Shown here piece by piece: positions 1-64,000 of a stretch of DNA of 64,000 nucleotides (positions are counted from its first letter, which is position 1; each line of letters opens with the position of its first letter). Position numbers and translations under genes: made by a program. Source of the stretch: Auanema rhodensis (Eukaryota > Animalia > Nematoda). The notes under the pieces are model-generated. The model was not told where the DNA came from. It saw nothing but the letters and a program-made list of their open reading frames with translations, and did not search any database. Where the stretch lies: the NCBI GenBank assembly GCA_964057225.1, contig OZ059897.1, forward strand, positions 10,478,001-10,542,000, written 5' to 3'.

Positions 1-27
1 TAACTTTGTTAAGTTGTTGTAATATCG

Positions 28-99
28 GCCCAAGTAATATAGTGGTTAGTACTCCACGTTGTGGCCGTGGCGACACAGATTCGATTCCTGTTTTGGGCA
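28..99 (+). pseudogene. Degenerate tRNA-His(GTG) copy (G10A, G53A, C66T); representative of the majority class, probable pseudogene or weak allele
   Basis: Same 72-nt frame, but with A10.C25 and A53.C61 mismatches, which alter both internal Pol III promoter boxes (TAG->TAA; GGTTCGA->GATTCGA). Loss of function is inferred, not shown. Confidence 0.7.
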
Positions 100-105
100 T
101 TTTTT
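100..105 (+). terminator. RNA polymerase III terminator (T6, then GTTTT), repeated after essentially every tRNA copy
   Basis: TTTTTT directly follows the A73 discriminator. An oligo-dT run is the established Pol III terminator. Confidence 0.88.
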
Positions 106-245
106 GTTTTGAAATTTAAAAGCTATAAAATTATTGCTTGCTTGTCATGTTAAATTTCTTTAATTTGAATACTTATTTAAGTTCTAACAATTTTTGATTT
201 AATCACGTTCAATTAACTGTATTGTTTTCAAAAATGAAGACAAAA

Positions 246-298
246 TTCAATTTCTGTTCATTGAATTAGAATTTTCATGTTGTCACACAGAAATTGAA
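246..298. other. 12-bp inverted repeat in the spacer (TTCAATTTCTGT-N29-ACAGAAATTGAA), present in most units
   Basis: 246-257 is the exact reverse complement of 287-298. It lies at -114 to -62 of the next tRNA. Function unknown. Confidence 0.6.
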
Positions 299-3200
299 GA
301 ATCTTAGTTCAATTCAGTAACAATGAACACACTAACTTTGTTAAGTTGTTGTAATATCGGCCCAAGTAGTATACTGGTTAGTACTCCACGTTGTGGCCGT
401 GGCGACACAGATTCGATTCCTGTCTTGGGCATTTTTTGTTTTGAAATTAAAATGCTATAAACATATTGCTTGCTTGTCATGTTAGATTTCTTTAATTCAA
501 ATACATATTTAAGTTCTAACAATTTTTGATTTAATCACGTTCAATCAACTGTATTGTTTTCAAAAATAAAGACAAAATTCAATTTCTGATCATTGAATTA
601 GAATTTTCATGTTGTCACACAGAAATTGAAGAATCTTAGTTCAATTCAGTAACAACGAACACACTAACTTTGTTAAGTTGTTGTAATATCGGCCCAAGTA
701 ATATAGTGGTTAGTACTCCACGTTGTGGCCGTGGCGACACAGATTCGATTCCTGTTTTGGGCATTTTTTGTTTTGAAATTTAAATGCTATAAAATAATTG
801 CTTGCTTGTCATGTTAGATTTCTTTAATTTGAATACTTATTCAAGTTATAACAATTTTTGATTTAATCACGTTCAATTAATTGTATTGTTTTCAAAAATA
901 AAGACAAAATTCAATTTCTGTTCATTGAATTAGAATTTTCATGTTGTCACACAGAAATTGAAGAATCTTAGTTCAATTCAGTAACAATGAACACACTAAC
1001 TTTGTTAAGTTGTTGTAATATCGGCCCAAGTAATATAGTGGTTAGTACTCCACGTTGTGGCCGTGGCGACACAGATTCGATTCCTGTCTTGGACATTTTT
1101 TGTTTTGAAATTAAAATGCTATAAACATATTGCTTGCTTGTCATGTTAGATTTCTTTAATTCAAATACATATTTAAGTTCTAACAATTTTTGATTTAATC
1201 ACGTTCAATTAACTGTATTGTTCTCAAAAATAAAGACATCTTTCAATTTCTGTTCATTGAATTAGAATTTTCATGTTGTCACACAGAAATTGAAGATTCT
1301 TAGTTCAATTCAGTAACAATGAACACACTAACTTTGTTAAGTTGTTGTAATATCGGCCCAAGTAATATAGTGGTTAGTACTCCACGTTGTGGCCGTGGCG
1401 ACACAGATTCGATTCCTGTCTTGGACATTTTTTGTTTTGAAATTAAAATGCTATAAACATATTGCTTGCTTGTCATGTTAGATTTCTTTAATTCAAATAC
1501 ATATTTAAGTTCTAACAATTTTTGATTTAATCACGTTCAATTAACTGTATTGTTTTCAAAAATAAAGACATCTTTCAATTTCTGTTCATTGAATTAGAAT
1601 TTTCATGTTGTCACACAGAAATTGAAGATTCTTAGTTCAATTCAGTAACAATGAACACACTAACTTTGTTAAGTTGTTGTGATATCGGCCCAAGTAATAT
1701 AGTGGTTAGTACTCCACGTTGTGGCCGTGGCGACACAGATTCGATTCCTTTCTTGGGCATTTTTTGTTTTGAAATTTAAATGCTATAAAATAATTGCTTG
1801 CTTGTCATGTTAGATTTCTTTAATTTGAATACTTATTCAAGTTATAACAATTTTTGATTTAATCACGTTCAATTAACTGTATTGTTTTCAAAAATAAAGA
1901 CAAAATTCAATTTCTGTTCATTGAATTAGAATTTTCATGTTGTCACACAGAAATTGAAGAATCTTAGTTCAATTCAGTAACAACGAACACACTAACTTTG
2001 TTAAGTTGTTGTAATATCGGCCCAAGTAATATAGTGGTTAGTACTCCACGTTGTGGCCGTGGCGACACAGATTCGATTCCTGTCTTGGACATTTTTTGTT
2101 TTGAAATTAAAATGCTATAAACATATTGCTTGCTTGTCATGTTAGATTTCTTTAATTCAAATACATATTTAAGTTCTAACAATTTTTGATTTAATCACGT
2201 TCAATTAACTGTATTGTTTTCAAAAATAAAGACATCTTTCAATTTCTGTTCATTGAATTAGAATTTTCATGTTGTCACACAGAAATTGAAGATTCTTAGT
2301 TCAATTCAGTAACAATGAACACACTAACTTTGTTAAGTTGTTGTGATATCGGCCCAAGTAATATAGTGGTTAGTACTCCACGTTGTGGCCGTGGCGACAC
2401 AGATTCGATTCCTTTCTTGGGCATTTTTTGTTTTGAAATTAAAATGCTACAAAATTATTGCTTGCTTGTCGTGTTAAATTTCTTTAATTTGAATACTTAT
2501 TTAAGTTATAACAATTTTCGATTTAATCACGTTCAATCAACTGTATTGTTTTCAAAAATAAAGACAAAATTCAATTTCTGTTCATTGAATTAGAATTTTC
2601 ATGTTGTCACACAGAAATTGAAGAATCTTAGTTCAATTCAGTAACAATGAACACACAAACTTTGTTAAGTTGTTGTAATATCGGCCCAAGTAATACAGTG
2701 GTTAGTACTCCACGTTGTGGCCGTGGCGACACAGATTCGATTCCTGTTTTGGGTATTTTTTGTTTTGAAATTTAAATGCTATAAAATAATTGCTTGCTTG
2801 TCATGTTAGATTTCTTTAATTTGAATACTTATTCAAGTTATAACAATTTTTGATTTAATCACGTTCAATTAACTGTATTGTTTTCAAAAATAAAGACAAA
2901 ATTCAATTTCTGTTCATTGAATTAGAATTTTCATGTTGTCACACAGAAATTGAAGAATCTTAGTTCAATTCAGTAACAATGAACACACTAACTTTGTTAA
3001 GTTGTTGTAATATCGGCCCAAGTAATATAGTGGTTAGTACTCCACGTTGTGGCCGTGGCGACACAGATTCGATTCCTGTCTTGGACATTTTTTGTTTTGA
3101 AATTAAAATGCTATAAACATATTGCTTGCTTGTCATGTTAGATTTCTTTAATTCAAATACATATTTAAGTTCTAACAATTTTTGATTTAATCACGTTCAA

Positions 3201-6200
3201 TTAACTGTATTGTTCTCAAAAATAAAGACATCTTTCAATTTCTGTTCATTGAATTAGAATTTTCATGTTGTCACACAGAAATTGAAGATTCTTAGTTCAA
3301 TTCAGTAACAATGAACACACTAACTTTGTTAAGTTGTTGTGATATCGGCCCAAGTAATATAGTGGTTAGTACTCCACGTTGTGGCCGTGGCGACACAGAT
3401 TCGATTCCTTTCTTGGGCATTTTTTGTTTTGAAATTAAAATGCTACAAAATTATTACTTGCTTGTCGTGTTAAATTTCTTTAATTTGAATACTTATTTAA
3501 GTTATAACAATTTTCGATTTAATCACGTTCAATCAACTGTATTGTTTTCAAAAATAAAGACAAAATTCAATTTCTGTTCATTGAATTAGAATTTTCATGT
3601 TGTCACACAGAAATTGAAGAATCTTAGTTCAATTCAGTAACAATGAACACACTAACTTTGTTAAGTTGTTGTAATATCGGCCCAAGTAATATAGTGGTTA
3701 GTACTCCACGTTGTGGCCGTGGCGACACAGATTCGATTCCTGTCTTGGACATTTTTTGTTTTGAAATTAAAATGCTATAAACATATTGCTTGCTTGTCAT
3801 GTTAGATTTCTTTAATTCAAATACATATTTAAGTTCTAACAATTTTTGATTTAATCACGTTCAATTAACTGTATTGTTTTCAAAAATAAAGACATCTTTC
3901 AATTTCTGTTCATTGAATTAGAATTTTCATGTTGTCACACAGAAATTGAAGATTCTTAGTTCAATTCAGTAACAATGAACACACTAACTTTGTTAAGTTG
4001 TTGTGATATCGGCCCAAGTAATATAGTGGTTAGTACTCCACGTTGTGGCCGTGGCGACACAGATTCGATTCCTTTCTTGGGCATTTTTTGTTTTGAAATT
4101 TAAATGCTATAAAATAATTGCTTGCTTGTCATGTTAGATTTCTTTAATTTGAATACTTATTCAAGTTATAACAATTTTTGATTTAATCACGTTCAATTAA
4201 CTGTATTGTTTTCAAAAATAAAGACAAAATTCAATTTCTGTTCATTGAATTAGAATTTTCATGTTGTCACACAGAAATTGAAGAATCTTAGTTCAATTCA
4301 GTAACAACGAACACACTAACTTTGTTAAGTTGTTGTAATATCGGCCCAAGTAATATAGTGGTTAGTACTCCACGTTGTGGCCGTGGCGACACAGATTCGA
4401 TTCCTGTTTTGGGCATTTTTTGTTTTGAAATTTAAAAGCTATAAAATTATTGCTTGCTTGTCATGTTAAATTTCTTTAATTTGAATACTTATTTAAGTTC
4501 TAACAATTTTTGATTTAATCACGTTCAATTAACTGTATTGTTTTCAAAAATGAAGACAAAATTCAATTTCTGTTCATTGAATTAGAATTTTCATGTTGTC
4601 ACACAGAAATTGAAGAATCTTAGTTCAATTCAGTAACAATGAACACACTAACTTTGTTAAGTTGTTGTAATATCGGCCCAAGTAGTATACTGGTTAGTAC
4701 TCCACGTTGTGGCCGTGGCGACACAGATTCGATTCCTGTCTTGGGCATTTTTTGTTTTGAAATTAAAATGCTATAAACATATTGCTTGCTTGTCATGTTA
4801 GATTTCTTTAATTCAAATACATATTTAAGTTCTAACAATTTTTGATTTAATCACGTTCAATCAACTGTATTGTTTTCAAAAATAAAGACAAAATTCAATT
4901 TCTGATCATTGAATTAGAATTTTCATGTTGTCACACAGAAATTGAAGAATCTTAGTTCAATTCAGTAACAACGAACACACTAACTTTGTTAAGTTGTTGT
5001 AATATCGGCCCAAGTAATATAGTGGTTAGTACTCCACGTTGTGGCCGTGGCGACACAGATTCGATTCCTGTTTTGGGCATTTTTTGTTTTGAAATTTAAA
5101 TGCTATAAAATAATTGCTTGCTTGTCATGTTAGATTTCTTTAATTTGAATACTTATTCAAGTTATAACAATTTTTGATTTAATCACGTTCAATTAATTGT
5201 ATTGTTTTCAAAAATAAAGACAAAATTCAATTTCTGTTCATTGAATTAGAATTTTCATGTTGTCACACAGAAATTGAAGAATCTTAGTTCAATTCAGTAA
5301 CAATGAACACACTAACTTTGTTAAGTTGTTGTAATATCGGCCCAAGTAATATAGTGGTTAGTACTCCACGTTGTGGCCGTGGCGACACAGATTCGATTCC
5401 TGTCTTGGACATTTTTTGTTTTGAAATTAAAATGCTATAAACATATTGCTTGCTTGTCATGTTAGATTTCTTTAATTCAAATACATATTTAAGTTCTAAC
5501 AATTTTTGATTTAATCACGTTCAATTAACTGTATTGTTCTCAAAAATAAAGACATCTTTCAATTTCTGTTCATTGAATTAGAATTTTCATGTTGTCACAC
5601 AGAAATTGAAGATTCTTAGTTCAATTCAGTAACAATGAACACACTAACTTTGTTAAGTTGTTGTGATATCGGCCCAAGTAATATAGTGGTTAGTACTCCA
5701 CGTTGTGGCCGTGGCGACACAGATTCGATTCCTTTCTTGGGCATTTTTTGTTTTGAAATTAAAATGCTACAAAATTATTGCTTGCTTGTCGTGTTAAATT
5801 TCTTTAATTTGAATACTTATTTAAGTTATAACAATTTTCGATTTAATCACGTTCAATCAACTGTATTGTTTTCAAAAATAAAGACAAAATTCAATTTCTG
5901 TTCATTGAATTAGAATTTTCATGTTGTCACATAGAAATTGAAGAATCTTAGTTCAATTCAGTAACAATGAACACACTAACTTTGTTAAGTTGTTGTAATA
6001 TCGGCCCAAGTAATATAGTGGTTAGTACTCCACGTTGTGGCCGTGGCGACACAGATTCGATTCCTGTCTTGGACATTTTTTGTTTTGAAATTAAAATGCT
6101 ATAAACATATTGCTTGCTTGTCATGTTAGATTTCTTTAATTCAAATACATATTTAAGTTCTAACAATTTTTGATTTAATCACGTTCAATTAACTGTATTG

Positions 6201-8599
6201 TTTTCAAAAATAAAGACATCTTTCAATTTCTGTTCATTGAATTAGAATTTTCATGTTGTCACACAGAAATTGAAGATTCTTAGTTCAATTCAGTAACAAT
6301 GAACACACTAACTTTGTTAAGTTGTTGTGATATCGGCCCAAGTAATATAGTGGTTAGTACTCCACGTTGTGGCCGTGGCGACACAGATTCGATTCCTTTC
6401 TTGGGCATTTTTTGTTTTGAAATTTAAATGCTATAAAATAATTGCTTGCTTGTCATGTTAGATTTCTTTAATTTGAATACTTATTCAAGTTATAACAATT
6501 TTTGATTTAATCACGTTCAATTAACTGTATTGTTTTCAAAAATAAAGACAAAATTCAATTTCTGTTCATTGAATTAGAATTTTCATGTTGTCACACAGAA
6601 ATTGAAGAATCTTAGTTCAATTCAGTAACAACGAACACACTAACTTTGTTAAGTTGTTGTAATATCGGCCCAAGTAATATAGTGGTTAGTACTCCACGTT
6701 GTGGCCGTGGCGACACAGATTCGATTCCTGTCTTGGACATTTTTTGTTTTGAAATTAAAATGCTATAAACATATTGCTTGCTTGTCATGTTAGATTTCTT
6801 TAATTCAAATACATATTTAAGTTCTAACAATTTTTGATTTAATCACGTTCAATTAACTGTATTGTTTTCAAAAATAAAGACATCTTTCAATTTCTGTTCA
6901 TTGAATTAGAATTTTCATGTTGTCACACAGAAATTGAAGATTCTTAGTTCAATTCAGTAACAATGAACACACTAACTTTGTTAAGTTGTTGTGATATCGG
7001 CCCAAGTAATATAGTGGTTAGTACTCCACGTTGTGGCCGTGGCGACACAGATTCGATTCCTTTCTTGGGCATTTTTTGTTTTGAAATTAAAATGCTACAA
7101 AATTATTGCTTGCTTGTCGTGTTAAATTTCTTTAATTTGAATACTTATTTAAGTTATAACAATTTTCGATTTAATCACGTTCAATCAACTGTATTGTTTT
7201 CAAAAATAAAGACAAAATTCAATTTCTGTTCATTGAATTAGAATTTTCATGTTGTCACACAGAAATTGAAGAATCTTAGTTCAATTCAGTAACAATGAAC
7301 ACACAAACTTTGTTAAGTTGTTGTAATATCGGCCCAAGTAATATAGTGGTTAGTACTCCACGTTGTGGCCGTGGCGACACAGATTCGATTCCTGTTTTGG
7401 GTATTTTTTGTTTTGAAATTTAAATGCTATAAAATAATTGCTTGCTTGTCATGTTAGATTTCTTTAATTTGAATACTTATTCAAGTTATAACAATTTTTG
7501 ATTTAATCACGTTCAATTAACTGTATTGTTTTCAAAAATAAAGACAAAATTCAATTTCTGTTCATTGAATTAGAATTTTCATGTTGTCACACAGAAATTG
7601 AAGAATCTTAGTTCAATTCAGTAACAATGAACACACTAACTTTGTTAAGTTGTTGTAATATCGGCCCAAGTAATATAGTGGTTAGTACTCCACGTTGTGG
7701 CCGTGGCGACACAGATTCGATTCCTGTCTTGGACATTTTTTGTTTTGAAATTAAAATGCTATAAACATATTGCTTGCTTGTCATGTTAGATTTCTTTAAT
7801 TCAAATACATATTTAAGTTCTAACAATTTTTGATTTAATCACGTTCAATTAACTGTATTGTTTTCAAAAATAAAGACATCTTTCAATTTCTGTTCATTGA
7901 ATTAGAATTTTCATGTTGTCACACAGAAATTGAAGATTCTTAGTTCAATTCAGTAACAATGAACACACTAACTTTGTTAAGTTGTTGTGATATCGGCCCA
8001 AGTAATATAGTGGTTAGTACTCCACGTTGTGGCCGTGGCGACACAGATTCGATTCCTTTCTTGGGCATTTTTTGTTTTGAAATTAAAATGCTACAAAATT
8101 ATTACTTGCTTGTCGTGTTAAATTTCTTTAATTTGAATACTTATTTAAGTTATAACAATTTTCGATTTAATCACGTTCAATCAACTGTATTGTTTTCAAA
8201 AATAAAGACAAAATTCAATTTCTGTTCATTGAATTAGAATTTTCATGTTGTCACACAGAAATTGAAGAATCTTAGTTCAATTCAGTAACAATGAACACAC
8301 TAACTTTGTTAAGTTGTTGTAATATCGGCCCAAGTAATATAGTGGTTAGTACTCCACGTTGTGGCCGTGGCGACACAGATTCGATTCCTGTCTTGGACAT
8401 TTTTTGTTTTGAAATTAAAATGCTATAAACATATTGCTTGCTTGTCATGTTAGATTTCTTTAATTCAAATACATATTTAAGTTCTAACAATTTTTGATTT
8501 AATCACGTTCAATTAACTGTATTGTTTTCAAAAATAAAGACATCTTTCAATTTCTGTTCATTGAATTAGAATTTTCATGTTGTCACACAGAAATTGAAG

Positions 8600-11500
8600 A
8601 TTCTTAGTTCAATTCAGTAACAATGAACACACTAACTTTGTTAAGTTGTTGTGATATCGGCCCAAGTAATATAGTGGTTAGTACTCCACGTTGTGGCCGT
8701 GGCGACACAGATTCGATTCCTTTCTTGGGCATTTTTTGTTTTGAAATTTAAATGCTATAAAATAATTGCTTGCTTGTCATGTTAGATTTCTTTAATTTGA
8801 ATACTTATTCAAGTTATAACAATTTTTGATTTAATCACGTTCAATTAACTGTATTGTTTTCAAAAATAAAGACAAAATTCAATTTCTGTTCATTGAATTA
8901 GAATTTTCATGTTGTCACACAGAAATTGAAAAATCTTAGTTCAATTCAGTAACAACGAACACACTAACTTTGTTAAGTTGTTGTAATATCGGCCCAAGTA
9001 ATATAGTGGTTAGTACTCCACGTTGTGGCCGTGGCGACACAGATTCGATTCCTGTCTTGGACATTTTTTGTTTTGAAATTAAAATGCTATAAACATATTG
9101 CTTGCTTGTCATGTTAGATTTCTTTAATTCAAATACATATTTAAGTTCTAACAATTTTTGATTTAATCACGTTCAATTAACTGTATTGTTTTCAAAAATA
9201 AAGACATCTTTCAATTTCTGTTCATTGAATTAGAATTTTCATGTTGTCACACAGAAATTGAAGATTCTTAGTTCAATTCAGTAACAATGAACACACTAAC
9301 TTTGTTAAGTTGTTGTGATATCGGCCCAAGTAATATAGTGGTTAGTACTCCACGTTGTGGCCGTGGCGACACAGATTCGATTCCTTTCTTGGGCATTTTT
9401 TGTTTTGAAATTAAAATGCTACAAAATTATTGCTTGCTTGTCGTGTTAAATTTCTTTAATTTGAATACTTATTTAAGTTATAACAATTTTCGATTTAATC
9501 ACGTTCAATCAACTGTATTGTTTTCAAAAATAAAGACAAAATTCAATTTCTGTTCATTGAATTAGAATTTTCATGTTGTCACACAGAAATTGAAGAATCT
9601 TAGTTCAATTCAGTAACAATGAACACACAAACTTTGTTAAGTTGTTGTAATATCGGCCCAAGTAATATAGTGGTTAGTATTCCACGTTGTGGCCGTGGCG
9701 ACACAGATTCGATTCCTGTTTTGGGTATTTTTTGTTTTGAAATTTAAATGCTATAAAATTATTGCTTGCTTGTCATGTTAGATTTCTTTAATTTGAATAC
9801 TTATTCAAGTTATAACAATTTTCGATTTAATCACGTTCAATCAACTGTATTGTTTTCAAAAATAAAGACAAAATTCAATTTCTGTTCATTGAATTAGAAT
9901 TTTCATGTTGTCACACAGAAATTGAAGAATCTTAGTTCATTTCAGTAACAATGAACACACTAACTTTGTTAAGTTGTTGTGATATCGGCCCAAGTAATAT
10001 AGTGGTTAGTACTCCACGTTGTGGCCGTGGCGACACAGATTCGATTCCTTTCTTGGGCATTTTTTGTTTTGAAATTAAAATGCTACAAAATTATTGCTTG
10101 CTTGTCGTGTTAAATTTCTTTAATTTGAATACTTATTTAAGTTATAACAATTTTCGATTTAATCACGTTCAATCAACTGTATTGTTTTCAAAAATAAAGA
10201 CAAAATTCAATTTCTGTTCATTGAATTAGAATTTTCATGTTGTCACACAGAAATTGAAGAATCTTAGTTCAATTCAGTAACAATGAACACACAAACTTTG
10301 TTAAGTTGTTGTAATATCGGCCCAAGTAATATAGTGGTTAGTACTCCACGTTGTGGCCGTGGCGACACAGATTCGATTCCTGTTTTGGGTATTTTTTGTT
10401 TTGAAATTTAAATGCTATAAAATTATTGCTTGCTTGTCATGTTAGATTTCTTTAATTTGAATACTTATTCAAGTTATAACAATTTTCGATTTAATCACGT
10501 TCAATCAACTGTATTGTTTTCAAAAATAAAGACAAAATTCAATTTCTGTTCATTGAATGAGAATTTTCATGTTGTCACACAGAAATTGAAGAATCTTAGT
10601 TCAATTCAGTAACAATGAACACACTAACTTTGTTAAGTTGTTGTAATATCGGCCCAAGTATTATAGTGGTTAGTACTCCACGTTGTGGCCGTGGCGACAC
10701 AGATTCGATTCCTGTCTTGGACATTTTTTGTTTTGAAATTAAAATGCTATAAACATATTGCTTGCTTGTCATGTTAGATTTCTTTAATTCAAATACATAT
10801 TTAAGTTCTAACAATTTTTGATTTAATCACGTTCAATTAACTGTATTGTTTTCAAAAATAAAGACAAAATTCAATTTCTGTTCATTGAATTAGAATTTTC
10901 ATGTTGTCACACAGAAATTGAAGAATCTTAGTTCAATTCAGTAACAATGAACACACAAACTTTGTTAAGTTGTTGTAATATCGGCCCAAGTAATATAGTG
11001 GTTAGTACTCCACGTTGTGGCCGTGGCGACACAGATTCGATTCCTGTCTTGGACATTTTTTGTTTTGAAATTTAAATGCTATAAACATATTGCTTGCTTG
11101 TCATGTTAGATTTCTTTAATTCAAATACATATTTAAGTTCTAACAATTTTTGATTTAATCACGTTCAATTAACTGTATTGTTTTCAAAAATAAAGACATC
11201 TTTCAATTTCTGTTCATTGAATTAGAATTTTCATGTTGTCACACAGAAATTGAAGATTCTTAGTTCAATTCAGTAACAATGAACACACTAACTTTGTTAA
11301 GTTGTTGTGATATCGGCCCAAGTAATATAGTGGTTAGTACTCCACGTTGTGGCCGTGGCGACACAGATTCGATTCCTTTCTTGGGCATTTTTTGTTTTGA
11401 AATTTAAATGCTATAAAATAATTGCTTGCTTGTCATGTTAGATTTCTTTAATTTGAATACTTATTCAAGTTATAACAATTTTTGATTTAATCACGTTCAA

Positions 11501-13580
11501 TTAACTGTATTGTTTTCAAAAATAAAGACAAAATTCAATTTCTGTTCATTGAATTAGAATTTTCATGTTGTCACACAGAAATTGAAAAATCTTAGTTCAA
11601 TTCAGTAACAACGAACACACTAACTTTGTTAAGTTGTTGTAATATCGGCCCAAGTAATATAGTGGTTAGTACTCCACGTTGTGGCCGTGGCGACACAGAT
11701 TCGATTCCTGTCTTGGACATTTTTTGTTTTGAAATTAAAATGCTATAAACATATTGCTTGCTTGTCATGTTAGATTTCTTTAATTCAAATACATATTTAA
11801 GTTCTAACAATTTTTGATTTAATCACGTTCAATTAACTGTATTGTTTTCAAAAATAAAGACATCTTTCAATTTCTGTTCATTGAATTAGAATTTTCATGT
11901 TGTCACACAGAAATTGAAGATTCTTAGTTCAATTCAGTAACAATGAACACACTAACTTTGTTAAGTTGTTGTGATATCGGCCCAAGTAATATAGTGGTTA
12001 GTACTCCACGTTGTGGCCGTGGCGACACAGATTCGATTCCTTTCTTGGGCATTTTTTGTTTTGAAATTAAAATGCTACAAAATTATTGCTTGCTTGTCGT
12101 GTTAAATTTCTTTAATTTGAATACTTATTTAAGTTATAACAATTTTCGATTTAATCACGTTCAATCAACTGTATTGTTTTCAAAAATAAAGACAAAATTC
12201 AATTTCTGTTCATTGAATTAGAATTTTCATGTTGTCACACAGAAATTGAAGAATCTTAGTTCAATTCAGTAACAATGAACACACAAACTTTGTTAAGTTG
12301 TTGTAATATCGGCCCAAGTAATATAGTGGTTAGTATTCCACGTTGTGGCCGTGGCGACACAGATTCGATTCCTGTTTTGGGTATTTTTTGTTTTGAAATT
12401 TAAATGCTATAAAATTATTGCTTGCTTGTCATGTTAGATTTCTTTAATTTGAATACTTATTCAAGTTATAACAATTTTCGATTTAATCACGTTCAATCAA
12501 CTGTATTGTTTTCAAAAATAAAGACAAAATTCAATTTCTGTTCATTGAATTAGAATTTTCATGTTGTCACACAGAAATTGAAGAATCTTAGTTCATTTCA
12601 GTAACAATGAACACACTAACTTTGTTAAGTTGTTGTGATATCGGCCCAAGTAATATAGTGGTTAGTACTCCACGTTGTGGCCGTGGCGACACAGATTCGA
12701 TTCCTTTCTTGGGCATTTTTTGTTTTGAAATTAAAATGCTACAAAATTATTGCTTGCTTGTCGTGTTAAATTTCTTTAATTTGAATACTTATTTAAGTTA
12801 TAACAATTTTCGATTTAATCACGTTCAATCAACTGTATTGTTTTCAAAAATAAAGACAAAATTCAATTTCTGTTCATTGAATTAGAATTTTCATGTTGTC
12901 ACACAGAAATTGAAGAATCTTAGTTCAATTCAGTAACAATGAACACACAAACTTTGTTAAGTTGTTGTAATATCGGCCCAAGTAATATAGTGGTTAGTAC
13001 TCCACGTTGTGGCCGTGGCGACACAGATTCGATTCCTGTTTTGGGTATTTTTTGTTTTGAAATTTAAATGCTATAAAATTATTGCTTGCTTGTCATGTTA
13101 GATTTCTTTAATTTGAATACTTATTCAAGTTATAACAATTTTCGATTTAATCACGTTCAATCAACTGTATTGTTTTCAAAAATAAAGACAAAATTCAATT
13201 TCTGTTCATTGAATGAGAATTTTCATGTTGTCACACAGAAATTGAAGAATCTTAGTTCAATTCAGTAACAATGAACACACTAACTTTGTTAAGTTGTTGT
13301 AATATCGGCCCAAGTATTATAGTGGTTAGTACTCCACGTTGTGGCCGTGGCGACACAGATTCGATTCCTGTCTTGGACATTTTTTGTTTTGAAATTAAAA
13401 TGCTATAAACATATTGCTTGCTTGTCATGTTAGATTTCTTTAATTCAAATACATATTTAAGTTCTAACAATTTTTGATTTAATCACGTTCAATTAACTGT
13501 ATTGTTTTCAAAAATAAAGACAAAATTCAATTTCTGTTCATTGAATTAGAATTTTCATGTTGTCACACAGAAATTGAAGA
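8600..13580 (+). repeat. Higher-order duplication with an 8-unit (2,656-bp) period; boundaries approximate
   Basis: Rare variants recur 2,656 bp apart: GAAAAATCTT near 8930/11586, TAGTATTCC near 9680/12336, GAATGAG near 10558/13214. Confidence 0.85.
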
Positions 13581-14303
13581 ATCTTAGTTCATTTCAGTAA
13601 CAATGAACACACTAACTTTGTTAAGTTGTTGTAATATCGGCCCAAGTAGTATAGTGGTTAGTACTCCACGTTGTGGCCGTGGCGACACAGATTCGATTAC
13701 TGTCTTGGACATTTTTTGTTTTGAAATTAAAATGCTATAAACATATTGCTTGCTTGTCATGTTAGATTTCTTTAATTCAAATACATATTTAAGTTCTAAC
13801 AATTTTTGATTTGATCACGTTCAATTAACTGTATTGTTTTCAAAAATAAAGACATCTTTCAATTTCTGTTCATTGAATTAAAATTTTCATGTTGTCACAC
13901 AGAAATTGAAGATTCTTAGTTCAATTCAGTAACAATGAACACACTAACTTTGTTAAGTTGTTGTGATATCGGCCCAAGTAATATAGTGGTTAGTACTCCA
14001 CGTTGTGGCCGTGGCGACACAGATTCGATTCCTTTCTTGGGCATTTTTTGTTTTGAAATTAAAATGCTACAAAATTATTGCGTGCTTGTCATGTTAGATT
14101 TCTTTAATTTGAATACTTATTTAAGTTATAACAATTTTCGATTTAATCACGTTCAATCAACTGTATTGTTTTCAAAAATAAAGACAAAATTCAATTTCTG
14201 TTCATTGAATTAGAATTTTCATGTTGTCACACAGAAATTGAAGAATCTTAGTTCAATTCAGTAACAATGAACACACTAACTTTGTTGAGTTGTTGTAATA
14301 TCG

Positions 14304-14375
14304 GCCCAAGTAGTATAGTGGTTAGTACTCCACGTTGTGGCCGTGGCGACACAGGTTCGATTCCTGTCTTGGGCA
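14304..14375 (+). tRNA. tRNA-His(GTG), first canonical copy in the window; representative of about 33 canonical copies
   Basis: Cloverleaf GCCCAAG TA GTAT AGTGGTTA GTAC T CCACG TT-GTG-GC CGTGG CGAC ACAGG TTCGATT CCTGT CTTGGGC A. All four stems pair, the anticodon is GTG, the discriminator is A73, CCA is not encoded, and the A and B boxes are intact. Other canonical starts include 14968, 15964, 16628, 17292, 18288, 18952, 20280, 28689, 32010, 39979, 43299 and 63890. Confidence 0.96.
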
Positions 14376-17300
14376 TTTTTTGTTTTGAAATTTAAATGCT
14401 ATAAAATTATTGCTTGCTTGTCATGTTAGATTTGTTTAATTCAAATACTTATTTAAGTTCCAACAATTTTCGATTAAATCACGTTCAATCAACTGTATTG
14501 TTTTCAAAAATAAAGACAAAATTCAATTTCTGTTCATTGAATTAGAATTTTCATGTTGTCACACAGAAATTGAAGAATCTTAGTTCAATTCAGTAACAAT
14601 GAACACACTAACTTTGTTAAGTTGTTGTAATATCGGCCCAAGTAATATAGTGGTTAGTACTCCACGTTGTGGCCGTGGCGACACAGATTCGATTCCTGTC
14701 TTGGACATTTTTTGTTTTGAAATTAAAATGCTATAAACATATTGCTTGCTTGTCATGTTAGATTTCTTTAATTCAAATACATATTCAAGTTCTAACAATT
14801 TTTGATTTAATCACGTTCAATTAACTGTATTGTTTTCAAAAATAAAGACAAAATTCAATTTCTGTTCATTGAATTAGAATTTTCATGTTGTCACACAGAA
14901 ATTGAAGAATCTTAGTTCATTTCAGTAACAATGAACACACTAACTTTGTTAAGTAGTTGTAATATCGGCCCAAGTAGTATAGTGGTTAGTACTCCACGTT
15001 GTGGCCGTGGCGACACAGGTTCGATTCCTGTCTTGGGCATTTTTTGTTTTGAAATTTAAATGCTATAAAATTATTGCTTGCTTGTCATGTTAGATTTGTT
15101 TAATTCAAATACTTATTTAAGTTCCAACAATTTTCGATTGAATCACGTTCATTTAACTGTATTGTTTTCAAAAATAAAGACATCTTTCAATTTCTGGTCA
15201 TTGAATTAGAATTTTCATGTTGTCACACAGAAATTGAAGAATCTTAGTTCATTTCAGTAACAATGAACACACTAACTTTGTTAAGTTGTTGTAATATCGG
15301 CCCAAGTAATATAGTGGTTAGTACTCCACGTTGTGGCCGTGGCGACACAGATTCGATTCCTGTCTTGGGCATTTTTTGTTTTGAAATTAAAATGCTACAA
15401 AATTATTGCTTGCTTGTCATGTTAGATTTCTTTAATTTGAATACTTATTTAAGTTATAACAATTTTCGATTGAATCACGTTCAATCAACTGTATTGTTTT
15501 CAAAAATAAAGACAAAATTCAATTTCTGTTCATTGAATTAGAATTTTCATGTTGTCACACAGAAATTGAAGAATCTTAGTTCAATTCAGTAACAATGAAC
15601 ACACTAACTTTGTTAAGTTGTTGTAATATCGGCCCAAGTAATATAGTGGTTAGTACTCCACGTTGTGGCCGTGGCGACACAGATTCGATTCCTGTCTTGG
15701 ACATTTTTTGTTTTGAAATTAAAATGCTATAAACATATTGCTTGCTTGTCATGTTAGATTTCTTTAATTCAAATACATATTTAAGTTATAACAATTTTCG
15801 ATTTAATCACGTTCAATCAACTGTATTGTTTTCAAAAATAAAGACAAAATTCAATTTCTGTTCATTGAATTAGAATTTTCATGTTGTCACACAGAAATTG
15901 AAGAATCTTAGTTCAATTCAGTAACAATGAACACACTAACTTTGTTGAGTTGTTGTAATATCGGCCCAAGTAGTATAGTGGTTAGTACTCCACGTTGTGG
16001 CCGTGGCGACACAGGTTCGATTCCTGTCTTGGGCATTTTTTGTTTTGAAATTTAAATGCTATAAAATTATTGCTTGCTTGTCATGTTAGATTTGTTTAAT
16101 TCAAATACTTATTTAAGTTCCAACAATTTTCGATTAAATCACGTTCAATCAACTGTATTGTTTTCAAAAATAAAGACAAAATTCAATTTCTGTTCATTGA
16201 ATTAGAATTTTCATGTTGTCACACAGAAATTGAAGAATCTTAGTTCAATTCAGTAACAATGAACACACTAACTTTGTTAAGTTGTTGTAATATCGGCCCA
16301 AGTAATATAGTGGTTAGTACTCCACGTTGTGGCCGTGGCGACACAGATTCGATTCCTGTCTTGGACATTTTTTGTTTTGAAATTAAAATGCTATAAACAT
16401 ATTGCTTGCTTGTCATGTTAGATTTCTTTAATTCAAATACATATTTAAGTTATAACAATTTTCGATTTAATCACGTTCAATCAACTGTATTGTTTTCAAA
16501 AATAAAGACAAAATTCAATTTCTGTTCATTGAATTAGAATTTTTATGTTGTCACACAGAAATTGAAGAATCTTAGTTCAATTCAGTAACAATGAATACAC
16601 TAACTTTGTTGAGTTGTTGTAATATCGGCCCAAGTAGTATAGTGGTTAGTACTCCACGTTGTGGCCGTGGCGACACAGGTTCGATTCCTGTCTTGGGCAT
16701 TTTTTGTTTTGAAATTTAAATGCTATAAAATTATTGCTTGCTTGTCATGTTAGATTTGTTTAATTCAAATACTTATTTAAGTTCCAACAATTTTCGATTA
16801 AATCACGTTCAATCAACTGTATTGTTTTCAAAAATAAAGACAAAATTCAATTTCTGTTCATTGAATTAGAATTTTCATGTTGTCACACAGAAATTGAAGA
16901 ATCTTAGTTCAATTCAGTAACAATGAACACACTAACTTTGTTAAGTTGTTGTAATATCGGCCCAAGTAATATAGTGGTTAGTACTCCACGTTGTGGCCGT
17001 GGCGACACAGATTCGATTCCTGTCTTGGACATTTTTTGTTTTGAAATTAAAATGCTATAAACATATTGCTTGCTTGTCATGTTAGATTTCTTTAATTTAA
17101 ATACATATTTAAGTTCTAACAATTTTTGATTTAATCACGTTCAATTAACTGTATTGTTTTCAAAAATAAAGACAAAATTCAATTTCTGTTCATTGAATTA
17201 GAATTTTCATGTTGTCACACAGAAATTGAAGAATCTTAGTTCATTTCAGTAACAATGAACACACTAACTTTGTTAAGTAGTTGTAATATCGGCCCAAGTA

Positions 17301-20300
17301 GTATAGTGGTTAGTACTCCACGTTGTGGCCGTGGCGACACAGGTTCGATTCCTGTCTTGGGCATTTTTTGTTTTGAAATTTAAATGCTATAAAATTATTG
17401 CTTGCTTGTCATGTTAGATTTGTTTAATTCAAATACTTATTTAAGTTCCAACAATTTTCGATTAAATCACGTTCATTTAACTGTATTGTTTTCAAAAATA
17501 AAGACATCTTTCAATTTCTGGTCATTGAATTAGAATTTTCATGTTGTCACACAGAAATTGAAGAATCTTAGTTCATTTCAGTAACAATGAACACACTAAC
17601 TTTGTTAAGTTGTTGTAATATCGGCCCAAGTAATATAGTGGTTAGTACTCCACGTTGTGGCCGTGGCGACACAGATTCGATTCCTGTCTTGGGCATTTTC
17701 TGTTTTGAAATTAAAATGCTACAAAATTATTGCTTGCTTGTCATGTTAGATTTCTTTAATTTGAATACTTATTTAAGTTATAACAATTTTCGATTTAATC
17801 ACGTTCAATCAACTGTATTGTTTTCAAAAATAAAGACAAAATTCAATTTCTGTTCATTGAATTAGAATTTTCATGTTGTCACACAGAAATTGAAGAATCT
17901 TAGTTCAATTCAGTAACAATGAACACACTAACTTTGTTAAGTTGTTGTAATATCGGCCCAAGTAATATAGTGGTTAGTACTCCACGTTGTGGCCGTGGCG
18001 ACACAGATTCGATTCCTGTCTTGGGCATTTTTTGTTTTGAAATTAAAATGCTACAAAATTATTGCTTGCTTGTCATGTTAGATTTCTTCAATTTGAATAC
18101 TTATTTAAGTTATAACAATTTTCGATTTAATCACGTTCAATCAACTGTATTGTTTTCAAAAATAAAGACAAAATTCAATTTCTGTTCATTGAATTAGAAT
18201 TTTCATGTTGTCACACAGAAATTGAAGAATCTTAGTTCAATTCAGTAACAATGAACACACTAACTTTGTTGAGTTGTTGTAATATCGGCCCAAGTAGTAT
18301 AGTGGTTAGTACTCCACGTTGTGGCCGTGGCGACACAGGTTCGATTCCTGTCTTGGGCATTTTTTGTTTTGAAATTTAAATGCTATAAAATTATTGCTTG
18401 CTTGTCATGTTAGATTTGTTTAATTCAAATACTTATTTAAGTTCCAACAATTTTCGATTAAATCACGTTCAATCAACTGTATTGTTTTCAAAAATAAAGA
18501 CAAAATTCAATTTCTGTTCATTGAATTAGAATTTTCATGTTGTCACACAGAAATTGAAAAATCTTAGTTCAATTCAGTAACAATGAACACACTAACTTTG
18601 TTAAGTTGTTGTAATATCGGCCCAAGTAATATAGTGGTTAGTACTCCACGTTGTGGCCGTGGCGACACAGATTCGATTCCTGTCTTGGACATTTTTTGTT
18701 TTGAAATTAAAATGCTATAAACATATTGCTTGCTTGTCATGTTAGATTTCTTTAATTCAAATACATATTTAAGTTCTAACAATTTTTGATTTAATCACGT
18801 TCAATTAACTGTATTGTTTTCAAAAATAAAGACAAAATTCAATTTCTGTTCATTGAATTAGAATTTTCATGTTGTCACACAGAAATTGAAGAATCTTAGT
18901 TCATTTCAGTAACAATGAACACACTAACTTTGTTAAGTAGTTGTAATATCGGCCCAAGTAGTATAGTGGTTAGTACTCCACGTTGTGGCCGTGGCGACAC
19001 AGGTTCGATTCCTGTCTTGGGCATTTTTTGTTTTGAAATTTAAATGCTATAAAATTATTGCTTGCTTGTCATGTTAGATTTGTTTAATTCAAATACTTAT
19101 TTAAGTTCCAACAATTTTCGATTAAATCACGTTCATTTAACTGTATTGTTTTCAAAAATAAAGACATCTTTCAATTTCTGGTCATTGAATTAGAATTTTC
19201 ATGTTGTCACACAGAAATTGAAGAATCTTAGTTCATTTCAGTAACAATGAACACACTAACTTTGTTAAGTTGTTGTAATATCGGCCCAAGTAATATAGTG
19301 GTTAGTACTCCACGTTGTGGCCGTGGCGACACAGATTCGATTCCTGTCTTGGGCATTTTTTGTTTTGAAATTAAAATGCTACAAAATTATTGCTTGCTTG
19401 TCATGTTAGATTTCTTTAATTTGAATACTTATTTAAGTTATAACAATTTTCGATTTAATCACGTTCAATCAACTGTATTGTTTTCAAAAATAAAGACAAA
19501 ATTCAATTTCTGTTCATTGAATTAGAATTTTCATGTTGTCACACAGAAATTGAAGAATCTTAGTTCAATTCAGTAACAATGAACACACTAACTTTGTAAA
19601 GTTGTTGTAATATCGGCCCAAGTAATATAGTGGTTAGTACTCCACGTTGTGGCCGTGGCGACACAGATTCGATTCCTGTCTTGGGCATTTTTTGTTTTGA
19701 AATTAAAATGCTACAAAATTATTGCTTGCTTGTCATGTTAGATTTCTTTAATTTGAATACTTATTTAAGTTATAACAATTTTCGATTTAATCACGTTCAA
19801 TCAACTGTATTGTTTTCAAAAATAAAGACAAAATTCAATTTCTGTTCATTGAATTAGAATTTTCATGTTGTCACACAGAAATTGAAGAATCTTAGTTCAA
19901 TTCAGTAACAATGAACACACTAACTTTGTTAAGTTGTTGTAATATCGGCCCAAGTAATATAGTGGTTAGTACTCCACGTTGTGGCCGTGGCGACACAGAT
20001 TCGATTCCTGTCTTGGACATTTTTTGTTTTGAAATTAAAATGCTATAAACATATTGCTTGCTTGTCATGTTAGATTTCTTTAATTCAAATACATATTTAA
20101 GTTATAACAATTTTCGATTTAATCACGTTCAATCAACTGTATTGTTTTCAAAAATAAAGACAAAATTCAATTTCTGTTCATTGAATTAGAATTTTCATGT
20201 TGTCACACAGAAATTGAAGAATCTTAGTTCAATTCAGTAACAATGAACACACTAACTTTGTTGAGTTGTTGTAATATCGGCCCAAGTAGTATAGTGGTTA

Positions 20301-23300
20301 GTACTCCACGTTGTGGCCGTGGCGACACAGGTTCGATTCCTGTCTTGGGCATTTTTTGTTTTGAAATTTAAATGCTATAAAATTATTGCTTGCTTGTCAT
20401 GTTAGATTTGTTTAATTCAAATACTTATTTAAGTTCCAACAATTTTCGATTGAATCACGTTCAATCAACTGTATTGTTTTCAAAAATAAAGACAAAATTC
20501 AATTTCTGTTCATTGAATTAGAATTTTCATGTTGTCACACAGAAATTGAAGAATCTTAGTTCAATTCAGTAACAATGAACACACTAACTTTGTTAAGTTG
20601 TTGTAATATCGGCCCAAGTAATATAGTGGTTAGTACTCCACGTTGTGGCCGTGGCGACACAGATTCGATTCCTGTCTTGGACATTTTTTGTTTTGAAATT
20701 AAAATGCTATAAACATATTGCTTGCTTGTCATGTTAGATTTCTTTAATTCAAATACATATTTAAGTTCTAACAATTTTTGATTTAATCACGTTCAATTAA
20801 CTGTATTGTTTTCAAAAATAAAGACAAAATTCAATTTCTGTTCATTGAATTAGAATTTTCATGTTGTCACACAGAAATTGAAGAATCTTAGTTCATTTCA
20901 GTAACAATGAACACACTAACTTTGTTAAGTTGTTGTAATATCGGCCCAAGTAATATAGTGGTTAGTACTCCACGTTGTGGCCGTGGCGACACAGATTCGA
21001 TTCCTGTCTTGGGCATTTTTTGTTTTGAAATTAAAATGCTACAAAATTATTGCTTGCTTGTCATGTTAGATTTCTTTAATTTGAATACTTATTTAAGTTA
21101 TAACAATTTTCGATTTAATCACGTTCAATCAACTGTATTGTTTTCAAAAATAAAGACAAAATTCAATTTCTGTTCATTGAATTAGAATTTTCATGTTGTC
21201 ACACAGAAATTGAAGAATCTTAGTTCAATTCAGTAACAATGAACACACTAACTTTGTTAAGTTGTTGTAATATTGGCCCAAGTAGTATAGTGGTTAGTAC
21301 TCCACGTTGTGGCCGTGGCGACACAGGTTCGATTCCTGTCTCGGGCATTTTTTGTTTTGAAATTAAAATGCTATAAAATTATTGCTTGCTTGTCTTGTTA
21401 GATTTCTTTAATTTGAATACTTATCCAAGTTATAACAATTTTCGATTTAATCACGTTCAATCAACTGTATTGTTTTCAAAAATAAAGACAAAATTCAATT
21501 TCTGTTCATTGAATTAGAATTTTCATGTTGTCACACAGAAATTGAAGAATCTTAGTTCAATTCAGTAACAATGAACACACTAACTTTGTTAAGTTGTTGT
21601 AATATCGGCCCAAGTAATATAGTGGTTAGTACTCCACGTTGTGGCCGTGGCGACACAGATTCGATTCCTGTCTTGGACATTTTTTGTTTTGAAATTAAAG
21701 TGCTATAAACATATTGCTTGCTTGTCATGTTAGATTTCTTTAATTCAAATACATATTTAAGTTCTAACAATTTTTGATTTAATCACGTTCAATTAACTGT
21801 ATTGTTTTCAAAAATAAAGACAAAATTCAATTTCTGTTCATTGAATTAGAATTTTCATGTTCTCACACAGAAATTGAAGAATCTTAGTTCAATTCAGTAA
21901 CAATGAACACACTAATTTTGTGAAGTTGTTTTAATATCGGCCCAAGTAATATAGTGGTTAGTACTCCACGTTGTGGCCGTGGCGACACAGATTCGATTCC
22001 TGTCTTGGGCATTTTTTTGTTTTGAAATTAAAATGCTATAAAATTATTGCTTGCTTGTCATGTGAGATTTGTTTAATTCAAATACTTATTTAAGTTCTAA
22101 CAATTTTTGATTTAATCACGTTCAATTAACTGTATTGTTTTCAAAAATGAAGACATCTTTCAATTTCTGTTCATTGAATTAGAATTTTCATGTTGTCACA
22201 CAGAAATTGAAGAATCTTAGTTCATTTCAGTAACAATGAACACACTAACTTTGTTAAGTTGTTGTAATATCGGCCCAAGTAATATAGTGGTTAGTACTCC
22301 ACGTTGTGGCCGTGGCGACACAGGTTCGATTCCTGTCTTGGGCATTTTTTGTTTTGAAATTTAAATGCTATAAAATTATTGCTTGCTTGTCATGTGAGAT
22401 TTGTTTAATTCAAATACTTATTTAAGTTCTAACAATTTTTGATTTAATCACGTTCAATTAACTGTATTGTTTTCAAAAATAAAAACAAAATTCAATTTCT
22501 GTTCATTGAATTAGAATTTTCATGTTGTCACACAGAAATTGAAGAATCTTAGTTCATTTCAGTAACAATGAACACACTAACTTTGTTAAGTTGTTGTAAT
22601 ATTGGCCCAAGTAGTATAGTGGTTAGTACTCCACGTTGTGGCCGTGGCGACACAGGTTCGATTCCTGTTTTGGGCATTTTTTGTTTTGAAATTTAAATGC
22701 TATAAAATTATTGCTTGCTTGTCATGTTAGATTTTTTTAAATTTGAATACTTATTCAAGTTATAACAATTTTCGATTTAATCACGTTCAATCAACTGTAT
22801 TGTTTTCAAAAATAAAGACATCTTTCAATTTCTGGTCATTGAATTAGAATTTTCATGTTGTCACACAGAAATTGAAGAATCTTAGTTTAATTCAGTAACA
22901 ATGAACACACTAACTTTGTTAAGTTGTTGTAATATCGGCCCAAGTAATATAGTGGTTAGTACTCCACGTTGTGGCCGTGGCGACACAGATTCGATTCCTG
23001 TCTTGGACATTTTTTGTTTTGAAATTAAAATGCTATAAAATTATTGCTTGCTTGTCATGTTAGATTTCTTTAATTTGAATACTTATTCAAGTTATAACAA
23101 TTTTCGATTTAATCACGTTCAATCAACTGTATTGTTTTCAAAAATAAAGACAAAATTCAATTTCTGTTCATTGAATTAGAATTTTCATGTTGTCACACAG
23201 AAATTGAAGAATCTTAGTTCATTTCAGTAACAATGAACACACTAACTTTGTTAAGTTGTTGTAATATCGGCCCAAGTAATATAGTGGTTAGTACTCCACG

Positions 23301-23931
23301 TTGTGGCCGTGGCGACACAGATTCGATTCCTGTCTTGGACATTTTTTGTTTTGAAATTAAAATGCTATAAAATTATTGCTTGCTTGTCATGTTAGATTTC
23401 TTTAATTTGAATACTTATTTAAGTTATAACAATTTTCGATTTAATCACGTTCAATCAACTGTATTGTTTTCAAAAATAAAGACAAAATTCAATTTCTGTT
23501 CATTGAATTAGAATTTTCATGTTGTCACACAGAAATTGAAGAATCTTAGTTCAATTCAGTAACAATGAACACACTAACTTTGTTAAGTTGTTGTAATATC
23601 GGCCCAAGTAATATAGTGGTTAGTACTCCACGTTGTGGCCGTGGCGACACAGATTCGATTCCTGTCTTGGACATTTTTTGTTTTGAAATTAAAATGCTAT
23701 AAACATATTGCTTGCTTGTCATGTTAGATTTCTTTAATTCAAATACATATTTAAGTTCTAACAATTTTTGATTTAATCACGTTCAATTAACTGTATTGTT
23801 TTCAAAAATAAAGACAAAATTCAATTTCTGTTCATTGAATTAGAATTTTCATGTTGTCACACAGAAATTGAAGAATCTTAGTTCAATTCAGTAACAATGA
23901 ACACACTAACTTTGTTGAGTTGTTGTAATAT

Positions 23932-23940
23932 TGGCCCAAG
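23932..23940 (+). repeat. Target-site duplication, left copy TGGCCCAAG (tRNA positions -2 to +7)
   Basis: The identical 9-mer flanks the element on both sides and occurs once per uninterrupted T-2 unit. Confidence 0.96.
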
Positions 23941-24165
23941 GGCCAAACTAAATTGACATGTGTGAAAATGACTCGATATGTAATTGACATAGTGAAATAT
24001 ATTGGTTTAATTGACATGTAAGATCAATACCGTATTGAATGTTAATGACATTGTAATAATGACATTAATTGCGTTTGACTAAAATGTGCAAATTTGAATA
24101 TTGCGTACCAATTTAGGTAATTTTTTCACAAAAAAATTTTGGGATTTTCCGATATCGATTCATTT
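23941..24165 (+). repeat. Left terminal inverted repeat (225 bp)
   Basis: Reverse complement of 27466-27690. There is one mismatch across nt 14-225 (nt 126) and 7 mismatches in nt 1-13. Confidence 0.97.
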
Positions 24166-24186
24166 TTTCCCAATAGAAGAAAGGAA

Positions 24187-27100
24187 ATGAAGCCGGTTTC
24201 GAAAAAAATGCTGTTGCAATTTTTCAATGACAGGTAGATCAGATGGTTTTGTTTGTTTTGTTTACACATTCTCACATTCAAAGAAATTATAATGTAATGG
24301 AAGAGCTTCCGCGTTTGAAATATTTTCCTGCTGGTGATACAGTTTATTTGGTAGCTTCGAGCAGCTTCAGAGATTTGAAAGATGTGACAACTGATTCGGC
24401 ATCTCCATGGACGGGAAAACTAAGTTTGAATTGTTATATGTTTTATTTTTTTAATTGTTACGTAGTTTATGACGAAAAATCGCACCGTGATTTGAAAACT
24501 AATATTGAGTACTTATATGTGGATAAAACGGATGAGCAATGGATACCTGTTAAGAAGTCTTATTTAACTTTCAAATTATTCCTTAATACTAACCCCAGAT
24601 ACCCTTCTTTACAACGCCGTGTTAGTTATTTTTGTCAATAAAATGTTTTTATATTCTATCTTTACACAGGTGGGAGTAATTCTGGACATGAATAAAAACG
24701 CTGTCTCTCCAATTTTATACTACTACTTTGCTGAAGTAAGGTTTTCATTATTTTTATGTTCACATGATTACTTGGATCTCTATTATTTGTATTTCATAAT
24801 ATTCAGGAGAACCTCACAATATCCCCATCAAACTCGATTCGAATCAAACCATCTGAATCAGCTGCTGCTAAAAAAGCGTTATCTCATCGAACTACCGTGG
24901 GAGCAAAAAGATTTCTTGATGAACAGGGATTAAATATTAATACAAAAAAAGTCATTACAGTTCACTAATCAAAATTATGTATTATTTTTCAGTTAACAAA
25001 TTTAGCCCGTTCCGTCGATTATCATATAAAAAGTAGAGTAGGAAAAAAAAGTGCATCGAATGTTGCAAAACTGTTTGATCGGTTTGTTTGCAAACCCAAT
25101 TCATTAGAAGCTATGCTTTCTCCACATGTTGAAAAAACAGGTTTATGTAAATTAGTAGTATTCATGACCTTAATCAGTCTTTTAGAAGATGGAAAAATAT
25201 TAATACGTCAGATATTTTTTTACCCGTGTGCCTTAGAACATTTTTGTAAAACTTTGCCTGACAAAAACGATGTTATCGAACATAGAAATAGAGTTGATAA
25301 ACTGCTACTAACAACTAAAGAAGATGCAGAACTGGAGCTGAGTGAGCATGAAGATGTTTTTTAGGTTTAATGAGTTTATTGTAGACAGAATTATTTCAAC
25401 AACTAATAAATCAGGAACAATTCCCAAGCTGGGTTCGATGTTGCAAATTGATACTACTTTTAACGTTTGTAGCAGTGAATATTTAACAATGGCCGTAGGA
25501 ATACACGATACTTTTTTGTGAGATTTCACAAACTATTTTGAAATGTAATATATTTAGAAATAATGTATCTGGAAAATGCGCAAGTGTATTAATTGGAGCT
25601 ATGATACATACAAGTAAGGCTGCCAAAGAACATGAAGCATTCTCAATAGCGTTGAATAGTCAGTTTGAGAAATTCGGATCAAATAAAACTATTCCTTGCG
25701 TAATCACTGATGGAGAGGAGTCGTTCAAGTTGTACACTACAGTAAGTACTGTTGAACTTGTGGAATCATTAAAGTTAGTTTAGGGTTCGTTTCTAAGTAG
25801 ATCAGTACCTTTGCGATGTGACGTACACAAGTTTGACAACTTGAAGATGAACATGCACAAATCGGATAGAGAAAATACAGAAATTATCAAAAAAAAATTA
25901 TTTGGATCAAAAGAAAATGTAGGCACGTAAAGTTTTAATTGAGTTGAAAAGTATATTTTAAGAGTATCAGTGGAACTATATGGCACCGCGGTATATTAGG
26001 AACTCTTCAGAAATCTGAATTTGAAAAAAAAATGATGAAATTTAGTGATGCTGTACATGCTGACACAGCAAAATGGTGGGTTAATATTCAACATTTTTTC
26101 CTTGTGTTTGAATAAAAACAAAGCATGATATTTGTAAGCATACTAATATAGATATTATAAATTGTGCTGAGAGAAAAATAGAATTGTTGTTTAGGTTACT
26201 TCGAAATATGGATGATATGTACAACACATGTTCACTTATCAAGAAGCTCTACGCTGGCTGTCCTTTGCAATGGGCCACAACAAATATCATCGAGTTGAGA
26301 AATAACCAACTCAAAAAAATTGTACAATATCCTCAACCGGCGGAAATACTAATGAAAAGTTTATTAATTATACATCATGGTACTTTTTTCAAATCACATT
26401 TAGATGATACCACAGCACTGTGTTCTAATAAGTTAAATATTTACAGATGATATGAAAGAACGCATATTTGCTATTCAGAACAAAAGCCAAAATTTAAAAA
26501 CTGCAATTCCGTTGAACATGAATTTTGAAGATCTTTCTTGTTCGGAGCAGAGAACTTTAGTAGAGAAATTTGGATTATATAGCTATTATATTTCTTTATC
26601 TTATTTTAAGTTTCCGAAATGGACATTAGACGGTAAGAAAAAGTTAATAACTATTCATTATACTAAATAATAATAGGAGATGGCAAAAATAAATCAAACT
26701 TTTTGTCAGCTGTAGAGAAACTCTCTGTTGATAGCTGCAGAAATGATGAGAATTTATATATAGTTCTAGATGAAATCGATCTGAGAAGGTATTCGATTTT
26801 TCAGTGAATAATGAATTATTTTTTAAGACCCGTTTGCGTGAAAAAAACGGAGAACCAACTCAAATGTTTTCATTACGAATGTTTAAATAACATTAATTAT
26901 GGATATTATTTCTGTATACATATGTGAGGTTTCAAAAGATATTTTGAAAGACAATTTTATTTTTAGGTTCGCTATTCTTAAAAAACTTGAAGATTCAGTT
27001 GCAGATCACTATATAAAAGAGATGGAAGATAAAAAAAATAATAGAACAGCGCAGAACTGTTTGAGTAAACAAATACGACCCACAGATGGTTCGAAGTTCC

Positions 27101-27414
27101 AAAACCGTAAAGGGAGACAATATTCAAAAAATAATTATAGTAGGCAAATTGCAGAAACTAAGTTAAGTTGTATATAAAACAGTTGTCTTAACATTTTTTT
27201 CAGTATATCCTTTCTTGAAGACACAAGTGAACTGCATGAGATTATTTTTAGTGACAGATCCAATTACTCCGATGATAGCTCAGAGAATTTAATCACGAAC
27301 ACTTTTACAGAAGACAGAATAGTTTCGCCTCCACTAGAATATACGTCTTTGAACAACTCTCAACCATATCAAGATAATGAATCAATTTTCTGGTTTCCAC
27401 CTAGTTTTGAATAA
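24187..27414 (+). CDS. MULE-type DDE transposase, predicted 801 aa, 17 exons
   Basis: Manual exon model: 24187-24233, 24284-24423, 24466-24620, 24670-24735, 24807-24950, 24993-25140, 25186-25341, 25385-25517, 25558-25741, 25784-25926, 25971-26075, 26195-26379, 26447-26632, 26677-26788, 26828-26923, 26967-27161, 27204-27414. Total 2,406 nt, all introns GT-AG, phases consistent, no internal stop. Motifs: LQIDTTFNV (D308, 25450), VITDGE (D381, 25709), LRCDVH (CxxH, 25817-25828), WATTNIIELRNNQLK (E507, 26292), and C-x4-C-x10-C-x-H (26865-26921). Exon 1 and the two in-frame stop-free introns (2 and 6) are the least certain parts. Confidence 0.88.
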
Positions 27415-27425
27415 TTTTCATGGCT

Positions 27426-27431
27426 AATAAA
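27426..27431 (+). promoter_or_regulatory. Putative polyadenylation signal of the transposase gene
   Basis: AATAAA 11 nt after the predicted TAA and just inside the right TIR boundary. The AT-rich background lowers specificity. Confidence 0.55.
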
Positions 27432-27465
27432 ATTTAATTTTAAAGTACAATCCTATTATTCTGTG

Positions 27466-27690
27466 AAATGAATCGATATCGGAAAATCCCAAAATTTTTT
27501 TGTGAAAAAATTACCTAAATTGGTACGCAATATTCAAATTTGCACATTTTAGTCAAACGCAATTGATGTCATTATTACAATGTCATTAACATTCAATACG
27601 GTATTGATCTTACATGTCAATTAAACCAATATATTTCACTATGTCAATTACATATCGAGTCATTTTCACACATGTCATTCTGACTTTACC
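27466..27690 (-). repeat. Right terminal inverted repeat (225 bp)
   Basis: The reverse complement reads GGTAAAGTCAGAATGACATGTGTGAAAATGACTCG...GATATCGATTCATTT, matching the left end. Confidence 0.97.
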
Positions 27691-27699
27691 TGGCCCAAG
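27691..27699 (+). repeat. Target-site duplication, right copy TGGCCCAAG
   Basis: Directly follows the terminal CC of the right TIR. Confidence 0.96.
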
Positions 27700-27764
27700 T
27701 AGTATAGTGGTTAGTACTCCACGTTGTGGCCGTGGCGACACAGGTTCGATTCCTGTCTTGGGCA
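27693..27764 (+). tRNA. tRNA-His(GTG), canonical copy regenerated by the target-site duplication directly downstream of the transposon
   Basis: The TSD supplies T-2, G-1 and G1-G7. The rest is canonical (G10, G53, CTTGGGCA) and is followed by T6. Confidence 0.95.
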
Positions 27765-30700
27765 TTTTTTGTTTTGAAATTAAAATGCTATAAAATTATT
27801 GCTTGCTTGTCTTGTTAGATTTCTTTAATTTGAATACTTATTCAAGTTATAACAATTTTCGATTTAATCACGTTCAATCAACTGTATTGTTTTCAAAAAT
27901 AAAGACAAAATTCAATTTCTGTTCATTGAATTAGAATTTTCATGTTGTCACACAGAAATTGAAGAATCTTAGTTCAATTCAGTAACAATGAACACACTAA
28001 CTTTGTTAAGTTGTTGTAATATCGGCCCAAGTAATATAGTGGTTAGTACTCCACGTTGTGGCCGTGGCGACACAGATTCGATTCCTGTCTTGGGCATTTT
28101 TTGTTTTGAAATTAAAATGCTACAAAATTATTGCTTGCTTGTCATGTTAGATTTCTTTAATTTGAATACTTATTTAAGTTATAACAATTTTCGATTTAAT
28201 CACGTTCAATCAACTGTATTGTTTTCAAAAATAAAGACAAAATTCAATTTCTGTTCATTGAATTAGAATTTTCATGTTGTCACACAGAAATTGAAGAATC
28301 TTAGTTCAATTCAGTAACAATGAACACACTAACTTTGTTAAGTTGTTGTAATATCGGCCCAAGTAATATAGTGGTTAGTACTCCACGTTGTGGCCGTGGC
28401 GACACAGATTCGATTCCTGTCTTGGACATTTTTTGTTTTGAAATTAAAATGCTATAAACATATTGCTTGCTTGTCATGTTAGATTTCTTTAATTCAAATA
28501 CATATTTAAGTTCTAACAATTTTTGATTTAATCACGTTCAATTAACTGTATTGTTTTCAAAAATAAAGACAAAATTCAATTTCTGTTCATTGAATTAGAA
28601 TTTTCATGTTGTCACACAGAAATTGAAGAATCTTAGTTCATTTCAGTAACAATGAACACACTAACTTTGTTAAGTTGTTGTAATATTGGCCCAAGTAGTA
28701 TAGTGGTTAGTACTCCACGTTGTGGCCGTGGCGACACAGGTTCGATTCCTGTCTTGGGCATTTTTTGTTTTGAAATTTAAATGCTATAAAATTATTGCTT
28801 GCTTGTCATGTTAGATTTCTTTAATTTGAATACTTATTCAAGTTATAACAATTTTCGATTTAATCACGTTCAATCAACTGTATTGTTTTCAAAAATAAAG
28901 ACAAAATTCAATTTCTGTTCATTGAATTAGAATTTTCATGTTGTCACACAGAAATTGAAGAATCTTAGTTCAATTCAGTAACAATGAACACACTAACTTT
29001 GTTAAGTTGTTGTAATATCGGCCCAAGTAATATAGTGGTTAGTACTCCACGTTGTGGCCGTGGCGACACAGATTCGATTCCTGTCTTGGGCATTTTTTGT
29101 TTTGAAATTAAAATGCTACAAAATTATTGCTTGCTTGTCATGTTAGATTTCTTTAATTTGAATACTTATTTAAGTTATAACAATTTTCGATTTAATCACG
29201 TTCAATCAACTGTATTGTTTTCAAAAATAAAGACAAAATTCAATTTCTGTTCATTGAATTAGAATTTTCATGTTGTCCCACAGAAATTGAAGAATCTTAG
29301 TTCAATTCAGTAACAATGAACACACTAACTTTGTTAAGTTGTTGTAATATTGGCCCAAGTAGTATAATGGTTAGTACTCCACGTTGTGGCCGTGGCGACA
29401 CAGGTTCGATTCCTGTCTTGGGCATTTTTTGTTTTGAAATTTAAATGCTATAAAATTATTGCTTGCTTGTCATGTGAGATTTGTTTAATTCAAATACTTA
29501 TTTAAGTTCTAACAATTTTTGATTTAATCACGTTCAATTAACTGTATTGTTTTCAAAAATAAAAACAAAATTCAATTTCTGTTCATTGAATTAGAATTTT
29601 CATGTTGTCACACAGAAATTGAAGAATCTTAGTTCATTTCAGTAACAATGAACACACTAACTTTGTTAAGTTGTTGTAATATTGGCCCAAGTAGTATAGT
29701 GGTTAGTACTCCACGTTGTGGCCGTGGCGACACAGGTTCGATTCCTGTTTTGGGCATTTTTTGTTTTGAAATTAAAATGCTATAAAATTATTGCTTGCTT
29801 ATCATGTTAGATTTTTTTAAATTTGAATACTTATTCAAGTTATAACAATTTTCGATTTAATCACGTTCAATCAACTGTATTGTTTTCAAAAATAAAGACA
29901 TCTTTCAATTTCTGGTCATTGAATTAGAATTTTCATGTTGTCACACAGAAATTGAAGAATCTTAGTTTAATTCAGTAACAATGAACACACTAACTTTGTT
30001 AAGTTGTTGTAATATCGGCCCAAGTAATATAGTGGTTAGTACTCCACGTTGTGGCCGTGGCGACACAGATTCAATTCCTGTCTTGGACATTTTTTGTTTT
30101 GAAATTAAAATGCTATAAAATTATTGCTTGCTTGTCATGTTAGATTTCTTTAATTTGAATACTTATTCAAGTTATAACAATTTTCGATTTAATCACGTTC
30201 AATCAACTGTATTGTTTTCAAAAATAAAGACAAAATTCAATTTCTGTTCATTGAATTAGAATTTTCATGTTGTCACACAGAAATTGAAGAATCTTAGTTC
30301 ATTTCAGTAACAATGAACACACTAACTTTGTTAAGTTGTTGTAATATCGGCCCAAGTAATATAGTGGTTAGTACTCCACGTTGTGGCCGTGGCGACACAG
30401 ATTCGATTCCTGTCTTGGACATTTTTTGTTTTGAAATTAAAATGCTATAAAATTATTGCTTGCTTGTCATGTTAGATTTCTTTAATTTGAATACTTATTT
30501 AAGTTATAACAATTTTCGATTTAATCACGTTCAATCAACTGTATTGTTTTCAAAAATAAAGACAAAATTCAATTTCTGTTCATTGAATTAGAATTTTCAT
30601 GTTGTCACACAGAAATTGAAGAATCTTAGTTCAATTCAGTAACAATGAACACACTAACTTTGTTAAGTTGTTGTAATATCGGCCCAAGTAATATAGTGGT

Positions 30701-33700
30701 TAGTACTCCACGTTGTGGCCGTGGCGACACAGATTCGATTCCTGTCTTGGACATTTTTTGTTTTGAAATTAAAATGCTATAAACATATTGCTTGCTTGTC
30801 ATGTTAGATTTCTTTAATTCAAATACATATTTAAGTTCTAACAATTTTTGATTTAATCACGTTCAATTAACTGTATTGTTTTCAAAAATAAAGACAAAAT
30901 TCAATTTCTGTTCATTGAATTAGAATTTTCATGTTGTCACACAGAAATTGAAGAATCTTAGTTCAATTCAGTAACAATGAACACACTAACTTTGTTAAGT
31001 TGTTGTAATATCGGCCCAAGTAATATAGTGGTTAGTACTCCACGTTGTGGCCGTGGCGACACAGATTCGATTCCTGTCTTGGGCATTTTTTGTTTTGAAA
31101 TTAAAATGCTATAAAATTATTGCTTGCTTGTCTTGTTAGATTTCTTTAATTTGAATACTTATTCAAGTTATAACAATTTTCGATTTAATCACGTTCAATC
31201 AACTGTATTGTTTTCAAAAATAAAGACAAAATTCAATTTCTGTTCATTGAATTAGAATTTTCATGTTGTCACACAGAAATTGAAGAATCTTAGTTCAATT
31301 CAGTAACAATGAACACACTAACTTTGTTAAGTTGTTGTAATATCGGCCCAAGTAATATAGTGGTTAGTACTCCACGTTGTGGCCGTGGCGACACAGATTC
31401 GATTCCTGTCTTGGGCATTTTTTGTTTTGAAATTAAAATGCTACAAAATTATTGCTTGCTTGTCATGTTAGATTTCTTTAATTTGAATACTTATTTAAGT
31501 TATAACAATTTTCGATTTAATCACGTTCAATCAACTGTATTGTTTTCAAAAATAAAGACAAAATTCAATTTCTGTTCATTGAATTAGAATTTTCATGTTG
31601 TCACACAGAAATTGAAGAATCTTAGTTCAATTCAGTAACAATGAACACACTAACTTTGTTAAGTTGTTGTAATATCGGCCCAAGTAATATAGTGGTTAGT
31701 ACTCCACGTTGTGGCCGTGGCGACACAGATTCGATTCCTGTCTTGGACATTTTTTGTTTTGAAATTAAAATGCTATAAACATATTGCTTGCTTGTCATGT
31801 TAGATTTCTTTAATTCAAATACATATTTAAGTTCTAACAATTTTTGATTTAATCACGTTCAATTAACTGTATTGTTTTCAAAAATAAAGACAAAATTCAA
31901 TTTCTGTTCATTGAATTAGAATTTTCATGTTGTCACACAGAAATTGAAGAATCTTAGTTCATTTCAGTAACAATGAACACACTAACTTTGTTAAGTTGTT
32001 GTAATATTGGCCCAAGTAGTATAGTGGTTAGTACTCCACGTTGTGGCCGTGGCGACACAGGTTCGATTCCTGTCTTGGGCATTTTTTGTTTTGAAATTTA
32101 AATGCTATAAAATTATTGCTTGCTTGTCATGTTAGATTTCTTTAATTTGAATACTTATTCAAGTTATAACAATTTTCGATTTAATCACGTTCAATCAACT
32201 GTATTGTTTTCAAAAATAAAGACAAAATTCAATTTCTGTTCATTGAATTAGAATTTTCATGTTGTCACACAGAAATTGAAGAATCTTAGTTCAATTCAGT
32301 AACAATGAACACACTAACTTTGTTAAGTTGTTGTAATATCGGCCCAAGTAATATAGTGGTTAGTACTCCACGTTGTGGCCGTGGCGACACAGATTCGATT
32401 CCTGTCTTGGGCATTTTTTGTTTTGAAATTAAAATGCTACAAAATTATTGCTTGCTTGTCATGTTAGATTTCTTTAATTTGAATACTTATTTAAGTTATA
32501 ACAATTTTCGATTTAATCACGTTCAATCAACTGTATTGTTTTCAAAAATAAAGACAAAATTCAATTTCTGTTCATTGAATTAGAATTTTCATGTTGTCAC
32601 ACAGAAATTGAAGAATCTTAGTTCAATTCAGTAACAATGAACACACTAACTTTGTTAAGTTGTTGTAATATTGGCCCAAGTAGTATAATGGTTAGTACTC
32701 CACGTTGTGGCCGTGGCGACACAGGTTCGATTCCTGTCTTGGGCATTTTTTGTTTTGAAATTTAAATGCTATAAAATTATTGCTTGCTTGTCATGTGAGA
32801 TTTGTTTAATTCAAATACTTATTTAAGTTCTAACAATTTTTGATTTAATCACGTTCAATTAACTGTATTGTTTTCAAAAATAAAAACAAAATTCAATTTC
32901 TGTTCATTGAATTAGAATTTTCATGTTGTCACACAGAAATTGAAGAATCTTAGTTCATTTCAGTAACAATGAACACACTAACTTTGTTAAGTTGTTGTAA
33001 TATTGGCCCAAGTAGTATAGTGGTTAGTACTCCACGTTGTGGCCGTGGCGACACAGGTTCGATTCCTGTTTTGGGCATTTTTTGTTTTGAAATTAAAATG
33101 CTATAAAATTATTGCTTGCTTGTCATGTTAGATTTTTTTAAATTTGAATACTTATTCAAGTTATAACAATTTTCGATTTAATCACGTTCAATCAACTGTA
33201 TTGTTTTCAAAAATAAAGACATCTTTCAATTTCTGGTCATTGAATTAGAATTTTCATGTTGTCACACAGAAATTGAAGAATCTTAGTTTAATTCAGTAAC
33301 AATGAACACACTAACTTTGTTAAGTTGTTGTAATATCGGCCCAAGTAATATAGTGGTTAGTACTCCACGTTGTGGCCGTGGCGACACAGATTCAATTCCT
33401 GTCTTGGACATTTTTTGTTTTGAAATTAAAATGCTATAAAATTATTGCTTGCTTGTCATGTTAGATTTCTTTAATTTGAATACTTATTCAAGTTATAACA
33501 ATTTTCGATTTAATCACGTTCAATCAACTGTATTGTTTTCAAAAATAAAGACAAAATTCAATTTCTGTTCATTGAATTAGAATTTTCATGTTGTCACACA
33601 GAAATTGAAGAATCTTAGTTCATTTCAGTAACAATGAACACACTAACTTTGTTAAGTTGTTGTAATATCGGCCCAAGTAATATAGTGGTTAGTACTCCAC

Positions 33701-34330
33701 GTTGTGGCCGTGGCGACACAGATTCGATTCCTGTCTTGGACATTTTTTGTTTTGAAATTAAAATGCTATAAAATTATTGCTTGCTTGTCATGTTAGATTT
33801 CTTTAATTTGAATACTTATTTAAGTTATAACAATTTTCGATTTAATCACGTTCAATCAACTGTATTGTTTTCAAAAATAAAGACAAAATTCAATTTCTGT
33901 TCATTGAATTAGAATTTTCATGTTGTCACACAGAAATTGAAGAATCTTAGTTCAATTCAGTAACAATGAACACACTAACTTTGTTAAGTTGTTGTAATAT
34001 CGGCCCAAGTAATATAGTGGTTAGTACTCCACGTTGTGGCCGTGGCGACACAGATTCGATTCCTGTCTTGGACATTTTTTGTTTTGAAATTAAAATGCTA
34101 TAAACATATTGCTTGCTTGTCATGTTAGATTTCTTTAATTCAAATACATATTTAAGTTCTAACAATTTTTGATTTAATCACGTTCAATTAACTGTATTGT
34201 TTTCAAAAATAAAGACAAAATTCAATTTCTGTTCATTGAATTAGAATTTTCATGTTGTCACACAGAAATTGAAGAATCTTAGTTCAATTCAGTAACAATG
34301 AACACACTAACTTTGTTAAGTTGTTGTAAT
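27760..34330 (+). repeat. Higher-order duplication with a 10-unit (3,321-bp) period; boundaries approximate
   Basis: G15A copies at 29353/32674, 333-bp units at 29685/33006, and G57A copies at about 30018/33339. Confidence 0.85.
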
Positions 34331-37300
34331 ATCGGCCCAAGTAATATAGTGGTTAGTACTCCACGTTGTGGCCGTGGCGACACAGATTCGATTCCTGTCT
34401 TGGACATTTTTTGTTTTGAAATTAAAATGCTATAAACATATTGCTTGCTTGTCATGTTAGATTTCTTTAATTCAAATACATATTTAAGTTCTAACAATTT
34501 TTGATTTAATCACGTTCAATTAACTGTATTGTTTTCAAAAATAAAGACAAAATTCAATTTCTGTTCATTGAATTAGAATTTTCATGTTGTCACACAGAAA
34601 TTGAAGAATCTTAGTTCATTTCAGTAACAATGAACACACTAACTTTGTTAAGTTGTTGTAATATTGGCCCAAGTAGTATAGTGGTTAGTACTCCACGTTG
34701 TGGCCGTGGCGACACAGGTTCGATTCCTGTCTTGGACATTTTTTGTTTTGAAATTAAAATGCTATAAACATATTGCTTGCTTGTCATGTTAGATTTCTTT
34801 AATTCAAATACATATTTAAGTTCTAACAATTTTTGATTTAATCACGTTCAATTAACTGTATTGTTTTCAAAAATAAAGACAAAATTCAATTTCTGTTCAT
34901 TGAATTAGAATTTTCATGTTGTCACACAGAAATTGAAGAATCTTAGTTCATTTCAGTAACAATGAACACACTAACTTTGTTAAGTTGTTGTAATATCGGC
35001 CCAAGTAATATAGTGGTTAGTACTCCACGTTGTGGCCGTGGCGACACAGATTCGATTCCTGTCTTGGACATTTTTTGTTTTGAAATTAAAATGCTATAAA
35101 CATATTGCTTGCTTGTCATGTTAGATTTCTTTAATTCAAATACATATTTAAGTTATAACAATTTTCGATTTAATCACGTTCAATCAACTGTATTGTTTTC
35201 AAAAATAAAGACATCTTTCAATTTCTGGTCATTGAATTAGAATTTTCATGTTGTCACACAGAAATTGAAGAATCTTAGTTTAATTCAGTAACAATGAACA
35301 CACTAACTTTGTTAAGTTGTTGTAATATCGGCCCAAGTAATATAGTGGTTAGTACTCCACGTTGTGGCCGTGGCGACACAGATTCGATTCCTGTTTTAGG
35401 CATTTTTTGTTTTGAAATTAAAATGCTATAAAATTATTGCTTGCTTGTCTTGTTAGATTTCTTTAATTTGAATACTTATTCAAGTTATAACAATTTTCGA
35501 TTTAATCACGTTCAATCAACTGTATTGTTTTCAAAAATAAAGACATCTTTCAATTTCTGGTCATTGAATTAGAATTTTCATGTTGTCACACAGAAATTGA
35601 AGAATCTTAGTTTAATTCAGTAACAATGAACACACTAACTTTGTTAAGTTGTTGTAATATCGGCCCAAGTAATATAGTGGTTAGTACTCCACGTTGTGGC
35701 CGTGGCGACACAGATTCAATTCCTGTCTTGGACATTTTTTGTTTTGAAATTAAAATGCTATAAAATTATTGCTTGCTTGTCATGTTAGATTTCTTTAATT
35801 TGAATACTTATTCAAGTTATAACAATTTTCGATTTAATCACGTTCAATCAACTGTATTGTTTTCAAAAATAAAGACAAAATTCAATTTCTGTTCATTGAA
35901 TTAGAATTTTCATGTTGTCACACAGAAATTGAAGAATCTTAGTTCATTTCAGTAACAATGAACACACTAACTTTGTTAAGTTGTTGTAATATCGGCCCAA
36001 GTAATATAGTGGTTAGTACTCCACGTTGTGGCCGTGGCGACACAGATTCGATTCCTGTCTTGGACATTTTTTGTTTTGAAATTAAAATGCTATAAAATTA
36101 TTGCTTGCTTGTCATGTTAGATTTCTTTAATTTGAATACTTATTTAAGTTATAACAATTTTCGATTTAATCACGTTCAATCAACTGTATTGTTTTCAAAA
36201 ATAAAGACAAAATTCAATTTCTGTTCATTGAATTAGAATTTTCATGTTGTCACACAGAAATTGAAGAATCTTAGTTCAATTCAGTAACAATGAACACACT
36301 AACTTTGTTAAGTTGTTGTAATATCGGCCCAAGTAATATAGTGGTTAGTACTCCACGTTGTGGCCGTGGCGACACAGATTCGATTCCTGTCTTGGACATT
36401 TTTTGTTTTGAAATTAAAATGCTATAAACATATTGCTTGCTTGTCATGTTAGATTTCTTTAATTCAAATACATATTTAAGTTCTAACAATTTTTGATTTA
36501 ATCACGTTCAATTAACTGTATTGTTTTCAAAAATAAAGACAAAATTCAATTTCTGTTCATTGAATTAGAATTTTCATGTTGTCACACAGAAATTGAAGAA
36601 TCTTAGTTCAATTCAGTAACAATGAACACACTAACTTTGTTAAGTTGTTGTAATATCGGCCCAAGTAATATAGTGGTTAGTACTCCACGTTGTGGCCGTG
36701 GCGACACAGATTCGATTCCTGTCTTGGACATTTTTTGTTTTGAAATTAAAATGCTATAAACATATTGCTTGCTTGTCATGTTAGATTTCTTTAATTCAAA
36801 TACATATTTAAGTTCTAACAATTTTTGATTTAATCACGTTCAATTAACTGTATTGTTTTCAAAAATAAAGACAAAATTCAATTTCTGTTCATTGAATTAG
36901 AATTTTCATGTTGTCACACAGAAATTGAAGAATCTTAGTTCATTTCAGTAACAATGAACACACTAACTTTGTTAAGTTGTTGTAATATTGGCCCAAGTAG
37001 TATAGTGGTTAGTACTCCACGTTGTGGCCGTGGCGACACAGGTTCGATTCCTGTCTTGGACATTTTTTGTTTTGAAATTAAAATGCTATAAACATATTGC
37101 TTGCTTGTCATGTTAGATTTCTTTAATTCAAATACATATTTAAGTTCTAACAATTTTTGATTTAATCACGTTCAATTAACTGTATTGTTTTCAAAAATAA
37201 AGACAAAATTCAATTTCTGTTCATTGAATTAGAATTTTCATGTTGTCACACAGAAATTGAAGAATCTTAGTTCATTTCAGTAACAATGAACACACTAACT

Positions 37301-40300
37301 TTGTTAAGTTGTTGTAATATCGGCCCAAGTAATATAGTGGTTAGTACTCCACGTTGTGGCCGTGGCGACACAGATTCGATTCCTGTCTTGGACATTTTTT
37401 GTTTTGAAATTAAAATGCTATAAACATATTGCTTGCTTGTCATGTTAGATTTCTTTAATTCAAATACATATTTAAGTTATAACAATTTTCGATTTAATCA
37501 CGTTCAATCAACTGTATTGTTTTCAAAAATAAAGACATCTTTCAATTTCTGGTCATTGAATTAGAATTTTCATGTTGTCACACAGAAATTGAAGAATCTT
37601 AGTTTAATTCAGTAACAATGAACACACTAACTTTGTTAAGTTGTTGTAATATCGGCCCAAGTAATATAGTGGTTAGTACTCCACGTTGTGGCCGTGGCGA
37701 CACAGATTCGATTCCTGTTTTAGGCATTTTTTGTTTTGAAATTAAAATGCTATAAAATTATTGCTTGCTTGTCTTGTTAGATTTCTTTAATTTGAATACT
37801 TATTCAAGTTATAACAATTTTCGATTTAATCACGTTCAATCAACTGTATTGTTTTCAAAAATAAAGACATCTTTCAATTTCTGGTCATTGAATTAGAATT
37901 TTCATGTTGTCACACAGAAATTGAAGAATCTTAGTTTAATTCAGTAACAATGAACACACTAACTTTGTTAAGTTGTTGTAATATCGGCCCAAGTAATATA
38001 GTGGTTAGTACTCCACGTTGTGGCCGTGGCGACACAGATTCGATTCCTGTTTTGGGCATTTTTTGTTTTGAAATTAAAATGCTATAAAATTATTGCTTGC
38101 TTGTCATGTTAGATTTCTTTAATTTGAATACTTATTCAAGTTATAACAATTTTCGATTTAATCACGTTCAATCAACTGTATTGTTTTCAAAAATAAAGAC
38201 ATCTTTCAATTTCTGGTCATTGAATTAGAATTTTCATGTTGTCACACAGAAATTGAAGAATCTTAGTTTAATTCAGTAACAATGAACACACTAACTTTGT
38301 TAAGTTGTTGTAATATCGGCCCAAGTAATATAGTGGTTAGTACTCCACGTTGTGGCCGTGGCGACACAGATTCGATTCCTGTTTTGGGCATTTTTTGTTT
38401 TGAAATTTAAATGCTATAAAATTATTGCTTGCTTGTCATGTTAGATTTCTTTAATTTGAATACTTATTCAAGTTATAACAATTTTCGATTTAATCACGTT
38501 CAATCAACTGTATTGTTTTCAAAAATAAAGACAAAATTCAATTACTGTTCATTGAATGAGAATTTTCAAGTTGTCACACAGAAATTGAAGAATCTTAGTT
38601 TAATTCAGTAACAATGAACACACTAACTTTGTTAAGTTGTTGTAATATCGGCCCAAGTAATATAGTGGTTAGTACTCCACGTTGTGGCCGTGGCGACACA
38701 GATTCGATTCCTGTTTTGGGCATTTTTTGTTTTGAAATTAAAATGCTATAAAATTATTGCTTGCTTGTCTTGTTAGATTTCTTTAATTTGAATACTTATT
38801 CAAGTTATAACAATTTTCGATTTAATCACGTTCAATCAACTGTATTGTTTTCAAAAATAAAGACAAAATTCAATTTCTGTTCATTGAATTAGAATTTTCA
38901 TGTTGTCACACAGAAATTGAAGAATCTTAGTTCAATTCAGTAACAATGAACACACTAACTTTGTTAAGTTGTTGTAATATCGGCCCAAGTAATATAGTGG
39001 TTAGTACTCCACGTTGTGGCCGTGGCGACACAGATTCGATTCCTGTCTTGGACATTTTTTGTTTTGAAATTAAAATGCTATAAACATATTGCTTGCTTGT
39101 CATGTTAGATTTCTTTAATTCAAATACATATTTAAGTTCTAACAATTTTTGATTTAATCACGTTCAATTAACTGTATTGTTTTCAAAAATAAAGACATCT
39201 TTCAATTTCTGGTCATTGAATTAGAATTTTCATGTTGTCACACAGAAATTGAAGAATCTTAGTTCAATTCAGTAACAATGAACACACTAACTTTGTTAAG
39301 TTGTTGTAATATCGGCCCAAGTAATATAGTGGTTAGTACTCCACGTTGTGGCCGTGGCGACACAGATTCGATTCCTGTCTTGGGCATTTTTTGTTTTGAA
39401 ATTAAAATGCTACAAAATTATTGCTTGCTTGTCATGTTAGATTTCTTTAATTTGAATACTTATTTAAGTTATAACAATTTTCGATTTAATCACGTTCAAT
39501 CAACTGTATTGTTTTCAAAAATAAAGACAAAATTCAATTTCTGTTCATTGAATTAGAATTTTCATGTTGTCACACAGAAATTGAAGAATCTTAGTTCAAT
39601 TCAGTAACAATGAACACACTAACTTTGTTAAGTTGTTGTAATATCGGCCCAAGTAATATAGTGGTTAGTACTCCACGTTGTGGCCGTGGCGACACAGATT
39701 CGATTCCTGTCTTGGACATTTTTTGTTTTGAAATTAAAATGCTATAAACATATTGCTTGCTTGTCATGTTAGATTTCTTCAATTCAAATACATATTTAAG
39801 TTCTAACAATTTTTGATTTAATCACGTTCAATTAACTGTATTGTTTTCAAAAATAAAGACAAAATTCAATTTCTGTTCATTGAATTAGAATTTTCATGTT
39901 GTCACACAGAAATTGAAGAATCTTAGTTCATTTCAGTAACAATGAACACACTAACTTTGTTAAGTTGTTGTAATATTGGCCCAAGTAGTATAGTGGTTAG
40001 TACTCCACGTTGTGGCCGTGGCGACACAGGTTCGATTCCTGTCTTGGGCATTTTTTGTTTTGAAATTAAAATGCTATAAAATTATTGCTTGCTTGTCATG
40101 TTAGATTTCTTTAATTTGAATACTTATTCAAGTTATAACAATTTTCGATTTAATCACGTTCAATCAACTGTATTGTTTTCAAAAATAAAGACATCTTTCA
40201 ATTTCTGGTCATTGAATTAGAATTTTCATGTTGTCACACAGAAATTGAAGAATCTTAGTTTAATTCAGTAACAATGAACACACTAACTTTGTTAAGTTGT

Positions 40301-43300
40301 TGTAATATCGGCCCAAGTAATATAGTGGTTAGTACTCCACGTTGTGGCCGTGGCGACACAGATTCGATTCCTGTTTTGGGCATTTTTTGTTTTGAAATTA
40401 AAATGCTATAAAATTATTGCTTGCTTGTCTTGTTAGATTTCTTTAATTTGAATACTTATTCAAGTTATAACAATTTTCGATTTAATCACGTTCAATCAAC
40501 TGTATTGTTTTCAAAAATAAAGACAAAATTCAATTTCTGATCATTGAATTAGAATTTTCATGTTGTCACACAGAAATTGAAGAATCTTAGTTCAATTCAG
40601 TAACAATGAACACACTAACTTTGTTAAGTTGTTGTAATATCGGCCCAAGTAATATAGTGGTTAGTACTCCACGTTGTGGCCGTGGCGACACAGGTTCGAT
40701 TCCTGTCTTGGGCATTTTTTGTTTTGAAATTAAAATGCTATAAAATTATTGCTTGCTTGTCATGTTAGATTTCTTTAATTTAAATACTTATTCAAGTTAT
40801 AACAATTTTCGATTTAATCACGTTCAATCAACTGTATTGTTTTCAAAAATAAAGACATCTTTCAATTTCTGGTCATTGAATTAGAATTTTCATGTTGTCA
40901 CACAGAAATTGAAAAATCTTAGTTCAATTCAGTAACAATGAACACACTAACTTTGTTAAGTTGTTGTAATATCGGCCCAAGTAATATAGTGGTTAGTACT
41001 CCACGTTGTGGCCGTGGCGACACAGATTCGATTCCTGTTTTGGGCATTTTTTGTTTTGAAATTAAAATGCTATAAAATTATTGCTTGCTTGTCTTGTTAG
41101 ATTTCTTTAATTTGAATACTTATTCAAGTTATAACAATTTTCGATTTAATCACGTTCAATCAACTGTATTGTTTTCAAAAATAAAGACAAAATTCAATTT
41201 CTGATCATTGAATTAGAATTTTCATGTTGTCACACAGAAATTGAAGAATCTTAGTTTAATTCAGTAACAATGAACACACTAACTTTGTTAAGTTGTTGTA
41301 ATATCGGCCCAAGTAATATAGTGGTTAGTACTCCACGTTGTGGCCGTGGCGACACAGATTCGATTCCTGTTTTGGGCATTTTTTGTTTTGAAATTAAAAT
41401 GCTATAAAATTATTGCTTGCTTGTCATGTTAGATTTCTTTAATTTAAATACTTATTCAAGTTATAACAATTTTCGATTTAATCACGTTCAATCAACTGTA
41501 TTGTTTTCAAAAATAAAGACATCTTTCAATTTCTGGTCATTGAATTAGAATTTTCATGTTGTCACACAGAAATTGAAGAATCTTAGTTTAATTCAGTAAC
41601 AATGAACACACTAACTTTGTTAAGTTGTTGTAATATCGGCCCAAGTAATATAGTGGTTAGTACTCCACGTTGTGGCCGTGGCGACACAGATTCGATTCCT
41701 GTTTTGGGCATTTTTTGTTTTGAAATTTAAATGCTATAAAATTATTGCTTGCTTGTCATGTTAGATTTCTTTAATTTGAATACTTATTCAAGTTATAACA
41801 ATTTTCGATTTAATCACGTTCAATCAACTGTATTGTTTTCAAAAATAAAGACAAAATTCAATTACTGTTCATTGAATTAGAATTTTCATGTTGTCACACA
41901 GAAATTGAAGAATCTTAGTTCAATTCAGTAACAATAAACACACTAACTTTGTTAAGTTGTTGTAATATCGGCCCAAGTAATATAGTGGTTAGTACTCCAC
42001 GTTGTGGCCGTGGCGACACAGATTCGATTCCTGTCTTGGACATTTTTTGTTTTGAAATTAAAATGCTACAAAATTATTGCTTGCTTGTCATGTTAGATTT
42101 CTTTAATTTGAATACTTATTTAAGTTATAACAATTTTCGATTTAATCACGTTCAATCAACTGTATTGTTTTCAAAACTGAAGACAAAATTCAATTTCTGT
42201 TCATTGAATTAGAATTTTCATGTTGTCACACAGAAATTGAAGAATCTTAGTTTAATTCAGTAACAATGAACACACTAACTTTGTTAAGTTGTTGTAATAT
42301 CGGCCCAAGTAATATAGTGGTTAGTACTCCACGTTGTGGCCGTGGCGACACAGATTCGATTCCTGTCTTGGACATTTTTTGTTTTGAAATTAAAATGCTA
42401 TAAACATATTGCTTGCTTGTCATGTTAGATTTCTTTAATTTGAATACTTTTTTAAGTTATAACAATTTTCGATTTAATCACGTTCAATCAACTGTATTGT
42501 TTTCAAAAATAAAGACATCTTTCAATTTCTGGTCATTGAATTAGAATTTTCATGTTATCACACAGAAATTGAAGAATCTTAGTTCAATTCAGTAACAATG
42601 AACACACTAACTTTGTTAAGTTGTTGTAATATCGGCCCAAGTAATATAGTGGTTAGTACTCCACGTTGTGGCCGTGGCGACACAGATTCGATTCCTGTCT
42701 TGGGCATTTTTTGTTTTGAAATTAAAATGCTACAAAATTATTGCTTGCTTGTCATGTTAGATTTCTTTAATTTGAATACTTATTTAAGTTATAACAATTT
42801 TCGATTTAATCACGTTCAATCAACTGTATTATTTTCAAAAATAAAGACAAAATTCAATTTCTGTTCATTGAATTAGAATTTTCATGTTGTCACACAGAAA
42901 TTGAAGAATCTTAGTTCAATTCAGTAACAATGAACACACTAACTTCGTTAAGTTGTTGTAATATCGGCCCAAGTAGTATAGTGGTTAGTACTCCACGTTG
43001 TGGCCGTGGCGACACAGATTCGATTCCTGTCTTGGGCATTTTTTGTTTTGAAATTAAAATGCTATAAACATATTGCTTGCTTGTCATGTTAGATTTGTTT
43101 AATTCAAATACTTATTTAAGTTCTATCAATTTTCGATTTAATCACGTTCAATCAACTGTATTGTTTTCAAAAATAAAGACATCTTTCAATTTCTGGTCAT
43201 TGAATTAGAATTTTCATGTTGTCACACAGAAATTGAAGAATCTTAGTTCATTTCAGTAACAATGAACACACTAACTTTGTTAAGTTGTTGTAATATTGGC

Positions 43301-46300
43301 CCAAGTAGTATAGTGGTTAGTACTCCACGTTGTGGCCGTGGCGACACAGGTTCGATTCCTGTCTTGGGCATTTTTTGTTTTGAAATTTAAATGCTATAAA
43401 ATTATTGCTTGCTTGTCATGTTAGATTTGTTTAATTCAAATACTTATTTAAGTTCTAACAATTTTTGATTTAATCACGTTCAATTAACTGTATTGTTTTC
43501 AAAAATAAAAACAAAATTCAATTTCTGTTCATTGAATTAGAATTTTCATGTTGTCACACAGAAATTGAAGAATCTTAGTTCAATTCAGTAACAATGAACA
43601 CACTAACTTCGTTAAGTTGTTGTAATATCGGCCCAAGTAATATAGTGGTTAGTACTCCACGTTGTGGCCGTGGCGACACAGATTCGATTCCTGTTTTGGG
43701 CATTTTTTGTTTTGAAATTTAAATGCTATAAAATTATTGCTTGCTTGTCATGTTAGATTTTTTTTAATTCGAATACTTATTCAAGTTATAACAATTTTCG
43801 ATTTAATCACGTTCAATCAACTGTATTGTTTTCAAAAATAAAGACATCTTTCAATTTCTGGTCATTGAATTAGAATTTTCATGTTGTCACACAGAAATTG
43901 AAAAATCTTAGTTCAATTCAGTAACAATGAACACACTAACTTTGTTAAGTTGTTGTAATATCGGCCCAAGTAATATAGTGGTTAGTACTCCACGTTGTGG
44001 CCGTGGCGACACAGATTCGATTCCTGTTTTGGGCATTTTTTGTTTTGAAATTAAAATGCTATAAAATTATTGCTTGCTTGTCTTGTTAGATTTCTTTAAT
44101 TTGAATACTTATTCAAGTTATAACAATTTTCGATTTAATCACGTTCAATCAACTGTATTGTTTTCAAAAATAAAGACAAAATTCAATTTCTGATCATTGA
44201 ATTAGAATTTTCATGTTGTCACACAGAAATTGAAGAATCTTAGTTTAATTCAGTAACAATGAACACACTAACTTTGTTAAGTTGTTGTAATATCGGCCCA
44301 AGTAATATAGTGGTTAGTACTCCACGTTGTGGCCGTGGCGACACAGATTCGATTCCTGTTTTGGGCATTTTTTGTTTTGAAATTAAAATGCTATAAAATT
44401 ATTGCTTGCTTGTCATGTTAGATTTCTTTAATTTAAATACTTATTCAAGTTATAACAATTTTCGATTTAATCACGTTCAATCAACTGTATTGTTTTCAAA
44501 AATAAAGACATCTTTCAATTTCTGGTCATTGAATTAGAATTTTCATGTTGTCACACAGAAATTGAAGAATCTTAGTTTAATTCAGTAACAATGAACACAC
44601 TAACTTTGTTAAGTTGTTGTAATATCGGCCCAAGTAATATAGTGGTTAGTACTCCACGTTGTGGCCGTGGCGACACAGATTCGATTCCTGTTTTGGGCAT
44701 TTTTTGTTTTGAAATTTAAATGCTATAAAATTATTGCTTGCTTGTCATGTTAGATTTCTTTAATTTGAATACTTATTCAAGTTATAACAATTTTCGATTT
44801 AATCACGTTCAATCAACTGTATTGTTTTCAAAAATAAAGACAAAATTCAATTACTGTTCATTGAATTAGAATTTTCATGTTGTCACACAGAAATTGAAGA
44901 ATCTTAGTTCAATTCAGTAACAATAAACACACTAACTTTGTTAAGTTGTTGTAATATCGGCCCAAGTAATATAGTGGTTAGTACTCCACGTTGTGGCCGT
45001 GGCGACACAGATTCGATTCCTGTCTTGGACATTTTTTGTTTTGAAATTAAAATGCTACAAAATTATTGCTTGCTTGTCATGTTAGATTTCTTTAATTTGA
45101 ATACTTATTTAAGTTATAACAATTTTCGATTTAATCACGTTCAATCAACTGTATTGTTTTCAAAACTGAAGACAAAATTCAATTTCTGTTCATTGAATTA
45201 GAATTTTCATGTTGTCACACAGAAATTGAAGAATCTTAGTTTAATTCAGTAACAATGAACACACTAACTTTGTTAAGTTGTTGTAATATCGGCCCAAGTA
45301 ATATAGTGGTTAGTACTCCACGTTGTGGCCGTGGCGACACAGATTCGATTCCTGTCTTGGACATTTTTTGTTTTGAAATTAAAATGCTATAAACATATTG
45401 CTTGCTTGTCATGTTAGATTTCTTTAATTTGAATACTTTTTTAAGTTATAACAATTTTCGATTTAATCACGTTCAATCAACTGTATTGTTTTCAAAAATA
45501 AAGACATCTTTCAATTTCTGGTCATTGAATTAGAATTTTCATGTTATCACACAGAAATTGAAGAATCTTAGTTCAATTCAGTAACAATGAACACACTAAC
45601 TTTGTTAAGTTGTTGTAATATCGGCCCAAGTAATATAGTGGTTAGTACTCCACGTTGTGGCCGTGGCGACACAGATTCGATTCCTGTCTTGGGCATTTTT
45701 TGTTTTGAAATTAAAATGCTACAAAATTATTGCTTGCTTGTCATGTTAGATTTCTTTAATTTGAATACTTATTTAAGTTATAACAATTTTCGATTTAATC
45801 ACGTTCAATCAACTGTATTATTTTCAAAAATAAAGACAAAATTCAATTTCTGTTCATTGAATTAGAATTTTCATGTTGTCACACAGAAATTGAAGAATCT
45901 TAGTTCAATTCAGTAACAATGAACACACTAACTTCGTTAAGTTGTTGTAATATCGGCCCAAGTAGTATAGTGGTTAGTACTCCACGTTGTGGCCGTGGCG
46001 ACACAGATTCGATTCCTGTCTTGGGCATTTTTTGTTTTGAAATTAAAATGCTATAAACATATTGCTTGCTTGTCATGTTAGATTTGTTTAATTCAAATAC
46101 TTATTTAAGTTCTATCAATTTTCGATTTAATCACGTTCAATCAACTGTATTGTTTTCAAAAATAAAGACATCTTTCAATTTCTGGTCATTGAATTAGAAT
46201 TTTCATGTTGTCACACAGAAATTGAAGAATCTTAGTTCATTTCAGTAACAATGAACACACTAACTTTGTTAAGTTGTTGTAATATTGGCCCAAGTAGTAT

Positions 46301-49300
46301 AGTGGTTAGTACTCCACGTTGTGGCCGTGGCGACACAGGTTCGATTCCTGTCTTGGGCATTTTTTGTTTTGAAATTTAAATGCTATAAAATTATTGCTTG
46401 CTTGTCATGTTAGATTTGTTTAATTCAAATACTTATTTAAGTTCTAACAATTTTTGATTTAATCACGTTCAATTAACTGTATTGTTTTCAAAAATAAAAA
46501 CAAAATTCAATTTCTGTTCATTGAATTAGAATTTTCATGTTGTCACACAGAAATTGAAGAATCTTAGTTCAATTCAGTAACAATGAACACACTAACTTCG
46601 TTAAGTTGTTGTAATATCGGCCCAAGTAATATAGTGGTTAGTACTCCACGTTGTGGCCGTGGCGACACAGATTCGATTCCTGTTTTGGGCATTTTTTGTT
46701 TTGAAATTTAAATGCTATAAAATTATTGCTTGCTTGTCATGTTAGATTTTTTTTAATTCGAATACTTATTCAAGTTATAACAATTTTCGATTTAATCACG
46801 TTCAATCAACTGTATTGTTTTCAAAAATAAAGACATCTTTCAATTTCTGGTCATTGAATTAGAATTTTCATGTTGTCACACAGAAATTGAAGAATCTCAG
46901 TTCATTTCAGTAACAATGAACACACTAACTTTGTTAAGTTGTTGTAATATCGGCCCAAGTAGTATAGTGGTTAGTACTCCACGTTGTGGCCGTGGCGACA
47001 CAGGTTCGATTCCTGTCTTGGGCATTTTTTGTTTTGAAATTAAAATGCTATAAAATTATTGCTTGCTTGTCTTGTTAGATTTCTTTAATTTGAATACTTA
47101 TTCAAGTTATAACAATTTTCAATTTAATCACGTTCAATCAACTGTATTGTTCTCAAAAATAAAGACAAAATTCAATTTCTGTTCATTGAATTAGAATTTT
47201 CATGTTGTCACACAGAAATTGAAGAATCTTAGTTCAATTCAGTAACAATGAACACACTAACTTTGTTAAGTTGTTGTAATATCGGCCCAATTAATATAGT
47301 GGTTAGTACTCCACGTTGTGGCCGTGGCGACACAGGTTCGATTCCTGTCTTGGGCATTTTTTGTTTTGAAATTGAAATGCTATAAAATTATTGCTTGCTT
47401 GTCTTGTTAGATTTCTTTAATTTGAATACTTATTCAAGTTATAACAATTTTCGATTTAATCACGTTCAATCAACTGTATTGTTTTCAAAAATAAAGACAA
47501 AATTCAATTTCTGTTCATTGAATTAGAATTTTCATGTTGTCACACAGAAATTGAAGAATCTTCGTTCAATTCAGTAACAATGAACACACTAACTTTGTTA
47601 AGTTGTTGTAATATTGGCCCAAGTAGTATAGTGGTTAGTACTCCACGTTGTGGCCGTGGCGACACAGGTTCGATTCCTGTCTTGGGCATTTTTTGTTTTG
47701 AAATTGAAATGCTATAAAATTATTGCTTGCTTGTCTTGTTAGATTTCTTTAATTTAAATACTTATTCAAGTTATAACAATTTTCGATTTAATCACGTTCA
47801 ATCAACTGTATTGTTTTCAAAAATAAAGACATCTTTCAATTTCTGGTCATTGAATTAGAATTTTCATGTTGTCACACAGAAATTGAAAAATCTTAGTTCA
47901 ATTCAGTAACAATGAACACACTAACTTTGTTAAGTTGTTGTAATATCGGCCCAAGTAATATAGTGGTTAGTACTCCACGTTGTGGCCGTGGCGACACAGA
48001 TTCGATTCCTGTTTTGGGCATTTTTTGTTTTGAAATTAAAATGCTATAAAATTATTGCTTGCTTGTCTTGTTAGATTTCTTTAATTTGAATACTTATTCA
48101 AGTTATAACAATTTTCGATTTAATCACGTTCAATCAACTGTATTGTTTTCAAAAATAAAGACAAAATTCAATTTCTGATCATTGAATTAGAATTTTCATG
48201 TTGTCACACAGAAATTGAAGAATCTTAGTTTAATTCAGTAACAATGAACACACTAACTTTGTTAAGTTGTTGTAATATCGGCCCAAGTAATATAGTGGTT
48301 AGTACTCCACGTTGTGGCCGTGGCGACACAGATTCGATTCCTGTTTTGGGCATTTTTTGTTTTGAAATTAAAATGCTATAAAATTATTGCTTGCTTGTCA
48401 TGTTAGATTTCTTTAATTTAAATACTTATTCAAGTTATAACAATTTTCGATTTAATCACGTTCAATCAACTGTATTGTTTTCAAAAATAAAGACATCTTT
48501 CAATTTCTGGTCATTGAATTAGAATTTTCATGTTGTCACACAGAAATTGAAGAATCTTAGTTTAATTCAGTAACAATGAACACACTAACTTTGTTAAGTT
48601 GTTGTAATATCGGCCCAAGTAATATAGTGGTTAGTACTCCACGTTGTGGCCGTGGCGACACAGATTCGATTCCTGTTTTGGGCATTTTTTGTTTTGAAAT
48701 TTAAATGCTATAAAATTATTGCTTGCTTGTCATGTTAGATTTCTTTAATTTGAATACTTATTCAAGTTATAACAATTTTCGATTTAATCACGTTCAATCA
48801 ACTGTATTGTTTTCAAAAATAAAGACAAAATTCAATTACTGTTCATTGAATTAGAATTTTCATGTTGTCACACAGAAATTGAAGAATCTTAGTTCAATTC
48901 AGTAACAATAAACACACTAACTTTGTTAAGTTGTTGTAATATCGGCCCAAGTAATATAGTGGTTAGTACTCCACGTTGTGGCCGTGGCGACACAGATTCG
49001 ATTCCTGTCTTGGACATTTTTTGTTTTGAAATTAAAATGCTACAAAATTATTGCTTGCTTGTCATGTTAGATTTCTTTAATTTGAATACTTATTTAAGTT
49101 ATAACAATTTTCGATTTAATCACGTTCAATCAACTGTATTGTTTTCAAAACTGAAGACAAAATTCAATTTCTGTTCATTGAATTAGAATTTTCATGTTGT
49201 CACACAGAAATTGAAGAATCTTAGTTTAATTCAGTAACAATGAACACACTAACTTTGTTAAGTTGTTGTAATATCGGCCCAAGTAATATAGTGGTTAGTA

Positions 49301-52300
49301 CTCCACGTTGTGGCCGTGGCGACACAGATTCGATTCCTGTCTTGGACATTTTTTGTTTTGAAATTAAAATGCTATAAACATATTGCTTGCTTGTCATGTT
49401 AGATTTCTTTAATTTGAATACTTTTTTAAGTTATAACAATTTTCGATTTAATCACGTTCAATCAACTGTATTGTTTTCAAAAATAAAGACATCTTTCAAT
49501 TTCTGGTCATTGAATTAGAATTTTCATGTTATCACACAGAAATTGAAGAATCTTAGTTCAATTCAGTAACAATGAACACACTAACTTTGTTAAGTTGTTG
49601 TAATATCGGCCCAAGTAATATAGTGGTTAGTACTCCACGTTGTGGCCGTGGCGACACAGATTCGATTCCTGTCTTGGGCATTTTTTGTTTTGAAATTAAA
49701 ATGCTACAAAATTATTGCTTGCTTGTCATGTTAGATTTCTTTAATTTGAATACTTATTTAAGTTATAACAATTTTCGATTTAATCACGTTCAATCAACTG
49801 TATTATTTTCAAAAATAAAGACAAAATTCAATTTCTGTTCATTGAATTAGAATTTTCATGTTGTCACACAGAAATTGAAGAATCTTAGTTCAATTCAGTA
49901 ACAATGAACACACTAACTTCGTTAAGTTGTTGTAATATCGGCCCAAGTAGTATAGTGGTTAGTACTCCACGTTGTGGCCGTGGCGACACAGATTCGATTC
50001 CTGTCTTGGGCATTTTTTGTTTTGAAATTAAAATGCTATAAACATATTGCTTGCTTGTCATGTTAGATTTGTTTAATTCAAATACTTATTTAAGTTCTAT
50101 CAATTTTCGATTTAATCACGTTCAATCAACTGTATTGTTTTCAAAAATAAAGACATCTTTCAATTTCTGGTCATTGAATTAGAATTTTCATGTTGTCACA
50201 CAGAAATTGAAGAATCTTAGTTCATTTCAGTAACAATGAACACACTAACTTTGTTAAGTTGTTGTAATATTGGCCCAAGTAGTATAGTGGTTAGTACTCC
50301 ACGTTGTGGCCGTGGCGACACAGGTTCGATTCCTGTCTTGGGCATTTTTTGTTTTGAAATTTAAATGCTATAAAATTATTGCTTGCTTGTCATGTTAGAT
50401 TTGTTTAATTCAAATACTTATTTAAGTTCTAACAATTTTTGATTTAATCACGTTCAATTAACTGTATTGTTTTCAAAAATAAAAACAAAATTCAATTTCT
50501 GTTCATTGAATTAGAATTTTCATGTTGTCACACAGAAATTGAAGAATCTTAGTTCAATTCAGTAACAATGAACACACTAACTTCGTTAAGTTGTTGTAAT
50601 ATCGGCCCAAGTAATATAGTGGTTAGTACTCCACGTTGTGGCCGTGGCGACACAGATTCGATTCCTGTTTTGGGCATTTTTTGTTTTGAAATTTAAATGC
50701 TATAAAATTATTGCTTGCTTGTCATGTTAGATTTTTTTTAATTCGAATACTTATTCAAGTTATAACAATTTTCGATTTAATCACGTTCAATCCACTGTAT
50801 TGTTTTCAAAAATAAAGACATCTTTCAATTTCTGGTCATTGAATTAGAATTTTCATGTTGTCACACAGAAATTGAAGAATCTCAGTTCATTTCAGTAACA
50901 ATGAATACACTAACTTTGTTAAGTTGTTGTAATATCGGCCCAAGTAGTATAGTGGTTAGTACTCCACGTTGTGGCCGTGGCGACACAGGTTCGATTCCTG
51001 TCTTGGGCATTTTTTGTTTTGAAATTAAAATGCTATAAAATTATTGCTTGCTTGTCTTGTTAGATTTCTTTAATTTGAATACTTATTCAAGTTATAACAA
51101 TTTTCAATTTAATCACGTTCAATCAACTGTATTGTTCTCAAAAATAAAGACAAAATTCAATTTCTGTTCATTGAATTAGAATTTTCATGTTGTCACACAG
51201 AAATTGAAGAATCTTAGTTCAATTCAGTAACAATGAACACACTAACTTTGTTAAGTTGTTGTAATATCGGCCCAATTAATATAGTGGTTAGTACTCCACG
51301 TTGTGGCCGTGGCGACACAGGTTCGATTCCTGTCTTGGGCATTTTTTGTTTTGAAATTGAAATGCTATAAAATTATTGCTTGCTTGTCTTGTTAGATTTC
51401 TTTAATTTGAATACTTATTCAAGTTATAACAATTTTCGATTTAATCACGTTCAATCAACTGTATTGTTTTCAAAAATAAAGACAAAATTCAATTTCTGTT
51501 CATTGAATTAGAATTTTCATGTTGTCACACAGAAATTGAAGAATCTTCGTTCAATTCAGTAACAATGAACACACTAACTTTGTTAAGTTGTTGTAATATT
51601 GGCCCAAGTAGTATAGTGGTTAGTACTCCACGTTGTGGCCGTGGCGACACAGGTTCGATTCCTGTCTTGGGCATTTTTTGTTTTGAAATTTAAATGCTAT
51701 AAAATTATTGCTTGCTTGTCATGTTAGATTTGTTTAATTCAAATACTTATTTAAGTTCTAACAATTTTTGATTTAATCACGTTCAATTAACTGTATTGTT
51801 TTCAAAAATAAAAACAAAATTCAATTTCTGTTCATTGAATTAGAATTTTCATGTTGTCACACAGAAATTGAAGAATCTTAGTTTAATTCAGTAACAATGA
51901 ACACACTAACTTTGTTAAGTTGTTGTAATATCGGCCCAAGTAATATAGTGGTTAGTACTCCACGTTGTGGCCGTGGCGACACAGATTCGATTCCTGTTTT
52001 GGGCATTTTTTGTTTTGAAATTTAAATGCTATAAAATTATTGCTTGCTTGTCATGTTAGATTTCTTTAATTTGAATACTTATTCAAGTTATAACAATTTT
52101 CGATTTAATCACGTTCAATCAACTGTATTGTTTTCAAAAATAAAGACAAAATTCAATTACTGTTCATTGAATTAGAATTTTCATGTTGTCACACAGAAAT
52201 TGAAGAATCTTAGTTCAATTCAGTAACAATAAACACACTAACTTTGTTAAGTTGTTGTAATATCGGCCCAAGTAATATAGTGGTTAGTACTCCACGTTGT

Positions 52301-55300
52301 GGCCGTGGCGACACAGATTCGATTCCTGTCTTGGACATTTTTTGTTTTGAAATTAAAATGCTACAAAATTATTGCTTGCTTGTCATGTTAGATTTCTTTA
52401 ATTTGAATACTTATTTAAGTTATAACAATTTTCGATTTAATCACGTTCAATCAACTGTATTGTTTTCAAAACTGAAGACAAAATTCAATTTCTGTTCATT
52501 GAATTAGAATTTTCATGTTGTCACACAGAAATTGAAGAATCTTAGTTTAATTCAGTAACATTGAACACACTAACTTTGTTAAGTTGTTGTAATATCGGCC
52601 CAAGTAATATAGTGGTTAGTACTCCACGTTGTGGCCGTGGCGACACAGATTCGATTCCTGTCTTGGACATTTTTTGTTTTGAAATTAAAATGCTATAAAC
52701 ATATTGCTTGCTTGTCATGTTAGATTTCTTTAATTCGAATACATATTTAAGTTCTAACAATTTTTGATTTAATCACGTTCAATTAACTGTATTGTTTTCA
52801 AAAATAAAGACATCTTTCAATTTCTGGTCATTGAATTAGAATTTTCATGTTGTCACACAGAAATTGAAGAATCTTAGTTTAATTCAGTAACAATGAACAC
52901 ACTAACTTTGTTAAGTTGTTGTAATATCGGCCCAAGTAATATAGTGGTTAGTACTCCACGTTGTGGCCGTGGCGACACAGATTCGATTCCTGTCTTGGAC
53001 ATTTTTTGTTTTGAAATTAAAATGCTATAAACATATTGCTTGCTTGTCATGTTAGATTTCTTTAATTTGAATACTTTTTTAAGTTATAACAATTTTCGAT
53101 TTAATCACGTTCAATCAACTGTATTGTTTTCAAAAATAAAGACATCTTTCAATTTCTGGTCATTGAATTAGAATTTTCATGTTGTCACACAGAAATTGAA
53201 GAATCTTAGTTCAATTCAGTAACAATGAACACACTAACTTTGTTAAGTTGTTGTAATATCGGCCCAAGTAATATAGTGGTTAGTACTCCACGTTGTGGCC
53301 GTGGCGACACAGATTCGATTCCTGTCTTGGGCATTTTTTGTTTTGAAATTAAAATGCTACAAAATTATTGCTTGCTTGTCATGTTAGATTTCTTTAATTT
53401 GAATACTTATTTAAGTTATAACAATTTTCGATTTAATCACGTTCAATCAACTGTATTATTTTCAAAAATAAAGACAAAATTCAATTTCTGTTCATTGAAT
53501 TAGAATTTTCATGTTGTCACACAGAAATTGAAGAATCTTAGTTCAATTCAGTAACAATGAACACACTAACTTCGTTAAGTTGTTGTAATATCGGCCCAAG
53601 TAGTATAGTGGTTAGTACTCCACGTTGTGGCCGTGGCGACACAGATTCGATTCCTGTCTTGGGCATTTTTTGTTTTGAAATTAAAATGCTATAAACATAT
53701 TGCTTGCTTGTCATGTTAGATTTGTTTAATTCAAATACTTATTTAAGTTCTATCAATTTTCGATTTAATCACGTTCAATCAACTGTATTGTTTTCAAAAA
53801 TAAAGACATCTTTCAATTTCTGGTCATTGAATTAGAATTTTCATGTTGTCACACAGAAATTGAAGAATCTTAGTTCATTTCAGTAACAATGAACACACTA
53901 ACTTTGTTAAGTTGTTGTAATATTGGCCCAAGTAGTATAGTGGTTAGTACTCCACGTTGTGGCCGTGGCGACACAGGTTCGATTCCTGTCTTGGGCATTT
54001 TTTGTTTTGAAATTTAAATGCTATAAAATTATTGCTTGCTTGTCATGTTAGATTTGTTTAATTCAAATACTTATTTAAGTTCTAACAATTTTTGATTTAA
54101 TCACGTTCAATTAACTGTATTGTTTTCAAAAATAAAGACATCTTTCAATTTCTGGTCATTGAATTAGAATTTTCATGTTGTCACACAGAAATTGAAGAAT
54201 CTCAGTTCATTTCAGTAACAATGAACACACTAACTTTGTTAAGTTGTTGTAATATCGGCCCAAGTAATATAGTGGTTAGTACTCCACGTTGTGGCCGTGG
54301 CGACACAGGTTCGATTCCTGTCTTGGGCATTTTTTGTTTTGAAATTAAAATGCTACAAAATTATTGCTTGCTTGTCATGTTAGATTTCTTTAATTTGAAT
54401 ACTTATTTAAGTTATAACAATTTTCGATTTAATCACGTTCAATCAACTGTATTATTTTCAAAAATAAAGACAAAATTCAATTTCTGTTCATTGAATTAGA
54501 ATTTTCATGTTGTCACACAGAAATTGAAGAATCTTAGTTCAATTCAGTAACAATGAACACACTAACTTCGTTAAGTTGTTGTAATATCGGCCCAAGTAGT
54601 ATAGTGGTTAGTACTCCACGTTGTGGCCGTGGCGACACAGATTCGATTCCTGTCTTGGGCATTTTTTGTTTTGAAATTAAAATGCTATAAACATATTGCT
54701 TGCTTGTCATGTTAGATTTGTTTAATTCAAATACTTATTTAAGTTCTATCAATTTTCGATTTAATCACGTTCAATCAACTGTATTGTTTTCAAAAATAAA
54801 GACATCTTTCAATTTCTGGTCATTGAATTAGAATTTTCATGTTGTCACACAGAAATTGAAGAATCTTAGTTCATTTCAGTAACAATGAACACACTAACTT
54901 TGTTAAGTTGTTGTAATATTGGCCCAAGTAGTATAGTGGTTAGTACTCCACGTTGTGGCCGTGGCGACACAGGTTCGATTCCTGTCTTGGGCATTTTTTG
55001 TTTTGAAATTTAAATGCTATAAAATTATTGCTTGCTTGTCATGTTAGATTTGTTTAATTCAAATACTTATTTAAGTTCTAACAATTTTTGATTTAATCAC
55101 GTTCAATTAACTGTATTGTTTTCAAAAATAAAGACATCTTTCAATTTCTGGTCATTGAATTAGAATTTTCATGTTGTCACACAGAAATTGAAGAATCTCA
55201 GTTCATTTCAGTAACAATGAACACACTAACTTTGTTAAGTTGTTGTAATATCGGCCCAAGTAGTATAGTGGTTAGTACTCCACGTTGTGGCCGTGGCGAC

Positions 55301-58300
55301 ACAGGTTCGATTCCTGTCTTGGGCATTTTTTGTTTTGAAATTAAAATGCTATAAAATTATTGCTTGCTTGTCTTGTTAGATTTCTTTAATTTGAATACTT
55401 ATTCAAGTTATAACAATTTTCAATTTAATCACGTTCAATCAACTGTATTGTTCTCAAAAATAAAGACAAAATTCAATTTCTGTTCATTGAATTAGAATTT
55501 TCATGTTGTCACACAGAAATTGAAGAATCTTAGTTCAATTCAGTAACAATGAACACACTAACTTTGTTAAGTTGTTGTAATATCGGCCCAATTAATATAG
55601 TGGTTAGTACTCCACGTTGTGGCCGTGGCGACACAGGTTCGATTCCTGTCTTGGGCATTTTTTGTTTTGAAATTGAAATGCTATAAAATTATTGCTTGCT
55701 TGTCTTGTTAGATTTCTTTAATTTGAATACTTATTCAAGTTATAACAATTTTCGATTTAATCACGTTCAATCAACTGTATTGTTTTCAAAAATAAAGACA
55801 AAATTCAATTTCTGTTCATTGAATTAGAATTTTCATGTTGTCACACAGAAATTGAAGAATCTTCGTTCAATTCAGTAACAATGAACACACTAACTTTGTT
55901 AAGTTGTTGTAATATTGGCCCAAGTAGTATAGTGGTTAGTACTCCACGTTGTGGCCGTGGCGACACAGGTTCGATTCCTGTCTTGGGCATTTTTTGTTTT
56001 GAAATTTAAATGCTATAAAATTATTGCTTGCTTGTCATGTTAGATTTGTTTAATTCAAATACTTATTTAAGTTCTAACAATTTTTGATTTAATCACGTTC
56101 AATTAACTGTATTGTTTTCAAAAATAAAAACAAAATTCAATTTCTGTTCATTGAATTAGAATTTTCATGTTGTCACACAGAAATTGAAGAATCTTAGTTC
56201 AATTCAGTAACAATGAACACACTAACTTCGTTAAGTTGTTGTAATATCGGCCCAAGTAATATAGTGGTTAGTACTCCACGTTGTGGCCGTGGCGACACAG
56301 ATTCGATTCCTGTTTTGGGCATTTTTTGTTTTGAAATTTAAATGCTATAAAATTATTGCTTGCTTGTCATGTTAGATTTTTTTTAATTCGAATACTTATT
56401 CAAGTTATAACAATTTTCGATTTAATCACGTTCAATCAACTGTATTGTTTTCAAAAATAAAGACATCTTTCAATTTCTGGTCATTGAATTAGAATTTTCA
56501 TGTTGTCACACAGAAATTGAAGAATCTCAGTTCATTTCAGTAACAATGAACACACTAACTTTGTTAAGTTGTTGTAATATCGGCCCAAGTAGTATAGTGG
56601 TTAGTACTCCACGTTGTGGCCGTGGCGACACAGGTTCGATTCCTGTCTTGGGCATTTTTTGTTTTGAAATTAAAATGCTATAAAATTATTGCTTGCTTGT
56701 CTTGTTAGATTTCTTTAATTTGAATACTTATTCAAGTTATAACAATTTTCAATTTAATCACGTTCAATCAACTGTATTGTTCTCAAAAATAAAGACAAAA
56801 TTCAATTTCTGTTCATTGAATTAGAATTTTCATGTTGTCACACAGAAATTGAAGAATCTTAGTTCAATTCAGTAACAATGAACACACTAACTTTGTTAAG
56901 TTGTTGTAATATCGGCCCAATTAATATAGTGGTTAGTACTCCACGTTGTGGCCGTGGCGACACAGATTCGATTCTTGTTTTGGGCATTTTTTGTTTTGAA
57001 ATTTAAATGCTATAAATTTATTGCTTGCTTGTCATGTTAGATTTCTTTAATTTGAATACTTATTCAAGTTATAACAATTTTCGATTTAATCACGTTCAAT
57101 CAACTGTATTGTTTTCAAAAATAAAGACAAAATTCAATTTCTGTTCATTGAATTAGAATTTTCATGTTGTCACACAGAAATTGAAGAATCTTAGTTCATT
57201 TCAGTAACAATGAACACACTAGCTTTGTTAAGTTGTTGTAATATTGGCCCAAGTAGTATAGTGGTTAGTACTCCACGTTGTGGCCGTGGCGACACAGGTT
57301 CGATTCCTGTCTTGGGCATTTTTTGTTTTGAAATTGAAATGCTATAAAATTATTGCTTGCTTGTCTTGTTAGATTTCTTTAATTTGAATACTTATTCAAG
57401 TTATAACAATTTTCGATTTAATCACGTTCAATCAACTGTATTGTTTTCAAAAATAAAGACAAAATTCAATTTCTGTTCATTGAATTAGAATTTTCATGTT
57501 GTCACACAGAAATTGAAGAATCTTCGTTCAATTCAGTAACAATGAACACACTAACTTTGTTAAGTTGTTGTAATATCGGCCCAATTAATATAGTGGTTAG
57601 TACTCCACGTTGTGGCCGTGGCGACACAGATTCGATTCCTGTTTTGGGCATTTTTTGTTTTGAAATTTAAATGCTATAAAATTATTGCTTGCTTGTCATG
57701 TTAGATTTTTTTTAATTCGAATACTTATTCAAGTTATAACAATTTTCGATTTAATCACGTTCAATCAACTGTATTGTTTTCAAAAATAAAGACATCTTTC
57801 AATTTCTGGTCATTGAATTAGAATTTTCATGTTGTCACACAGAAATTGAAGAATCTCAGTTCATTTCAGTAACAATGAACACACTAACTTTGTTAAGTTG
57901 TTGTAATATCGGCCCAAGTAGTATAGTGGTTAGTACTCCACGTTGTGGCCGTGGCGACACAGGTTCGATTCCTGTCTTGGGCATTTTTTGTTTTGAAATT
58001 AAAATGCTATAAAATTATTGCTTGCTTGTCTTGTTAGATTTCTTTAATTTGAATACTTATTCAAGTTATAACAATTTTCAATTTAATCACGTTCAATCAA
58101 CTGTATTGTTCTCAAAAATAAAGACAAAATTCAATTTCTGTTCATTGAATTAGAATTTTCATGTTGTCACACAGAAATTGAAGAATCTTAGTTCAATTCA
58201 GTAACAATGAACACACTAACTTTGTTAAGTTGTTGTAATATCGGCCCAATTAATATAGTGGTTAGTACTCCACGTTGTGGCCGTGGCGACACAGATTCGA

Positions 58301-61300
58301 TTCTTGTTTTGGGCATTTTTTGTTTTGAAATTTAAATGCTATAAATTTATTGCTTGCTTGTCATGTTAGATTTCTTTAATTTGAATACTTATTCAAGTTA
58401 TAACAATTTTCGATTTAATCACGTTCAATCAACTGTATTGTTTTCAAAAATAAAGACAAAATTCAATTTCTGTTCATTGAATTAGAATTTTCATGTTGTC
58501 ACACAGAAATTGAAGAATCTTAGTTCATTTCAGTAACAATGAACACACTAGCTTTGTTAAGTTGTTGTAATATTGGCCCAAGTAGTATAGTGGTTAGTAC
58601 TCCACGTTGTGGCCGTGGCGACACAGGTTCGATTCCTGTCTTGGGCATTTTTTGTTTTGAAATTGAAATGCTATAAAATTATTGCTTGCTTGTCTTGTTA
58701 GATTTCTTTAATTTGAATACTTATTCAAGTTATAACAATTTTCGATTTAATCACGTTCAATCAACTGTATTGTTTTCAAAAATAAAGACAAAATTCAATT
58801 TCTGTTCATTGAATTAGAATTTTCATGTTGTCACACAGAAATTGAAGAATCTTCGTTCAATTCAGTAACAATGAACACACTAACTTTGTTAAGTTGTTGT
58901 AATATCGGCCCAATTAATATAGTGGTTAGTACTCCACGTTGTGGCCGTGGCGACACAGATTCGATTCCTGTTTTGGGCATTTTTTGTTTTGAAATTTAAA
59001 TGCTATAAATTTATTGCTTGCTTGTCATGTTAGATTTCTTTAATTTGAATACTTATTCAAGTTATAACAATTTTCGATTTAATCACGTTCAATCAACTGT
59101 ATTGTTTTCAAAAATAAAGACAAAATTCAATTTCTGTTCATTGAATTAGAATTTTCATGTTGTCACACAGAAATTGAAGAATCTTAGTTCATTTCAGTAA
59201 CAATGAACACACTAGCTTTGTTAAGTTGTTGTAATATTGGCCCAAGTAGTATAGTGGTTAGTACTCCACGTTGTGGCCGTGGCGACACAGATTCGATTCC
59301 TGTCTTGGGCATTTTTTGTTTTGAAATTAAAATGCTATAAATTTATTGCTTGCTTGTCATGTTAGATTTTTTTTAATTCGAATACTTATTCAAGTTATAA
59401 CAATTTTCGATTTAATCACGTTCAATCAACTGTATTGTTTTCAAAAATAAAGACATCTTTCAATTTCTGGTCATTGAATTAGAATTTTCATGTTGTCACA
59501 CAGAAATTGAAGAATCTCAGTTCATTTCAGTAACAATGAACACACTAACTTTGTTAAGTTGTTGTAATATCGGCCCAAGTAGTATAGTGGTTAGTACTCC
59601 ACGTTGTGGCCGTGGCGACACAGGTTCGATTCCTGTCTTGGGCATTTTTTGTTTTGAAATTAAAATGCTATAAAATTATTGCTTGCTTGTCTTGTTAGAT
59701 TTCTTTAATTTGAATACTTATTCAAGTTATAACAATTTTCAATTTAATCACGTTCAATCAACTGTATTGTTCTCAAAAATAAAGACAAAATTCAATTTCT
59801 GTTCATTGAATTAGAATTTTCATGTTGTCACACAGAAATTGAAGAATCTTAGTTCAATTCAGTAACAATGAACACACTAACTTTGTTAAGTTGTTGTAAT
59901 ATCGGCCCAATTAATATAGTGGTTAGTACTCCACGTTGTGGCCGTGGCGACACAGATTCGATTCTTGTTTTGGGCATTTTTTGTTTTGAAATTTAAATGC
60001 TATAAATTTATTGCTTGCTTGTCATGTTAGATTTCTTTAATTTGAATACTTATTCAAGTTATAACAATTTTCGATTTAATCACGTTCAATCAACTGTATT
60101 GTTTTCAAAAATAAAGACAAAATTCAATTTCTGTTCATTGAATTAGAATTTTCATGTTGTCACACAGAAATTGAAGAATCTTAGTTCATTTCAGTAACAA
60201 TGAACACACTAGCTTTGTTAAGTTGTTGTAATATTGGCCCAAGTAGTATAGTGGTTAGTACTCCACGTTGTGGCCGTGGCGACACAGGTTCGATTCCTGT
60301 CTTGGGCATTTTTTGTTTTGAAATTGAAATGCTATAAAATTATTGCTTGCTTGTCTTGTTAGATTTCTTTAATTTGAATACTTATTCAAGTTATAACAAT
60401 TTTCGATTTAATCACGTTCAATCAACTGTATTGTTTTCAAAAATAAAGACAAAATTCAATTTCTGTTCATTGAATTAGAATTTTCATGTTGTCACACAGA
60501 AATTGAAGAATCTTCGTTCAATTCAGTAACAATGAACACACTAACTTTGTTAAGTTGTTGTAATATCGGCCCAATTAATATAGTGGTTAGTACTCCACGT
60601 TGTGGCCGTGGCGACACAGATTCGATTCCTGTTTTGGGCATTTTTTGTTTTGAAATTTAAATGCTATAAAATTATTGCTTGCTTGTCATGTTAGATTTTT
60701 TTTAATTCGAATACTTATTCAAGTTATAACAATTTTCGATTTAATCACGTTCAATCAACTGTATTGTTTTCAAAAATAAAGACATCTTTCAATTTCTGGT
60801 CATTGAATTAGAATTTTCATGTTGTCACACAGAAATTGAAGAATCTCAGTTCATTTCAGTAACAATGAACACACTAACTTTGTTAAGTTGTTGTAATATC
60901 GGCCCAAGTAGTATAGTGGTTAGTACTCCACGTTGTGGCCGTGGCGACACAGGTTCGATTCCTGTCTTGGGCATTTTTTGTTTTGAAATTAAAATGCTAT
61001 AAAATTATTGCTTGCTTGTCTTGTTAGATTTCTTTAATTTGAATACTTATTCAAGTTATAACAATTTTCAATTTAATCACGTTCAATCAACTGTATTGTT
61101 CTCAAAAATAAAGACAAAATTCAATTTCTGTTCATTGAATTAGAATTTTCATGTTGTCACACAGAAATTGAAGAATCTTAGTTCAATTCAGTAACAATGA
61201 ACACACTAACTTTGTTAAGTTGTTGTAATATCGGCCCAATTAATATAGTGGTTAGTACTCCACGTTGTGGCCGTGGCGACACAGATTCGATTCTTGTTTT

Positions 61301-63889
61301 GGGCATTTTTTGTTTTGAAATTTAAATGCTATAAATTTATTGCTTGCTTGTCATGTTAGATTTCTTTAATTTGAATACTTATTCAAGTTATAACAATTTT
61401 CGATTTAATCACGTTCAATCAACTGTATTGTTTTCAAAAATAAAGACAAAATTCAATTTCTGTTCATTGAATTAGAATTTTCATGTTGTCACACAGAAAT
61501 TGAAGAATCTTAGTTCATTTCAGTAACAATGAACACACTAGCTTTGTTAAGTTGTTGTAATATTGGCCCAAGTAGTATAGTGGTTAGTACTCCACGTTGT
61601 GGCCGTGGCGACACAGGTTCGATTCCTGTCTTGGGCATTTTTTGTTTTGAAATTGAAATGCTATAAAATTATTGCTTGCTTGTCTTGTTAGATTTCTTTA
61701 ATTTGAATACTTATTCAAGTTATAACAATTTTCGATTTAATCACGTTCAATCAACTGTATTGTTTTCAAAAATAAAGACAAAATTCAATTTCTGTTCATT
61801 GAATTAGAATTTTCATGTTGTCACACAGAAATTGAAGAATCTTCGTTCAATTCAGTAACAATGAACACACTAACTTTGTTAAGTTGTTGTAATATCGGCC
61901 CAATTAATATAGTGGTTAGTACTCCACGTTGTGGCCGTGGCGACACAGATTCGATTCCTGTTTTGGGCATTTTTTGTTTTGAAATTTAAATGCTATAAAT
62001 TTATTGCTTGCTTGTCATGTTAGATTTCTTTAATTTGAATACTTATTCAAGTTATAACAATTTTCGATTTAATCACGTTCAATCAACTGTATTGTTTTCA
62101 AAAATAAAGACAAAATTCAATTTCTGTTCATTGAATTAGAATTTTCATGTTGTCACACAGAAATTGAAGAATCTTAGTTCATTTCAGTAACAATGAACAC
62201 ACTAGCTTTGTTAAGTTGTTGTAATATTGGCCCAAGTAGTATAGTGGTTAGTACTCCACGTTGTGGCCGTGGCGACACAGATTCGATTCCTGTCTTGGGC
62301 ATTTTTTGTTTTGAAATTAAAATGCTACAAAATTATTGCTTGCTTGTCATGTTAGATTTCTTTAATTTGAATACTTATTTAAGTTATAACAATTTTCGAT
62401 TTAATCACGTTCAATCAACTGTATTGTTTTCAAAAATAAAGACAAAATTCAATTTCTGTTCATTGAATTAGAATTTTCATGTTGTCACACAGAAATTGAA
62501 GAATCTTAGTTCCATTCAGTAACAATGAACACACTAACTTTGTTAAGTTGTTGTAATATCGGCCCAATTAATATAGTGGTTAGTACTCCACGTTGTGGCC
62601 GTGGCGACACAGATTCGATTCCTGTTTTGGGCATTTTTTGTTTTGAAATTTAAATGCTATAAATTTATTGCTTGCTTGTCATGTTAGATTTCTTTAATTT
62701 GAATACTTATTCAAGTTATAACAATTTTCGATTTAATCACGTTCAATCAACTGTATTGTTTTCAAAAATAAAGACAAAATTCAATTTCTGTTCATTGAAT
62801 TAGAATTTTCATGTTGTCACACAGAAATTGAAGAATCTTAGTTCATTTCAGTAACAATGAACACACTAGCTTTGTTAAGTTGTTGTAATATTGGCCCAAG
62901 TAGTATAGTGGTTAGTACTCCACGTTGTGGCCGTGGCGACACAGGTTCGATTCCTGTCTTGGGCATTTTTTGTTTTGAAATTGAAATGCTATAAAATTAT
63001 TGCTTGCTTGTCTTGTTAGATTTCTTTAATTTGAATACTTATTCAAGTTATAACAATTTTCGATTTAATCACGTTCAATCAACTGTATTGTTTTCAAAAA
63101 TAAAGACAAAATTCAATTTCTGTTCATTGAATTAGAATTTTCATGTTGTCACACAGAAATTGAAGAATCTTAGTTCAATTCAGTAACAATGAACACACTA
63201 ACTTTGTTAAGTTGTTGTAATATTGGCCCAAGTAATATAGTGGTTAGTACTCCACGTTGTGGCCGTGGCGACACAGATTCGATTCCTGTCTTGGACATTT
63301 TTTGTTTTGAAATTAAAATGCTATAAACATATTGCTTGCTTGTCATGTTAGATTTCTTTAATTTGAATACTTATTCAAGTTATAACAATTTTCGATTTAA
63401 TCACGTTCAATTAACTGTATTGTTTTCAAAAATAAAGACAAAATTCAATTTCTGTTCATTGAATTAGAATTTTCATGTTGTCACACAGAAATTGAAGAAT
63501 CTTAGTTCAATTCAGTAACAATGAACACACTAACTTTGTTAAGTTGTTGTAATATCGGCCCAAGTAATATAGTGGTTAGTACTCCACGTTGTGGCCGTGG
63601 CGACACAGATTCGATTCCTGTCTTGGACATTTTTTGTTTTGAAATTAAAATGCTATAAACATATTGCTTGCTTGTCATGTTAGATTTCTTTAATTTAAAT
63701 ACATATTTAAGTTCTAACAATTTTTGATTTAATCACGTTCAATTAACTGTATTGTTTTCAAAAATAAAGACAAAATTCAATTTCTGTTCATTGAATTAGA
63801 ATTTTCATGTTGTCACACAGAAATTGAAGAATCTTAGTTCATTTCAGTAACAATGAACACACTAGCTTTGTTAAGTTGTTGTAATATTG

Positions 63890-63961
63890 GCCCAAGTAGT
63901 ATAGTGGTTAGTACTCCACGTTGTGGCCGTGGCGACACAGGTTCGATTCCTGTCTTGGGCA
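63890..63961 (+). tRNA. tRNA-His(GTG), canonical, last copy in the window
   Basis: Fully paired cloverleaf with G10 and G53, followed by T6. Confidence 0.93.
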
Positions 63962-64000
63962 TTTTTTGTTTTGAAATTGAAATGCTATAAAATTATTGCT

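What the first reader, a model, noticed from the sequence alone, without database searches (positions are those of the whole stretch)
23932..27764. Candidate tRNA-gene-targeting Mutator element whose TSD rebuilds the tRNA it hits
Seen: the element lies between nt 7 and 8 of a tRNA-His gene, just before the A box. The 9-bp TSD spans -2 to +7, so a complete gene (G-1, A box, B box, terminator) is restored downstream and only the upstream flank is replaced. The copy hit is one of the roughly 20% canonical ones. Known: Pol III gene targeting is established for Ty3/Ty1, Dictyostelium TRE elements and Dada DNA transposons. I do not know it as a standard property of long-TIR MULEs. Inference: this family may target active Pol III start regions as a safe haven. 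With one insertion, chance or general open-chromatin preference is not excluded.
Basis: partly seen in the sequence, partly recalled or inferred. Interest (0 to 1): 0.82.

Follow-up and report, generated by a model that had tools for sequence, protein, structure and literature searches.

The report
Mutator-type transposon targeting Pol III genes
A young cut-and-paste jumping gene of the Mutator type sits at the very start of a tRNA-His gene, and its two sister copies and at least ten independent relatives in the same nematode-like genome also sit at fixed places inside tRNA and 5S RNA genes, a targeting habit so far described only for retroelements and the unrelated Dada transposons.

Summary
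The window is one 332-bp tandem array of 182 tRNA-His genes. It is interrupted once, by a 3,750-bp element (23941-27690) with 212-nt perfect inverted repeats and a 9-bp duplication covering -2 to +7 of a canonical tRNA-His gene.

The single-insertion caveat is now lifted. The genome holds two more copies, 99.6-99.9% identical, with different duplications: -9..-1 of another tRNA-His gene and +9..+17 of a 5S rRNA gene. I fetched the 20 best-ranked diverged relatives (32-54% protein identity). Nineteen lie in or beside small-RNA gene arrays. In all, 13 independent insertions have perfect 9-bp duplications inside Pol III genes. Nine are at the 5' end (-9..+25). Four are just before the B box, or at +67..75 of 5S.

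Target sequences differ within one family, so the position is recognised, not a DNA word. The rebuilt tRNA is incidental, because other copies truncate their gene.

Pfam models are blank. However, a confident model of the catalytic core matches IS256/MULE folds best, and the motifs, long repeats and 9-bp duplications agree. I found no published report of this for Mutator elements. This scan had already reached the same reading on other DNA of this genome.

The parts
23934..23940 (+). orphaned 5' fragment (nt 1-7) of the interrupted tRNA-His gene, inside the left copy of the duplication
   Evidence: compared with intact units
23932..23940 (.). left 9-bp target site duplication TGGCCCAAG (-2..+7 of tRNA-His)
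23941..23953 (+). left 13-nt tip (starts GGCC), unlike the right tip but identical in all three copies
23954..24165 (+). left long terminal inverted repeat, 212 nt
   Evidence: 100% complementary to 27466-27677
24297..27414 (+). multi-exon transposase gene, from ATG at 24297 to TAA at 27412-27414. It has short nematode-type introns.
   Evidence: The same exon order is conserved in all relatives and in the Auanema protein P0001.
25441..25461 (+). first catalytic Asp motif (LQIDTTF)
25700..25720 (+). second catalytic Asp motif (VITDGEE)
25814..25840 (+). CxxH motif (RCDVHKFDN)
26277..26318 (+). catalytic Glu motif (TTNIIELRNNQLKK), of IS256/MULE type
26865..26921 (+). SWIM-like zinc-finger pattern C-x4-C-x10-C-x-H
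   Evidence: The Pfam SWIM model does not score it.
27466..27677 (-). right long terminal inverted repeat, 212 nt
27678..27690 (-). right 13-nt tip (reverse complement starts GGTA)
27691..27699 (.). right 9-bp target site duplication TGGCCCAAG
27693..27764 (+). complete canonical tRNA-His(GTG) gene downstream of the element, followed by a T-run at 27765-27770

Best explanation
The element is a young, probably autonomous cut-and-paste DNA transposon. It belongs to a divergent nematode branch of the Mutator (MULE/IS256) superfamily, whose members in this genome integrate preferentially into RNA polymerase III genes at defined positions.

Shown: (a) the anatomy of the element; (b) three near-identical copies at the 5' ends of two tRNA-His genes and one 5S gene, with unrelated 9-bp duplications; (c) ten more independent insertions of diverged relatives inside tRNA-His, Gln, Gly, Arg and 5S genes. 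These fall into two position classes: -9..+25 at the gene start, and just 5' of the B box (tRNA +39..+50, 5S +67..+75).

Inferred: one transposase hits different sequences at like positions of different Pol III genes. The target is therefore read as a feature of the assembled Pol III transcription complex, or of the DNA it distorts (TFIIIB/start site for one class, the TFIIIC or TFIIIA internal promoter region for the other). It is not read as a DNA word. Multicopy Pol III genes then serve as a safe haven. In this copy the duplication spans +1, so a whole tRNA gene remains behind the element; that outcome is incidental.
For: Anatomy of the element.

Three copies only, 99.6-99.9% identical, with different duplications. 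The 5S context is confirmed by Rfam.

Relatives were picked by protein similarity alone, not by context: one search found 37 diverged hits, and fetched the first 20 by rank. Nineteen of those 20 loci hold tRNA, 5S or U4 genes.

Fifteen elements have perfect 9-bp duplications inside genes, and 13 of them are independent.

The nine 5'-type sites are very unlikely to fall in one 27-nt window by chance. If insertion were uniform in the repeat unit, p is about 1e-12. If uniform within the gene plus 10 nt on each side, p is about 3e-6. The window was chosen after seeing the data and the unit lengths are approximate.

Both tRNA-His hits of this family are canonical copies (18% and 19% of local copies; joint p 0.03).

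Superfamily: the AlphaFold model of the catalytic core of the Auanema homologue has pLDDT 84.6. Its best solved match is the IS256-family ISCth4 transposase (Foldseek E 1e-7; Z 10-11.6, against 9.2 for P element and Hermes). All ten nearest ESM Atlas fold sets are MULE, FAR1, FHY3 or ZSWIM1-3, with TM 0.55-0.64 by the query for eight of them (0.38 and 0.45 for the other two). Language-model neighbours of two diverged homologues are MULE/SWIM clusters. The D, D, CxxH and TTNxxExxNxxxK motifs are present. The 9-bp duplications and long repeats starting with GG are also seen in the C. briggsae relatives.
Against: The Pfam MULE, Transposase_mut and SWIM models score neither the exons nor the full-length homologues. 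The structural model is of a homologue, not of this copy's protein.

Five of the 20 are rearranged, one-ended or fragmentary.

The 5' class spans about 35 nt and both orientations, which is looser than Ty3.

The more distant C. briggsae relatives are not in RNA genes.

There are no data on Pol III occupancy, on transposase partners or on new transposition events. Survival bias in arrays and local hopping must contribute to some degree.
Confidence: 0.78

Rival explanations
1. The transposase prefers nucleosome-free or GC-richer DNA in general, as maize Mu prefers open 5' ends of genes. In AT-rich arrays the only such DNA is the Pol III gene. On this reading the Pol III association is real but indirect, with no contact to the Pol III machinery.
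For: The spacers are AT-rich and the genes are GC-richer. The 5' class is spread over about 35 nt and has no fixed orientation. By general knowledge, Mu elements prefer open chromatin at gene 5' ends.
Against: All 13 resolved independent insertions are in Pol III genes; none is in a Pol II promoter or other open DNA. Two sharply separate position classes track element subclades. The B-box class lands within a few nt of the same place in four different genes. One duplication (GTAATATCG) is AT-rich spacer just upstream of +1.
Confidence: 0.12
2. There is no targeting. Insertion is near-random, with local hopping, and only copies in redundant tandem arrays survive selection. Array dynamics then spread them.
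For: Two of the three copies lie 90 kb apart in one tRNA-His array. L019/L020 and L021/L022 are duplicated segments with identical flanks.
Against: Selection cannot place insertions at the same few nucleotides of a 332-928 bp unit. The third copy is on another chromosome, in 5S. Relatives lie on at least five contigs, in seven kinds of gene. A 181-Mb genome offers ample neutral DNA outside arrays.
Confidence: 0.06
3. Targeting is by primary DNA sequence, as in Dada, with each family recognising a word in its target gene.
For: Dada families do this in tRNA, snRNA and 5S genes (PMC3706591, PMC8869645). The left tip of the element loosely resembles the tRNA-His 5' end (9 of 14 positions).
Against: Copies that are 99.6-99.9% identical used TGGCCCAAG, GTAATATCG and CCATACCAC. 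The B-box class used four unrelated 9-mers in Arg, Gln, Gly and 5S genes.
Confidence: 0.03

Closest known systems
Dada DNA transposons (Kojima and Jurka 2013, PMC3706591; Kojima 2022, PMC8869645)
   Same: They are cut-and-paste DDE elements that live inside multicopy tRNA, snRNA and 5S genes. Their transposases share a C/DxxH motif with MuDR, hAT, P and Kolobok.
   Different: Dada has no terminal inverted repeats, makes 6-7 bp duplications, and is 4.7-11 kb long with a transposase of about 1,400 aa. Each family recognises a primary sequence, mostly at A-box nt 8-13 or at the anticodon. The elements here have 95-470 nt repeats, 9-bp duplications, are 3.3-4.2 kb long, have a MULE/IS256-type core, and one family uses unrelated target sequences.
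Ty3 (also Ty1 and Dictyostelium TRE5/TRE3, DGLT-A): retroelements that integrate at Pol III genes (own knowledge)
   Same: Targeting is by position and independent of sequence. It applies to tRNA and 5S genes alike. For the 5' class, insertion is close to the transcription start, as for Ty3.
   Different: Those are retroelements, with integrase or target-primed reverse transcription, and 5-bp or other duplications. Ty3 is exact to 1-2 bp, whereas here the spread is about 35 nt. No partner protein is known here.
Classical MuDR/Mu and other MULEs
   Same: They share 9-bp duplications, long inverted repeats, a DDE core with CxxH, a SWIM-like finger, and the MULE fold.
   Different: Classical MULEs favour 5' ends of Pol II genes and open chromatin (own knowledge). 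I found no report of Pol III gene targeting. The Pfam MULE model does not score this clade.
C. briggsae relatives of the same clade (P0012, P0015; loci L029, L030)
   Same: About 24% identical proteins with the same motifs. Long repeats start with GGCC, and duplications are 9 bp.
   Different: The two copies looked at are not in or next to RNA genes. Targeting therefore seems to be a trait of a subclade.
Pokey (piggyBac, Daphnia 28S rDNA)
   Same: A DNA transposon using a multicopy RNA gene as a haven.
   Different: It belongs to a different superfamily and recognises a sequence-specific site in a Pol I gene.

Membership tests
Mutator / MULE (with IS256) superfamily | target site duplication of 9-11 bp | tested here: met
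   Perfect 9-bp duplications in 15 elements of this genome and in 2 C. briggsae relatives.
Mutator / MULE (with IS256) superfamily | long terminal inverted repeats | tested here: met
   212 nt at 100% here; 95-470 nt in relatives.
Mutator / MULE (with IS256) superfamily | transposase scored by the family profiles (Pfam PF10551 MULE, PF00872 Transposase_mut) | tested here: not met
   No hit for the exons or for the full-length homologues P0001, P0006, P0012 and P0013, even at E 10. The PF10551 hits in this genome lie elsewhere.
Mutator / MULE (with IS256) superfamily | catalytic core with the MULE/IS256 fold | tested here: met
   Model of P0001:230-592: pLDDT 84.6. ISCth4 (IS256 family) is the best solved match: E 1e-7, Z 10-11.6 over 220 residues, against 9.2 for P element and Hermes. 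All ten nearest Atlas fold sets are MULE/FAR1/ZSWIM1-3; TM by the query is 0.55-0.64 for eight of them and 0.38 and 0.45 for the other two. The model is of a homologue that is 36-51% identical to this copy's exons.
Mutator / MULE (with IS256) superfamily | D, D, CxxH and E in an N-x-x-E-x-x-N-x-x-x-K context | tested here: met
   Read in the window at 25441-26318 and conserved (D, D and CxxH invariant; the Glu block present in seven of eight sequences, one lacking that region) in alignment A3. That this signature marks MULE/IS256 is from my own knowledge.
Mutator / MULE (with IS256) superfamily | C-terminal SWIM zinc finger | tested here: inconclusive
   A C-x4-C-xn-C-x-H pattern is present, and UniRef names two homologues 'SWIM-type domain-containing'. 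Pfam SWIM gives no hit.
Dada superfamily | 6-7 bp duplications and no terminal inverted repeats | tested here: not met
   9 bp and long repeats here, against the description in PMC3706591.
Dada superfamily | family-specific primary-sequence target | tested here: not met
   One family used three unrelated 9-mers in two kinds of gene.
Dada superfamily | similarity to Dada transposases | not testable with these tools
   No Dada protein was available from a tool. The fold neighbours are MULE/IS256.
Pol III-directed integration of the Ty3 kind (works like, not member) | insertion at a fixed position relative to Pol III genes of different sequence | tested here: met
   Nine sites at -9..+25 in four kinds of gene. 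Four sites at tRNA +39..+50 or 5S +67..+75.
Pol III-directed integration of the Ty3 kind (works like, not member) | physical tethering to TFIIIB, TFIIIC or Pol III | not testable with these tools
   No partner is known. I sent no complex prediction, because no candidate partner sequence of this organism was in hand.

The most novel reading that the evidence does not exclude
A clade of Mutator-type DDE transposases has evolved, independently of retroelement integrases, to read the position of assembled Pol III transcription complexes. Sister subclades dock at different parts of the complex: the start site and TFIIIB side, versus the B-box/TFIIIC or 5S internal control region. This would be the first position-guided, sequence-independent, safe-haven cut-and-paste transposase.
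Probability: 0.5. Interest if true: 0.88.

Novelty: new variant of a known kind. Interest (0 to 1): 0.8.

Why it matters
Integration aimed at Pol III genes is a textbook example of how mobile elements avoid harming the host, but it is known in mechanistic terms only for retroelements (Ty3, Ty1, TRE5). Among DNA transposons only Dada is known, and it reads DNA words. A compact (about 3.7 kb), apparently active Mutator-type element would add a new case if it finds tRNA and 5S genes by position. It would be a convergent solution in a different enzyme family. It would make testable how a DDE transposase can be tethered to a transcription complex. It could also be a starting point for safe-harbour gene delivery with a cut-and-paste enzyme. 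Finally, it helps explain the state of the large tRNA and 5S arrays of this genome, which show inverted and duplicated segments around these elements.

Tried and rejected
- Pfam scans of single exons gave nothing.
- Pfam scans of the full-length homologues gave nothing beyond a sub-threshold DUF7747 hit.
The gene was searched exon by exon by reference, and through natural full-length homologues.
- The word-based protein search with P0001 found only itself.
- A profile search of the PDB by sequence found nothing.
- The full-length AlphaFold model was too poor to use (pLDDT 43). An alignment padded with many exon fragments was misaligned and I dropped it.
- Public runs hold the element only as contigs. 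Because the flanks are array repeats, the 'skipping' joints are ordinary empty units and say nothing about polymorphism or excision. No RNA run held the element.
- Rejected: that the duplication is designed to rebuild the gene. Five of the nine 5'-type insertions truncate theirs.
- Rejected: a fixed orientation relative to the gene (six the same, three opposite).
- Rejected: that the element tips mimic the target. The tRNA-like left tip matches 9 of 14 positions, and the right tip gives the 5S copy a lower Rfam score (88 against 107 bits). Neither is better than chance.
- The Auanema contig (L031) ends exactly at the element tips, so it shows no flank.
Full report
WHAT IS THERE

The window is G000:C5:10478001-10542000. 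It is a single tandem array of tRNA-His(GTG) genes. ARAGORN of them. They are spaced 332 bp apart 169 times and 333 bp apart 11 times, with one gap of 4,091 bp.

The gap holds a 3,750-bp element at 23941-27690. Its arms 23954-24165 and 27466-27677 are 212 nt long and 100% complementary. Each arm ends in a 13-nt tip, and the two tips differ: the left starts GGCC, and the reverse complement of the right starts GGTA.

The 9-mer TGGCCCAAG stands on both sides, at 23932-23940 and 27691-27699. Intact units carry it once. A complete gene with its T-run follows the element.

Only 33 of the 182 genes (18%) have the sequence of the gene that was hit. Most others carry G52A (B box), G10A or G70A.

A search of the whole assembly with the left 300 bp finds exactly three copies. 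They are 99.6-99.9% identical over their full length.

- The second copy lies 90 kb downstream in the same array region. Its duplication is GTAATATCG, which is -9..-1 of another tRNA-His gene, and that gene is again a canonical one.
- The third copy lies on contig C3. Its duplication is CCATACCAC, which is nt 9-17 of a 5S rRNA gene inside a 5S cluster confirmed by Rfam.

These are three independent, very recent insertions, all at the 5' end of a Pol III gene, in unrelated sequences.

THE WIDER CLADE

One exon (window 25499-25780, carrying the second catalytic Asp) finds 37 further places in the genome at 32-54% identity. I fetched the first 20 by rank, chosen by protein similarity alone.

Nineteen of the 20 loci hold arrays of small-RNA genes: 5S; tRNA-Leu, Gly(TCC), Gly(GCC), Arg, Gln and His; and a 5S-U4 unit. 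The relatives share the exon order of the window copy. They have inverted repeats of 95-470 nt, and their ends begin with GG.

I read the junctions against intact genes, correcting three boundaries by 1-2 nt by eye. This gives perfect 9-bp duplications in 15 elements. Thirteen of them are independent, because L019/L020 and L021/L022 are duplicated segments.

Nine are at the gene start:
- tRNA-His: -9..-1, -4..+5 and -2..+7
- 5S: -1..+8, +7..+15, +9..+17 and +17..+25
- tRNA-Gln: +3..+11
- tRNA-Gly(GCC): +2..+10

Four belong to one subclade whose tips read GG(T/C)AAACTGACAAG, and lie further inside the gene:
- tRNA-Arg: +42..+50
- tRNA-Gln: +41..+49
- tRNA-Gly(TCC): +39..+47, which is 1-3 nt before the B box
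- 5S: +67..+75

Two one-ended copies of that subclade join a tRNA-Leu just before its B box, and a 5S gene at about +72.

CHANCE AND SELECTION

Suppose insertion were uniform within the repeat unit that was hit. Nine hits within one 27-nt window of start positions would then have a probability of about 1e-12. Even if uniform within the gene plus 10 nt on each side, the probability is about 3e-6. The window was chosen after seeing the data and the unit lengths are approximate, but the margin is large.

Survival in redundant arrays and local hopping surely help. They cannot set the nucleotide position, and they do not explain the jump between chromosomes and gene kinds.

Both tRNA-His hits of this family are in canonical copies, which make up 18% and 19% of local copies. 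The joint probability is 0.03. This is a hint that active genes are the target, but no more than a hint.

WHAT KIND OF ELEMENT

Pfam does not score the exons. Instead, a profile of the exon with the catalytic Glu (A1) was run against 1.84 billion proteins. It found only 14 hits. The full-length ones come from Auanema sp. JU1783 (P0001, E 1e-33), C. nigoni and C. briggsae. P0001 aligns with the relatives here over nearly its whole length.

Pfam is blank for these proteins too, so the profile test of MULE membership is not met. Other evidence does support membership:
- An AlphaFold model of the core P0001:230-592, built with a 15-row alignment, is confident (pLDDT 84.6, pTM 0.83).
- Its best solved match is the IS256-family ISCth4 transposase: Foldseek E 1e-7, probability 1.00; Z 10.0-11.6 over about 220 residues, against 9.2 for the P element and Hermes.
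- All ten nearest fold sets in the ESM Atlas are MULE, FAR1, FHY3 or ZSWIM1-3 families, with TM 0.55-0.64 by the query for eight of them and 0.38 and 0.45 for the other two.
- Language-model neighbours of two homologues that are only 24% identical to each other are MULE/SWIM clusters.
- The window copy carries D, D, CxxH, a Glu in the TTNxxExxNxxxK context, and a C-x4-C-x10-C-x-H finger.
- UniRef names two Caenorhabditis homologues SWIM-type.

Together with the 9-bp duplications and long repeats, this places the clade in the Mutator/IS256 superfamily as a divergent branch.

The two C. briggsae elements I looked at have the same anatomy (repeats starting GGCC, 9-bp duplications) but are not in RNA genes. 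Targeting therefore seems to be a trait of a subclade.

HOW IT LIKELY WORKS

Shown: integration occurs at like positions of Pol III genes with unlike sequences, in two classes that follow element phylogeny.

Inferred: the transposase, or a host partner it binds, reads the assembled Pol III complex or the DNA it bends or opens. For the 5' class this would be near the start site, next to TFIIIB. For the other class it would be the TFIIIC-bound B-box side, or the TFIIIA-bound region of 5S. This resembles Ty3 in logic (own knowledge) but is less exact and has no fixed orientation (six the same, three opposite).

An indirect preference for open, GC-richer DNA remains the main rival reading.

The rebuilt tRNA is a side effect of a duplication that spans +1. 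The 5S sister copy loses nt 1-8, and its Rfam score falls from 107 to 88 bits. Four relatives also truncate their gene.

KNOWN OR NEW

Dada transposons also live in tRNA, snRNA and 5S genes. However, they have no inverted repeats, make 6-7 bp duplications, are much larger, and recognise primary sequence (PMC3706591; PMC8869645). That 2022 paper lists the target-specific DNA transposons as Pokey, CryptonV, CRISPR-associated transposons and Dada. It names no Mutator element.

A 2024 review states that no TE insertion within the 5S gene had been reported (PMC10946416).

Four full-text searches found no report of Pol III targeting by MULEs. Absence from this library is not proof.

This scan had already reached the same reading on other DNA of this genome, including the sister copy 49.6 kb beyond the window. 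I re-derived the reading independently here and added the structural test of the superfamily.

READS

The element is held near-identically as contigs in runs of three studies, under three organism labels. Laid on 23800-27850, the contigs confirm the internal sequence. They cannot speak to polymorphism, because the flanks are array repeats. No RNA holder was found.

Noticed in passing
window 1-64000; also L007 and L028 (C5:10588000-10708599): The tRNA-His array runs through the whole window and is still present 230 kb from its start. Only 18% of window copies are canonical. The rest carry mostly G-to-A or C-to-T changes at fixed positions (G52A in 135 copies, G10A in 129, G70A in 57, C65T in 42), so most units look promoter-weakened or decayed. 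By contrast, 11 of 15 units in L028 are canonical.
   Followed up: partly
L014, L023, L024, L010: In several relatives the tRNA-Arg or 5S array is inverted across the element, with inverted repeats of 0.4-2.9 kb made of array units. This would be expected from intramolecular or one-ended transposition into a nearby unit.
   Followed up: partly
L019/L020 (C6, 20 kb apart) and L021/L022 (C7, 20 kb apart): Pairs of elements have identical flanks and duplications. The element-bearing array segments were therefore copied by array dynamics, not by transposition.
   Followed up: partly
window 23941-23953 and 27678-27690; L009 ends: The two 13-nt tips are unlike each other, although the next 212 nt are identical. 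Compared with the closest relative (L009) and most other families, the tips of the window family sit on the opposite sides of the transposase gene. It looks as if the inner segment had flipped between the long repeats. The evidence is weak: tip matches are 8-9 of 13.
   Followed up: partly
L018 (C4:16270600-16280599): 5S genes alternate with complete U4 snRNA genes (Rfam 118 bits). A one-ended family-B element is joined to a 5S gene at about +72.
   Followed up: no
G000:C7:15995608-16077764, C7:10177450-10186967, C4:12846108-12850211: At least seven family-B copies lie within 85 kb of the tRNA-Leu array region. There are also triplets of hits spaced 4.0 kb apart (C7) and 1.94 kb apart (C4), which look like tandemly repeated elements or element parts. 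I could not fetch them.
   Followed up: no
window 27690-27691, contigs of run X9: In a run under another organism label, contigs that match the tRNA-His gene from -2/-3 onward are preceded by other, unrelated sequences. This may mean further elements or other flanks joined at the same nucleotide.
   Followed up: no
P0001 residues 39-131; window 24231-24638: The N-terminal region gives weak, sub-threshold hits to Pfam DUF7747 (24.1 bits against a cut-off of 25; E 0.04 for the window exon). This region lies ahead of the catalytic core and could be the part that chooses the target.
   Followed up: no
G000:C6:11318031-11392581, C1, C3: A different, Pfam-recognisable MULE family with intact open frames of 660-700 aa and no introns is present in at least 11 copies. 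Its insertion sites would be a useful control for the targeting claim.
   Followed up: no

Follow-up and report, generated by a model that had tools for sequence, protein, structure and literature searches.

A putative Mutator-like element with a 16-intron transposase gene at a tRNA-His gene of Auanema rhodensis

Results

Element and target sites

The window analysed here, a 64,000-nt stretch of contig OZ059897.1 of the nematode Auanema rhodensis, contains a whole TIR element of 3750 bp on the forward strand (positions 23941–27690), whose termini (GGCCAAAC... on the left and ...GACTTTACC on the right) are common to three copies with differing flanks. Both TIRs are 225 bp long: the left one (23941–24165, forward strand) consists of a 13-nt asymmetric tip and a 212-nt perfect arm (23954–24165), the right one (27466–27690, reverse strand) of a perfect arm (27466–27677) and a 13-nt asymmetric tip, and the 212-nt arms are 100% complementary. 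The word TGACAT occurs five times per TIR (0.17 expected), in the left one at positions 14, 45, 72, 106, and 120.

The 9-bp TSD TGGCCCAAG is present on both sides (23932–23940 and 27691–27699), covers positions −2 to +7 of tRNA-His and includes a unit-specific T (C in the array consensus), present in both copies of the TSD. An intact tRNA-His(GTG) gene (27693–27764, forward strand) lies directly downstream, its 5' end being restored by the duplication. Four independent insertions have 9-bp TSDs, namely TGGCCCAAG, GTAATATCG, and CCATACCAC for the three near-identical copies, which have three different 9-mers as targets in tRNA-His and 5S, and CGTTGAAAG for a paralogue residing in a 5S array. 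Every copy is found at the 5' end of a tRNA or 5S rRNA gene within tRNA/5S arrays, at positions varying from about −9 to +25 around this end.

At most 11 substitutions separate any of the three copies in the genome, and two of them differ by a 3-bp indel alone; the different TSDs and flanks argue against their origin via segmental duplication. Judging by these features, the element is likely an autonomous cut-and-paste DNA transposon that has recently been active.

Spliced gene model

Removal of 16 GT–AG introns from positions 24187–27414 yields an open frame of 801 codons. The first-pass annotation had proposed this frame together with the 16 intron lengths and a density of about 6.7 introns per kb of coding sequence; the model was reproduced by a script that placed GT..AG introns with these lengths in the listed order within 24187–27414, combined with comparison to the paralogue, and the computed density is 6.65 per kb (16 introns per 2406 nt). 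The frame alone allows for 48 compatible solutions, with introns 2, 6, 10, 11, and 12 ambiguous, and the ambiguous introns were fixed by comparison with the diverged paralogue.

The introns, all on the forward strand and predicted to be spliced out, range from 39 to 119 nt with a median of 43.5 nt: intron 1 at 24234–24283 (50 nt), intron 2 at 24424–24465 (42 nt), intron 3 at 24621–24669 (49 nt), intron 4 at 24736–24806 (71 nt), intron 5 at 24951–24992 (42 nt), intron 6 at 25141–25185 (45 nt), intron 7 at 25342–25384 (43 nt), intron 8 at 25518–25557 (40 nt), intron 9 at 25742–25783 (42 nt), intron 10 at 25919–25962 (44 nt), intron 11 at 26076–26194 (119 nt), intron 12 at 26380–26446 (67 nt), intron 13 at 26633–26676 (44 nt), intron 14 at 26789–26827 (39 nt), intron 15 at 26924–26966 (43 nt), and intron 16 at 27162–27203 (42 nt). 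Introns 2 and 6, whose lengths are divisible by three and which contain no in-frame stop, could be retained without disrupting the frame.

All 17 exons, also on the forward strand, are stop-free in their phase. Their sizes, 22–70 codons, are hardly due to chance, because chance open stretches at 30% G+C average, by our estimate, roughly a dozen codons; forward-strand ORFs in the gene region span 59–132 aa. Exon 1 (24187–24233) carries the start codon and begins with MKP..., kept in the paralogue. Exon 2 (24284–24423) matches residues 21–63 of the Auanema protein P0001, and exons 3 (24466–24620) and 4 (24670–24735) are followed by exons 5 (24807–24950), 6 (24993–25140), and 7 (25186–25341), which match P0001 residues 132–180, 181–228, and 229–261, respectively. 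The predicted catalytic residues are, as originally suggested, each on a separate exon: the first D (MLQIDTTF) on exon 8 (25385–25517), the second D (VITDGEES) on exon 9 (25558–25741), the CxxH motif (LRCDVHKFDN; RCDVH) on exon 10 (25784–25918), and E (TTNIIELRNNQLKK; QWATTNIIELRNNQLKK) on exon 12 (26195–26379), with exon 11 (25963–26075) in between. Downstream of exons 13 (26447–26632) and 14 (26677–26788), exon 15 (26828–26923) encodes a zinc-finger-like Cx4Cx10CxH motif, a SWIM-like variant, exon 16 (26967–27161) a basic stretch, and exon 17 (27204–27414) an acidic, Ser-rich tail ending with IFWFPPSFE and the stop codon. A candidate polyadenylation signal, AATAAA (27426–27431, forward strand), starts 11 nt past the stop codon.

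Paralogue and relatives

The paralogue from the 5S array has an open frame of 839 aa with 62% amino acid identity to the gene. Its 16 introns match those of the gene in position and phase, GT–AG throughout; 14 of the 16 boundaries were taken as aligned, two were shifted manually by 3–4 nt to reach the closest GT or AG, and the frame is open only after these two shifts. Exon lengths are identical in 14 of the 17 cases and intron lengths differ in 14 of the 16, the indels between the two genes being located in introns, not exons. The divergence is 0.24 at nonsynonymous sites (pN) vs. 0.77 at synonymous sites (pS, saturated), and the transposase gene is evidently under purifying selection. The C-terminal WFPP motif is common to this nearest paralogue only.

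Comparison of intron positions among homologues, recommended in the first-pass annotation, could be extended further: introns 5–12 are found in the same places in about 10 more diverged families of the genome, with one loss (intron 9) seen among them. Blocks of exons from this gene have counterparts in some 40 relatives within the genome and in annotated proteins from Auanema and Caenorhabditis, these proteins being gene predictions themselves. Among the annotated homologues are CAI4220887 of Auanema sp. JU1783 and L3Y34_019319 and CBG00011 of C. briggsae. In the independently annotated P0001 the exons abut, with exon 5 at residues 132–180, exon 6 at 181–228, exon 7 from 229, exon 9 at 326–386, and exon 10 from 387. 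Within the searched databases, the lineage is limited to rhabditid nematodes; its Caenorhabditis and Auanema members are labeled in public databases only as "hypothetical protein" or "unnamed protein product," and literature searches found no published description of it.

Transposase class

The D, D, CxxH, and E motifs are invariant in two alignments (A2 and A3), CxxH is present in all members of the lineage examined, and the approximate spacing D-72-D-23-CxxH-101-E compares with 67/19/97 in a Pfam-positive Mutator-like element (MULE) of the same genome. The two Pfam models that the first-pass annotation had named for a check, PF10551 (MULE) and PF04434 (SWIM), produced nothing significant when the exons of the element were searched one by one, and PF10551 also had no match on full-length homologues; its matches on ORFs of relatives are weak (E 0.06–0.08) and in the right register. 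The SWIM zinc finger CxCxnCxH is absent from exon 15, where Cx4Cx10CxH, without a PF04434 match, is found instead, and a C..C..CxH block is also seen in Caenorhabditis homologues. Weak matches to an IS256 NCBIfam model were obtained for two homologues (E 0.007 and 0.05). In an hhalign comparison with the genome's own MULE, the E motif alone was aligned, at 1.5% probability; a tblastn search of the element with intronless MULE ORFs from the genome yielded nothing; a four-homologue profile found nothing relevant among PDB sequences and, in a word-based protein search, just two of its own members. Mixed alignments of long ORFs and exon fragments (MAFFT) were left out, as they were misaligned. A DUF7747 lead was not confirmed, the real DUF7747 matches in the genome lying in one unrelated locus.

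Atlas look-alikes of two homologue cores, as distinct from the element's own protein, are all MULE/FAR1/ZSWIM (feature score 0.96), and the Atlas model of the homologue P0001 compared with MULE/FAR1/ZSWIM clusters shows TM of 0.64–0.78 over about 210–237 residues. An AlphaFold model of a homologue, built from a four-sequence alignment, was poor (pLDDT 42).

Discussion

Identity of the element

Taking together the motifs, their spacing, the TSD, the TIRs, and the language-model and structure look-alikes of homologues, we consider it very probable that the element is an autonomous, recently active member of a very divergent MULE lineage, with a 16-intron transposase gene of an old, inherited layout. 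The earlier suggestion of an intact transposase gene is borne out by the open frame within a young TIR element and by the MULE-type motifs.

That the gene has decayed into a pseudogene, or that short ORFs line up by chance and its introns are an artefact of GT..AG fitting, might seem plausible given the 48 placements allowed by the frame alone and the frequent occurrence of GT and AG. However, the 16 positions and phases are the same in a paralogue whose synonymous sites are saturated, with two small boundary shifts needed to open its frame, the indels between the paralogues are confined to introns, and the exon blocks are found in genomic relatives and annotated proteins; we thus regard this explanation as extremely improbable. 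Membership in the Dada superfamily would be consistent with the location of all copies in tRNA or 5S arrays, with the multi-exon transposase, and with the C/DxxH motif, common to Dada and MuDR (PMC3706591). At the same time, the TSD is 9 bp vs. 6–7 bp, the protein 801 aa vs. about 1400 aa, and the element 3.75 kb vs. 4.7–11 kb in Dada (PMC3706591); the motif is CxxH here and DxxH there; Dada recognizes a primary sequence inside the gene (PMC8869645), while different sites in two kinds of genes are used here; and the Atlas look-alikes of homologues are all MULE. Hence, assignment to Dada is very unlikely, and we retain the MULE lineage as the preferred reading.

Proposed functioning of the element

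The single gene of this putative MULE would be transcribed from a start presumably located in the left TIR, which may contain the promoter, and the host spliceosome would take out the 16 short introns to produce mRNA for an 801-aa DDE transposase. The predicted protein comprises an N-terminal region (exons 1–7), an RNase-H-like core (exons 8–12), and a C-terminal part with the zinc-finger-like motif (exon 15), the basic stretch (exon 16), and the acidic tail (exon 17). The TGACAT repeats of the TIRs are probable transposase binding sites, and integration would proceed via a 9-bp staggered cut, in this genome at the 5' ends of tandem Pol III genes.

Origin of the intron-dense architecture

Introns of host myosin genes measure about 44 nt and number roughly 4–6 per kb, and the element matches host genes in both intron size and density. 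The first-pass annotation had suggested that the element adopted host-like architecture; the likeness to the host holds, but the adoption is not recent, since intron positions are common to families with only 30–50% amino acid identity, which points to an old, inherited layout. Comparison of these families thus identifies the intron-rich layout as an old trait of the whole lineage.

When a DNA transposon is copied, its introns are carried along passively, so no special selection is required to keep them and the conservation of positions is the null expectation. Also, the genome is home to a thriving MULE family that is Pfam-positive and lacks introns, with at least 12 copies bearing long ORFs, and therefore introns are unnecessary for persistence here. 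Both observations argue against the introns being an adaptation of the transposon, whether through efficient splicing that would brand the transcript as "self" and shield it from germline small-RNA silencing or through regulated intron retention that would limit the active enzyme to some tissues as in the P element, as does the fact that no intron stands out like the third intron of the P element. Such an adaptation would agree with the host-like intron size and density, with positions kept over deep divergence with a single loss seen, with the frame-preserving retention of introns 2 and 6, and with the effect of intron content on germline silencing of transgenes in C. elegans (PMC4947018, PMC7725773); on balance, we find it unlikely, and passive inheritance of an old layout remains our preferred explanation. 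Equally doubtful is a broader possibility, that the intron-dense gene and landing in Pol III arrays are co-adapted halves of one persistence strategy, where splicing at many junctions would license the transcript as "self" in the germline and tethering to the Pol III machinery would confine insertions; if true, a Mutator-like lineage would stay active without harm to the host, its insertions being confined to redundant genes.

Significance

Standard annotation can overlook an entire, probably active lineage of DNA transposons. The expectation that an ORF-based search for transposable elements would miss this gene proved right for both ORF- and Pfam-based searches: ORF finders pick up only pieces of 20–70 codons, and even annotated full-length homologues go undetected with the Pfam MULE model. 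About ten families with common intron positions and one loss form a natural series for studying introns in a mobile gene, and the intron-rich lineage and the genome's MULE without introns make a clean pair for asking if introns guard against silencing in the nematode germline.

Comparison with known systems

The element shares with MuDR/MULE a TSD of 9 bp, in line with the roughly 9–11 bp of that superfamily, long TIRs that contain short repeats, the DDE core with CxxH, the "TTNxxExxNxxxK" block, and a zinc-finger-like motif past the core; it differs in the lack of significant PF10551/PF04434 matches and in the zinc finger, Cx4CxnCxH vs. CxCxnCxH, the latter SWIM form being present in many but not all MULEs. 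Maize mudrA has three introns, vs. 16 here. The Drosophila P element also has three introns; its activity is controlled through germline-specific splicing of the third, and retention of an intron in other tissues yields a repressor. As in the P element, production of the transposase from a DNA transposon likely depends on host splicing, but here nothing singles out one regulated intron.

The retroelements Ty3 and Ty1 of yeast and TRE5-A and DGLT-A of Dictyostelium insert near the starts of Pol III genes whatever the sequence of the gene. The element resembles them in this respect, which suggests recognition of a transcription complex rather than a DNA word; unlike them, with their integrase or target-primed reverse transcription, it would use a cut-and-paste DDE transposase, and its tethering is hypothetical.

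In the searched literature, landing of a DNA transposon at Pol III gene starts is described for Dada only. Dada are DNA transposons residing in multicopy tRNA, snRNA, and 5S genes and having multi-exon transposase genes (PMC3706591, PMC8869645), and the element is similar to them in its location in multicopy RNA genes, the multi-exon transposase, and the C/DxxH signature; the 11 exons of the Dada-U6_DR transposase gene (PMC3706591) show that the premise of the first-pass annotation, that transposases usually have few introns, was too strong. Dada sites are sequence-specific and lie near the A box or anticodon (PMC3706591, PMC8869645), whereas here they are variable. Finally, the asymmetry of the outermost terminal motifs is also seen in Tm1 of root-knot nematodes, which, however, has no target preference (PMC3169594), while the lineage described here is found where tRNA and 5S genes have their 5' ends.

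Gene Structure of the Transposase

According to the first-pass annotation, the transposase gene at 24187–27414 contains an 801-aa open frame split by 16 introns (about 6.7 per kb), with the catalytic D, D, CxxH, and E each on a separate exon. A script seeking GT..AG introns of the 16 listed lengths, in the given order, within 24187–27414 reproduced this structure: once the introns are taken out, the frame stays open for 801 codons up to a stop, none of the 17 exons is broken by a stop in its phase, the intron density is 6.65 per kb, and the catalytic residues are found in exons 8 (D), 9 (D), 10 (CxxH), and 12 (E). The frame alone allows for 48 solutions, since introns 2, 6, 10, 11, and 12 have two or three placements each; these were first picked by the better appearance of splice sites and then fixed against a paralogue, a related element from a 5S rRNA array on contig C3 of the genome assembly (G000). 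The earlier description of the gene structure is confirmed as accurate, with splicing predicted from the sequence.

The introns (median length 43.5 nt, 42 nt in the paralogue) have a G+C content of 25% vs. 34% for the exons, and introns 2 and 6 are the only ones whose retention would keep the frame. AATAAA lies 11 nt downstream of the stop codon. At 24164–24177, 9 nt 5′ of the start codon, TTTTTTCCCAATAG resembles a nematode 3′ splice/trans-splice acceptor; this stretch is not kept in the paralogue.

Conservation of the Intron Layout

The paralogue shares 66–69% DNA identity and, exon by exon, 62% amino acid identity with the element. In the global alignment, exon lengths are identical and gap-free in 14 out of 17 exons, and intron lengths differ in 14 out of 16 introns (e.g., 119/44, 71/46, 67/45). 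GT and AG are present at the aligned boundaries of 14 out of 16 paralogue introns; for the other two, the boundary was shifted by hand by 3–4 nt to the nearest GT or AG, and, given these two shifts, the spliced frame is open over 839 codons. Since pS is saturated (0.77) while pN is 0.24, the protein has been under purifying selection in both lineages. The C-terminal residues IFWFPPSF of the element (27385–27411) recur in the paralogue (L027, minus strand, near 422) behind an acidic linker of different length and sequence, and are missing from other families; a docking function is possible for this short motif.

Searching the 181-Mb assembly with the protein of each exon in turn yielded about 40 further relatives (32–55% identity). 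In the 26 relative loci read, exons 5–13 and 16 match as separate blocks, most neighbors being 38–64 nt apart, and thus introns 5–12 are common to about ten diverged families. Intron 9 is absent in the family L028/L051, where exon 9 reads on into exon 10 (contiguous at L051:975–1427 and L028:1173–1490) and contains a 42-nt in-frame extra segment, indicating intron loss, and perhaps also gain, inside a transposon lineage; L028 carries TAG in exon 12. Some families are not intact, as the relative at G000:C3:11862833–11866012 is decayed, with in-frame stops in exons 7, 11, and 16.

An exon-12 profile of 15 family members, compared with 1.84 billion representative proteins, gave 11 matches in all, four of them long: unnamed products of Auanema sp. 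JU1783 and Caenorhabditis nigoni, and L3Y34_019319 and CBG00011 of C. briggsae. The closest proteins are from Auanema and Caenorhabditis. The element's exons are collinear with all four long homologues and abut without gaps in the Auanema protein (exon 5 ends at 180 and exon 6 starts at 181; similarly, 228/229 for exons 6/7 and 386/387 for exons 9/10), and hence a separate annotation pipeline arrived at the same joins between the same exons.

Origin and Meaning of the Introns

In host myosin genes, exon matches are about 40–50 nt apart, with roughly four to six introns per kb, and the transposase introns look like ordinary host introns. Of the suggestion that the element has adopted host-like architecture, the likeness in size and density holds, but recent adoption does not: intron positions common to deeply diverged families imply an old layout, and the predicted architecture is ancient. 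Evasion of silencing and P-element-like control are reasonable hypotheses in view of C. elegans work linking introns and germline silencing (PMC4947018, PMC7725773); conservation of the introns by itself needs no adaptive explanation, because a DNA transposon copies its own introns along. Moreover, introns are not a condition for persistence in this genome, since a Pfam-positive intronless MULE family is maintained in at least 12 places (e.g., G000:C6:11321439, C1:11618547, C3:12929846) as uninterrupted 658–701-aa ORFs. Five sampled copies are 99–100% identical; the proteins have a long Ser/Pro-rich N-terminal part, and BLAST detects no similarity between this family and the intron-rich lineage.

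Element Copies and Insertion Sites

The window (C5:10478001–10542000; G+C about 30%) is a 332-bp tandem array (1–23940 and 27691–64000) with 182 intact tRNA-His(GTG) genes and 95–96% unit identity, interrupted solely by the element at 23941–27690. A second copy inside the same array at C5:10591600, 90 kb off, shows that the array runs on for at least 90 kb. The genome contains three full copies; the second differs from the element by a single 3-bp indel, and the third, in a 5S array on C3, by 11 substitutions. Their 9-bp TSDs (TGGCCCAAG, GTAATATCG, CCATACCAC) are unlike, so the copies are separate, recent insertions.

The TIRs are 225 bp long; complementarity is perfect over the inner 212 nt, and the outermost 13 nt are not alike at the two ends. 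Each contains five TGACAT direct repeats (at 14, 45, 72, 106, and 120; about 0.17 expected), with none in the gene body; the repeat at 14 is retained in the paralogue. These are likely transposase-binding sites.

The element duplicates tRNA-His positions −2 to +7, leaving an intact tRNA downstream; in another tRNA-His, the second copy lies exactly between −1 and +1. The third copy is at 5S positions 9–17, and the paralogue at 5S positions 17–25 in reverse orientation. More distant families adjoin 5′ ends of tRNA-Leu, tRNA-Arg, tRNA-Gly, and 5S genes. As copies of one and the same element have inserted at three unrelated 9-mers, in two types of Pol III gene, what is recognized is more likely the Pol III transcription complex than a DNA word.

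A tRNA-Arg(ACG) gene comes after each of three related elements spaced by about 4005 bp (G000:C7:10178029, 10182036, 10186041; L036–L038), as if the element-plus-tRNA unit itself had been amplified in tandem. At G000:C7:15.99–16.08 Mb (L040–L045, L049), a related family lies within a 177-bp tRNA-Leu(AAG/TAG) array; L045 is a fuller copy, and several others start abruptly at one common breakpoint in exon 10, so a 5′-truncated copy seems to have spread along with the array.

Superfamily Assignment

The 9-bp TSD, long TIRs, motif order D-D-CxxH-E, and 'TTNxxExxNxxxK' block are MuDR/MULE-like traits, and so is the catalytic spacing of about 72/23/101 residues, close to the 67/19/97 of the intronless MULE. 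The element's protein was searched by profiles exon by exon, the joined 801-aa frame being assembled in scripts only; the proposed check against Pfam, including MULE and SWIM (PF10551, PF04434), gave no match in this form, in line with the expectation that an ORF-based search would overlook the transposase. PF10551 matched marginally (E 0.06–0.08), in the correct register, the ORF of a relative covering the second D and CxxH, and did not match the four full-length homologues, two of which matched the IS256 NCBIfam marginally (E 0.007 and 0.05). Using hhalign against the genome's own MULE, the E motif alone aligned, without significance, and AlphaFold did not yield a usable model of a homologue. 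A host locus with several tandem DUF7747 (PF24927) domains, the genome's only strong match to this domain (G000:C7:15178417–15181970), is not related to the element.

The clearest superfamily signal comes from ESM Atlas: the nearest neighbors of the Auanema and C. briggsae catalytic cores are MULE, FAR1, and ZSWIM clusters (score 0.96; 176–178 features in common), and superposition of MULE clusters on the Atlas's own model for the Auanema homologue gives TM 0.64–0.78. Based on homology evidence from these homologues, not from the element's joined protein, we conclude that the enzyme is a very divergent MULE-like transposase, and the element a new, intron-dense Mutator-like transposon variant invisible to Pfam. 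Dada, the other known family living in small RNA genes, also has many exons, but differs from the element in TSD length, the DxxH motif, size, and site specificity.
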